Source: Gracilinanus agilis (lineage: Eukaryota). From it: a DNA stretch of 64,000 nucleotides. Positions 1 through 64,000 of the stretch are shown piece by piece (within the stretch, counting starts at the first letter, position 1; each line of letters opens with the position of its first letter). The stretch is taken from NCBI RefSeq assembly GCF_016433145.1, contig NC_058133.1:210206993-210270992 (forward strand), given 5' to 3'. The notes under the pieces are model-generated. The model worked only from the letters and a program-made list of their open reading frames with translations, ran no database searches and was not told where the DNA came from. The position numbers and the translations under genes are program-made.

Positions 1-38
1 TGTCTCCTGCAGAAAGAGCCATACGTTGCCAACCCCTG
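1..38 (+). mobile_element. 3' end of a hAT/Charlie MITE (family A), cut by the window edge
   Basis: ...GAAAGAGCCATACGTTGCCAACCCCTG followed by CTCTAGAT; matches the ends of copies at 31242 and 34801. Confidence 0.85.
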
Positions 39-159
39 CTCTAGATTCAAGTCCAGCTACCATGTCACATCCCTTCCTCACCACTCAATAAAATTCTGGG
101 GCTCCCTATCACCCCAGGATCAAATACATGATTCTGTTTGATTTTGAAAGGCTTTCTAC

Positions 160-375
160 CCTTCCAGTCTTACACCTTCCTCTTCTCCACATATGCTATG
201 ATTCAGTGCCATTGGCTTTTTTGCTGTTCCTTGCACAAAACATTCCATATATCCAGACTCTGTGCATTTTCACTGATTATCCCCCATGATCAGCATGCTC
301 TTCTGCTTCATCCTTGTACCCTGGCTTCCATGAAGTGTCAGCTAAAATTCTGTCTTCTGTAAATGGACTTTCCAA
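160..375. mobile_element. Old L2-like fragment
   Basis: Resembles the L2 3' region from memory (GCTGTTCCTTGCACAAAACATTCC...CAGCTAAAATTC). Confidence 0.5.
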
Positions 376-699
376 GATTCTATCGCTAAGGCTATACACT
401 GATAACTATTCTGAAGTCCCAAGTGGTGGAAAAGAGGAGCCATATGGCTGCTAGAGCCCAATCCCAATATGTTTTCCATGGAACCCATGTGTTCCATGCA
501 ACATGAATATATCATCCATCACAAGACTACAATTTCAAAGGTTTCTAGTCATAAAAGGTTATCTACACATAACCAAAGAATGCCTGCCTACAAAATCCTC
601 CAGTACACTTATCCTTCACAAGGTAAACCTTTTTAGTTCTAAATGATTCAAATTGTTAAGATTTTTTTAAAAACTGTACTGAGGCAAAGTCTATCTTCC

Positions 700-1095
700 T
701 ATAACTTCTGCTGACAGTAACTTCTTCAGCCAAGCACAACAGGTCTTTCTTTTGGATAACAGCCCTTCAAATATTTGAAAATTGTTACCATGTTACCTTT
801 AAAGTCTTCTCTTCTTTAGGCTAAATATTCCCACATTCTTCAATGGATCCTTTGATACCATAATTTTGAGGACTCTCACCATAATTCCCACCACTGGGCA
901 AACTCCAGTTTGTTAAAATTTTTTGTAAAAGGTGAAGTTCTGGACTAACCTCTAGATAGACACAATACTCTAGGGTAAGGGGAGAAGGGCACGAGTCACC
1001 TCTTCACTCTGTGGGATACACTTCTTTTAAGGCAGTCTAAGACTACATTAGCTCAATGACTACATCATCACATTGTTGATTCATACTGAGCTTAT
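700..1095 (-). mobile_element. Old CR1/L3-like fragment
   Basis: GCAGTCTAAGACTACATTAGC...CACATTGTTGATTCATACTGAGCTT resembles antisense CR1 ORF2. Confidence 0.5.
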
Positions 1096-1544
1096 ATTTT
1101 AAGAAAATTTAAGAAAAAGAAAATTACTCAGCAAAGAGGCACTTGAGCCAATTCAGAGTATAGCAAAGCAGAGGCATTCCCTCTATATTCCCTCCCCCAT
1201 CTCAGTTTTAACTACCACTTAGGTTTGCAAGAGGGAAAGATCCAGAGGCAAAGTGAAACCTGAGACAAAAGCCACCACTCATCCTTGAGAGCCAACCACC
1301 ACCCACTACTTCCTGTTCTTCTCTATTTCCCCAATATATAAGCTATAAGGTTAAAGTTAAGGAAGAAAGAGGAATTAAAGTTGTAAACTTCACCTTGTGA
1401 TATATTCCTACAACTATCCATTCTTTTGACATTCATAATTCTGCCACAATTTCTTCCTGCCTTGCCTCAATACTGCTAAATAGCCCATGGCTTTCTTTGA
1501 TTGTAGGCTTATGCATTTATAATTTTTTAATCTATGTTTTTTAT

Positions 1545-1723
1545 TTTTTAAAACCTTACTCTCTGTCTTAGAACCAATATTAAGTATTGATTCCAAGGCA
1601 GAAGAGCAGTAAAGGCCAGGCAATTGGGGTGAAGGGACTTGTTGCTGGTCATATAGCTAAGAAGTGTCAGGCCAGATTTGACTCCAAGTCTGGCCTTCTA
1701 TCTACTATTCTATCCAGCTGCCC
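1545..1723 (-). mobile_element. Marsupial SINE1-type CORE-SINE
   Basis: Reverse match to the recurring ~190-bp GGGGCAGCTGGGTAGCTCAGTGG...GAAGGTAAGGGTTTAAAA element. Confidence 0.8.
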
Positions 1724-2251
1724 TTTATCAAAGTATTTTAAGCCCTAATATGTTCCTTGGTCACCTTAACTTGGGAAAGGTTGTCCTGAGGATTAACGGA
1801 TAGCATTTGTTTTGGCATGAATCACAGTAAGGTTAATTTTTGATTATGTATTTATCTGGAAAAGATTGAAAGCAAATGATACATCTCATGCTGACATCCC
1901 CATCACTGCAAGTGCTCCCAGTGCTTTTTCCCACATTGTCAAATAGCATCTTCTCAAGAGATGAAGAGACTTTAATATAAGCCTAAAAATAAAAAGTTGG
2001 AGGAATTGTAGATCTGGTAGTAGGAAAAAACAACATGAAGCTTAACATTCATCATATCTGCACCCCTTGCTCTTAGTACATATAACTAAAATCTGATTAT
2101 ATATACTTTGACTTAGACACATTAGAGGTCATGTCTTCCCCAAAATTTCTAGTACAGCAATTCAAGGTAACCTGTGTGTACCATGCAACTTTTAGCTTCG
2201 TAGTTAAAACACACTCAGAATCATAAGGACATACATTTAGCCACATCTTAC

Positions 2252-2373
2252 CTCATAAAGCCTAGGAAGAGGAGAAGAACTAGGCTAACAAGCCAACCAG
2301 CAGTGGCAAAAGCCTTGGGCATAGTGAGGGCACCAGTGCCCACAATCAGGTTGAACATGTACACCAGTCCAAC
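2252..2373 (-). CDS. TMEM104: TMEM104 second coding exon (122 nt)
   Basis: ttacag acceptor, gtaag donor, translation VGLVYMFNLIVGTGALT... Confidence 0.96.
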
Positions 2374-4246
2374 CTGTAATAGCAGAAAAATGGCATTAAG
2401 GTCATGGTGTTGATTCTCACATGCAATGGCTCCAAGGGTGGAGAAGAACAAATCTCTAAAACTGCTGCAAAGTCTGTGTAGAAGGAATTTGTCCTGAAAC
2501 CAGAGTCCTCCAGGAAACTTGCACTACATTCAGTCAGGAAGTCCTATCTTTTTTTTTTCCCCCAAATGTTCCTCATAACCACACTTTCCTTTTTACTATG
2601 ATTACTATAACCAGGGTAGCTAAGTGACTCAGTGGATAGAGAGTCAGGGCTAGAGACAGGAAGTCCTGGGTTTAAATCTGACCTCAGATATTTCCTAGCT
2701 GTGTGACCCTGGGCAAGTCACTTAAACCCAATTTCCTAGCCCTTACAGCTCTTCTGCCTTGGAACTGATACTTAGTATCAATTCTAAGATCAAAGGTAAG
2801 GGTTTAAAAAAAAAACAAATGAACTACTATAACCCTGGTCTAAATTCTAATCAGCTCATGCCTGGATTACTCTATCAGTCTACTTGCCTCCAGTTTCTTC
2901 CCTACTCCAATTTATTCTATTACAAGTGTTGCCAAATTTGCTTCCTTCCTCTCTTTTCTTGGAATACTGATTATGTAAAGTTTTACTTGTGAATGAGCAC
3001 TCCCCAGGGGCTATTCACCAACTACACAGACATTATGAGATTCATAATTAAACCCAGCCTAAGGAAGGCCATTTTCAGTATTCTGAAAAAGAAACATTTC
3101 ATCATTTCTTCCCTTTATGGAATATTTTCTTTGTCAAACAACTGGCTTTTCCTTTTTCCAGTAAACTCTAAGGGCAATAAATTGAAATTGAGCTTCTAGA
3201 ATGTCATTCATAGTTGCAAATGTTCAAGGTCCTTGCTTGATGAATACCCAAACGAACTCATGAAAATGCTAACAATTGTATTTCAATGGTAAATAAATCA
3301 CATTTTCGCCCAAAGCTAACACAACAGAAACTCTGGGCAGAGTTGAAAAACAAGGCATAGAATAGGGCACTCTACAATGGGTTAAAATCACAAGAGTATC
3401 CAGAAAGAAGACCTTACCACCTTCCAAGAAAACCCATTCTACATTTATCTAGGTGACAATGTGAATTTATCACCAAGATGATTCTGGGTAAATAACTTAT
3501 TCAGCTAGTTAAAAGGGTTGGCCTGGAAATGTAATCACAACCACCCAGAGCAAATAAACTTAATATCTTGGAAAGAATTAACATAAGCATTAGTCAGTCC
3601 ATTGGAAGTGCCAGTTCTATCAATGCCACCTAAAACTTAAACCCTCTATATGTGCCCCAGGGCCTCTTATACCATCTAAGGCAAAGGTTGTACAGATTCA
3701 GTTTACTACAGACCTAAGTCTGTAAGGCTGAAAAAGACCAAGAGATAAGCAAAATGCTTGTCAGTTACTAAAAATCTTAACATACATTTTGTCAAGGGCT
3801 GGTATATATGGTATTATCATATACAACATTGTCAAATCCTATCTATTATTCCTACTATTAGACAAGGATAAATAAAATTCATTAACTCCTAAGGGGACAG
3901 GACACACAGAAACACTCTACGATTATAATCTGACTGAAAGAGAAACACAAGATACTGCAAATATATCAAAACCACCTGATTGCATAGAAGTCACACAAGT
4001 TCCCAGCTTTTACTCCACACATAGTAGATGCACAATAAATATGTTAAATTGAAGTAATAAGTTATTCTTCTTTCTTTCCCTAGAGGCTATCCACTTCAGT
4101 AGCCAATATGCTTAGTCCACTTCCTGAGGGACCATGAGTCTAGGTTGTTTAGAGGTAGATATTTTCCAAGGCAACTCAAATGTCCTAAAAATAATACTTA
4201 CATAGGGAGAATAAAGGTCCCCAGTTTCTGTGATTCCACCAGCCAT
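2252..4246 (-). CDS. TMEM104: Transmembrane protein 104 (amino-acid transporter-like), 5' partial; coding exons 4202-4246 and 2252-2373; gene continues off the left edge
   Basis: Joined translation MAGGITETGDLYSPY|VGLVYMFNLIVGTGALTMPKAFATAGWLVSLVLLLFLGFM matches the TMEM104 N-terminus; GT-AG boundaries; head-to-head with NAT9 as in eutherians. Confidence 0.96.
2612..2815 (+). mobile_element. SINE1-type element in TMEM104 intron
   Basis: Full-length match with A-rich tail. Confidence 0.85.
4202..4246 (-). CDS. TMEM104: TMEM104 first coding exon segment (MAGGITETGDLYSPY)
   Basis: ATG at 4246-4244, 45 nt, followed by GTAAG donor; probable acceptor at about 4319-4326 (tandem CAGs). Confidence 0.93.
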
Positions 4247-5049
4247 GTTTAAGATGGGTAGAAAAGTTCTTGAAGCTCAGGCTATGGAGTTGGGATTCTT
4301 TCTTTGAGGTGGCATCAACTGCTGCTGTCATCATCAAAACAAAAAAGGACTAGATGATTTCTTGTAGTATTCAGCAAGAGGAACTCCAGACTCCCTTCCC
4401 CTTACTCCCATTCCCCTTTGGCCCACAGATAGTCACCCTGGGTAGGATCATTCTGTCTGTACTGATAATTACTATGAGGGCTACTTGACGGCTGGCTCTT
4501 TATCCACTAGGTTATGCTACTTAAGGCATTATTCACAGTATGTGTAATACAAGTAAATGTGTATCAATGTTATATATGTTATAGATATGTAGTTACATTA
4601 TATATCATCAGTTGGTAAGCATTTACTTAGTATCTTCTACACTCCTGGTATCTCTGCTAAGCCCTGGAGATAGAAAAAGTGGCAAAAGTCAACCCCTTGC
4701 CCTCAAGAATCTATGGGGAGAATCTATGCCTTACAATCTATGGGGAGGAGGGGAGGGACAACTTGTAAACAAATAAGTATATAGAAATTTCTCATTTTTC
4801 CTGTCCTCTACCCAGTTCACAAGACAAAGATTTCACCAATGTGGTGGACTCCCTGGGTGGGAACTCTCTTCAGCAACACAGGATCACTCTAGTCTCTGAC
4901 TTAGCAGAGAAGTCCTAAAGTGGCAACGAGACAACCGCCCAGGACCATGTGGCCAGTGTCAGCTGCACCCAGGTCTTACTGCCTGCAAGCCCACCATGCC
5001 ACGCTGCAAACAACATGTGCTCAATCCAAGCCACAGATCCTACGATGCT

Positions 5050-5760
5050 CCCCAGCTTCGGCCCGGTCCCGCCGAGCCTCCCCTTACACCAAATGCTCGC
5101 GTCCAGGTCTCTGTTCCTCGTTGCTCCGGCTCCAGCTCCCACATTCCCAGCGGGCCGCGGCCTGTGTCTACCCCGCCCCGCTTCTCCTTTCCAGCCTGGG
5201 GCTCAAGAGGCAGTTAGTGATGCAGGGGCCGGGTACCAGAGAGCAGTTCCCTCGGCCCCACCTCGCCCTCGCCCCCGCCCCCGCCGCTGACTCCACAGGC
5301 CCGGCAGGGTGATCTACCCAGAAGTCGTCTTCCGCACAGAGACTGCGCATAGCGAGACCACCTTTTCCGTACACGTCCAGTCACGGGAGAAGTGGGGAGG
5401 AACGGAGGCGAAGCGGGGGTCACGGATTGGCTCCAGCGAAGGAGAGAGGGCGGGACCAGGGCGGAGGCAGAGCGGCGGAAATGCAGTCTGTCCTGGTGTA
5501 CGCACGTTTGGGATCGTGGCTCGGCTCCGGGAACCGGCTCTGACTAGTGGACCAGAACCTTGACGGTGGGAGCGGGCGCCGGGGTCCGAGGCTGGGGGCG
5601 ATGGGAAGGCGGCTCGGGGACAGCACCGGAGGCCAGGGGGAGGGATCAGCTTTGGGACGGGGCTTGGCCGCGGCCAATCTGACGAGGTTGGAGCCCCGGG
5701 ATGGAAAGTCTATTGACCCTGAAGTCTTTGCTGTTTCCGGGACTTGCCTAGAAGACCGAC
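5050..5760. promoter_or_regulatory. CpG island / bidirectional promoter for TMEM104 (-) and NAT9 (+)
   Basis: Sharp CpG/GC enrichment between two divergent genes; GC boxes (about 5171-5181, 5270-5284), ETS-type CGGAA cores, CCAAT/ATTGG boxes, TGCGCA NRF1-like half site near 5344. Confidence 0.85.
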
Positions 5761-6753
5761 TTGTTCTTCACGTTTTTTGAATAGATTGGACTGGGGGAAA
5801 GGTTCTGCCTTTGCCACCACCCAGCTGTGAGTCTTCGGACAAGTCGGATTTAACCTCTGGGCCTCAGTTTGCTCACTTATTAAATGGACTGGGAAATGGA
5901 GGCAAAAGTGTAGTGATCCATGCAAATGAGATTGTTACTAATATTGATAATAAAAATATGTATTATTACATGGACACAAAAATGTAAAGCATAAAGTCCC
6001 TCATGCAAGCCGTAGGTATAGGTACTGCACTTATAATTTCATTGCTATAGAGCTCTCTCTACAAATGCAGGCGGTACCTTCGGAGCATTTTATCCCAGAA
6101 TTATTTAAAGTCCTAAGAGGTTGGTCGACTTCCCCAAAGGTCACACAGTGAGTATCAGAGGATACACCAGTGAGTATCAGAGGAGGAACCTGAACCTAAG
6201 AGAACCTCTCTATCCATAGTCCATGCTACCTCTCATGCAAATAAAGCCTTATTCAGATTCTGGGGAATATGTGGCAATGTTAACTATAGTCAGTCAATCA
6301 GTAAGCATTTATTAGCCGCTTACTACATGCCAAGCACCTTGCTAAACTCAGGGGATACAAAAAGAGGCAAAAGACACTCCAGGAGCTTATAGTCTAATGG
6401 GAGAGACAACATTTCAATTCAGTAAACTTTATTAAGCTCCTGCTATGTGCTAAGCACTGTGGAAAAGACAGCCCTTGTCCACAAGGAACTTACAATTTAA
6501 TAGGATAGACAATATGCAAGTAAGTATATACAAAGCAAGCTATATACAGGATAAGTGGGAAATAATTAATAGGGAAAGCAATGAAATTAAGAGAGATTTA
6601 GGGATGGTGATAATATTAATAAACCAGTCTGGGGGTTGTTTGACTTTCAGGATGTTGGCCACATAAAGAAAGGGCTGGAAGGGGAGCAATTTTACCAAGA
6701 GGAAATCCCTTGAGGATCTTGTATTTGCCTGATTGCATCTTTTTGGTGTAACC

Positions 6754-6830
6754 ATGAGGGTGAATCAAAACACAATGCTGCTGGGACAGAAGGTGATCCT
6801 GGTACCCTACACCAGGGAGCATGTACCCAG
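6754..6830 (+). CDS. NAT9: NAT9 coding exon 1
   Basis: accATGa start; CAG|GTAATA donor. Confidence 0.95.
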
Positions 6831-9800
6831 GTAATACCCCCTCCTACTGTCTGTGAGTTGTAACCATTATCACCCACATAATATAATGTCAAGTCAACAA
6901 AAATTTATTAAACATTTAATTGGGGGGAAAAAAGCAAAAAGAGCCCCTAAACTCCCAAATATTTATTAAATGCCTATTGTATGTTGGACACAGTACTAAG
7001 TGCTAGAATTACGAAGAAAGATAAACAGTCCAGGCTCTCAAAGAGTTCACAGTCTAATGTTATAATATAATGTACATATTGATATGTAGGGATTATTTTA
7101 GATTCTGTACCTTTCTGGCGACCATACCTTAAATATCTAGTCTCCCCTCTTACACCTTCAAAACATAACTCAGCTCTTTATATAGAACTAGGTCTTAACT
7201 GATTCCCTCAGACTCCCTCTTAAAACTAATTCATATGTACTTTGAATTTATTTATCTGTGGTTATGTTGGATTTCCCTCAACCCCCTTTCTTAGACACAC
7301 CACTGCCCAGCAGAATGTAAAGTTCCTTGACAACAGGGACTTTCATTTCTCTCTCTTTTGTCTTCATATACCCATTTCCTAGCATAGTGTCTTGTAATAG
7401 GAACTTAGTAAATATTTGAGGAATAGAATTGAGTACCCCAGAACTAACCCTGAACTTCAAGAATGTAGAGAACTTAAAGGAACAAAAGAAAAGCCTCATT
7501 CTTTTTTTTCTGAAATGGACATTGGTCACATGAAATAATTTTTTAAAGGGAACTACAAAAGGAAACCACATGTGAGGTGGAAGACCCACTTGTGACCCCA
7601 CGAGTAAGTACTTCCTTCCCTATTAACACACTTGATTTCATTTTTCACTCTCAGGCCTTTTAGAAGGTGTTTTACACAAAACTTAGATAAATTTCCTTGA
7701 AAGTCATCCACATTATTGGATGACTTTAGAGCATTTTAGAAGACTGAATCAGCATTTTCATCCTGGAAAATGTAAGCCCCTTAAGGGAAGGGGCTATCTT
7801 ATTTAGTCTTTGCATCTCTAGTACAATTGAATTGAATTGCAGTGAGTATTTGGAGTGACTTCCCCCACCACTGATGAAATGGTGGATTTTTCGATGTGTG
7901 ACAAAGGAGAAAAAAGAACTTGCCCTCTCATTCCTGATTGTCAGTAATGTTTTGTTGGTGTCAGTGATAAAGCTCACTTCCCGAAATCCTGACCTCAACC
8001 TGTCTGACGTTCCTGACACTTACATTAACATTAGATTAATTTTAAAAGCCAGTACAGTTTCTGACTGCAGAATTTATTCCCTTAAGGGAGCAACTGGTGG
8101 ATTGTGAAAACCTGCATTGCTTGTACTTCTCCAGTAAGGGATTAGGAGCAGATATGAACCAAACCATTGGAAAGAGTTGGTTGTGGCCTAACTTCATGGA
8201 CACTTGCCCAGTGACTTTGAAAAGGTCAACTTACCATGCTTTACTTTCATTCAGGAATTTCTGGAATGTTTGTACCTTAGGCCGACCCTCTCATAATTTC
8301 TTCTAAGAGACAGGAAGGTAGACTGAGCTGATCCTTTTGTATGACCTCCTAGGACTGGCCTAACCTCACTGGCTAGTGCCCTTCGTCTTATCCTTTGTGG
8401 GTAGCTCAGAGCCCTTCCATTGGTCCTTTTCCTAACCCCTTGACAAACAACTTTATGTAATGTAATGCTCTTTGAGCATTCTTACCACCTACAACTCCCA
8501 CAGAGTTCCTGGCATAGCCATTGGCCCAGGTTACCTCATTTCTTAAATTTTGCTTAATTTTTCCTCAGATATCATGAGTGGATGAAGTCAGAGGAGCTGC
8601 AGCGGCTGACAGCCTCAGAGCCTCTCACTCTGGAGCAGGAGTATGCAATGCAGCACAGCTGGCGAGAAGATACTGATAGTGAGGCATTGAGGGCAGGGGT
8701 GTGGAGAGACTTATGGGAAGCCTGAGTTCCTATGCTGTCATGGTCTTCCTTGGTGGCTCTTTGGGAGTTGTCTATTTACTTCTCCTCAGCATTTTTCTCA
8801 ATTTGCTCAGATATTACAGTCTGAAAAAAAGTGGAAGGGGATTCTTTTGAGCTTGACTCTTTCAGGTAGGAGGCAGTGAGTCTAGGAATGGTTTAGAGAC
8901 AGCAAATCTGCTTTCTTCAGACCCCAAATCTAAGCACATATCTTCATCAGCTAGCATGACTGTGCTTTCTTCTCCAAACCTGCTGAACATGACTATATTT
9001 GGAGAATGCCTGGGTTTTTCATGCCACTAACAAGCTTAAGGTTTATCTGAAAGAGGCTCTGGGCCTTACTGTCTCCAGAGGCTAGGAGAACATTGCTATC
9101 TTTGGGGAGAGAGTGGGAAGATACATTTTGGAGATCTGGTTTACAAGTCAAAACCTCATCTGTCCACCAGAATGTACCTTCATTGTACTGGATGCAGAGA
9201 AATGGCAGGCACATCGAGATTCAGCTGAAGAAAACTGCATGGTGGGAGATGTGAACCTGTTTCTTGCTGACTTACAGGATCCAACTTTGGGGGAGATTGA
9301 AGTCATGATTGCTGGTATGATTCATCTTGCCTTACTGTTTCCCTTGTTTTTCATCTCCTAACATTGCCCTAATCTCTTCTTCTTGGTCCCCAGTCTTTGA
9401 AGCCAATTGGGTCCTTAATTATCCTGGAGAGCTTTGGGCTGAGACTCAGGTAGCTGGCTGGGTCCAGGGTGGCTATTGGCATATAGACAATATACCATTG
9501 TCTATTTCTAGGAGACGTTCACCTAAACAGTGGTGGCCCTTCAAAGTGTCTTGACACCTTAATCTCAACTTTTGTTGCCTTCCCTTCTTCATGAGATAAT
9601 AGAATTATAAGGGAATTCCCATATAGTCCAACCCCATTATTTTATAGATAAGAGAAATTGAGCCTTAGAGCAATGATATGATTTGTCTAAGCTCTCCTTG
9701 GTAATCACTCACAGGAATAGGATCTAAATCTGTTTTCTGATGCCACTGCCACCCTGTCTAAAGTGCCAGAGCTCTTCTTGCTTTTATGGATCAGGACTTT

Positions 9801-10611
9801 GGATCAGGAATAGACATTCTGAAGGCTTCCCCAGAACCAGGAAGTCAGGAGCCTTTCCCCCTACTTCTCAAATCCAGCATCTCCCAAAAGAATCACTCCC
9901 ATCTCTCCTGTTTCCTGCAGAGCCCAGCTATCGAAGAAAGGGGTTTGGCACAGAGGCAGTTCTGATGATGATGGCTTATGGTAAGGATGAAGGACCCAGT
10001 CAGTGGAGCTGTGTATTTGGGGGGTGGTGGAGGGGATGGAGTGGGGTGGTGTAAATATTTGGTCTAGGATGAAGAAGTGTTGACTTAGATTTAGACCTAG
10101 CTTTTACACTGCTGGGTCATAAGCTAGTGACTGAATATTCACTGCTTCCCACTGATAAGGTTCCATTGAAGCCTAGGAGAGAGGAGCCAGACCTGAGGAG
10201 AAAGGGAAAGGGAATGCTTTTTTTGTTTTGTCATTAAAATGTTTGTTCCTTTTTTTCTGCCATACCTTGGAAGGAGTGACCATGTTAGGTCTCAACAAGT
10301 TTGAAGCTAAAATTGGACAAGGCAATGAGCCTAGTATATGCATGTTTAAAAAGCTTCACTTTGAGCAGGTAAGAATATCAGATGGGGAGGGGTTGGAAAG
10401 TATGAATATGGGGGTGAGGAGGTGCCAGTGTTAAGTTCAGTGGTTAGAAACTGAATCCTAATTTTCTTTTCCTTTCATCACATAGGTGGCTATAAACAAC
10501 ATCTTTGAAGAGGTGATACTGAGGCTACTGGTGAGTGAGCCAGAGAGGCAGTGGCTTCTGGAACAGACCAGCCATGTAGAAGAGAAGCAGTACAGAGACA
10601 GGAGCTGGTAA
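6754..10611 (+). CDS. NAT9: N-acetyltransferase 9 (GNAT family); join 6754-6830, 8569-8678, 9171-9314, 9921-9980, 10274-10368, 10486-10611; 203 aa
   Basis: MRVNQNTMLLGQKVILVPYTREHVPRYHEWMKSEELQRLTASEPLTLEQEYAMQ...EPSYRRKGFGTEA...EEKQYRDRSW*; acetyl-CoA binding R-x-x-G-x-G motif; all introns GT-AG with continuous frame. Confidence 0.97.
8569..8678 (+). CDS. NAT9: NAT9 coding exon 2
   Basis: ttcctcag acceptor; YHEWMKSEELQRLTASEPL; GTGAG donor. Confidence 0.96.
9171..9314 (+). CDS. NAT9: NAT9 coding exon 3
   Basis: ccaccag acceptor; CTFIVLDAEKW...GEIEVMIA; GTATGA donor. Confidence 0.96.
9921..9980 (+). CDS. NAT9: NAT9 coding exon 4
   Basis: cctgcag acceptor; EPSYRRKGFGTEAVLMMMAY; GTAAG donor. 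Confidence 0.96.
10274..10368 (+). CDS. NAT9: NAT9 coding exon 5
   Basis: AAG acceptor after a pyrimidine tract; GVTMLGLNKFEAKIGQGNEPSI; GTAAG donor. Confidence 0.93.
10486..10611 (+). CDS. NAT9: NAT9 last coding exon
   Basis: cacatag acceptor; VAINNIFEEVILRL...RDRSW, stop TAA 10609-10611. Confidence 0.95.
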   Translation: MAINNIFEEVILRLLVSEPERQWLLEQTSHVEEKQYRDRSW

Positions 10612-11226
10612 TTGGCAAAGCTGACCATTGATCATCTTCCTGGGAGCCTTACTAGCCTGCCTGGTCTTGTAAGAAAGACTCTTGGGGGAAATCTAAGCTA
10701 TACACTCCCAGCCTCTCCTACAAGGACTGGGCCTTTACAATCCTACTTTACTCAAAGGCTGGTCAGGAAAACTTATTCTCTCCAGATGTCCTGTAGATCG
10801 CTGGACTTCATTGAACTTGGCTTTTGCTGAACTAATGACATAGGATCACAATGAAATCCTTCATGGATCTCTTCTCCCCTGAGGCACAGTGTTAGGAATA
10901 GATACTGGCAGAAACCAGATCTAGACCAGAATTCAGAGAAGCCTGAAGAGCTGCCGGAGTTTGGAAAAGAAGGGAGGAACCCAGAGGAATCGTTGGAACT
11001 GGCCCTGTGACCTGGACTGAGTCAGAGGACTTTGGGGCTCTCTCTGGTTTCTCTTTGCTCCCAGCCTCATGGCACACTGACCCCTGGCATGTGTGTAGGC
11101 CCTGATGTCAAGTTCCAGTCAGTAGCACTGAGGGGAGTTAAGATTACCGCTGCACTAGAACCGAGCTTTCCTGCCTAGAATAGTACTCAAGCCCAACCCT
11201 GGCCTTATCTGCTGCTCTCTATACGA

Positions 11227-11242
11227 CCACCAGGGGGCAGTG
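11227..11242 (+). promoter_or_regulatory. Candidate CTCF site (CCACCAGGGGGCAGTG) downstream of the NAT9 stop
   Basis: Near-perfect match to the CTCF core motif CCASYAGRKGGCRS, outside recognisable repeats. Confidence 0.6.
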
Positions 11243-12195
11243 GAGGAGCAATCCCAGATAGCCTGACCTGAGCGGGGAGTCCAAACAAGATGCTGGAGAT
11301 AGAAGGGCTCTATAGTGCTCAGAAGTAGGGAAACCATCCCCAGAATGGCTATGGCCTCTTCTGGCCATCCTGAAATACTGGGGGCTGTTCCCAATATATT
11401 AAAAAACACAAGCATCTCCTGAGTTTGATTACTTATCCAAAAATGGGAGGCCTTGGAGCATTAATATCTTGACAGGTAGGGGAAGAATAAAAATCCACAC
11501 CCTCCATCTATTTCAGGCCATCTTTGAACTGAACTCAGTCTCCACCCTACCTCAGCCACTCCACCCCATTCTTGGCTTAGCCAAAGAACCCCCAGGGCAC
11601 ATATTTCTCCCTTATGCTGGTATGTGAAGCTGGGAGGGGCCCTGATCCCATACAGTTCCTGACAGTCTTCACATTTAATAGCCAGAAGTTTTCAAACAGT
11701 AGCGATTGGGATTTGGAGCCAAAAGGTTGAAGAGTGGGTTAGGCTTGAATGCCCAACTTCCAGCTTCTAACCCAATTTATGGTCTTGACAGTTTTGCAGA
11801 CATAGCCAACAGTGCTGCTTTTGAGCCCCTTGGGAGAATTACAATCTTTAAACATAGTTTAGTCTTTGACCTGCCGTTTACTCTTGGGATTTAAGAGCTG
11901 GAAAGGCCCTTAAAGATGTTCTAATCAACCCCTATCATCATTTTAAGATGGGGCAATTGACACCCAGGGAGTTCCTTCTCCAAGTTAAATAAAGCGGATT
12001 ACAGCAGCTAAATACAACTTGTAGAATGCTTCCCCTTTCTCTGCACATTTAGAGAAGGGACTGGGCCAGAGTCAGAGAAGAGCATTGAACCTTCTTTGCT
12101 CCTTTTCCCATGAAATGGACCCCAAAGCCAGTTACCACTGTAGATATTACAAGTCCCACCCGAGCATATTCCCAGACTCCAGTAACTTCTCATTT

Positions 12196-12205
12196 AATAA
12201 ATAAA
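12196..12205 (+). terminator. Candidate NAT9 polyadenylation signal (overlapping AATAAA x2); an alternative AATAAA lies at 11486-11491
   Basis: AATAAATAAA on the NAT9 sense strand downstream of the stop. Confidence 0.4.
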
Positions 12206-12766
12206 ACTGGAGGGGGGGGGGCGCCCAACTTCTACAATCTAGGAGACTTCTCACCTCTGCCTTTTTTCAAGGAGAACACGATGCCCTCATCCTTTTAACC
12301 TTTCTACTTTTATTGCCCCCAAGCTGCTGCTTTCTGTACAGTATGTGCTGGGGTTAGAGGAACAAATCTTAATAAGAGTAAGGCTCACTGCTACAGCCAG
12401 ATAAGATAATAATCACTGGAGCTGACTCAGGGTCTCACCATTCCCAGGAATGTAAAACACCAGCAGACCAGGCTGAGATTAAGCCAAATCCTTGCATTCC
12501 CACCTACCTCCCCCAGCCTAGGGCTTAGTGCCTCCCCTTTTCCCCTGCCTCATTCCAGACTTCTAATCACCTAGGACTCAGCATTCTTCACTGTGCCAGA
12601 CCGAAGTTTCAACTGTAGAGGCCCCAAAGGTAAATTTGAGCCGAGTGACTGGTGGTGAGGGGTCTGTACGGGAGTACAAATTTTTGTGCCTGGGATAAGA
12701 AAGCTGGGAAGTGGGGGGGTGTGGTGTGGGGGGGAAAGAAGTAAGTCGGGTCTAGGGAACTGGGAG

Positions 12767-12772
12767 TTTATT
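12767..12772 (-). terminator. Candidate NHERF1 polyadenylation signal
   Basis: First canonical AATAAA I found on the - strand below the NHERF1 stop; another at 12309-12314. Confidence 0.3.
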
Positions 12773-13569
12773 GCAATCATGTGGTTATTTCCTGTTTTAG
12801 TAATGAGGTGCTAAATTTTTTCTCTTAACTGCTGAAGGATTAAAAGTTTTGTCAGTGACTTTTGCACCCACAGGACAATGCCCTTGCTTTCTCCACCATG
12901 GTTACTCCACTGAGGTACATACCCGTTCATATTGACTTGGATTTAGCTTGGACACCAAAGAGCCTATAAACCCGGTTTAGCCCAGCTAAGCGTAGTGCAG
13001 AGTTCTGTGAATGAGGGCAGGTATTTCAAGAACCAGATCTACTGTTTACTTTTCTAAACCCATACCTTCTATGGTGAGGCAGAAAAATGATAAGGGTTAG
13101 GCAGATGGGTCTAAGGGACATGCCCAGGATCCTTCAGCTAGGTGTCTGAGGGAAGATTTGAACCCAGGACTAACCATCTCCAGATCTGATTCATCTACAT
13201 TTTCCCCCTTCCATCTTAGGTTGATAAGGCATAGATGATTAGACCTGCAAATAGCCCCTCTAACCTGAACTATTCCCTTCCCTTCCTTTTCTAAAGATGG
13301 CCTGGCAGGGCAAGGCTGGATATGGGACAGGGAAGGGATAAGGGAAACCCACTGGAATTTCTATAGGACTTTTCATTGCCAATTAAGACTATGAACTCCT
13401 AGAAAACAGGGACTCTTGGGGGTGGGGTAAGAGTGTTCTTCATATCCCAGGTCCTAGCAGTGTCTGGCGTGTGGCAGATACTTAATAAAGGATTGTTGAC
13501 TGATGACCAGCTCTCAGCTGGGAAGCTGCCAGGTAAGTAGTTCTTCCTCTTACCCAGGAGCCCAAATAA

Positions 13570-13750
13570 TTTTTTTTAAAACCTTAACTTCTGTGTATTG
13601 GCTCCTAGGTGGAAGAGTGATAAGGGTGGGCAATGGGGGTCAAGTGACTTGCCCAGGGACACACAGCTGGGAAGTGTCTGAGGCCAGATTTGAACCTAGG
13701 ATCTCCATCTCTAGGCCTGACTCTCAGTCCACCGAGCTACCCAGCTGCCC
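13570..13750 (-). mobile_element. SINE1-type element in or near the NHERF1 3' UTR
   Basis: Full-length reverse match. Confidence 0.85.
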
Positions 13751-14380
13751 CTGGATCCCAAATAATCTCAAGAGTAGGGACAAACAAGCTTAAGTCAAAA
13801 CAAGCAACTTCCTCCAACCCAAGAACTGGGAAGAATCATGTTAATCGTAACACACAAAAAAATTCCTTCTAAACTTGACACTAGAACATTCTCCCACAAC
13901 CCACCCTCCCCCAGAAAACCCCCAAACACCCTATTTGTGGCTTTTAGGGAGAAGACTCTTGTCCATCCCCAAGCTGTGGTTTCTGTCTTTAGGGCTTTTC
14001 ATTCAGTCATTCCCAAGCTCTGGGACAGTGTTATGTTAGGATGGCATGAAATCATTAATTGAAAAAAAAAATCTATCCTATTAAATCATCTCACAGTCTT
14101 CCAGCTGGCAGGGAATGGGGAGAATGTTGTCAAGAAATAGACCTTTCTTAGGCCCTAAGAAGGAAGGATTTGGGGAGAAGGTGCCTTTCTCATTTAGGAC
14201 AGAATAGGAAAACATGCTCTCTGGGCTTCAAGAAAGAACAGGTTTCTAGAAAAATCAGGCTGGTGTTGATTTATACTTTGATTTGGGGTGAGTGGAGAAG
14301 AGGAAATGGAAGGAAGGCCCCAATACCCTTTCCCCACTCTCCAAGGTAGTTTGGTGGGGAAGGGGGGGGAAGGAGGCTGT

Positions 14381-14572
14381 TCAGAGATTGCTAAAGAGTT
14401 CATTTTTCTTGCTCCAGTCCATCTGTGGTGCCCGTTTGCTGCTGCGTTTCTGGTGAGCCCGTTCTTTGGCCACCGCCAGGGAGATGTTGAAGTCCAAAAT
14501 GGGGTCGGAGGAGGAGGAGGTAGAAGAGGGTGGAGTGGAATCTCTTTTCTTGGGACTGTCTTGAGAATCCAC
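14381..14572 (-). CDS. SLC9A3R1: NHERF1 exon 6 (ERM-binding domain)
   Basis: VDSQDSPKK...[28 protein letters not shown]. Confidence 0.98.
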
Positions 14573-15378
14573 CTGAAGACAGCAAGGGAAATGGGGAAAG
14601 TGAGTTAAGTCCCTCTATTCATATTGCAGGAACACTTTCCTACTGCCCTTGAGGGGCGGGTTAGGGAAGGTTATGGCACTTAGCTTAGTTTTCAACCCTA
14701 TAGCTCGGGGATCCAGGTCACAAAATACTTCATACATGTGTCTAGATGCCAGCTGGTGTGCCAAATGTTCTGACCCCAAAGGCTAGGAAGCAAGAGGCCT
14801 AGGTTGTATGTCATTCACTAGGCCTACATTACCTCCGTGCCTCTTCCCTTCCTTCCTAGGATGACCCTCAATGAGTTTGAGCCAGGACAGAGTCTTGTTT
14901 CTGGGAAGGCCAGTTACCATATCTCAACCCCTGGGCCCAGGCATACCTCATCACTGGTGTCACTAAGTGTGGATCTTGACGATGCTGGTTTGGGGCACTC
15001 ACACACTGCCTCAGACCAACTGGCACTGTTGCTCTCCTGGAATAAAGAAAGTAAAAACTATATGTGGAGGGGACAGGTAGGTAGCTTGGTGGATTGAGTC
15101 AAACCTAAAGATGAGAGGGTCCTAGGTTCAAATGGGACCTCAGCAAGTCACTTAACCCCCACTACTAACCCTTACCACTCTTCTGCTTTGGAACCAATAC
15201 ACAGTATTGATTCCAAAATTGAAGGAAAGTTAAGGGTTAAAAAGTTTTTTTTAATGTACAGATGGAGCTAGGTCCAGAGATAGGAGGGTCCTGGGTTCAA
15301 ATCTAACCTCAGGCAGTTTCTAGTTATGTAACCTTGGGCAAGTCTTTTGCCCAGCCCTTAATGTTCTTCCTTGGTATC

Positions 15379-15431
<53 letters not shown>

Positions 15432-18400
15432 TATCTCAGGATGTTAAGCACCAGGGCAGACAAAAACTGCCTGAGATGAGGCAGTGCAGCAAATGGCCTA
15501 ACTTACCCCAGAACCACTAATACTCTCAGATCTATTCTAGGTGAAGAATTTCTATTCCTCCAAGGGGTAACCCAATATTTGAGAAAGAGACCAGGTAATC
15601 CACTATAATATTTAGCCAAAAAATAGCAGGTTTCACTAACCTACCTCTGGCTTTTAGCTACTGGCCCTTGGGTTTGAGATTAGAGATGTTTTTGTAAGGT
15701 GGGGATGCTAAGAGACCTTTTTGTGCCAATGGGAGAATTCTATTCAAGATAATCCCTGAATCTTGAGGTATTTTGGACTATTTCCTTCTCCCTGCCTGCC
15801 ATTTCTCCCCTAAAACTTCCCATAAGCCTGATTCCTTGAGGAATATGAAGGATATAGGTAGTAAGGTATTGTGAAGAGGGTACTGTGCCTATGATTAGAG
15901 ACATAAAGAAGAGTCTCAGACCACTAAGGGAGCTACCTTGAGGGGAAACTGCCCGATTCCTACTACCCTCAGGTTGCTGCCTTTGAAATAGAAGCATAGC
16001 TCAGTGTTCCCCAACCTATGTTCCTACTAGCTCTGCTCACTGGATCGAGGAGGAATAGAATGGACCCTACAAAACACTTAACCCTCCTCCATGCTACCTC
16101 TAGGGAAAGGGCAACTTTCCTCAGTATGAATGTCTTGGCCAGGAGCATCAGCTTGGCTCCCTGCCCCTTCCATCCTTCTCTTAGGGCCCTGGCTGGCAGA
16201 CAGCCTCTGTAGACTCCTCCCAACTCCTCATTTTCTTCCACTGGGCAGGGGGGAGGGGAAAGGGACTGGGGGGAAGAGAGCTTTGTTTTCTCAACCCAGA
16301 CTTGGAAGTAGCAGAGGCTGGGCATCGGCTGGACACTGAAGCTCTGTTCTTCGGGGGAAGAATAGTCTCCTCTGTATGGTAGGGAGTGGGGGCCATCACC
16401 CAGTGACTAGCAGGGCAGGAGGAAGGGCCTTGGAGGGACTTACACCCATGCTTTCCCCTCCTTTCAAATAAGCTCTGCCCTGAGCTAGGGTCTGCATGGG
16501 TAAGACGAAGCATCAGAGCTCAGGACATGGAATTTTTTAGCAGATTGGACACCCAAATTGTACAGTCAAGATCAGCTTCTGTCTCTGAGTTTCAAAGATG
16601 AAGAGCTTCAGACTCCTTCCCAACCTCCCTGATTGTTGTCTGTCTCCCCTCTTTCTTTTCCTTCCTCCCTTTCTTCCATTCCCTCTGTCCTTCTCCACCT
16701 CTGTCTTCCTTCCCTGCCTCCTATCTATGTCTCTCTCTCTGGATTGTCTTCTGTTTTTATCTCTTTTCCCTATGTGTCTCACACAAGCACTCAGAAGGCA
16801 CATTCACACAAGCAGATGTCTTAGACCCATTAAGAAAGTAGTTGTCAAAAGCTGGAGGAGTGATAGCAGAAAAGCAGCAGAAGAAAACAGTCTTTACCTT
16901 CTCTACTTCTCCATTGGCAACAGGCTCTGGCAAGGGACCTGTAAGGGTAAAGGGAAGAGAGAGAACATTATAAATGTGGATGATTCCAAAGGCTTTGGGC
17001 ATTATCATTATCGACCAAAACTTTGCAGGAATATTTCAGGGTGTGGGCAGGGAAGGGTTGGAAATTGCCCTCAAATTCTTCAGGACTTGGCATGAAAAGA
17101 GCTGTCGACCCATGCCCCAACCTCGCCTAGAAATTCAGGAAGGCTGATCCATAAGATGTTGACTTCGGCCAGAGCAAAAGTGGAGAAGTCAAGGCATCTG
17201 GCATGAGAAAGGAAAAGTCTCAGGATATATAAAAAATAGAAGGCAGTAAGAAATGAGGATTGGAAAGAGATAAGTATTAGGTAGGTGGCACCTCTACTAG
17301 GACCTTAAGACTTGTGTATAGTCACAATTACCCTCTGAGGTGGTGAAACTATTATGATCTTCATTTTACAGATCAATAAACTAAAGTACTAAGAGGTCAT
17401 GCAATATAAACAAGATTACCAGGTATTTTTAAAACTGAGCTCTCCTGACTAAGGCCATAGTTCTTTTCCCTACATCAACAGAGTATGTCCCTAATGACCA
17501 CCACTATGGAATATGGTGATCCCATGTAGGTAGCTGGCTTCTGAATTCTTAAAAATTTTAATTAAAAGTTAAATTTTATTGATTCCTGGAGCATGACTGA
17601 GATCCCTACTAAGTATGAGGATTAGAAATAGTCTTACCCCAGACTCAAAAATGACCATGACCCAAGCATTTTGCTTTATCAGAAGACAATTATTCCAGGA
17701 GACAACTGGGTTTCAGATTTAATGTCCTAGATTCTTCCTAGATGTCACTAATTTGTGCTAGGAATTGTGGGTAAATCCCTTAATTTCTGTAGGCCATTTT
17801 CTGCACTAAAATGAGAGGGCAAGACTGGATGACCACAAGGTCCCTTAGATCCCATAATAATCTCAGATTCCTAGGGCAGCTAGGTAATATGGTGGATAAA
17901 GTGCCAGGCCCAGAGATGGGAGGAGCTAAATTCAAATCTGGCTTCAGATACTTCCTAGCTGGGTGACTCTGGTCATCTTGGATCTCAACAACACTGTAAG
18001 GTAGGTGCTTACAAATGGGGAAATTTAAGGATATGCTATTGGGGTTAATGACTTGTTCAAAGGGGCAGCTAAGGTGGCTCAGTGGTTAGAGAGAGCCAGG
18101 CCTGGAGTTAGGAAGATCTAGTCTCAAACTTGGCCTCAGACACTTCCTAGCTGGTGATCCTGGGCAAGTCACTTAACCCCAGCTGCCTAGCCTTACTGCT
18201 CTTAAACCCTGGAACCGATAACTAGATACTTAGTCTGCATTCTAAAAGCAGAAAGTAAGGGTTTTAAAAAATAATCTCAGATTCCTAATTTCATTGAATA
18301 CCCCACTTTCCCTCCCCACCTGGCTCCCCCCCAAATTTCTCAAGATCCCTTTCTTCAGCAGCTCCAGAGATTCATTTGCAGGACAAAGCCCCAGAGCTGG

Positions 18401-21400
18401 TGTTGCCAGATGCACCACCAGGCCTGTGGTGATTCCCCATCCAGAACTGAATCCTAGAACAGAGGCTCCAGTTTTAGTAAAGAAAAGAAGGCATAAAGTT
18501 AGAAATCATGTGGTGTCTTCACAGCCCACATGCTGACATGATTGCTTATCAATCGATCAATGGAAGAACCTTTAGCATTTGACACAAATTAAACATTAAG
18601 AAGAAATGTAGGGCAGCTAGGTGGCTCAAAGGATAGAGAGCTAGGCCTGGAGTTAGAGGGACTGGGCGGGCTATTGGACCCAAAAGTGAAATGCCAATGA
18701 AATGAAAAGATGGATGAAAATGACAATCTTCTGAGAGTAACATTAATTTATATGGATGGCAGAATTAACTGAATCCTTTTACAATTTACTGAATTCTCAC
18801 TTTGTTATGAATTTTTTTGTTTTGTTTTAAAGGCAACAATGAGGCAGGTAATGGTACAGTAGATAAAGAGTTGGGTCTTGGGTTGAGAGGGGGCCCAAGT
18901 TCAAACCTAGCCTCAAGATACTATGTGTCCCTGGGCAAGTCACTTAACTAGTGACCTAGCTGTCTCCACTTCCTCAACTGTAAAGTGGGAATAACATCCT
19001 CTATCTCCCAATAGTATTTTAAAAGCACAATGCCTAATACATGGTAGGTGCTTAATAAATGCTTGTTCTTTCCCCTTCCCCTTTTAAAACTACGAATAGT
19101 TAAGTGTCATCAGATTGGTCTTTGCCATGATCATTGACTTTCATACTTTGAAAAGGATCATAAAAGTCAATAGTGCTCCTAAGAAAGACCTTTGACATGA
19201 ACTGGAAACCCCCTTTACTGGGGCTGCTTATTTGTTTCTGATAAAGCCATTCCTGCTTTCTTGCTGTGTTGCACACACCCCACGTCACTTTCCAATTCTC
19301 TAGTTTCCTCCTCTTTAAAAAATAACAATCTCAGATACCCAAACATGAAGTATTTTCCTTGGGAGATTTCTCTAGGCTAGTGATGGGCAAACTTTTTAAA
19401 GAGGGGGCCAAAGGAAAGGAAATGCTCATCTGTCAAGTCTTTCTCAGGCAACTCTTTTGAAGTTTCATTGTATTGTATCCTACTCATTGTATTCCTCAGA
19501 TTAGGAATAATGTCCCACAGCTGGATAGAGCATTTCAGGGGGGGCTATAGTTTGCCCATCACTGGTCTAGGCAATTGAAGAGGCAGGAACTGTTGAAGGA
19601 ATCCTACTTCTCTGGTCAGGATTCCATGACTTACCCTCATCCAAATGAAACCTTTCGGGTACTGATCTAATTTCAGTTTGCCAAGACCATCACAGCTCCT
19701 ACTGGAGCCTAATTAGTAGTTAAATCTCTCCCCCTCAAGTCTCCTCTTCCAAGGGCCACTCAAGGACTTCCTACCTACTGAACTCCCTGGCCACCAAAGT
19801 AGCCTAGTAGATAGAATGCAAAGTTAAAGAGTCAGAGCAACTGGAATTCAAATCTTACTGAAGTCATCTACTAGCTGTATGAACCTAAGCGAGTTACACA
19901 GGTCCCTTCAGCCTTGTAAGCACCCACCTCCCAGTGTTGAAGAGATCCAAGATGGCATAAGCAAAGGGGCAGCTAGGTGGCTTAGTGTTCTGAGAATCAA
20001 GCCTAGAGACAGAAGGTCCTGGGCTCAAAAATCTGGCCTCAGACTTCATGACAAAGAATGCTGTCCACTTCTAGAGTGGACTATTGGAGTCAGAATGCAG
20101 TTGAAAGCTTACTCGTTTTTCACTTATTTAGTTTTTTGTTTTAAATGATTATTCACTCACAAAAATGAACATGGAAATGTTTTACATGTTAATACATGTA
20201 TAATCCAGATCGAATTGTTTGCCAGCTCTGGGAGGGCTCAGGAAAGAAGACAATTTGGATCATATAACTTTTGAAAACTTATGTGGGAATTTGTTATTAT
20301 GTGTAATTGGTAAAAAAATATATATTTTAAAAATAAATCCGGCCTCAGACACTTCTTGGCCATGTGACCCTGAGCAAGTCACTTAACCCCTATTGCCTGG
20401 GCCATACTGCTCTTCTGCCTTGGAACTATATTTAATATTAATTCTAAGAAGGAAGGTAAAGGTTAAAAATAAAAGATTATAAAAAGCAACAGGGTAGATC
20501 CTGAAGCTTCGGTTTCACTGGCTTAAAATGATCTTCTGTCTACTGAAGGTGGATGGATGCTTGCTCTGTGGCAACTCTTCACAGAGGTTAAGTGACCTGG
20601 CCAGAGTCACACACACACACAGCCCATTTGTGTTAGTAAGACTTAAACCCCAGGGCCTGTCTTCCTGACTTTAAGGCAGTCTCTTGATCCAAAACATCAC
20701 ATTGCCTCGCCTCCATGTGAAAAACTTTGCAAACTATAAAGCCCCAAAGGCTCCCAGGACCCTGTCCCTGCAGAGAAGGCCACAAGGGCTGGGTAAAAGT
20801 CAGGAGATAAGATGCATTTTCAGTGGCAACTGTTTACAGCTTCATTACTCCTCCCCCCAGTCCCAAGTATTTCTGAACATGTGACAGGATGGTATTAGTA
20901 AGCCACCAACCTGCCCCCTAACACTAAAAACTCTCCCCGGGGGATCCAGCCTGTGACAAAGTCCAAGCTGGCCGCACCCTGCCCGTGGCTCCCAGCCGAG
21001 GGAGCCATCCCCTTCAGGGTCCAGCACAGGGAGCAGGGTCCACTTAACCCCTTCCTGACTACTGCCATGGCAACACTGCCTGGCCACAAGGGGGAGGGGC
21101 AAGAACTGGGAGAGGGAAGGAAGGGGGACGGGAGGGGGAGCCAGAAGCTCTGTGGAGCATGCCTGAAGTTTCCAAGACAACCTGACCAGGGAAGGGGAAG
21201 GGGGCAGGGAGAGCAGTCTGCCCCTACTATGGGAGCTGACCTGATCCACTGACAAAGTTAACCCTTTCCTTCAGAGCCCATAACGACAGGCCCTTGGGGA
21301 AGTGGTGGAGAAAGGAGACAGAGAGTCCAGCTTTCTTAGCTTCCTCTCCTTCCCATTAGAGAAAGAGCCATCTTTTTACTAGCTCTCCCCTTTTCCCCCA

Positions 21401-24400
21401 TACAGCCTTCCCTCTCCTATTCTTCACCTAAAGTACCCCTGCCAGCTCCCTATTGCCCCATTTTCCATCAGGGCCTTGGAGCCAGCTCTCCCCTTCTCTG
21501 GGCCAGCTTCCCACATCTTAAGACAGAAAAGGAAGATGGAGTGAGTGCCAGGAGCAACAGCCCCAGAAGGTCTTTAGAACCTTTAACAAGGGAAAAAAGG
21601 AACTAGCTGCCTCTCCCCTCCTCCCCAGCTCTAGTCCCCGGTTTTACTCTGCAGCCACGAATGCCATTTTAGTCCCTGAAATCAGGGCCTACCCCCTCAT
21701 CCCTCCCTGACTCACCATTCAGGTGCTCCTGGGACGGTATCACTTTACACTTTTTGAAGAATTCATCAGTTTCCTTGTCCACAACCAGCAGCTTGGTCTC
21801 CTCTCCTCCAGCCTTGATGGCAGCTACCACATCCCCGTGCTGTTTCCCTTCCATACAGACCCCATTCACCTGTGAGAGGACGGAAAGAGCTGGAGGAGTG
21901 ACCCAGAACTTGGGAACACTGGTGGGGAGAGGGAGTTCCAGATCCCCCTTCCCACAACGGACAACAAATTCCATTCACCAACGCAAAGCATCCAGGATTG
22001 ACAAAGGACATAATTGGGCAGAGTGGGAAGGAAGAAGAGGAGCTTGTGAGCTCCTTGAAAGCACAGGCTGTTTTTTGCCTCTATCTCCCATGCTTAGCAT
22101 AGTTCCTGGTATGTATGAGAGGCTTAATAGATGCTGCCTAATTAAATCTGACCTCAGACATTTTCTAGGTGTGCGACCTTGGGCAAGTCACTTAACCCCC
22201 ATTGCCTAGCCCTTACTGCTCTTCTGCCTTGGAACCAATACACAATATTAATCCTGAGATGGAAGGTAAAGGTTTATTAAATAAATTCTAGTTAACAAAC
22301 CATGCAGAAAATTTTAAATTTTGTTTTTTTCCCTTTGGGAGCATCTAAGCCACAAAGGAAAAAAGATAAAGGAAATATCCAGATGGGTATAGATGAGTAC
22401 ATCAGTAATAATGGACCAGCCTTTTAGTTTAGTGATTAGATTTGAGGACAAATGTAAAATCTATTTTGTTTTATGAAGGCCTGGCATCATTCTCCTGCTT
22501 CTTAGTGGATCCGAAGGCTTTGAAGAAGTTCCATCACTTTCTTATTTCTTCAGATGAAACCATATATAATCTAGTTAATTCCTATTTCCTTTTCCATCAA
22601 GTCTCTCACAAGTCAGCCTGACACCTCACATGACAAAGGTTCCCTTTCCTTCCTCCAGTAAAAATGTCTGAAAAACAAAAATGCCATCCTGGAGAAGGAT
22701 CAAGAAATAGCTGGCATTGAAGACTACAAGCCCCTCCAAAAAACAGACCTCTGTTAGAAGTTGTTCTAAGAACTGGACTCAGTCATGCCAAGGACTACAA
22801 AGCTCTAGAGGTAAACTGAGTTTGTCTGTAGACTGGAGTGGGACATGCCTGAGTGGCAAGAAGGCCAGGAACAGCAAAAGGATTTCATTTGTTCATTCAA
22901 CCAACACTTACAGAGCCCCTTCTTAAGTGCAAAGCACCATTTAGGAAGGGGATGAATGATACTGTTCCAGCTCTTGAATCTTATACTCTAATTAGAAAGA
23001 AGCTAGGTAAGGAGAGTTTGGTAAAAAGAAGATGAAAGAGTCTAAAAAACGGGGGGGGGGGAGGGGGGGAGGACGGAAAGGAAAGTTACCTCCACAATGC
23101 GATCCTGGGCCTGGAGCCCCGAGGCCTCAGCTGGTGAGTTGGGATCCACAGCACGGATGTACTGGCCAGGTTTAGACTTGTCACTGTGCAGATTGAAGCC
23201 ATAGCCACTAGGACCTTTTTTCATAGCACAAAGTCGGGGCCTCAGCTCCCTCTGTTAACAAAGGAGGACAGATATTTCAGCATCCTAAATCCATTACCTT
23301 TTTACCTCCTTCCTACTTCCCCCCTCTGGTCTATAGCCTCAGTCCCTGATCCGTTTTTTTCATCCTGAAGCATGTAGTAAACAGATTTGGACCCTACAGG
23401 ACATGACACTTGAACATATTATAAGTTCACTGGGCCTCAAAATTCAAGACACCCCAAGAGTTCTAATCCAAATGGATACAAATCAATCACATGATCTTAG
23501 GCTAGTTACTTCCTTTCCCAGAGACTCAAGTTTTGTTACTTATAAAAATAAACAAGAAAGGTAACTAGGTAGCTCAGTGGATCCAGATTCAGAGATGGAA
23601 GGTCCTGAGTTCAAAGGTGTCCTTAGATACTTTCTAACTGTGTGACTCTGGGCAAGTCACTTAACTCCAATTGCCTAGTCCTTACTACTCTTCTGCCTTG
23701 AAACAGATACTTAGTAATAATTCTAAGACAGAAAGTAATGACTTTAAAATAAATAGAGTAGGGTGGGGGGAAGAACTAGGTAATCATTAAGATCCTATTC
23801 AGTTTTTATATTCAATTTGAAAAACTTTCATTAAGCATTTACTGTGTTTAGACCACTGGGCGTAGGGGTGGATACAAAAATTAGATTAGACATGGTGTCT
23901 GCCTTTATGAAGTTTACAACCTAATAATTCCAGAATCTCTGACTCCTCATTTTAATTGAGATTGTATCCCTTTGTTGTTAATGACACAGAAGTGATGTGG
24001 TATGATAGATTGATTTATTTGACATTTTTTTTTAGAACTTTACCTTCCATCTTAGAATCAATTCCAAGTATGGATGCCAAGGCAGAAGAACAGCAAGGAC
24101 TAGGGAGGCAATGGGGTGGGGTGGGGTGGGGGGGTAAGTGGCTTGCCCAGGCTCACACGGCTAGGAAGTATCTAGGGACAAGTTTGAACCTAGGTCATCC
24201 CTACTCTGGGCCTGGCGCTGGGCCACCCTAGCTGTCCCTTTGAAATTTTTTTTAAGTGAATTCCAAATTCTCTTTCTCCCTCCAGTTTTGTCCTTCATTC
24301 AGAAGGCAAACAATGTGATAGATGTGAAGTCATGCAAAACACAGGCACAGTGGATTCAATAACGGGGACTGAGGAAGATTTAGGTTTGAAGTTAACCTCT

Positions 24401-27400
24401 AACATTTAGGGAGTCTCAACTTCTGTGAGCTTCAAGCAACCCCCTAGGACTGATTTCTTGCTACAGTAGAGGCGTGAAAAAACATTTCCTTGAAATCATA
24501 GATCCATCCTCCTTAAATTTACATGCCAACAGCCATTCACAAAGTACACTACCCACCTCCTGATAGAAAAGTGATCTGGACGCAGGAAGCTGAATAAGAC
24601 TTCTCTTTTGGATCCAGCCAAAACAGGAATTGGTTTTGCTCAACTAAGCATATTTACTATAAAGGTTTTGCTTTATAGTAGAGTAGGAGAGGGAAGGAGA
24701 AAAGAGATTTTTTTTTAAACTTTACCTTCTGTCTTAGAATCATTAGTAGGTATTGAGGATTCCAAGGCAGAAGAGTGGTAAGAGCTAAGCAGTTGGAGTT
24801 AAGTGACTTGCCCCAGGTCACATAGCTAAAAGTATCTGAAGTCTATAATTTGAACCCAGGATTTCCCATCTCTGAGCATGGCTCTCTATCCACTGAGCTA
24901 CCTAGCTGCTCTGAGAAAATAGTTTTGTTCACTGAAAAAACAAAACAAAACATGCCAATGATATAAGGTATCCTAGCACTGCTTAATCTGACCCTTCGGA
25001 GTAGGAGGGGAAGTCTCTTCAGTAGGAGAGAGGTTTGAAGATCTTTCTCTTCCCTAGATTGAGAGAAAGATAAGAATCTTTAGGAAGGATTTGGGTAGGG
25101 GCAGGCAGCTAGGTGGCTCAGAGAATATGGAGCCAGGCCTAGAGATTGGAGGTCCTGATTTCAAATATGGCCTTGAGCCACTTCCTAGCTAAGTGACCCT
25201 GAGCAAGTCACTTAACCCCCATTGTCTAGCCCTTACCTGTTCTGCCTTGGAATGAATGCTTACTAATTCTAAGACAGAAGGTAAAGGTTTAAAAAAATTG
25301 AAAAGGGGGCGGCTGGGTAGCTCAGTGGATTGAGAGCCAGGCCTAGAGATGGGAGGTCCTAGGTTCAAATCTGACCTCAGACATTTCCCAGCTGTGTGAC
25401 CCTGGGCAAGTCAATTAACCCCCATTGCCTACCCTTACCACTCTTCTGCCGTGGAGCCAATACACAGTATTGATTCCAAGATGGAAGGCAAGGGTTTAAA
25501 AAAATTAAAAAAAAAAAAAGAAAGAAAGAAAAGGAATTGGATAGTTATCCCTCTCAGTCCTTATATTGTCTTTGCAAGAACATAGCAATAGAGTAGACCA
25601 AGAATAATTGTTTACTGAAAGCCAGGCTGTATATTTACAGTAAAGTTTATCGTTACTAACACCAACTCCTCTCATTTTGGCCCTCCCAAAGCCCAGCCAA
25701 AAAATAAATAAAATAAAATAAGCCAGCTCCTTCTGCAGCCAGGACAGCAGAGTAGTCAATTAGAGTCCAGGTGGGAGGGATGATTTGAGTATCAAGAAGG
25801 GGAGGTATAACTAGTTGGAAAAACCAAGGCTTGGTCATCCTCCTCAACCTCCTGACTCATGAGAAGCTGAAGGGCTAGTAGACCTAGGAGTGCCTAGATA
25901 CTACTCCCTATTCCTGATAAGTCTCTGCATACCACTAAGAGGAATGCCATAATATTCAGACGAGGAGAAGTTTATGGACTAGGACTATGCTGAGGGTACT
26001 GTTGGTATGGCCTGGTCTAAAGTCTAGTTTGAGAATTTGCCCTGAGAACAGAGGTATTAAAATAATTTTAAAAAATGTTATCTGTGGGGACAGCTGGGTA
26101 GCTCAGTGGATTGAGAGCCAGGCCTAGAGACTGGAGGTCCTAGGTTCAAATCTGGCCTCAGACACTTCCCAGCTGTGTGACCCTGGGCAAGTCACTTGAC
26201 CCCCATTGCCTACCCTTACCACTCTTCTGCCTTGGAGCCAATACACAGTATTGACTTCAAGATGGAAGGTAAGGGTTTAAAAAAAAATGTTATCTGTGGA
26301 TTTTTTCTAAACCTTCAAGTGTTCAGCTGAAAAATGTAAAATGTGAAGAAGCAGCTCAGTTATAATAAATAGAAACCTGGAGATCTGGGATTCTAATTTT
26401 CTTTAAAACAAAACAAAACAAAAGGGGACAGCTGGGTAGCTCAGTGGACTGAGAGCCAGGCCTAGAGATGGGAAGTCCTGGGTTCAAATCTGACCTCAGA
26501 TACCTCCTACCTGTGTGACCCTGGATAAGTCACTTAACCCTCATTACCTAGCCCTTACTACTCTTCTGCCTTGGGGCCAATACACCGTATTGATTCCAAG
26601 ATGGAAGGTAAGGGTTTAAAAAACAAACAAAAAACCCTTACCTTACATTCTAGAATCAATACCATGTATTGGTTCCGAGGCAGAAGAGTGGTCAGGGCTA
26701 GGGAATGGGGGCTCAAGTGACTTGCTCAGGGTCATACTGCTAGGCAATGTCTTTGAATTTTTGGGCTTCCCAAAATCCAGGCCTAGTGTTCCATCCACTT
26801 ATGCTACCTAGTTGCCTCCAAACCCTTTCTTTTATAGATGAGGAAAGTGAGGCACCTGGTACTTGAGGCAGGATTTGAACTAGGTCTTCTTATCTCCAAG
26901 TCTATTACTCTGTCTCAGACTGACTCTAAAGCACCCTCAGTTCTGAACATTCTGTAGTTCTCTCCCTAGTCCTAGTTAAAAGTTTAACTTTCGAGCTACC
27001 TATTCCCATGACTTTTTTTTTCTTTTTTTGGCAGTTGAGTTACAGCAAGATGACCTACCTACCTTTAGGCTTTCCCCATCCCACATTTCCATCCCAGCCC
27101 TCAGCAACTTAAGCAACAAGGGCAAACCTTGAGGACTGACTCACTCTGGAGCTCTAGTTATTGTTGCACCTAGGTGGTATGGCAGATAGAGCCAGGAAGA
27201 CTCATTTTCCCAAGTTCAAATCTAGCCTCACTTTATCAGCAGCGTGACCTTGGGCAATTCACTTAACCCTGTTTGCCTCAGTTTCCTCATCTGTAAAATG
27301 AGCTGGCGAAGGAGATGGCAGACCATTCCAGTATCTTTGCCAAGAAAACATCAAAAAGTAGTCATGAAAAAGTCTGGCATAACTGAAAAACATATTTTAA

Positions 27401-28070
27401 CAGCCCCAGTCCTTTGACAGTGCTAGTAGCAATGACTTTCCTCCTGAGCAGGGTGTGGGTATGAATGAGAGAAAGGTGGTTCTTAAGGAAAATCTTTAAG
27501 GAGTCTAAACTCAGGCTGGGAGTGGCAGTCAGGGAGGCCCAGACTTCCTGTCCTAACTTGCAAGTCCCATGGTGACTAAAAGGCTCAGCCCGACAAACTC
27601 TGGGGTTTCCTTTGGCAAAGTGCCCACCTCCACTCCCCTCGGGCCCAGCTGCCACTTGCATCACAAGAGAGGGTACCAGGTTCAGATAGAGAAGCTCCTC
27701 CATTCCTCAGCTATCTCTTCTGCCCACACCCCAGCTTAATCTCATTCCCTGCCCCCATACCCCAGTCTATTCCTTCTGCTTATGAAGGCAAAGAACTAAA
27801 AGGTTCTGGGGCTTTAGCAGTTTCCCCACAGACACAGCTTGGATGGAGAAATTAAAGTTTGATTGTTCCTAAAGTGTGAAGAGAGGGAACTCGCTACTGA
27901 GATATATAGGAGGGATAGAGGCCAAAATAACAAAAAGAGGTGAGCCCCTTGCCTTTGCTCCTTTTAGGCACCGAATGACAATCATCTAGGGACAGAAGGG
28001 CGGCTCAGTAGATAAGCCTGGAGACAGGAGGTCCAGGTTTCAAAATCTGGCCTCAGATCCTTCCTAGCTC

Positions 28071-28101
<31 letters not shown>

Positions 28102-31100
28102 GTGCAAGTCACTTAACCCTCATTGCCTAGCCCTTACTTCTGCCTTGGAACCAAAATGCAGTATTGACACTAAGATGGAAGGTAAGGGTTTTTATTTAAA
28201 AAATAAAGTAGGTAGAGCTAGAACTTGCTGCTGAGGTGTATGGGAGGATGAAGGCCAAGATGACAAAGAGAAAAGGTAAACACCTTGCCTGTGTAACTCC
28301 TTTTAGGTTCAAAGGACAACCACCTACATCTGGGCTTCGGTATCTTTGGCTGTTCCTCTTCCAGGGCCAAAGGCAGAGAGAGCGTGGGTAATGGAGGAGG
28401 TGGCGCTGGTGCACCTTTTACCTCCTAATCTCAGTGCTATGGATGCAATTGGGATCCACAGACCTAACCAGAAGTGTCACCTCCTACTTGGGACACTGAG
28501 TCTTTTCTTCCCTGTCTTGCCTCCAACAGATAAAATTAATCCACTCTTTGAAGCATAGCTCAGAAGGAAGTGTCTTCTGTCCCACCCCAAAGTGGCCTCA
28601 AATCAGCATTCCCCCAATCCTTCACCTCTGTTCCACCCCCCACCCCCATTCTGGGGATGAGGTTCTCTTCTCCCCTTGGTACTAATCCGTTGACAAAGCT
28701 GCAGAGTCTCACCCTCCCCCTGGAAATGCCAAGGTGAGAGGGAACAGGTCTAACAAGTTGCTGCCAGGATCAGCTCAGCTTTCTGTCCCAGCCAGACCCA
28801 CAGCAAAACTTCCTCTACTCTAACTGCCCACCCTTGGAACAAGTGCTAAGAAAGCAAGAGATAAACAAGGTCTGGGAGGCTCTGCATCAGTGTCCCTATC
28901 ATTCTGGGGTCTGCAAGCTCCAGAGCCCAAAGTGGGAGCCGGCTTAGGCTAGAAAGAAAAGCACCTACCAAAAGCTAAGGTTTCTCTGGGGGAATTGAGG
29001 CCCATAGAACCAAAGGCTCAGTTTCAGAATCAGTAGGAAGGGAGGGACAGGCACTGGGGCTGGGTTCAGTTCTCTCTCTTTCTCCTGCGGCTACACAGTC
29101 TTCTTTGCACTGAGGCATCTTGGGGACTGATGAAACCCACAGCCTTCCTTCCGGAGTACTCAGCTAATGCACATAATGGAAGTTGTTGCTATCTGAACTA
29201 CAATTACCAGAACCTCAGAGGTGAAGATTGGAGTAAATAACAAGGCAGTGAACATTCCTGGGTTTTAGACCTTCCACCTAGAATGTGGCTTAGGAACTCA
29301 TGGCTAGCTTGGGAAGGGTGTTAAGTTGCAAGTCACAGGCGACTCAAGCTCCCCCTATTCTGTACCGCTTCTCTGACAGGTCCTCTTTTGAAAGGAAACA
29401 CAGTCTAGGCTCACAGGAGGATCCAGGAGGATAGGGAAGGAGTCATCCTGTCTGTCTCTCTGCCCACTTACAGCATGAAGAAGGGGAAGAAAAAAGAGAC
29501 ACACTTCCCAGAGCAGAGAGAATACACTATTATGAGTATATCACTGCTCTCTTGCCTGGGAAATAACCCAAACATATGGAAATAGTTGCATAAGTAAGGT
29601 CCATTGCTCCCCAGGAAGATACCTTCCTTAGGTCTGAGGATTAGGAAAGGCTATTTGGGCTGGGTTACTGGGCCAAGATATAACCCCCAAAAGGTGTCAG
29701 AAACAACTGATGTTTTTATCCCCTACCCCCAGTAAAAAACCTAGTTTTATTTGTAGCTTTCAACACTTGAGCTTCTTTAAAAAAAAAAAAAAAATTTTAA
29801 ATCTGGAGGGTCAGGGAAACCCAGCTAGTGGCTCAAGTGGATTGAGGCAGGCCCAGAGACAGTTTGGTCCTGGGTTCAAATTTGAACTCACTTTCTTAGC
29901 TGTGTGCAAATCACTAAACTCCCACTGCCTAGCCCTTACCACTCTTCTGCCTTGGAACCAATACACAGTATTGATTCTAAGAAGGAAGATAAGGTTTAAA
30001 AAAAAATCAATTTGGAACTTCCTGGAACCATTCATCTATATCATTAGGTGGGAGAGACTGGTAAGCTAACACTGTTACACTTTGAAATCAATTTCAGACC
30101 TTAAAATCATACACCTGCCCCTAATCTTCATTAAGAGTCACACTGTACAAGTCTCATTTCAGAAACTAACCTATGTTCAAAGTTCTAAATCATTTATTTC
30201 AAACTAATTTTATAGGCCATGTCCAAAGTCAAAAGAATCTAGTAAATTGGCAGGTCTAGGTTATTGCTTTTTTGTTACACTTCCATTCTAAAATGCCTAT
30301 TGAAAATAAAAAGTATAGGAGGGCAGTTAGGTGGCTCAATAGATTAAGAGTCAGGCCTAGAGACAGGAGGTTTCCTAGGTTCAAATCTGGCCAAACACTT
30401 CCCAGCTGGGCAAGTCACTTAATCCTCATTGCTTAGCCCCTTACTGCTCTTCTGCCTTGGAACCAATACACAATATTGATTCTAAGATGGAAGGTAAGGG
30501 TTTTTTAAAAATAATAAAGATTATAAAGAACTCTGAAGTTATTCCTCCCCCAAAATATTCACATAAAAGACAAGGCAATGGCTTGTTCAGTTATCTTGTG
30601 TAAGTTTTAAAAGCAGACATAACTTTGCCAAGTCTGTCAAAGAGATGCATCACTGGTAGTTTCTCTTTTTTTTTTCATATGTATATATGAAATATATGTA
30701 TGTATGTATACATATATATAATTTTAAAACCAATTAGATGTGATATTTTCATACAAGTTTTCCTAAGTTACAGTATCAAACTTATCTCCTCTCTCCCTCT
30801 CACCTTTCCCTTACCCCTCCTAGTTGCTGGCAGGCACTTCAATCTGGGTTATACATGTATCATCATGCAAAACATATTTCCATATTGTTCATTTTTGTGA
30901 GTAATCTTATAAAACCAAAACCTCAAAACATAAACTTAAATAAACAACTGAAAAATCGTATGCATTCTGACTCCAACAGTTCTTTCTCATTGGTAGTTTT
31001 TCTAAAACACTTAAGTACCCACAGGAAGTGGCCCAGGTCCTACCTTCCATTGTCCCTGACAAAAAAAGAACAAAAGGTTCTTCTTTTACCCTTTTTAGAC

Positions 31101-34100
31101 TTGGCTTTCTATCCACCAAAGGGGAAGGGAGCAGTCCTACCCTCTCTTCCCCCCCCCCCTTTCAACACCCTCCCTCCCTCCAGTGCCCCATAATAGTGTC
31201 CTTTCTAGGGTCACTGAGTCAACACAGTCCATCCTATATTGCAGGGGTTGGCAACCTTTTTGGCCGTGAGAGCCATAAACGCCACATTTTTTAAAATGTA
31301 ATTTCGTGAGAGCCGTACAGTGCTCACAGTGCGTGCTCCTGTAACAGTGCACGCTCCTGTAACAGCGCCTGAACAAAAATTGACTTTATGGCTCCTACAG
31401 TAAGAGCCATATCTGGCCGACCCCTGCTATTATTGGGACAGGTTGTTAGCATATTCTTTTCAGAGGGTCTGCAGGGTCACACAAAACTTTGTCTGACCTC
31501 TTGGAATAGGTAAGCAGTGGATGGGGGTAGAGGGCTTGGGGACAGAGCTTAAATGCCACTCAAAGTAAATGTTGTCCATTACTGCCCAAGAGCACTAAAG
31601 ATTGAAGATCTAGTCCCACTGATAAAAATGGACCTCAGAACAAGAGTTCCCTATTCTGTAACCTTTAAGAGGGCTGACCTAGGTGAAAAGCAGGATCCAG
31701 AATTAGCATATACACATGCTCAAACTAGCAAAAAGGGAGAAAGTAACTGAGGCTGGGCTGCCCAACACAACTCTTGCTTCCTATCTGACCCCCTTCCTAA
31801 CACCTTCTCACCAGGACCTCCCCTCCCCTCACTTTCCAGACCAATCCCAGATCCCATTGTCACCCATCCAAAAAGGATGGTAGCCTCCCTGGCCCTCATC
31901 TTCTTCCAGGTCAATCACCCTGGAATCCATCTCCACCCCAGAAGGAGCTGTCACCACCAGCAGGCCTCACTAGCTGGGCCCAGAGAGCAAGGCAACTGCT
32001 CTCAGGGGAATTCAATAGGCCCCATCGGCAGCCACCTGGAAAGCCTGAGAAAGGTGATACCCTAATCCGTCTGTGCAAGTCCCTGAGGACCAGGCCCATG
32101 ATTGCTCCCTGCTCCCCACTCCGAGCGCTGCCAAGCAGGGTGGGGGAAATGACCTGCCCCTTTCTCTTGTCTGAGTGGCACTGACCCCTCCCCCAGCCCT
32201 TGATGTCATGGTGATGGGTGCTATAGAGACAAGAAAGCAGCTGGGGAGAAGGGGGTGCGACTTCGGAAGGGCAAGATCTTGCTTCGGGTTTTTGGGCCCC
32301 AGTGCCAGCTGCTGGGGAGAAGAAGGGAGAGCTCGGGGGTGGGAGGGACAAAGATCACAAGTTGGATTAAGGCTGGTGAGAGGTATGAGGGACTTTGGAA
32401 ATGGGACTTCTGCTAAGGCTTTCTCATTGAGAATATCCCAGTGGGAGCCAGGCTACCTGCTTATTTATGCAAACAAGGGCTGGCTCTGCTACTACAGTAA
32501 CTCTGATATGAGAAAATCTGGCCCTAGCAGGGTCCTCTGCCAGGCTCAGTCTCAGGGATCACAGTAGCCCGGAGGAGGTGAAAAAAAAAAAATCAAGCCT
32601 GTGGGCATAGAAGCTTGAACCCAGACCACAGAAGAGCCACGATGCTGAAATGGCAGCCCAGTTTGTGCTCCTCCTAGCTTAGGTGGAAATGAAAGGAGAG
32701 GAAAGGGTGTCCATATGTATTTGTAATGGTTTTGTTTCCATGGGGGGGAGAAGGATGGAATTTGGATTGCATAGAAATTGAATTTTTTTTTAAAGTCCAA
32801 AGAAGTGGTGTGGTGGTGAGGTGGTCCACTAATGGGGTGGAGCACCTTCCTCCAAACAGCCTGGCATATTCCTTCAAAGGTCAGGTCACTAGGCTCAAAG
32901 TGCTACTCTCCCTCCTCCCAACCCAGGAGGCAAAGTTCAAACAATTGGTGTAACCCAATCTGGGCAGAGGACACATTGCCCTAGGAGGTGGGCAGGCCCC
33001 AACCTTGGACCAAGCAGACTCCATGCCCTCCCACCCGCAGCAGAAGGCAGTTAATGAAGGTTCCCTTCTCCAGCAGAGTAAATAGTATGTTCTGGTAACT
33101 TTAGCTTTCCTTGAATGGGGGCTATGACTTTGGTTACCTAGAACTTCTACTTCCTGTTTGTTCAAAGGAAAGTTTCCTTCCCCAAGCCCAGGGAGGTGGG
33201 AGTGGTGATAGGACATTCAAGGGGACTAGAAGGCAGCAGGCCATCATTTCCTCTTAACACCCCCAGCTGTCTACCCAAGAATAAGACCTGTCAGGGTAAC
33301 AAGCTTGCTTCCTTGCTCTTGCCCAGGGAACTTTTATGATGAAAGAATGGGGGCTCAGGTTTAAGGAGAGAGAGGCAGAGCAAGGCAAGCTTGCTCAAGG
33401 ACAAGCCCAGTAGGCATTGCCCCACAAGTCCCTCCTCCTCCTCCTCTCAGACCTTCCTGGGCCCAAATCTGTTACAGGGAGTTGTAGCAGGAGGTTAATA
33501 GGTTCTAAATGGGAACAGGAAGGTCACTTGAATTGTTCAGCTGCTTATCCTTTCTTAGGACTCCACTCTGGGTCGAGGACAAACAGCCTAAATAGCCCCC
33601 TAATGAACCTCATGACCGATTTGGGGGGTGGAGGTTGCTGTAAACCAGCAACCCTGTGACCCTTCCATAGTGTTTTCCCCTTTGGCCCAGAGAAAATATC
33701 CAGCATCGCCCAAACAGACTTGATTTTGGCATCCTTGCTAGAGGTACAGAAACTCAAGGCTGAATGGCCAGGAATGCTCTCCATCCCATCCTCCCAAGCC
33801 TCCATAAGTTAGGCCAACTCTGACCTAATGGGGGAAGACCTAATAGACTATTTGGACCTTGCCACCAGCAGAGAGGTGTCCTCTGGACACTGACCAGAGA
33901 ACCTGGCCTGGGGCTCAGGGGAAACCAATGGATACGGACTGCTTTTTGGAAATACTCTCAGCCCTGAGGTCTCTACAGTGGGGCTTCATCTCAGGGTCAT
34001 AAAGGAGGTCATTAGTTCACCTTCTAGGAGAAGGCCTCCAAAGGGCAAACCCCGGGCCCTAACAAGGGTCAGGTAGGGCAGGGTTTCCCCCAGGGAAAAA

Positions 34101-37100
34101 GCCAAGGGGAAACTGGTCAGCAGGTACCCAGGTTGGCCCATCCCATCATGTGAATGCAAAGGGACAGATTATCTAGGCCCAGCCCTCCCCTGGAGCTTTT
34201 TTGTCTATACACCAGAGGGAGAATCCAGCTGGGGACATCACAGCAGAGAATTTGAGCAATTGAATACTACAGGAGATAACTACCAAGAAGGTTCCATCCA
34301 GTTTCTTCCACTCACAATTCACATCTTTTTTTTTTTTCCTTCCACAATTCACATCTTAAAAGATTCCATCCCCAAGAAGAGAACTAAATCCTAGAAAGGT
34401 TAAGCAACCTTTGAAAGAACATGACAGATAAAGAAAAAAAAATTTCTTCAAGGACACAGGTGTCATTTTTTTAATTACATAATAATGGTGGCAGCTGGGT
34501 AGCTCAGTGGATTGAGAGCCAGGCCTAGAGACGGGAGGTCCTGGGTTCAAATCCAGCCTCAGACACTTCCCAGCTGTGTGACTCTGGGCAAGTCACTTGA
34601 CCCCCATTGCCTAAATAAATAAATGAATAAATAAAATTACATAATAAAAATTTACATTTAGGCAGAGACCTGGAGATGGGAAGTCCTGGGTTCAAATCTA
34701 ACCTCAGACACTTGCTAGCTGTGTGACCCTGGGCAAGTCACTTAAGCCCCATTGCCTAGTCCTCTGCTCTTCTGCCTTAGAACCAATTCACAGTATAGAT
34801 CAGGGGTCAGCAATGTATGGCTCTTTCTGCAGGAGCCATAAAGTCAATTTTTTTTTCAGGCGCTGTTACAGGAGCGTGCACTGTGAGCACTGTACGGCTC
34901 TCACGAAATTACATTTTAAAAAATGTGGCATTTATGGCTCTCATGGCCAAAAAGGTTGCCGACCCCTGGTATAGATTCTAAAGTGAAGGTAAGAGTTTAA
35001 AAAGTTTTTTTGAAGTTGAGTGGTTAAGTTGATTTGCCCAACCAAGATCACACAACTAAAAAGCTGTATGAAGCAGAAATTTGAACTCAGGTCTAACTTT
35101 AAGTCCAGTTCTTTATCCATTTAGTCACTATTAGATTTAATTCAAATCTCTTGAATTTGTTTCCAGTGTTGTTTTCTTAGAATGGACCTAAACTGAAGGA
35201 TAATCAGTAAAATCTGGCTCAGGAAAAAAGTTTTTCCAAATTGAGGGATACCAAGAAGAATTCAGAAGAACCTGTTCTATAACAATCAATGCTCTGATTT
35301 TCTGCAACAGACTCGAGGGCTAACGGGCTTCGGTCTGTCTTTCTCTCGAGCATTAAACACTATACCATTTTGTAAAACAGGTATCAATCTCTGTCACAAT
35401 CCCCTAACTAGATTATGAGCTCAATGAGGGCAGAGACCATGCCAGATCCCCAGCCTGTAACAGACCTGAGTTCCATCTAATCTTCATGCTCCCTTACATA
35501 ATTGGGATCTGGTAAAGGTATGCTGAATTTGAACAACCCTCCTAAACGGCAAAGTAAGGGCACTCTAACCTCTACCCTGGAGGTGTGGGATGGGGGATGA
35601 AGGAGGAAGTCCAGGGCCCTCCTTCCCCTCCCTCCACATACATGCCAAACTTTCAGATAAGGAATGCTCACCGTATCTCCTCCAAGGTTCTTAACAAAGG
35701 ACACTGGGTTCCCTGCGGAGCTACCAAACTATTGGAAAATTTGAAGACTGTAAGTAACAGCCAAGAACCAGAGGATATATTGTCCAGGCAAAAAATACCA
35801 GAACCTCTGGCTTAAGACAAGGCCCTGGTCAGTTAATACCAAAATGCACAGCAACTCACACCTGATCTCAATTTTAATCTTTTCAAAGCTAGCTGAGGTC
35901 AGCATGAATCCCCCCTCTCTCAGAAAGGGGAAAAAAAAAAGCAAAACAAAAAAAAAAAACCACACCACCACATTGGAGTCAAATCAATTCATGTCCAGTC
36001 TACCTTACTACCCGATTTCCAACTTGGATATCCACCTTAATTCACCCCCTAGAGTCAGGGAACTGTTGGGGAAGGTCTTTGAATAAAGACCAAAACACAA
36101 GTATATGACATGTTTAAAATGAAGACTTCTGCAGACATCTGAATGGGGACCAATGGAATAGGGACAGTGAAAAGAAAACCTATTACTGAGTCAGTGGACT
36201 TGAGTTGAATCTTGCCTCAGAATAGTAACTTTATTAGCTGAGTACTTTGGGCAAAAAAGTACTTAACCTGAGACCTACTTTCCTCATCTATAAAATGGGG
36301 CAGTATTTAGATTGCCTAGAGGTGACTCAGTTACCCTGTAACACAATTTCTCTCTTCTGTAGAAAAAGAAAAAAGTTACTAATATTTATTTGTATGGCTT
36401 AGAGGCACCTTTTGAGACTCACTTTTCTCATCTGTAAAATGAGGAGAATACAGTTTCCTCTAGATAGATGCTTCATGGCACAGAGAAAAAAAATAGATTT
36501 GGAGCCAGAGGACCTGAGAACATTTACTAGCTGTAAGACAAATCATTTGTGATCTCTTCAGTGCAACTTTCCTTATCTGTAAAATGAAGGAATTGGACTA
36601 GAAAACCTCTTAAGGTACCTTCCGGATCCAAATCCTGTTATCCTACAGTATTACTATGAGGATCAAATGAGATAATATATGTAAATCTGCTAAATACTAC
36701 ATAAATATGATCAATGGTCATTGGGGGTACTGGTGGTGAGAGTATGTATCACTGTTCTTCCCCTTAAGTCAGGGTTGGCCAGTCTTTCTAAGACAAGATC
36801 CTCTCCTCTCTTTTACAGACCTCTTTCCTTCCTGGGAACAGGATAGAATTTATGATTGCTTACACCACCCATAGAGCAATAGGCACTGGGCATCCAGAGT
36901 CACATTCTATTCACCAAATATTTACTAAAGTATCGGGGATGCATAAACAAAACCCCCCAAATGTTCCATGTCCAGTAAGAGCTCATTTCCTCTATCTGCA
37001 ATCAGATAATCTGGCTTAGCCACTTAACTAACTGGGAACACCAGAATGTAAACTCATTGAGGCCAAGGACTCTTTCAGAGGTTTTTTCACTTTTTGCATG

Positions 37101-39760
37101 CTCTTTGCCAGGTGGAAATGAATTAGGTTATCAGCTCCTTAAGTGTAGAGTGGTAAGTATTAAGTAGTTCAACAGAGCCGGAAAGAACATAGGAGTTGTG
37201 TTGAATCCCTCAGAGGCCAGGTTACCAGGCTTAGGCAGCTGTAGCTCCTTTCCCCTGGAAAAGTGCAAGCCAGTGCAGGTGCTCCAACAGGCCTTTGGAA
37301 ACCTACCATTTTACCCCTGGGGAGCTCAAGCTAAACTCATACATTTTACTGGACAGAAGCTGGAGGGGGGTGGGGGTGGGGAAAGCAATTCAGAGAAGGA
37401 AATCCGAACTTTCTTTTGGATAAGGGGAAGGGCAGATCTTTGGGGAGCCACTAGTGCTAGAGGGCTCCATTCTTTCGACTATGAGGGATCTGTGTCTAGA
37501 TCTCCCATCAAACCCTCAGGAGAAAAGAGGGGGAAAAAGATAATAATCTGGAGAATGGGGAGATGGGGGTGAAAGGGAGAGAGACTAAAGTTCATTTAGT
37601 AGAGAATGACTAATTGATGTCCTCAGCATAAATTTCAGGACAATGAGCTCTTCTTGGGGACAAGAGGTCACCTGTTCCCTGACTCACCTCAGGGCACCAA
37701 CTCTCCCTCCTGCCAGGAAGCTCCTGCCCTCCCTTCATCAGAGCCAACCTGGCACAGCCAGGAAGTAGGAGCATGGTGAAGGTTGAGGCTGGTGTTCCCA
37801 GCACCCAGCTAAATCCAGGAAAGGGTTCCTGGCGACCTGACTTCTAGCAAACCAGTTGGCCCTCTCCACCCTGCCCCCAATCTCCCTGCACCTTGCCCTT
37901 CCTCCACCCTGAGCTTTGCCCAGTTTCAAGTGCCAACCCTGTCCACATTAGCCAGCAGGAAGCCATCTGGTCGGGAGTTAACAGTTCAGTTTTCTGGGAG
38001 ACTAAGAGTTGAGGACCCAGGTTCTGTTCCCCCCAATCAGAGAATCAGCAAAGAACCCCTGGAAATCATCAAGGCCTGGCACTCACCCCTTCCTGACTTT
38101 AAAAGTCTCCCATGATCTCTAGGGACAGGCAACTCAGAACAACAACTCTATTTCTTCAACCCCCATTCTCCACCAGCTGATCCATGTTGGGATCATTTGG
38201 GGAAACACCAAACATGGAAAAAGCAACAAAATTATCCCAGTTTATTTGCCCAAGGAAAATCCTCCGCTTTCCCTTCACTCGGTCCTCCCCAGTCCCTTTT
38301 CTCTCAGCTTCCCAGATAAAGGCTTATGCTTACTTCTCACATTCCTGAGACTCATAAATCCTCTTGGGTGGCAGTATCACCACCCCTGAGACTCACTTCT
38401 TTTCTCCGCCCCCACCCCCATCTTTGGCCTCTGCCCCGTTCCAACCTCTTCCTGCCCCAAGGCAGTGGGGTTCGTTCTTTCTTTCTTAGAAGCCACATCA
38501 CACTTTGGGAGGGATGAAGTCCAACCTGACCGAGGTTAATGATACATTAGCTATGGTCCCTTCTATATTCCCAGATTGAGATAAAAAATTCTTTCCCAAT
38601 ATCCCTCTCTTCTCAACATGATCCCTCACCGCCCCCGCCCCTGCCTCTAAACACACACACCTGTGGATCCCGATGGGGGAGAAAAGAGATGTGTATTCCT
38701 TTTAGATCTCTCTTGGTCGTCTTTATTGGATTCTCCAGGAATCCCAGAGTTTTAATTCCCACCACCTGTGGCTGCAAAGAGGAAGCTGCCCCTAACTAGG
38801 AGACTCAGGGCTTAACAACACACACTCTCTCAATCGGGAGCTAGGGGGCGGGTAGTGATGGCGCTTGCTCTCTGGCGAAAACAAGCTTCCACCCCTCTTT
38901 GGCCAAAACGGGGCGAGGGGGTAGGGGAGAACAGATGGAGAGTGGGGCAGTGGATAGAGTTATATGCAGGGAAAGTATTAGATCCCATCGACTACCCCCC
39001 ACCCAAGAGTTCCAAAGGAAAAAGCGGCATGCAGTCTGCTTCAGCGAAGCAGGGAAGGGTCCAGGGTGGGGGTGAAGGGAGACAGGAAGGGACAATCTGT
39101 ATGAGAGACACGCGTCGGCTGGGCCAGTAGCAGGCGGAAACAGCCTCCATATCGCTGGCTTTAGCTTCAGAGCGAAACAGCGGCAAGTTTGGGGCTAAGC
39201 CACGCGGCTTGGTGACGGGGATCCCCGGATGCCTCCCTGAAACTCCTCCTCTCCCCGCCACCCCTTTAGAATCCTAGATTAAAAAGTAAAGTTACCTGTT
39301 CCTGTAGACTCTTCTTTTCCCCAGACTCCCCGGCCGCTCCTGGCTGCCCCTTCTCGCTTGCATCCGCCAACTCTTCCACGGCCCTCTTCGGTGTAGGCTC
39401 GGCCGGAACCTCCCCAGGCTGGCCGCGCAGCAGCTCTTCCCGCACCTGGACGCCTAGCTTCTGCAGGCGCTCGTCCGCCTCAGGATCGACCACTAGCAGA
39501 CGCACGGAGTTGAGCGCGGCGCGGATGCGGCTCACCACCTGCTGGTGACTCTCCTGCTCCACATTCTCGCCGTTCACCTCCACTAGCCGGTCCCCGGCCA
39601 GCAGTCCCGCCTTTTCGGCCGGCGAGCCTGGTTCCACCAGCCGGATAAACTGTCCCACTTTGCCCTTCTCCCCGTGGAGGTGGAAGCCGTAGCCATTCGG
39701 GCCCTTCTCCAGGTTGCAGAGCCGGGGCAGGGGACCCTCGGAGGTCCCGTCGGCGCTCAT
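14381..39760 (-). CDS. SLC9A3R1: NHERF1/EBP50 PDZ scaffold; join complement 39296-39760, 23090-23251, 21716-21869, 16898-16938, 14947-15036, 14381-14572; 367 aa
   Basis: Two PDZ domains with GYGF loops, C-terminal ERM-binding domain ending KKNELFSNL*; internal exon sizes 162/154/41/90 nt; all GT-AG and in frame. Confidence 0.98.
14947..15036 (-). CDS. SLC9A3R1: NHERF1 exon 5 (90 nt, divergent Ser-rich linker)
   Basis: [30 protein letters not shown]; attccag acceptor, GTATG donor; same length as the human exon. Confidence 0.92.
15092..15380 (+). mobile_element. Two tandem partial SINE1-type copies
   Basis: Repeat-family match, internal deletions, followed by (CA)n. Confidence 0.7.
15382..15427. 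repeat. (CA)n microsatellite
   Basis: Direct reading. Confidence 0.95.
16898..16938 (-). CDS. SLC9A3R1: NHERF1 exon 4 (41 nt)
   Basis: (G)[13 protein letters not shown]; cttacag acceptor, GTAAAG donor; restores frame. Confidence 0.94.
17873..18270 (+). mobile_element. SINE cluster (partial copy plus full copy 18061-18270)
   Basis: Repeat-family match; flanking AATAATCTCAGATTCC duplication (about 17837, 18270). Confidence 0.75.
19378..19564 (+). mobile_element. hAT/Charlie MITE family B
   Basis: TIRs (C>T)AGTGATGGGCAAACT / AGTTTGCCCATCACTG; TSD CTCTAGGC / GTCTAGGC. Confidence 0.9.
19966..20470 (+). mobile_element. SINE1-type element split by an L1 3'-end insertion
   Basis: 5' half 19966-20044, 3' half 20335-20470. 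Confidence 0.8.
20045..20334 (+). mobile_element. 5'-truncated L1 3' UTR fragment
   Basis: 16-bp TSD AAATC(T/C)GGCCTCAGAC at 20029-20044 and 20335-20350; similar to the L1 tail at 55447-55840. Confidence 0.75.
21716..21869 (-). CDS. SLC9A3R1: NHERF1 exon 3 (PDZ2 second half)
   Basis: [22 protein letters not shown]...SQEHLN; ctcacag acceptor, GTGAG donor. Confidence 0.97.
22140..22285 (+). mobile_element. SINE1-type 3' portion (NHERF1 intron 2)
   Basis: Repeat-family match. Confidence 0.75.
23090..23251 (-). CDS. SLC9A3R1: NHERF1 exon 2 (PDZ2 first half)
   Basis: [25 protein letters not shown]...DRIVE; taacag acceptor, GTAAC donor. Confidence 0.97.
23560..26820. mobile_element. Dense SINE1 cluster: about 23560-23750(+), 24025-24236(-), 24712-24910(-), 25100-25297(+), 25305-25530(+), 26088-26287(+), 26424-26623(+), 26630-26820(-)
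   Basis: Repeated matches; the 26088 copy has an 18-bp TSD AAAAAATGTTATCTGTGG. Confidence 0.85.
27165..27385 (+). mobile_element. MAR1-type SINE (CORE plus RTE-like tail)
   Basis: CORE ...GCCTCAGTTTCCTCATCTGTAAAATG followed by AAGGAGATGGCAGACCATTCCAGTATCTTTGCCAAGAAAAC. Confidence 0.7.
27985..30510 (+). mobile_element. Three SINE1-type copies: about 27985-28200 (with internal GT repeat), 29815-30005, 30319-30510
   Basis: Repeat-family match. Confidence 0.8.
28071..28096. repeat. (TG)n microsatellite inside a SINE
   Basis: Direct reading. Confidence 0.9.
30745..30995 (-). mobile_element. L1 3' UTR fragment
   Basis: Reverse similarity to the L1 tails at 20045 and 55447. Confidence 0.6.
31242..31426 (+). 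mobile_element. hAT/Charlie MITE family A
   Basis: TIRs CAGGGGTTGGCAA...GGCCGACCCCTG; imperfect TSD CTATATTG / CTATTATTG; internal 18-bp tandem duplication. Confidence 0.88.
34487..34638 (+). mobile_element. Short SINE variant ending in a (TAAA)n tail
   Basis: 13-bp TSD AATTACATAATAA (34473-34485, 34635-34647). Confidence 0.8.
34660..35010 (+). mobile_element. SINE1-type copy interrupted by the MITE at 34801-34968
   Basis: SINE sequence resumes after the second TSD. Confidence 0.8.
34801..34968 (-). mobile_element. hAT/Charlie MITE family A nested in a SINE
   Basis: TIRs CAGGGGTCAGCAA / TTGCCGACCCCTG; perfect 8-bp TSD GTATAGAT (34793-34800, 34969-34976). Confidence 0.92.
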
Positions 39761-40140
39761 CTTGCTCCCGGGCTCCTCAGGGGCTTGCAGACTGGGCTGG
39801 TTCACCTATCACTCCCTCCCACCCCCCTGCCCGAGGAGGCGGAGAGCCCTGGTGAAACACAGCAAGAAATACCCAGTCCAGGAGGAGGAAGCAGGAATCT
39901 GGGAAGGGGCCGCAACGAACTTCTTTAAGTTCCGAAGGGAACAGAAGAAACCAATGACAGGTCCTCACGGCGTCTGAGCGTTCCAGAACCTGTCACAGCC
40001 CCTTATCTCGGGGGAGGGGCCGCTCAGACCCAATTAGGAACCGGCAGAGAAAGGGGGAGGGGGCACTCCAGCCTTGAACAAAGGGAGCCAATGGGCATGT
40101 GGAAGGGGCGGGGGGTTGCTAATTGGCACTTTGGGCGGAC
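38980..40140 (-). promoter_or_regulatory. NHERF1 CpG island and proximal promoter
   Basis: CpG-rich across exon 1; CCAAT boxes (about 40030, 40088, 40122), GC box GGGGCGGGG at about 40105, GATAAG TATA-like element at about 40003-40008 on the - strand. Confidence 0.75.
39296..39760 (-). CDS. SLC9A3R1: NHERF1 exon 1 (PDZ1 + linker, 155 codons)
   Basis: aagATGa start, [30 protein letters not shown]...; CAG|GTAAC donor. Confidence 0.97.
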
Positions 40141-42062
40141 GAAGGAAAAAAGACGAAGAAAAAAGCGCTAGAGAGGTGCATTACAAAGCTTCAAATAGAG
40201 TGGGAGGTGTGGCATCTGGAGTTTGAGGGAGAGAGTCCCCGCTGGGTTCCCTAGATGGGTTCCGGCTCTGGGAAGTCCCTGATTTATGGTTTTGAAGGCT
40301 TAGGGATATTGCTGCCGACTTTCAAATAGGGAAGAGACAGGAACCGAAGATTCTTGAGAGCCCCAAGAAAAAGGAGCGCAGGTTTGGACTTTGCAGTTCA
40401 TATCAGCTTGACGGATTGGTGCTGTGATCAGGGAAGCAGCCTTTATGTAGAAATCGTTTTCCCCCTTCTGATCCTGAGAAGTCTCAGAAAACTCGTACTG
40501 GCAGCACTTGGTCCTAGCTAAGCCCTTTACCCACTTCAGTTACCCAAGAGAAGTTTAAATAAATAAATAAATAAACTGCCTTCGAGTTTATGGTGCCGTT
40601 TGGAATCTGAATAGATTCCATAGCTCCAGGACTCTTTTTGTTGAGCTATTGAATAACAAATGCAAAAGCTTTAGTTTTCTAGTTCAGGTTGGGAGTGGGT
40701 GGGTGGGGAGAAGAGCCTTGGGGGTAGTGTGGCTTTTCCCAAAGGGAAAATGAAAATTGCTAGGCTCAGAATCTCCTACCACATCTTGGCCGGGGGAAAT
40801 GGGGGAGGAGGTGGTGATTTGGCCAGATGGGGGCTGTTAAGGATCTGGGTGATGGTCTGTAGGGAAAAAGTGAATTCGAGAGCAGAGCCACTCACCGCCT
40901 GGCTTATAGGCGAGGTTAGATAAAATTCCTAAAGTAGATTCTACAGAAAAATGTCCCAACGAAAAAAAAAAAAAGCGCAAACATTTCCCTACAGGCACAT
41001 TACCCATTACTCTCTTGGGGAATCTTTAAGCCTGATGCCAGGTTGCTAGGGTTTGCTGAGGAATGCTTCACTTCGGTTGATTCTCACTCCTTTGGTTCCG
41101 TAGTCAGCAGCATCCTGGGGCCTCTTGGAATCACGGAGAAAAGGGGGAAAGCCTGGCCCTGGCTGGGGGGAGGGGGTGTTCTTCACGAAATCTACCTAAG
41201 TTAGCTTAATATACCCAGGAATAAGAAGTAAATCCCACTGCCTCCCACCAAACCTTCTTCAAGTAGCAAGTGAAACTTGGTATAATCTCCAAAATACTGC
41301 AGTTTAATTGTGAAAAATACACCAATGCCAATATTAACCAGAGTATGAAGCATCAACTCTCATGCAAGACATAGGTCGGTAAAAAAGACTGGTGAACTTT
41401 AGAGGGGATTCCTTGCTAGGACTGGAAGAAGCCTAGAGACACTTTTTGGAGACAAAGCTGGGAGGCCTGCTTTCTGTAGGCCAAAATTATTGGTCTCTGA
41501 CTTGAAAACCCAATTGGCACAGCCATATAAGACTGCAATGCTCATCTTTTCCTGAATATCCCTTGCATAGGCTTGGATGGGAATGAGGACAAAGGCAAGA
41601 AAGCTGGTTGGGTATGAGGAGTTGGCTAATTGGAAAGTTAGGAAGAAAATAAGTGATTGTATAAGTGCCTATCTCTACAAAGTCCATCTTTCTTACAATT
41701 AGTTATTTTATAGGACTTTGAGAAACCAGTGACTTGGGCACCCTCCCAAGACTTTAACCATGGTGATCTGGCTCCATACAGGCAACTTATTTAGGGAAGA
41801 AAAATAAAAACTCCTGGGTCCTAATTGATTTAGCCTTATTCTGGATCTTGAATCGGGACAAATAGAAAGAGGAAGAGGGAACCTCATCTGGCCTTTATGG
41901 CACCTAAAACTTAGAACAGGGAATGGATGCAATGGCTGACCTTGGGCTGGTACAGGTGTTAATGGGAGAGTCAAGTCTTTGACTTGGCTTACTTTGTTTG
42001 AGTCAAAGCTGTCATTTCTCCAAGGACAACCTGAATGTGGTAGGGAGAGCAGCAGTCTAGGT

Positions 42063-42242
42063 TCCTGATGGCAAACCTATGACACGCATAGCTGTTTTTT
42101 ATCACATATGGCTGAATACAGAGAAGTCTGTTATAAATATCGTGAAATTATGGTTTTTTTCTTGAAGTGACACACCACTCAAGTTATGCTCGTTTTTTTG
42201 GCGAATTTTGACACACCAAGCTCAAAAAGTTGCCCATCACTG
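42063..42242 (+). mobile_element. hAT MITE family C (CAGTGATGGCGAACCTATGACACGC-type end)
   Basis: Degenerate left TIR tccTGATGGCAAACC, right TIR AGTTGCCCATCACTG; perfect TSD GTCTAGGT (42055-42062, 42243-42250). Confidence 0.88.
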
Positions 42243-43477
42243 GTCTAGGTGAAGGTAAGCTAGGGCCCCATCCTCAAAGAAAGAAGGGATGAAAGATGGA
42301 GAAAAAAGATCTTGCTCTCTTCCCATCCAAGAGAAATGCTAAAGCTATTCTAGAAACTAAATGTTGGGGTTAGCCATTTACCAAAAATTTTAGGTCAAAA
42401 AGAGGCAACATCTCCTGCATGATTTTCAGATGTTCATTGACACTGAAGTCCTTGCTCAAAAGCTCATCCAGAGAGGAAGCTAGAATGGAATTTACCAGCA
42501 TGGAAACTCTCTGGCAACTTGAAGCTCTTCAGCAAGGAAGCCCAGAAATAGGTGTAGAGGAAGGGTTTTGGGGGGGTGGGGGAAGGGAAGGACACCAGGA
42601 TTTTATTCTTACATGGCATCTTAATGGGGGACCAGAAAAGTAGACAAAGAGAGGTGAATTTGTGTTACTTCTTCCTCTTTCTATATACATACAAGCTGAA
42701 CCCTTGTTCATACTTTTCACATCTATTATACTCTCCTGAGGTTTTCACTCATTTAACTTTTGGTGCTTCAGGTAAGACCACTTTAGGTCAGGCCACAATG
42801 ATTCCATAATAGTTGTGGTCCCTGAGCCTCTGGGAAGTCCAATAAGGCAAAAATACAATGGCTGCCTACTCTCTCATGAACTAAAGTCTGGAGGGGACAC
42901 TGAGGTCACTAATTGTCCTTTTCCAGGATCTCCTAGTGAACTGGAACAAAGCCACAATCCCTCTCTAGTCACTAGCTGTTTGATATGGGGCAAGGGGATG
43001 TGATACTTTACCAGAAAAGTTTGGATGGATGGGGCCCTGAACTGAAAGATAATAGAGATATTAGCCCCTGTCCTCTGCCTGTTCTCCTGCAGAATCAGGT
43101 TTTTTATTTTCCAAAGTTTTTCACTATTGTAATACCAGAATGAAATTTGACCTAAAAGTATCTTTGGTCCTCAAATGCTCAGAGACCTACACTTCCCTAG
43201 GAGTCTAGAAACTATAAATACTGGGAGAAGAGGATCAGGGAAACCTGGGGTAAGCCTGATGCAGAAGTCTAGTTCTCTCCTGGGAGAAAGCAATGATGGA
43301 ATGGTTTATGTATGCAACTTATTTTTTTGGCATTCCTTATGCTTCTCCTCTTTGTGCCTTGTTTTCAGTTTGGGGATTCATCCCCCCAAAGGAGTACTCA
43401 AAAAGTTCAGTCTGGAAGTGGGGTATGGCTTATAAGCCCAATGGATCTTCCCAGGTTCCCCCTCTGCTACTTTTCTT

Positions 43478-43586
43478 TCATACAAATGGGCAGCAGCTAG
43501 GCTGTTTCTTCTGCGATTCCACATAATCATGAATCTGGAAACTGGGTTCATTTGGCTGTTGCTGCCCAGCTCTGTGTTTCAGTTCC
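43478..43586 (-). CDS. RAB37: RAB37 exon 9 (hypervariable tail, CC prenylation site)
   Basis: [35 protein letters not shown]. Confidence 0.96.
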
Positions 43587-46500
43587 CTGAAAGAGGCCAG
43601 AGTTGAGATTTCAGTTTCAAAAGTCTCCCTTCATCCCCCATCCTCAGAAGTGATAGGCTCTTCAGGTTCTGGGGCATTCCTTTACTCCTGGGGATATTGG
43701 TACCCTCCACCACCCCTACAATTCCTGATCCCCTGGACTAACCTGGCAATAGCCAGAAAGGCTAACTCCACATTCATGCCTGTCTTGGCACTAGTTTCCA
43801 TGAAAGGCACACCATACTCCTGTCAGGTAGAAAAGTATCCTCAGGGTCATTCATTGTTCCCCATGGTCTCTCCCTTCCTCAACCCTTATGGAAGCCCAAG
43901 GGTAATCACTTACTCTGGCCAATGTCTCTCCATCTTCCGACCGGACTACCCTTTCTCTGCTCACATCTGCCTGCAAAATTCACACCCATCACTCTGGAGA
44001 AGGACATCTTTGTTACCCTCTTCTCCCTCCAGAGCCCAAGCCTCCCCCTTCCCAAAGCATGGGCCCTGCCTGCCCTCTGCTGGTTGCCTGTGGGATGCAA
44101 GAAGTGACTACAGACAATGCCAAGGAGATGGGGTGGATTAAGACGTATGGCTCTGGCATTAATTTTACCAGGTTCTGCAAACTGAAGACTCCCAGATCCC
44201 AGAAATATCAGCCCAGGACAAAAAATAAAATAAATCAATAAAATTGGTCATTTATTTTTCCTCAGTATACTTTTATTTAGTTCATTGAATATTTCAATGA
44301 CTCTGGCTAATGGAGTCAACTTCCATTTGTAGCCAAGGATTTGGAAGTGCATTGCAAAATAAAAATCCAAAAATCTGCTCCAAGCCTCAGTCCTCAAAAC
44401 TAATTCCATTATGGAAAAGACATGAACAGAAGGATGATTTGATCTCCTGTACCACTTGGACAGTTCATGCCTTCCCTATATGTGATGATGGACAGAAAAT
44501 TTATCCTCTCAGAAATCTCTTAGAAAGCTTTGAACCTGGGGGGGGGGGGGGGGAGGGTGGAAAGAAAGGAAAGAAATTTGGGAATGTATGGAAGAGGAAC
44601 CAAAGATACTGCCTTTCCCTACCACACATGAGTTCCCTATACCTATGTAGCTCTCATATTTTTTTAATACAGGAGATAAGGAGGGAAAGAATTTGAAGCT
44701 CAAAATTAAAAAAAAAAACATGTTAAAATTTATTTTTACATGTACTTGAGAAATATTCAATGAACTAAATAAAAGTATACTGAGGAAAAATAAATGACCA
44801 ATTTTATTGATTTATTTTATTTTTTAAAAGCTGAATGCTGTTAAAATATAATGGCCACGCTTCCTCCCCCACCCACGTTTTAAAGATAAGGAAACTGAAG
44901 CTGAGAAATGTTAAGAGACTTGCCAGTGGTTACACAAATAGTGTCTGCTATGGAATTTGAACTCAGTTTTTTCCACTGCAGTGTTTAGCACTCTATCCAC
45001 TATGCCATATAGTTTTTTATGGAAGAGACAGAGGGGTAGCTAGATGGCTCAATGGATTGAGAGCCAGGCCTAGAGATGGGAGGTCCTGGGTTTAAATCTG
45101 ACCTGTATGACCCTAGGCAAGTCACTTAACCCCTGTTGCTTAGCCCTTACCACTCTTCTGCCTTAAAACTAATACACAACATTGATTCTAAGATGGAAAG
45201 TATATGTTTAAAAAAGAAAAGAAAAAAAAAGAAGACACTTCCATTTCTCTTATTTGCAAAAATGTTTGGGGACTATGCTGTGAAATCCTAAATGTAATTA
45301 TGGCTAGTATTATTGAATTTTATAAAAATCTTATTTTATTCCTTGTTTTATAACTCAAGGAACAAGGGGATGGATACATGATATAGGTGATATGAAACAA
45401 AAAGATTTAGGGGCAGTTAGAGTACTAGGTTTGGATATGAGGTCTTGAGTTCAAATATGACTTTAGACACTTCCTGGCTGTATGACCCTGGACAAGTCAC
45501 TTAACCTTACTTCTACCTTGGAACATATACTTATCAATTGATTCTAGGATAGAAGGTAAGTGTTTTTGTTTTGTTTTGTTTTGTTTTGTTTTGTTTTAAG
45601 ATTTGGATAAAAGTTTGTTTGAAGAGGAGAAGGTAGTTTGAGATATAAAAGGAGGTTGGAAGAAGGTAATACATAGGGGGGTAATTGGCCCAAAGGTAAT
45701 ACATACCTTGTTGCCTAGCAACATAATCACCACATCCTTTTGGGCATACTCGTGTATCTCAGTGAGCCAGGCCTATAGGAGAGGGTGGAATGGATGAGTG
45801 GAGAAAAAAAGACAGTACTGATAGGATGGCAATACTTCCGTCTTGAGAAGATCCCCATCTGCCCCAGTCAATGCCCTATCTCGTCCTGTTTCCCCCTTTG
45901 CCTCTCCATCAATTATTTCCTCAGTACTAACTCATTTCATTGATCACTGTTGATTCAATTAATAATAATGTACTAAGTATCTACCATCCAATGGGATAGG
46001 CACTAGAGATCTAAAAATTAAATAGTCCTTACATTATTCCAGGGGAAGACAAGTATTATCTGTCTTCTATTCTCCATCTTCCTACTTCTCTCTCAGTTAA
46101 CTTCATTAATCAATCAATCAATCAATTCATAAACTTTTATGAAGAATTTACTCTGTGCCAGACACTCTGCTAAGCATTGATGATTCAGAGACAAAGCAAA
46201 AAGAGTTCCTGCCTCCAATAGGGTTGCATTCCAATAGAATGTTTTCCATCTCTATATGTCTGTATATCTATCTACATACATTTATGTATATATTTATAGG
46301 TGTATAAGGATATGGACATGCAAAATATCTCAAATTCTGCAGTGTAGTGGGAAGGAAACCTTGGAGGAAAAGTCACCTCTGCCTATTCCTAGTTCTTTGT
46401 GTTTGAAGCTTTATTTTAAGGGCTAGCTCAAATGGCTTCTTCTGTGAAGCTTTCCTTCCTTGAATGCCCAAACCAGAGCAGTCTCTTTTCCTTTGAACCC

Positions 46501-48030
46501 ATCTGACACTGAAATGTTTGTGTATCTCTCTCCCTACATTGTAAGCTCTTGAGGTCCTTAATTAAGGTACTGTGTCTCATGCTGTTCTCTGTTGCTATGC
46601 TGTAGTAGACAGTCAACAGCATTTGGGGGTGGTCTTCTGAGTATATAACCCCTCTTCCTACCTTCTGTCTATTTCCCACCCACCCAGATTACAAATTCAC
46701 TCTCTAAGCCCAACCTGTAAAGAGTCCATGTCAGGTGCAAGGAGTCCCAATGGGTTGGGCCCCTAATTGGTAAGTGATTCAGATTGAAAGCTATTTCTGT
46801 GATTTTTTTAATATGAATTTGTATATGTGAATAACCCACAGGGCTATGTTCAGAGTCATACAGGTCGTTTACAGAGCCTAGCAGAGGCTGAAGGCTTCTT
46901 ATAGACTTCATCTTATTTGCTAGTAAAACACAAAGGGGCAGATAATGGTCTCTGACTCAGCATCTCTGATGCTTTGAAAGTTGAAAGGTACTTTTGAGCC
47001 CTCAGACCCCTCCTCCCTCCAGGCAAGGAGCCATGATTGTGGGGAGGGAGTCTGGGCCTTGAGTACCATGTAGGGGAGTCACAGAAAGGGAGGGACCTAC
47101 CCGGATGTTGTCAAAGGAAGATTTGTTGGTGATATCATAGAGCAGAAGCAGGGCTAGAAGGGGAGAAAAAGAACACTGGGAATTTTGGGGTTCTGCTGTT
47201 GGGAGGGGGAGATGGGAATTTTTTATTAAGGGTGTAGGGCACAGAGACTTTTCGGAAAGGGGAAAGAGACCTACCCTGGGCATCCCGGTAATAAGCATGG
47301 GTGACGCTTCGGAATCTCTCCTGTCCTGCTGTGTCCCAAATCTAAGAGGAGACAGAGAAACAGTAAGAAGCTGGGAGAGGACAACCAGCTACTCCAGAGA
47401 AAAGAAAGCCCTTTTGAAGTGACTGAAATATAGGAAAGTGGGACTGGACCTCTTGCATGGGGCAAGGTGCAAGGTGGGATTCCATAAAGTGTAGAGGGCC
47501 ATGTGTCTGGCAGCCTGGGAGGGACCCAGTCCTTTTCAGAAGAAGGAGGAAAATACTCATTCACAGTCCTTGGATACTAACTACCTGATGATCTGGCCTC
47601 CTGGGATATTCCAGGCTACTTCTCAGGAGATCATCCCACCCTAGCCCTCTTGGTTCAACCATCTTGGTCCATTAGTCTCAGTAGTGACTTATCCAGAAGG
47701 GCTAGAAAGAGTAGGTAGGAAGTTATGGGTAAGGAAAACTAAACATGAGATGTTCCCTCAGCTTTGGAAGAAGTCACTTTTAAAGTGAAAAGGGGGATTG
47801 AACATGGAAGGCTTCTAAAAGATTTGTTCAAAAGCCTTGGTAGGGGGCAGCTGGGTAGCTCAGTGGATTGAGAGCCAGGCCTAGATATGGGAGGTCCTAA
47901 GTTCAAGTCTGGCCTCAGATACTTCCCAGCTGTGTGACCCTGGGCAAGTCACTTGACCCTCATTGCTTACCCTTACCACTCTTCTGCCTTGGAGCAATAC
48001 ATAGTATTGTCTCCAAGACTGAAGGTAAGG

Positions 48031-48064
<34 letters not shown>

Positions 48065-51000
48065 CTTGGTGGCAGGGCTAGAAAGAGAAACCCTAAATTG
48101 AGAGAAACCTATAATAGAGGCCAAGGAGCTTGAAAACTGTTATTTCTATTTAGACAAGAGCAATTTCCTCCCTCTCTAGGGCCCCACAGGAAGTTACCCC
48201 TAACAGAATACAACCACAACCCTTGAGAGGCCTCCTGTGGCTAAGTCCTATCAGCATAGTCAGCCTGGTCATTCCCCCTCCTTTTCCCATCCACCAACCC
48301 CAATCTTCTTACCTGCAGTTTCACTTTTGTGCCATCCACAGTCACCACCTTATTCTAGAAAAGAAATAGACAATCAGGGTGGAGGGAAACTGGGATGTTT
48401 GAGGGACTCAAGTTCCTCATCTTTTTAACATACTCTACTTAGAGGGATGTCATACCTTGATCCTTACCAGGGATCCTGGAGATTTGGAAAGACCTAGTAA
48501 CACTTCTGCTCAAACCCAGTCAAAGAAGTAGGAGGAACCCCAAGAGTAAAAGGGTTAGATGTAGTTCCCAGCTATACCTATTACAACATATTTTCTTTTT
48601 CTAACCTCTCCTCCCTAGTTCTTTGCTCTACCTTGGGACTAGAATGATGGAATATTGACTAAAGCACAGCAGAGTTGAAGGGACTAGTCCTAATTCTCAT
48701 TGAGTCAACAGCTAGAACACTCTTTATTCTTTCTCCAAATCTTATCTGCCACTCAAGAAAATATTCAGTTTTGTTACAGTGCCTTACACATAATAGTCAG
48801 TAAATGTTTATTGATATCGCCATGATTGTCTTCTAGAGACATGGTTCCAAAGATCCATTCTGTGAATTTTGACTCAACTGCTGCTTAGCCTAGGATCCAT
48901 TTATCTAATTAAGGAAGAGGGGACAGAGATACCACCATGGAGTTGTTATCCTGTTCCAGTTATCACCCATTCTCATTTCCTGTGACTGAAGACCTCTAGT
49001 AATTGCTTCCTCTTATTTAAACTCTCATAACAGAGTGGTTTGGGGTCTGAATTCAATGATCCAAGCATCTCATATCCCTGGGCTAGGGCAAACACAAATC
49101 TTAACTCCTTCCAGTCCTACTGGATAAGTTACTACTAAGACTGATGATCCAAGAGGGGAATTCTTAGAAGTTCACTTATGCCCTTTTCCATAGAAGGTGA
49201 ACTCATAAAAATTATGAACCATGTAATGTTCAATGTCTTCCCTGCAATGTCCAATTCTATTAGACCAGAAGTTCTATATGGTAATATTATGAATATTCTT
49301 TAACCTAATTAATGTCTAGCATAAAGCTTCATACACTGTAAACTCCATAAAGAACTGACTTGTTGAGGGAGTTGGGAAGCATTCCTTCCAGAGGGCAATG
49401 GGAAAGATAAAGTAGTAGATCAATAGACCCCTAGATAAAATGGCATTCTAATCAAAAGAAGAGGGAGAAAATCTTTCTTCTATTTTCTGTCCCCAGCAGG
49501 TAAATATTATGCTCATTATTCCCAGATTTCTCTTGCTAGAATAGAACTTAGGGATTGCATAGTTCCTACAATTCCACTAAGCAGTGAGAGCACAAGAACT
49601 GTGATGCAGAGATCTTCTCTGCCAAACCTCAACAGACAGGGAGAGAAGGAAGGAGGACAAGGATCCCACTGTCCATGAGCTGAGCTGTAGCCCCAAGGCC
49701 CCACCTGTCTGGAGAAGCCCATAGCCACCTCACCCGGAAGTCTATGCCGACAGTGGCTATGAAGGTCCCGGACAGGAAAGCCCCATCTTTGAAATGGATC
49801 AGGAAACAGGTTTTCCCAACGCCTGAGTCTCCCAACAGCATTACCTAGATGGGGCAGAGTTGGGTTAATAGGGTTAGGGAGGACATAAGAGCTAGAGGAT
49901 GAAGGAAAGGGAATGTACCTAGCAGGTGTTTGTAGGTAGTAGGTGTTTATTAGTTTCTTCTTGATTGACTGGGGGAATTCAGCTGTAAAAGGCACAGGAT
50001 TGTGGGATGGAAAGGGAAGATAGAAGCAAGGGATTTATTTTGCTAGGTTCCTTAGAGGAAAATGAGATGCAGTGGGCATCAACTTGAAAAAAAAAAAAGA
50101 AAATAGTCTTGATTTCATAAAAAAAAAAACCCTTCTTAATAATTAGAAGAATTGGCTGTTTTGGGAAGGAGAGAATTCTCTTGTCTTCAAACAAAGCCTG
50201 GATGATCATTTGCCTGATATATAGAGATTCTTGTGGGAAACGGAGTCCTGCCTGTTTTGCTACCCAGACCCACCCCCATAGTGCCTTCTAATTACCACTA
50301 GGAGATAGTCATTTACCATACCCAATCCTCCCCATCTGTCCTGAACTCTACTTCCTGGATTGAGGTTAGGTGAGGAGGAAACATAAAGCATGTGGTGGTA
50401 GAAAGGTAGGTAGCATAATGGATTCCTGAAGACAGGAGAATCTGGGTTCAAATATGACCTCAGATGCTTCCTAGCTGTGTGATCCTGGACAAGTCACTTA
50501 ACCCTATTGCCTAGCCCTTACTTCTCTTATACTTAGTATTGATTCTAAGACAGAAGGTAAGGGCTTAAAAAAAAAAAAGTACCTGCACCTGATCCTAGTA
50601 CTGGCTTTGCTACTAAATAGTTGTGGAACTCCAGGCTAGGTGGTTGACTTCTGTGGGGTATGCCTTCTCATCTGTAAAATGAGGACACTGGACTAGATGT
50701 TTGATAAGGTTTCTTTCAATGCAAATATGTGGTATCTACATTCTGTCAGAGAGGGATTGGCTAACAACCTGGTTGAGCACAGTTTATCCCTGAGGTGGAG
50801 GGAGTGTGTAGATAAGGGAGCTCATACATCTTAACTGCCTGTTCCCTGTCTCTCAGGCTTCTGGCATCCCTTGCTCCAGGAGGGAAGGGTGGTAGCTGCA
50901 TATGTGTATTTTATATATCATACTAGTTACCCTCCCAGGCAGGCAAATTCCACTAAATACATAAACAGGCCACCCAGAATCTCCACCTTCTAGGCAAACA

Positions 51001-52940
51001 CTTGAGCTAGGAGGGACTATGCTCTGTTATCAACCATGTTAGGTGTTGGGGCTCACTCACTTCCCAGGGCATTGGGCATCAGAATTTCTCCTTCCCTTCC
51101 CTAATCCCATTAAGTCTTTGATTCAATAACATACATTAAGACCCCCATGTGTGAGTCATTGGGAAGCTGGAGTCCCATTTCCCACCACAACCCAGGCACT
51201 GGAGCTTTGGAAACTTGAATAATTTCTTCCTAAATGGTCAAAACCTAATCTCAGGCCCCCATGTACCATATGCATCAGCTCCTGATAAATGGAATGTTTT
51301 CTGGTGGAGTGCTCTGGGATGGAAATATGAAAATCAAGGCAGGTTTCTAGGGAAAAGCCAGGGTTCTTTTCGGAGGTAACACAGGAGTTGCAACCTCCAA
51401 ATATATACTATGTCCCTTAAAGGGGCCAGAGAGCAGAGCAAGACAGGGGCTTAACACATCACCCCTTTCAAATGCTAAAGATCAGTCAAAATGGCCTTTG
51501 TGCTGGGCTTCCTGTTGTTCCTTCCATTCCACATTCTATCTCCAGATTCTATCTTTGTGCTGCCAGTTCCATAAGCTGGGAATGCTCTCTTGCTTCCCCT
51601 TAGAATCACTGGTTTATTTCAACATCCAGCTGATGTCCCACCTCCTAAAAGAAACCCATCCTCATCCCCCTTCACCTGCTACAAATCACCCTAAATTATC
51701 TGGGATTCATTTTGCATTTATTCTGCTGATTATATATGTTCATTTTGTTCCCCCACCCCCCAATTAAATACAAACTGATTGAAAGCAAAGGATATTCTTT
51801 TCTTTGTTTCTCCAGCAATTGGCAAAGTACTAGGCAGATTGCAGGGGCTTAATAAAAGCTTGCTGATTGATTGAGTGGGAGGACCTGGCACTTCCATCAT
51901 CTTTTTCTGAACACTTAGGGATAACTGAATGATGTCTTCCAGGACAGCAAAAAGGCTATATGAACTCAGTCATCTTCCGTTTGAGTTCTCCAAAGAAAAA
52001 TAGAAAATCTATATATTTCCTGATGCTTATTCTGGTGAACTGGAGACAGGAAGAGGAAAAGGATCAAGAACCTTTGATGAATGGGGGAAAGCACACCACT
52101 TGACTACTTTAGGATGTTTTTAACTGAAGAAACCCTTGGGAAAGAATGAGTAAGGTGGATGTCAGCAGGGAGGGTCAGAAACTGGCTCTGGTATTTAAAA
52201 CACAGACTGCAGCAAGTTACTTCCCCCTCACTAGGTCAGTTTCCTCCTTTGTAAAATGCGAGTGTGTCTAGATAATCTTGAAAGTCTTCTCTCCTCTCCC
52301 CAACCCTGCCAAATTCGGATCTCATTTACCAGGGCACTTCTGGCCCATAGAGCCATGGTACCCTCCTACCAAATCCGACACCCCTCTCCCCCCCCCCCCC
52401 CCACACCTAAATCCTCGACTTCTTAGAACCATCAGTCTGAGAGAAGCGCAGCGGAGCTTTCTAGGGAAGGAGTTCTGTCCAGAGATATTCTTTCTCGATC
52501 TCTGGAAGTTTTCCATGAAGGAGTGCTAGGTCCACTAGAATCCAGCTAGGCTCAAGAATTGAGAAGTAGGTGGGAAGCTCTTTAGATTAGGCTCTCTCTG
52601 CCATCACCTTCATTTGCCCAGTTAAGCAAACAAAGCCGGCACAGAAGTTTGGGAGGACCCTGGAGGCAGTTTCTCCTACTTCAACGTGATTATCCTAGCG
52701 TCAAGAAGAACTAGGATGCCTGGAGCGAGATGGGGCTAGGAATTGAGTCCGGATTGGTTCAATTCAGGTAGAAGAGGGAAATAGGGAGGAAGGAAGACTT
52801 AGGGAAGGAGCAGGTTTTGGCGGCGGGAGTTCGCAGGGCACACCGACCTTGCCTGCGAGATCGTAGCTTGGACTGCTGGGCGAGAATCGCTGCGGGGGCC
52901 CGCCACCCCGGGTGACAGTGGTGCCAAAGGGGCTCCTCAT
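43478..52940 (-). CDS. RAB37: Ras-related protein Rab-37, proximal-promoter isoform; join complement 52848-52940, 49734-49844, 48313-48354, 47275-47341, 47101-47153, 45707-45772, 43914-43970, 43743-43819, 43478-43586; 224 aa
   Basis: GDSGVGKT P-loop, [18 protein letters not shown] motifs; C-terminal SCCPFV prenylation motif; exon sizes 93/111/42/67/53/66/57/77/109 in frame; syntenic with SLC9A3R1. Confidence 0.97.
43743..43819 (-). CDS. RAB37: RAB37 exon 8
   Basis: [25 protein letters not shown]. Confidence 0.96.
43914..43970 (-). CDS. RAB37: RAB37 exon 7
   Basis: [19 protein letters not shown]. Confidence 0.96.
44220..44825. repeat. Perfect 76-bp inverted repeat (44220-44295 and 44750-44825), 454-bp spacer
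   Basis: Arms checked base by base, 76/76 reverse-complement identity. Confidence 0.95.
44600..44775 (+). mobile_element. L1 3'-end fragment
   Basis: GAAAGAATTTGAAGCTCAAAATT...TTTTTACATGTACTTGAGAAATATTCAATGAACTAAATAAAA resembles other L1 tails in the window (e.g. about 62760-62830). Confidence 0.6.
45034..45565 (+). mobile_element. Two SINE1-type copies (about 45034-45230, 45409-45565), followed by (TTTTG)n
   Basis: Repeat-family match. Confidence 0.8.
45707..45772 (-). CDS. RAB37: RAB37 exon 6
   Basis: [22 protein letters not shown]. Confidence 0.96.
47101..47153 (-). CDS. RAB37: RAB37 exon 5
   Basis: [18 protein letters not shown]. Confidence 0.96.
47275..47341 (-). CDS. RAB37: RAB37 exon 4 (switch II)
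   Basis: [22 protein letters not shown]. Confidence 0.97.
47843..48062 (+). mobile_element. Young SINE1-type copy with a 28-A tail
   Basis: TSD AAAAGCCTTGGT (47830-47841, 48059-48070). Confidence 0.92.
48313..48354 (-). CDS. RAB37: RAB37 exon 3
   Basis: [14 protein letters not shown]; ttctag acceptor, GTAAG donor. Confidence 0.96.
49734..49844 (-). CDS. RAB37: RAB37 exon 2 (P-loop to switch I)
   Basis: [37 protein letters not shown]; AG/GT flanks. Confidence 0.97.
50405..50578 (+). mobile_element. SINE1-type copy (RAB37 intron 1)
   Basis: Repeat-family match. Confidence 0.75.
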
Positions 52941-53500
52941 GTCCCTGGTGGAGAGGTTTAGCCCAGACAGACGAAAACGGAGAAAGCTGCAACCTGCTCT
53001 GCCCCACCCGAGGCTCCACTCACTTTCTTCTGCCACCCGAGTCCAGGCAGTGCCTGGGACCTGCTATTGCCCTCCGGGGCTGGCCCTAAGTGGACCAGAC
53101 AGTCTTTCCCCGGTTCGATTACCGTGGCCACCCCAGCCCCAGCTTCCTCGGGTAGCTCCCCGCCTCTCTTAGTCCATTCGCCCAGAGGGGAGGGACCGAA
53201 GGAGGCTTGGGTAGGGCGGAGCTGAAGGGGCAAACAGGGCGGCCGGATGATCTTGGTTCTCAAGGACAACCGAGTCAGGTCTCTTGCCTCTTACGTAGGA
53301 CTGCTCCATCAGGGCACAAGCCAAGGTAGCTAGGAACCAGCCCTTCGAAGGAAGGAAACTGCTTTAAACTTCAACCAGTTCCAGCGAAATTCTAGTTTTA
53401 CACGTTGACTGATGAGCCACGAGAGGCTAGTGGGTAGTGTGAAAGCGTTATCCCGAGCTACTCCGGCCACTTGATAACTCTTCCTGCGGGACGGGGACCA
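52790..53500 (-). promoter_or_regulatory. RAB37 proximal promoter / CpG-enriched region
   Basis: Local CpG enrichment over exon 1 and upstream; GC box GGGCGG near 53214. Confidence 0.65.
52848..52940 (-). CDS. RAB37: RAB37 exon 1 ([31 protein letters not shown])
   Basis: 93 nt, AAG|GTCGGT donor, within a CpG-rich region. Confidence 0.9.
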
Positions 53501-53886
53501 GAGAATTTGAGGGTGAGGGGGGAAATTTCCCATGAAAAACGTGAGGGAATCCTGTCTGCACTCCTGCTTGGTTTCAGGGTCAGGTCCCCCCACTCCACCC
53601 CATGTTTCTGCTACCCTCTTATATAGTCTCTTTGTGTGAAAATGTTTACATTTTCAATTAAGGTCAAAGCTATAGCTATAGCAAAGTCACTTTGATGCCT
53701 CTTACGCTCTGCCTGCCCCCCCAGTACTGTGCTAGAACTTCCTATAATAAGTACAACTCTTCCAAAGCCACTTTTCACCAGGGCACGACTCCTTTACCAT
53801 TTTTGTGTAACGGACACCTTTTGAGAGTCTGGTGAAACCTATAGATTCCTTCTCAGAATACTGTTTTAAATGCATAAAATATATGG

Positions 53887-53960
53887 CAGTGATGGCCAAC
53901 CTATGGCAGGGGTGCCAAAGATGGCACTCAGAGCTCTCTGTGGGCACAAAGCCTCACCCC
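53887..53960 (+). mobile_element. 5' fragment of a hAT element (CAGTGATGGCCAACCTATGGCA...)
   Basis: TIR similar to families B and C; no right end found. Confidence 0.6.
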
Positions 53961-54533
53961 GCCCCTAATTCATTACACCGCCTCTCCTTTAGGTGTAGTT
54001 TTCTTCCCTTAGAATGTAATAAGCTCCTTGAAAGTAGGCATCTTCCTGACACATAATAAAGACTTAATAAATGCTTTAATTAATCTAAGGAGTTGAGTCA
54101 ACTCTGGGGAAGAAGGTGTAGGAAATAGGGCTAGTTGTTTTAAGGTAAATTATAATAAACACTCATTAGGTTAAATTTAATTAGATTCTCAGTATTTGCA
54201 TGGAGGAAAATTTGTATGCAAAATTGCCTCCATACAAATGCTGAGAACATAATTAAATTTATATACTATTCTCAGCATTTGAATGGAGGTGAATTCAGGT
54301 TAAAATGACCAGCCAGAACGTGGCAGAGGGCACTCAGCAGGAGTATGTAAGTGGGACAGGAACTGTGGCATTTAAACTTACACATGATCAATCCTCAGGT
54401 CTTTTTTTTTTGTATGTGGCAATTTAATTAGTGAGACTTTAGGATTTAAAGCTCCAAGAACTTTAGAAAGCATCTAATCTAATTCCCTTTTCTGAGACCC
54501 AGAAGTTAGGACTTGCCTGTTACACACGTTCAT

Positions 54534-54735
54534 GTATATTATACATTATTATTATTATATTAATATATTATACATATATTACTACACATATATCCCTATA
54601 TGCAAGTTAATATATAATAACAATATATAATAGTATATATAATATATAATAGTACCTAATAACCATAATAAGTTAGTATATAATAGTTATATATAATATA
54701 TAATATACATATTATATAATAAAAAATAATAACAA
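54534..54735. repeat. AT-rich low-complexity (TA/TAA) tract
   Basis: Direct reading. Confidence 0.85.
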
Positions 54736-54804
54736 GAAGTTATACAAGTAGTAAATCTGAGATTTGAACTTAGTTCTCTTTACTCAAAATCTAAGTGCTT
54801 GGGG

Positions 54805-55430
54805 GAATTTAGGTTGCTCAGTGGATAGAAAACCAGACCTGGAGATAGGGAGTCCTGGGTTCAAATCTGGCCTCAGATACTTCCCAGCTGTGTGACCCTG
54901 GGCAAGTCACTTAACCCCCATTGCCTAGCCCTTACCACTCTTCTACCTTGGAACCAGTACATAGTATTGATTCTAAGACAGAAGATAAGGGTTTAAAAAA
55001 CAACAACAAACAACCTAACTACTCTTTCCATTACTCCAAAGATTCTTAAACTTGTTTTTGTTACAGACCACTTTGGCAGACCAGTAAAATCTATGGACCC
55101 CTTCTCAGAAGGATGTTTTAAATTCATAAAATAAGATACACAAAAATATAAAGGAAACCACTGAATTATAGTCATCAAAATTTTTTTTTAAGTTTAGGAC
55201 CCTACATTAAGAATCTCTGGCACATAGAGGGCAGCTGGGTGGCTCAGTGGATTGAGAGCCAGGCCTAGAGACAGGAAGTCCTGGGTTCAAATCTGTCCTC
55301 AGACACTTCCTAGCTGTGTGACCCTGGGCAAGTCACTTAACTCCCTTTGCCTAGCCCTTACTGCTCTTCAGCCTTAGAACCAATACACAGTCTTGATTCT
55401 AAGATGGAAGGTAAGGGTTTTAAAAAAAAA
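54805..55430 (+). mobile_element. Two SINE1-type copies (about 54805-55010, 55229-55430)
   Basis: Repeat-family match; the second is flanked by an AAGAATCTCTGGC duplication. Confidence 0.85.
55036..55220. mobile_element. Older Charlie-type MITE; a partial related copy lies at about 53770-53880
   Basis: 14-bp TIRs CCAAAGATTCTTAA / TTAAGAATCTCTGG (13/14 match); shared internal CTATGGACCCCTTCTCAGAA motif. Confidence 0.65.
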
Positions 55431-55446
55431 GAATCTCTGGCTCTGA

Positions 55447-55840
55447 TGGAAATAAATAGAACTGGGAAAACACTGTACACAGTAACAGCAATATTATATG
55501 ATGATTAACTGTGAAAGACTTGGCTACTTTCAGCAATGTAAGGACTTATGACAAAGGATGCCAGTCATCCCTCTACCTGCTGGAGTCAGATGCAGATCAA
55601 AGCATTCTAACTTTCACATTCGTTTGTTTTATTTTGGGGTTTTGTTTTAATATGAATATTCTCTTACAACAATGACCTATGTGGAAGTATGTTATGTATG
55701 ATAATATATAACCCAGATCGAGTTGCTTACCAGCTCTGATATAGAGGAGGAAAGGGAGGGAGGCAATTTGAATCTTATAATTTTGGAAAATGTATGTTCA
55801 AAATTATTAGTTGTAATTGAGAAAATAAAAATCTGTGAAT
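55447..55840 (+). mobile_element. L1 3' UTR fragment
   Basis: Typical marsupial L1 tail ending GAGAAAATAAAA. Confidence 0.7.
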
Positions 55841-56404
55841 ATTTTTTAAAAATCTCCTGCATTAAATAATTCAGTTTAACAAAGATTCAAGTTGTCTTCT
55901 TGGGTCCACACTGCCCCCTTATGTCATTGTCCATCCAAAGCCCAGGGGGATTAGTTCCCAAAACCTGGTTGGGGCAGGGGCTACAGACTTATGTAGACTG
56001 ATTTGTCTAGCTCCTTTGATTTCAGGAGGTTAACCAACCATGATCCATCAAGTTAAAGGGCAAGGATGGCAAGACATAGACCACAACTGAAGAAGTTAAC
56101 AAGGAAGAAAATGGAGACAGAGGAAATGGGAGACATTGTTTCAAAACTCTTCTCACATCTGGTTTTCCTTCACCTGATTGTTGGTCTATGAACAAAGGAC
56201 CAAAGACTGTTGGAAAGACTCTTGGAGAGTCTATTAAAGACACCTTATTTATAATAGAAGAGTTGAATAAATAAAGGCAGAAAAGGATGCTGGCACATTA
56301 GACTACCTTCTCTTTTTCCTCACCAGTATCCTTGTAAATTTGGACATTGCCTTCCCCTGGTGAAGGAAAGGCAGTTATTCTCTCTATATACACACACAGA
56401 CACA

Positions 56405-56923
56405 CACCCTTACCTTCTGTCTTAGACTCAATGCTATGTATTGGTTCCAAGGCAGAAGAGGGGTAAGGGTAGGCAATAGGTGTTAAGAGACTTGCTCTAG
56501 GTCACATAGCTAGGAAGTGTAGGTGACCAGAATTGAATGCAGGACCTCCCATTTACAGTCCTGGCTCTCTTCACTGAGCCACCTAGCTGCCCTCTCTTGG
56601 GTCTTCTTAATATGATATTAATCCCTTGACAAGGTGAACTCTTAGGTAAGGTATTAATGTGCCTCACCTTGGCTCCTTTGATTGACTGATTGATCCAAGG
56701 CCAGGTCATACATCTGCCTTATAGTTTTTGACCCAGTTGTTAAAAACAGGGCAAGTCACTTAACCCCCATTGCCTAGTCCTTACCCTTCTTCTGCTTTGG
56801 AACTAACACACAGTATTGAGTCTAAGACAGAAGGTAAGGGTTTAAAATTTTAAAAAGAAAGAGTGAGGGAGAGGGCAAAAAGGAGAGAGACAGAAGGACA
56901 AACAGAGACAGGCAGAGACAGAA

Positions 56924-57006
<83 letters not shown>

Positions 57007-58420
57007 ACATCTATGCAATTACTTGGCCTCTCTAGGATCTCCTTGTCCCGGGAAAGGAAAAACCATACAACCGCAGGGAGGGTAGAAGATGGAAGTATAG
57101 GTGGCTTAGTAAAGAGTTCCTGGGCCAAACTGGGAACTGCAGGACTTAACGATAGAGATGACTCCATCCCATGTCACGAGAGCTCTTTGAGCGTAGGGAT
57201 CTATCTTTTGCCTCTTTTTCTATCCCTAGTGCTTGGCACATAGTAGGCCCTTAATAAATATTGATTGAAATGGAGCAATTACTTAACCAAGCCACCTGTC
57301 TTTGATAGTCCGAGTTATTACACTTAGTGAAAGAATTCTAAGGCCAGTCAGGGATGAGAGCCAAGGAGCAGCAAAGGCCCAAGACATATAGAGGAACAAA
57401 TCCTGATCATGTACCAGGAATTAAATAGACTGGGAAGATTTGGAGGAAAAGGAGTTGACTCCATTGTAATCCTGAATGCTTTACATTGGAAGGACTACAC
57501 AGGCTCCTGAAGGAGACTGGGTCAGAGAAGGAAGTATTTTGAAAGTTTATTAAAGTGAGTGAGAATCTTTTGTTTCTTTGATTAGTGAAATAAATCCTGA
57601 CTTCATGTGTTGTTAGCTTGAGTAAATTTCTCTGGAAGCTGAGGGCACTTTGCCCTTTGCTGTTGCCATTTTTTTTTTTTAAAACCCTTACCTTCCATCT
57701 TAAAATCAAAACTGTCTTTTGGTTCCAAGGCAGAAGAGCGGTAAGGGCTAGGCAATGGGGGTTAAGTGACTTCCCTAGGGTCACCCAGCTAGGAAGTGTC
57801 TGAGGACAGATTTGAACCCATCTAAAGCCCTGGCTCTCAATTCACTGAATCACCTAGCTTGCTCCCTATTGTTACCAAATTCTGATATTCCTAAGAGAAA
57901 ACCCATCCTGGAGGCAGGAACTGATAAGAGAAATACTTAGTGAGGATACTTAGGCCACTAGGTGGTGCAGTAGATAGAACATTGGGCCCCTTTGTCGGGA
58001 AGACTCACCCTAGTCATGGAACTGGTCCAGATTTGCCCTCAGACACTCCCTAAATGAATGACTCTTAATCACTCTGTCTTCTTCATTTTCCTCCTCATCT
58101 GTAAAATGGGGATAATAATGACACCTACCTCCTAGCATTATTATGAGGATAAAATGAGATATTATAAAGTGTTTCACACACATCGATGCATGATAGAAAT
58201 ACTAACTATTGTTATTTTTATTGTTGTTATCATCATCATTAATCCATCACAGACCTGAATGGAACCGTAGTTCTCACCATGCTCAGAGGTTGAAACCTCT
58301 TCACTATTTTTTTAACTCCAACCTTCCAAGTTAGAATTAATACTGTATATTGGTTCCAAGGTCGAAGAGTAGTAAGAACTAGTAATGGGGGTTAAGTGAC
58401 TTCTCCAAGGTCTTACAGCT
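56405..58420. mobile_element. SINE/MIR cluster: about 56405-56592(-), 56745-56855(+), 57673-57862(-), 57950-58220(+, MAR1/MIR-like), 58305-58420(-)
   Basis: Repeat-family match. Confidence 0.75.
56928..57006. repeat. (GA)n microsatellite
   Basis: Direct reading. Confidence 0.95.
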
Positions 58421-60111
58421 AGAAAACCTATCACTTTCATGGTGAATTACCAAAACCCTCACTACAACCTGGGGCTGGTGGCATTACCATGATTGTTGCT
58501 GTCAGCTTCATTGTTGTCAGCTGCACATTTTCATGGGTTCTTTGCAGTTTACCTCATAACTATGTGAAGTGGGCAGTATATTTATTCCTATTTTACAGAT
58601 GAGGAAACTGAGGATCAGAAAGGTAACATACCTTATCGATAGACATACAACTAGGAATTTGGGACTCAAGCCAAATCCAATGTTCTTTCTATTGTACAAG
58701 GCTGTTTCTCCATTATCTATAGAACATTTGGAACCATTAGAAAGCACTGGGAATAATCAATATCACAACAGGGCTTTGGTACACATTTGGTCAATCTCTT
58801 CTGATTTGTCTCCTAGGTAGTCACTTGAGTTTTTGTCTTTCACACATCCCCAACCCCGACTTTGCCCTCAGTCTGGAATCCCTTGGCATTGCTTCCTACT
58901 AAAACAAGAAAGAAACAATCTTATGTGAGTGTGAGCTTGGGGATGTAGGCATCATCGATCAGATTCCTAGGACACCCTGCTCTTTATCTTGGAATTGTTC
59001 CAAAGAATTGTGCTTTTGGCTTGAATGGGTTCCATCTTTCACTACTTTCTAAAATTATATAAAAATGCTCCAGAGAAGGGAGCAAGTCTCGTGTCAGAGA
59101 GAGAGAGAGTCCTGAATGAAACTCTTTCTTATAAGGCCAATGACATCACTCCTTTTGCATCTCTAATTGGTCAGCCTTAACTTCAGACCAGTCCTGAGTA
59201 CTAATTTCTGGGCACATTACCTGCCAACCCCTTCCAGAAGTTAGGATCCCAGATACCCACATGGCACTTCAGTCACACAACTCACTGGCATCCTGACTTA
59301 ATACACATGCATGGATAAGGGGTTACATTTATATTAATTTCACACAGTCCATTTTATAATCCCTCATCAACCAGCAAAACCTTTGATGATAATGGTGGAC
59401 TATGGCCCATTCAGATTCCTGTGGGATGACTGACAAACTTCTCCCTTTTCTGACCAAGAGACAATGAAAGAAATATAAAATTGGTACTTCCTTTGTTCCC
59501 ATCACCTCCAAAATCAGAATAATCCTACCAATTACTCTCAGAGTTCACAAAAGACCATCCCTTTCCTTTCACCTTAGGATCCATTTTTATAATCTTGTAA
59601 AACCAGTTCCATTTCTCTGACAATTTCAGAAGGCTGATCAATGACTTTTATCTCATACATGAATCAAAGAGGGAGAAATGAGAATATGCCAGAAATCACA
59701 TTTGACCTTTTCCTAACCCTGTAATTCTAGAGAAGAGTTCTCTGTTCCTGTTTAGGAAGAAAAGGGAGAAGAAAATCTCTTCTAAAGGTTTTCTAGGGAA
59801 GGTATGACTGACTACAAATTGCAAACAATGCTGGGTAGAAGTTGAGGATAAGGACAACATTTTATGGGACTAAAGCTCCTACTCTATTAACTTCCCATAA
59901 ACTTGCAGCCCAAGAAGCTATATATTATCCTGAACAATCTAGTGCTGTAGGACAATGCACATAGAAACGCATTTGAGTCCCTTGTTTTTTAGGTTCATGG
60001 GTCCATAGGAACTCATGTGACCATGCTAAATTCTGACCTTTTAAAATCTCAAACCACCAGGTTGAACTGCTGCCTGAAGTCCTGGAGCATAGCCAGCTAG
60101 TGAGTGCTTAC

Positions 60112-60222
60112 TGTGAATCCGATGCCCACGGTGGCTGAAAAGGAGCCCGGGATAAACTTGCCCTGGTCAAACTGAACCAGCAGAGATGTCTTCCCCACAC
60201 CGCTATCTCCCACCAGGATGGT
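60112..60222 (-). CDS. RAB37: RAB37 alternative (paralogous) exon 2 of a distal-promoter isoform
   Basis: Missed by the ORF track; ccttacag acceptor, GTAAGC donor, 111 nt, phase 0-0; [37 protein letters not shown], 21/37 identical to exon 2; joins exon 3 in frame. Confidence 0.92.
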
Positions 60223-61134
60223 CTGTAAGGATGCAAGAGTGAGAGATTAGGGATACTCAATATAATCCAGTCTTCTCTGAAGGAACAATGATTGAGAGAA
60301 CAAATTCTGTATACAAATACCCAATTTATTCACACAGATGATTAATGATTTCCTATTACAAAGTCTTATTTTCAAATATTGCGATATTCTCTCTTCGATT
60401 TTTCATATTCATGAAATTGGTTTGGGATTTTTTTTACCTTATCTTTGTTAGGCTTGACTTAAAGAAAAAATTGAATATGGCTTTTCTTTTACTTTCAGAA
60501 ATATTTTATTTACTATAGAGATTAATTGTACTATGAGTACATATAGTTCAAGTGCTTTTTTATAACCTATTTTTCTTTCTGAAACTGATTTAGAATGTTG
60601 ATCTCCTACTTTGACAATTTAATTAAAAGTTCAACCATTTCTTTTATGTTTTAAGTTTTATTGATATATTGACAACCACCTTTCTTTATTTCCTTAGCAA
60701 TAATATAATTATAAACTCATAGATTTGGAGCTGAAATGGACCTCAAAGGCCATCTAGTTCAATATCTTCATTTTACAAAACAGGAAACTGAAGCCCAAAA
60801 GTTGAACAACTTGTTTAAGGTCACTCAGGTAATAAAGAGCAGAGCTGAAATTCAGACTCAGGTCCTCTGACTACAAATCCAGTGCTTTCGTTTGCTAATT
60901 GTATATCAATTTTATTGATCTCAGGGTAAAAAAAGATGTATTTATTAATGCAATTTTATTTATTTTTCTTTTCAAGAAAAATTATTTCTTAGCTTGTATA
61001 ACGGGGATGGGGATTGATCAATCTGAACTGATCAGGAAAATCACTGATCAAGCTAAGCCCCATGCAACCCCTAATCCCCCATCAATTTATGAATTTGCAG
61101 AGAGAAGACCTTTGTTAGAAGGGGGCAGCAATCT

Positions 61135-61320
61135 AGAATTATCACCACAGTGTTATAAAACTGTGTGGCCCCTTAGATCCAGCAATGCTAATATACTATT
61201 AGGTCTATTTCCTAAAGCGATCAGGTAAAAAGAACCTATATGTTCTAAAATCTTTATAGCATCTCTCTTTGTGGTGGCAAAGGACTGGAAATTGAAGGGA
61301 TGCCCATCAATTGGATCTGC
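61135..61320 (+). mobile_element. L1 ORF2 3' fragment (decayed)
   Basis: GATCCAGCAAT...TTTATAGCATCTCTCTTTGTGGTGGCAAAGGACTGGAAATTGAAGGGATGCCCATCAATTGG is characteristic L1 ORF2-end sequence. Confidence 0.75.
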
Positions 61321-61601
61321 CTGGAGTTCCTCTGGCATGGAAGCTATTGTCCTCTGCTTCTGGAATTAGCAGGGATGTGATACATTCTTTATAATCACAT
61401 GCTACATTATTCGTATTCTAAACATCCATAGTTAATATAATAAATGCTTGATAATTGATTTGTGATCTGCACTTTCCCCCTTTGTACTTCCAAAAGGGAC
61501 TTTAGCAAGGAATATGAAGACCTGGAAATACAATGCTTAAAATTCCTGTCTTTTTGATCATATCGATAATTTTTTTCTGACCTCGAATATGATCATTTTT
61601 A

Positions 61602-61817
61602 TTTTATTATTATTTTTTTATAAAACCTTTACCTTCTGTCTTGGAATCAATAAACTGTATATTGGTTCCAAGACAGAAGAGTGGTAAGGGCTAGGCAATG
61701 GGGGTCAAGTGACTTGCCCAGGGCCACACAGTTGGGAAGTGTCTGAGGCCAGATTTGAACCTAGGACCTCCCATCTCTAGGCCTGACTCTCAATCCACTG
61801 AGATACCCAGCTGCCCC
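61602..61817 (-). mobile_element. SINE1-type copy with TSD
   Basis: 16-bp TSD AATATGATCATTTTTA (61586-61601, 61820-61835). Confidence 0.9.
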
Positions 61818-62101
61818 AAAATATGATCATTTTTAATGGATATTCCATGAATAGTTTAAAAATAATTAGATTCCTCACTTGATTCATTTCTCTATAGCTA
61901 TAAAATCAGGTTTCTACCACCCAGCTACCAGAAGCAATGGCAATTTATAATGTACACAGCATTTGAGACACTTGTGTTTGCTAATGGAAGCCTGAGATTG
62001 GAGATCTGAAATATTCCAGGCTTGGATCTCTTTCCTCAATCTTTTATTTCCTTTTCTGAGGAAAAAATCAGTGGCTAGTTTTCCCAAAAAATGGATGCTT
62101 A

Positions 62102-62292
62102 AGGGCATTTAGGTGCCATAGTGGATAGAGTACCAGGCCTGGAATTGGGAAGATCTGGGTTCAAATTTGAACTCAGATACTTCCTGACTGTGTGACTATG
62201 GACAAGTCTCTTAACCCTGTTTACTTGGTCCTTGCTTTTCTGTCTTAGAGTTGTTACCAAGACAGAAAGTAAGGGTTTAAAAAAAAAAAAAA
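62102..62292 (+). mobile_element. CORE-SINE copy with A tail
   Basis: Repeat-family match. Confidence 0.75.
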
Positions 62293-63680
62293 GATACTTC
62301 CAGGCTTAAATTTACTTTCACTTAATACTGTGTTTGAGACTTATTGATTAAACTGTCCCTGGTGGTTTCCCAGCTACCTATTAGGAAAAAGACTTCCTTA
62401 AGAGCTTGCTTCTTCAAGAAGATGTCCAGCAAAAAGATTACCCTGTAACTTGGGGACTAAAGTCATGCAGTGAGGGGCCAGGAACTCTGAGCCTTGCCAG
62501 TTATGATTTTGTTGGGAGTTGCTTGTATAGTGTTTAGAATGGTGCCTGGCACATAGTTAGTGCTAAATAAAAATTTATTAACTCCCACAAAGCTACTCAA
62601 AATAAGATATAAATCAGGTATGGGGCAGCTTTTTATTTTCTCTAGCAAAGAAACTGCTTAAGATGCATAGATTCATGGTCACCAGGTATAGATATAGGAA
62701 ATTTAAAACACTCAATTTGTAGAAAACAGGATCTTAGGAAGGAGGAAGAACAGGGAAGGCGGGAGAGAATTTGGAACTCAACATTTTAGAAAATGAATGT
62801 TAAAAATTGTTTTTATATGTAGTTGGGAAAAAAGAAAAACTTTTTTTTTAAAGAAGGAAATAGAACAAGAATTCCATGGGACCATTGGAAAGAGAAGGAC
62901 AGGGTCCTTGGAGGATTAGGTTTGAGGCTGATAGGGATGAGGCAATATGGAAGTGTTATCCAGGGAAGGAAGCTTTATTTTATACAATTTGAACCTTATA
63001 ATCATAGGACTTCTGAGTGGGGCCATAGGGAAGTAGATTGTCATTCCCTTTCTACAAGCAATAGTAATGTTGATTGGATTATTTTTCTGTCTGCAAGAGG
63101 TGGAAAGAAGAGTGGTCATATGGATGGTGGTAAGGTGTGAGCAAGATGCTCATATTGGCTAGACCAAGATGTCATGGTGGGATGGCCAGATGGGATGACG
63201 TTCCAACTGGGATTTGCTATTTATTTATAGAAAATTGAAGTGAGGTTTGACTTACTCTCCAATCATATACAGACCCTTGCTTTAATTGTCACAAAATATT
63301 CAGTAGTTATTAAGTGAACAAAGGAGAAAGGATGAGTATGAGAGAGTGAGAATAGATCAGAGATTGTGTACAGAGAACAGTGGTCAAAGATTGTGATGTG
63401 AGAAAAAACCTCTGAGTGTGGATCCTTGAAGCTAATTCTTTTCTGGGTACTCAGGGGTTGGTTTCTAAGGCTTGGCCAAGGCAAGTCATCCCTGCCAGTG
63501 GATCTGGCCAGAGCTCTGGATCTTAGAATTACTAATTGCAGGAGGTGGGCAATGCTAAACAGATATTAAATTTGGTCTTATAATATGTATCTGAGTTGGC
63601 ATTTTCTGAGATACTTCCACTAACACTGAAGGCGTAAGAGGGTACTTGAAGCCTAGTGGATTTAGATCTTGGAATGTGTT

Positions 63681-63682
<2 letters not shown>

Positions 63683-63728
<46 letters not shown>
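63683..63728. repeat. (GT)n microsatellite
   Basis: Direct reading. Confidence 0.95.
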
Positions 63729-63729
<1 letters not shown>

Positions 63730-64000
63730 TGAGTCTCATCTGTCTATAGGGAATTATAGTTGTCTTAACAAAAGGCAGAGAGAAGGACCTGTAGGGGAGA
63801 GAGCCATACCAAGCATAAAATATAGTCACGCCTAGCATGGAATGGAGGAAGAGGATAAGACTTTTCTCTAGAAGTTCTTACATTTCTTACATTTTAGTGG
63901 ATTGCTTCCTCTCTCTGGGGGTCCTTTCCATATCGCACTGTAGAAGTTCTTGGGCAAAGCATTATGCTATGAAACTCCCTGAACACAAAGTTCTTTTTGT

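What the first reader, a model, noticed from the sequence alone, without database searches (positions are those of the whole stretch)
60112..60222. Duplicated RAB37 exon 2: one gene, two G-domain front ends with different switch I
Seen: an intact 111-nt, phase 0-0 exon with strong splice sites, 7 kb upstream of the proximal promoter, 21/37 identical to exon 2. It keeps the P-loop (GDSGVGKT) but changes switch I from [10 protein letters not shown] to FSATVGIGFT. Known: I recall a human RAB37 isoform with this same exon driven from a distal promoter, and the RabF1 (IGVDF-like) motif contacts effectors, GDI and REP. Inference: retention in both marsupials and eutherians implies selection for a promoter-chosen Rab with altered effector/GDI/REP recognition. 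That would be a little-studied effector switch in a secretory Rab. Its first exon is not in this window.
Basis: partly seen in the sequence, partly recalled or inferred. Interest (0 to 1): 0.72.

Follow-up and report, generated by a model that had tools for sequence, protein, structure and literature searches.

The report
Known ancient alternative RAB37 exon
The 111-base exon is real and under very strong selection, but it is the marsupial copy of an ancient, already published and already annotated alternative exon of RAB37, so it is not new.

Summary
On the minus strand, 60222..60112 is an open 111-nt, phase 0-0 exon with AG and GTAAGC borders. It lies 7.2 kb upstream of the proximal RAB37 start codon and is 21/37 identical to exon 2 (49844..49734). 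It keeps the P-loop and the switch I Thr, and changes the RabF1 motif from IGIDF to IGIGF.

It is a conserved coding exon, not a decaying duplicate. All 37 residues are identical in fish, birds, rodents and other marsupials. Every nucleotide difference is synonymous: 3 against Dromiciops and 12-15 against mouse or rat. A tree splits alt-type from canonical-type exons of vertebrates and arthropods with 100/100 support.

It is already known. Martinez-Gomez et al. 2021 (PMC8373072, Fig. 5C) describe this RAB37 event, trace it back to Drosophila and propose different binding partners. RefSeq models in Sarcophilus, Sminthopsis and Dromiciops contain the exon.

Two amendments:
- The promoter alone does not choose the exon. 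Intron-less RNA contigs show an alt-only mRNA in rat and an mRNA with both copies in mouse.
- The first exon lies about 70 kb upstream in Dromiciops, so outside this window.

The proposed effect on GDI, REP or effector binding remains an inference.

The parts
60112..60222 (-). Alternative (alt-type) copy of RAB37 exon 2. It is 111 nt, phase 0-0, and encodes beta1, the P-loop, alpha1, switch I and the RabF1 motif (IGIGF).
   Evidence: All 37 residues are identical in fish, bird, rodent and marsupial proteins. Only synonymous differences are seen.
60223..60252 (-). Acceptor region of the alt exon: pyrimidine tract ending in CAG, with a CTAAT branch-like site.
   Evidence: 27/30 bases are identical in Dromiciops.
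60102..60111 (-). Donor of the alt exon (GTAAGCACTC).
   Evidence: 10/10 bases are identical in Dromiciops.
59992..60101 (-). Intronic block just downstream of the alt exon. It is 90-100% identical between this genome and Dromiciops, against about 70% for the surrounding intron. Possibly a splicing control element.
   Evidence: It is not conserved in Mus pahari. It shows no complementarity to the introns around exon 2 beyond shuffled controls.
52848..52940 (-). Coding part of the proximal exon 1: ATG at 52940, 31 codons, followed by a GT donor. This is the proximal-promoter start of the canonical isoform.
   Evidence: It matches the N-termini of marsupial RAB37 models.
49734..49844 (-). Canonical exon 2, 111 nt, phase 0-0, with RabF1 motif IGIDF.
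   Evidence: It is 37/37 identical to the Dromiciops exon.
48313..48354 (-). Exon 3, the shared acceptor for the alt exon or for exon 2.
   Evidence: Alt-only proteins join the alt exon directly to this sequence, which begins NKVV.
47275..47341 (-). Exon 4, carrying the WDTAGQE switch II/RabF motifs. It is shared by all isoforms.

Best explanation
The stretch is the marsupial orthologue of the alt-type copy of a tandemly duplicated RAB37/Rab26 exon. The duplication arose before protostomes and deuterostomes split.

How it is used (inferred from related species): transcripts start at a distal first exon. In Dromiciops that exon lies 70.8 kb upstream of the alt exon, so here it lies outside the window. 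The transcripts splice into 60222, leave at 60112 and, in the alt-only form, join exon 3 at 48354. That skips proximal exon 1 and exon 2. The product is a Rab37 of about 218 aa in which beta1, the P-loop, alpha1, switch I and RabF1 come from the alt copy.

What changes in the protein: the nucleotide-binding residues are kept (GxxxxGKT, the switch I Thr, the RabF1 Phe). A conserved set of residues differs, most notably RabF1 Asp to Gly and the following Arg to Thr.

Shown here: the anatomy, the orthology, the purifying selection, and the existence of alt-only and both-copy mRNAs in rodents.

Inferred: that this genome splices in the same way, and that the isoform has different partner recognition (effectors, GEF, GDI or REP).
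For: - Anatomy.
- Family: Pfam Ras, and Rab26 as the best solved-structure match for both copies.
- Conservation: 128 cluster representatives match the exon at E <= 1e-10, and 39 of the best 150 are 37/37 identical. Named examples are carp, chicken, killdeer, beaver and Betta.
- Marsupial annotation: alt-only models in Sarcophilus and Sminthopsis (218 aa) and Dromiciops. The Sarcophilus model maps exon by exon onto the window.
- Selection: 3/111 differences against Dromiciops and 12-15/111 against rat or mouse, all synonymous. Introns are about 70-75% identical.
- Single old origin: ALT and CAN exons split with 100/100 support. Type-specific residues are conserved at >=90% at exon positions 1, 2, 13, 35 and 37.
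- Real mRNAs: intron-less RNA-assembly contigs encode the alt-only 216-aa protein in rat.
- Distal first exon: located in Dromiciops.
- Literature: PMC8373072 and PMC9714508.
Against:
- The look-up of sequencing runs found 20 runs in 11 studies holding the exon, but none is on record as RNA.
- Many predicted proteins, and three mouse RNA contigs, carry both copies in tandem. Exclusive use is therefore not strict, and the share of alt-only product is unknown.
- AlphaFold models were of low confidence over the alt-exon region, so they add no structural support.
Confidence: 0.9

Rival explanations
1. The exon is mostly included together with exon 2. The 253-255 aa both-copy product, or a non-productive mRNA, would then be the main output of the distal promoter. 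The alt copy would act only as an N-terminal extension or decoy, not as part of a working G domain.
For: - 110 of the 143 proteins classified carry both copies in frame. That ranking favours two-copy proteins, because they score twice.
- Three independent intron-less mouse contigs encode the 253-aa form.
- Both-copy models are annotated in Vombatus and Dromiciops.
- Both exons are 111 nt, so including both keeps the reading frame.
Against: - Conservation of exactly the G-domain residues (P-loop, switch I Thr, RabF1 Phe) and of the alt-specific surface residues for over 600 My is hard to explain for a mere extension.
- Alt-only mRNAs exist in rat. A 216-aa coding RAB37 transcript, the length of the alt-only form in other eutherians, is seen in human long-read data (PMC9714508).
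- The AlphaFold model of the both-copy protein has pLDDT below 50 over residues 1-97, so no ordered double module is predicted. This is a weak argument.
Confidence: 0.08
2. The exon is a decaying or unused pseudo-exon: a duplicate that merely still looks intact.
For: No RNA junction evidence was obtained in this genome.
Against: - There are no nonsynonymous changes against Dromiciops, rat or mouse, while 3-15 synonymous changes have accumulated.
- The protein sequence is identical from fish to marsupial.
- The splice sites are conserved.
- The exon is part of annotated isoforms in three marsupials.
Confidence: 0.02

Closest known systems
RAB37 tandem exon duplication-derived substitution (Martinez-Gomez, Pozo, Walsh, Abascal, Tress, NAR 2021, PMC8373072, Fig. 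5C)
   Same: It is the same gene, the same pair of homologous exons, the same conclusion that the event is ancient (with an orthologous event in Drosophila), and the same proposal that the differing surface patch lets the isoforms bind different proteins.
   Different: That paper works from the human GENCODE annotation. Here the exon is located in a marsupial genome, the nucleotide-level selection is measured against Dromiciops and rodents, and mRNAs with both copies are documented.
RefSeq models 'ras-related protein Rab-37 isoform X2' of Sarcophilus harrisii, Sminthopsis crassicaudata and Dromiciops gliroides (P0262, P0271, P0304)
   Same: The alt exon is 37/37 identical and is joined directly to exon 3. 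The distal first exon ends in the motif NEELLHK.
   Different: The window's own protein differs from each of them at a few residues in other exons. It is therefore another marsupial, for which no exact protein was found.
Rab1 D44N, the laboratory 'GDI-free' mutant (as cited in PMC3295573)
   Same: The change is at the Asp of the RabF1 motif IGxDF, the position where the alt exon has Gly. That D44 of Rab1B is this Asp rests on my own residue count, not on a tool result.
   Different: It is an engineered point mutant (Asn) in Rab1. The alt exon is a natural, conserved Gly with about 15 further differences. Whether it loses GDI or REP binding is untested.
Classical mutually exclusive homologous exon pairs (for example in tropomyosins and ATP2B genes, listed in PMC8373072)
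   Same: These are tandem duplicates of equal length and phase that substitute for one another in the protein.
   Different: Here the proximal promoter and exon 1 sit between the two copies, so the choice combines an alternative promoter with skipping of exon 2. The exclusion is leaky, since both-copy and exon 2-less forms exist.

Membership tests
Tandem exon duplication-derived substitution of RAB37/Rab26 | Two neighbouring homologous exons of equal length and phase in one gene | tested here: met
   Both exons are 111 nt and phase 0-0. They are 21/37 identical and lie 10.3 kb apart on the minus strand.
Tandem exon duplication-derived substitution of RAB37/Rab26 | The exon is orthologous to the alt-type copy of other species, not an independent duplicate | tested here: met
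   The tree of 23 ALT and 23 CAN exon peptides from vertebrates and arthropods splits by type with 100/100 support. Against the marsupial alt exon, the Strigamia and Argiope alt copies are 35/37 identical, while their canonical copies score 19-21/37.
Tandem exon duplication-derived substitution of RAB37/Rab26 | The copies substitute for each other in mature mRNA | tested here: inconclusive
   Alt-only intron-less contigs exist in rat, but both-copy contigs exist in mouse.
Tandem exon duplication-derived substitution of RAB37/Rab26 | Purifying selection on the alternative copy | tested here: met
   There are 0 nonsynonymous changes against 3 (Dromiciops) and 12-15 (rodents) synonymous changes.
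Rab GTPase G domain (Pfam PF00071 Ras) | P-loop GxxxxGK[ST] and the switch I Thr | tested here: met
   GDSGVGKT and the Thr of ATVG are present in the alt exon. The Pfam Ras match has E = 3.2e-7, above the curated cut-off.
Rab GTPase G domain (Pfam PF00071 Ras) | RabF1 motif IGxDF | tested here: not met
   The alt exon reads IGIGF. Gly replaces the Asp in 96% of 54 bilaterian sequences, while the canonical copy has Asp in 100%. This is a conserved departure within the family, not a reason to exclude the protein from the Rabs.
Rab GTPase G domain (Pfam PF00071 Ras) | Remaining G motifs and the C-terminal prenylation cysteines, supplied by the shared exons | tested here: met
   The window holds WDTAGQE, ETSAK, and GNK at the end of an exon (the D of the NKxD motif comes from the next exon). 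A C-terminal CC motif is also present.

The most novel reading that the evidence does not exclude
The alt isoform may be a natural 'GDI-free' Rab. The conserved Asp-to-Gly change in RabF1 sits at the residue whose mutation in Rab1 abolishes GDI binding. It would weaken GDI and perhaps REP binding, so the cell types that use the distal promoter would make a Rab37 that stays on membranes and cycles differently.

A second, less likely twist is that the in-frame both-copy mRNA yields a Rab with two competing N-terminal modules.
Probability: 0.25. Interest if true: 0.55.

Novelty: already known. Interest (0 to 1): 0.2.

Why it matters
For the scan this is a correct call on a real feature that is already published and annotated, so it adds no new biology. 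The open point is functional. Nobody appears to have compared the two Rab37 isoforms biochemically. The alt copy is at least as conserved across Bilateria as the canonical one, and it carries a fixed Gly at a RabF1 position known to matter for GDI binding. That gives a concrete, testable hypothesis about isoform-specific Rab cycling in secretory cells.

Tried and rejected
No letters of 58086-58131 were sent to any tool afterwards. In scripts they were replaced by N or left out of the ranges.

2. The look-up of sequencing runs. 20 runs in 11 studies hold at least 8 of the 9 sampled words, and several are very small runs, which hints at RNA. None is on record as RNA, so this is not counted as evidence of expression.

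3. First exon. A scan of 60223-64000 found nothing credible. tblastn with the Sarcophilus N-terminus also found nothing there.

4. Selector or docking RNA structure. RNAduplex of the conserved downstream block against the introns around exon 2 gave -75 and -70 kcal/mol. Shuffled controls gave -69 +/- 5 and -64 +/- 6, so there is no signal.

5. AlphaFold2.
   - Both-copy protein (P0283, 54-row alignment): pLDDT below 50 for residues 1-97.
   - Alt-only protein (P0262, 25-row alignment): pLDDT below 50 for residues 37-59.
   - Both are uninformative. No fold search was made on such weak models.

6. DNA of other marsupials. Sarcophilus was not on record and the Vombatus file was too large, so only Dromiciops was usable.

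7. Step left out. Exons were searched singly, by reference.

8. No contig taken for human was fetched or compared. Human facts come only from the cited papers.

Full report
**Observation**

The exon lies on the minus strand at 60222..60112. Upstream is a pyrimidine-rich tract (16 of 20 bases) ending in CAG, with a CTAAT branch-like site. Downstream is GTAAGC.

It translates in phase 0-0 into 37 codons without a stop and carries the P-loop GDSGVGKT. The canonical exon 2 is at 49844..49734, with the same length and phase. Exon 3 starts at 48354. The proximal exon 1 has its ATG at 52940 and its donor after 52848, so the alt exon is 7.2 kb upstream of the proximal start.

The two copies share 21 of 37 residues (by hand). 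Each copy alone matches Pfam Ras above the curated cut-off. Each matches Rab26 (2g6b) best among solved structures, with the one-residue-longer loop typical of Rab26/37. 'Strong' is fair for the acceptor; the donor is a 6/9 consensus match.

**What it is**

A search of 1.84 billion cluster representatives with the 37-residue exon found 128 proteins at E <= 1e-10. Of the best 150, 39 carry all 37 residues unchanged. Named examples with the identical exon are RAB37 of carp, chicken, killdeer, beaver, Betta and Etheostoma.

A word search with a full-length alt-isoform protein, scored on the alt-exon part, returned 609 hits. Both exon types occur in mammals, birds, reptiles, amphibians, ray-finned fish, lamprey, hagfish, a spider, a centipede, many insects and Drosophila Rab26.

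A maximum-likelihood tree was built from 23 alt-type and 23 canonical-type exon peptides from these taxa. It separates the two types with 100/100 support. The duplication is therefore single and older than the protostome-deuterostome split.

Across 54 bilaterian sequences the alt copy is at least as conserved as the canonical one. Five positions are fixed differently in the two types:
- position 1: T in alt, V in canonical
- position 2: I in alt, M in canonical
- position 13: S in alt, C in canonical
- position 35: G in alt, D in canonical
- position 37: T in alt, R in canonical

**Marsupials and selection**

RefSeq already has alt-only RAB37 models of 218 aa for Sarcophilus harrisii, Sminthopsis crassicaudata and Dromiciops gliroides. 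The Sarcophilus model maps exon by exon onto the window. A few residues differ outside the alt exon, so the window is a different marsupial.

The Dromiciops locus (L007) is collinear with the window. Its alt exon differs at 3 of 111 bases (window 60181, 60148, 60139). All three are third codon positions and all are synonymous. The donor is 10/10 and the acceptor region 27/30 identical, while the surrounding intron is about 70-75% identical.

Against rat and mouse there are 12-15 differences, again all synonymous. If 15 changes fell at random, roughly three quarters would alter the protein. This estimate is my inference, not a tool result.

**How it is used**

In Dromiciops the first coding exon of the alt isoform is 25 codons long, ends in the motif NEELLHK and is followed by GTAAGA. 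It lies 70.8 kb upstream of the alt exon, and a CD300-like gene sits on the other strand in between. The window has only 3.8 kb upstream of the exon, and nothing like that first exon is in it.

Spliced products are directly visible in rodents. Two intron-less contigs from public run assemblies encode the 216-aa alt-only protein of rat. Three encode a 253-aa mouse protein in which the alt exon is followed in frame by exon 2. Both-copy models are annotated very widely, including Vombatus and Dromiciops. Marsupial 187-aa models join exon 1 directly to exon 3.

The alt exon can only be reached from the distal promoter. The final choice also needs exon 2 to be skipped, and that skipping is leaky. 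'Promoter-chosen' is therefore only half the mechanism.

I found no RNA pairing that could enforce exclusion. A 120-nt block just downstream of the alt exon is 90-100% conserved between the two marsupials but not in Mus pahari. It may be a lineage-specific splicing element.

**Likely function**

The alt copy keeps what a G domain needs from this segment: the P-loop, the switch I Thr and the RabF1 Phe. It changes surface residues of alpha1, the switch I loop and RabF1.

REP binds GDP-bound Rabs through the RabF1-RabF4 motifs (PMC5902227). Rab1 D44N loses GDI binding yet is still prenylated and membrane-bound (PMC3295573). By my own count of the Rab1B sequence, D44 is the Asp of IGVDF, the position where the alt exon has its conserved Gly. 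This mapping is my own knowledge, not a tool result.

Altered recognition by GDI, REP or effectors is thus a reasonable hypothesis, but nothing here tests it. AlphaFold models of the alt-only and both-copy proteins were of low confidence exactly over this region and add nothing.

**Comparison with what is known**

Martinez-Gomez et al. [quoted passage not shown] They map the event on Rab26 (Fig. 5C) and state that the differing residues form a surface patch likely to let the isoforms bind different proteins. They also report an orthologous event in Drosophila.

A survey of small-GTPase splicing reports human RAB37 coding transcripts of 182, 186, 191, 216 and 223 aa. One transcript set is high in cerebellum and another is broadly expressed elsewhere (PMC9714508).

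- the coordinates in this genome;
- nucleotide-level evidence of selection within marsupials and against rodents;
- an explicit tree;
- the note that both-copy mRNAs are real.

**Limits**

Those places were not sent to any tool afterwards.

The look-up of sequencing runs shows the exon in 20 runs of 11 studies, several very small, but none is recorded as RNA. I do not count this as proof of expression.

No contig taken for human was used.

**Verdict**

The finding is real, correctly read and under strong selection, but already known. Interest is low. The only part with some promise is the untested idea that the conserved RabF1 Gly makes a GDI-poor Rab37 isoform.

Noticed in passing
window 59992-60101 (minus strand): An intronic block directly downstream of the alt exon is 90-100% identical to Dromiciops, against about 70% for the neighbouring intron. 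It is not recognisably conserved in Mus pahari. It may be a marsupial-lineage splicing control element.
   Followed up: partly
L004, L005, L006 (mouse RNA-assembly contigs); P0283 and P0285 (marsupial models): In-frame mRNAs and models carry the alt exon and exon 2 in tandem (253-255 aa), which would duplicate beta1, the P-loop, alpha1 and switch I. What becomes of such a protein is unknown; the AlphaFold model is disordered there.
   Followed up: partly
P0273, P0275, P0272, P0277 (187/186-aa models): Annotated RAB37 isoforms in marsupials and a bat join exon 1 directly to exon 3 and so lack the P-loop altogether. Exon 2 therefore seems to be intrinsically skippable.
   Followed up: no
L007 38923-49138 and L003 26881-44243: A CD300-like gene (V-set and SIT domains) lies on the opposite strand inside the long intron between the distal first exon and the alt exon. 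This is seen in Dromiciops, Vombatus and Mus pahari alike.
   Followed up: no
window 61693-61839 and 62086-62222: Two interspersed-repeat segments each hit dozens of places, in both orientations, in the 90-kb Dromiciops locus at about 70-79% identity. They are probably a marsupial SINE family.
   Followed up: no
window 52389-52412 (minus strand): A run of about 20 G lies in intron 1, just downstream of the proximal exon 1.
   Followed up: no
It was left alone and was not examined.
   Followed up: no
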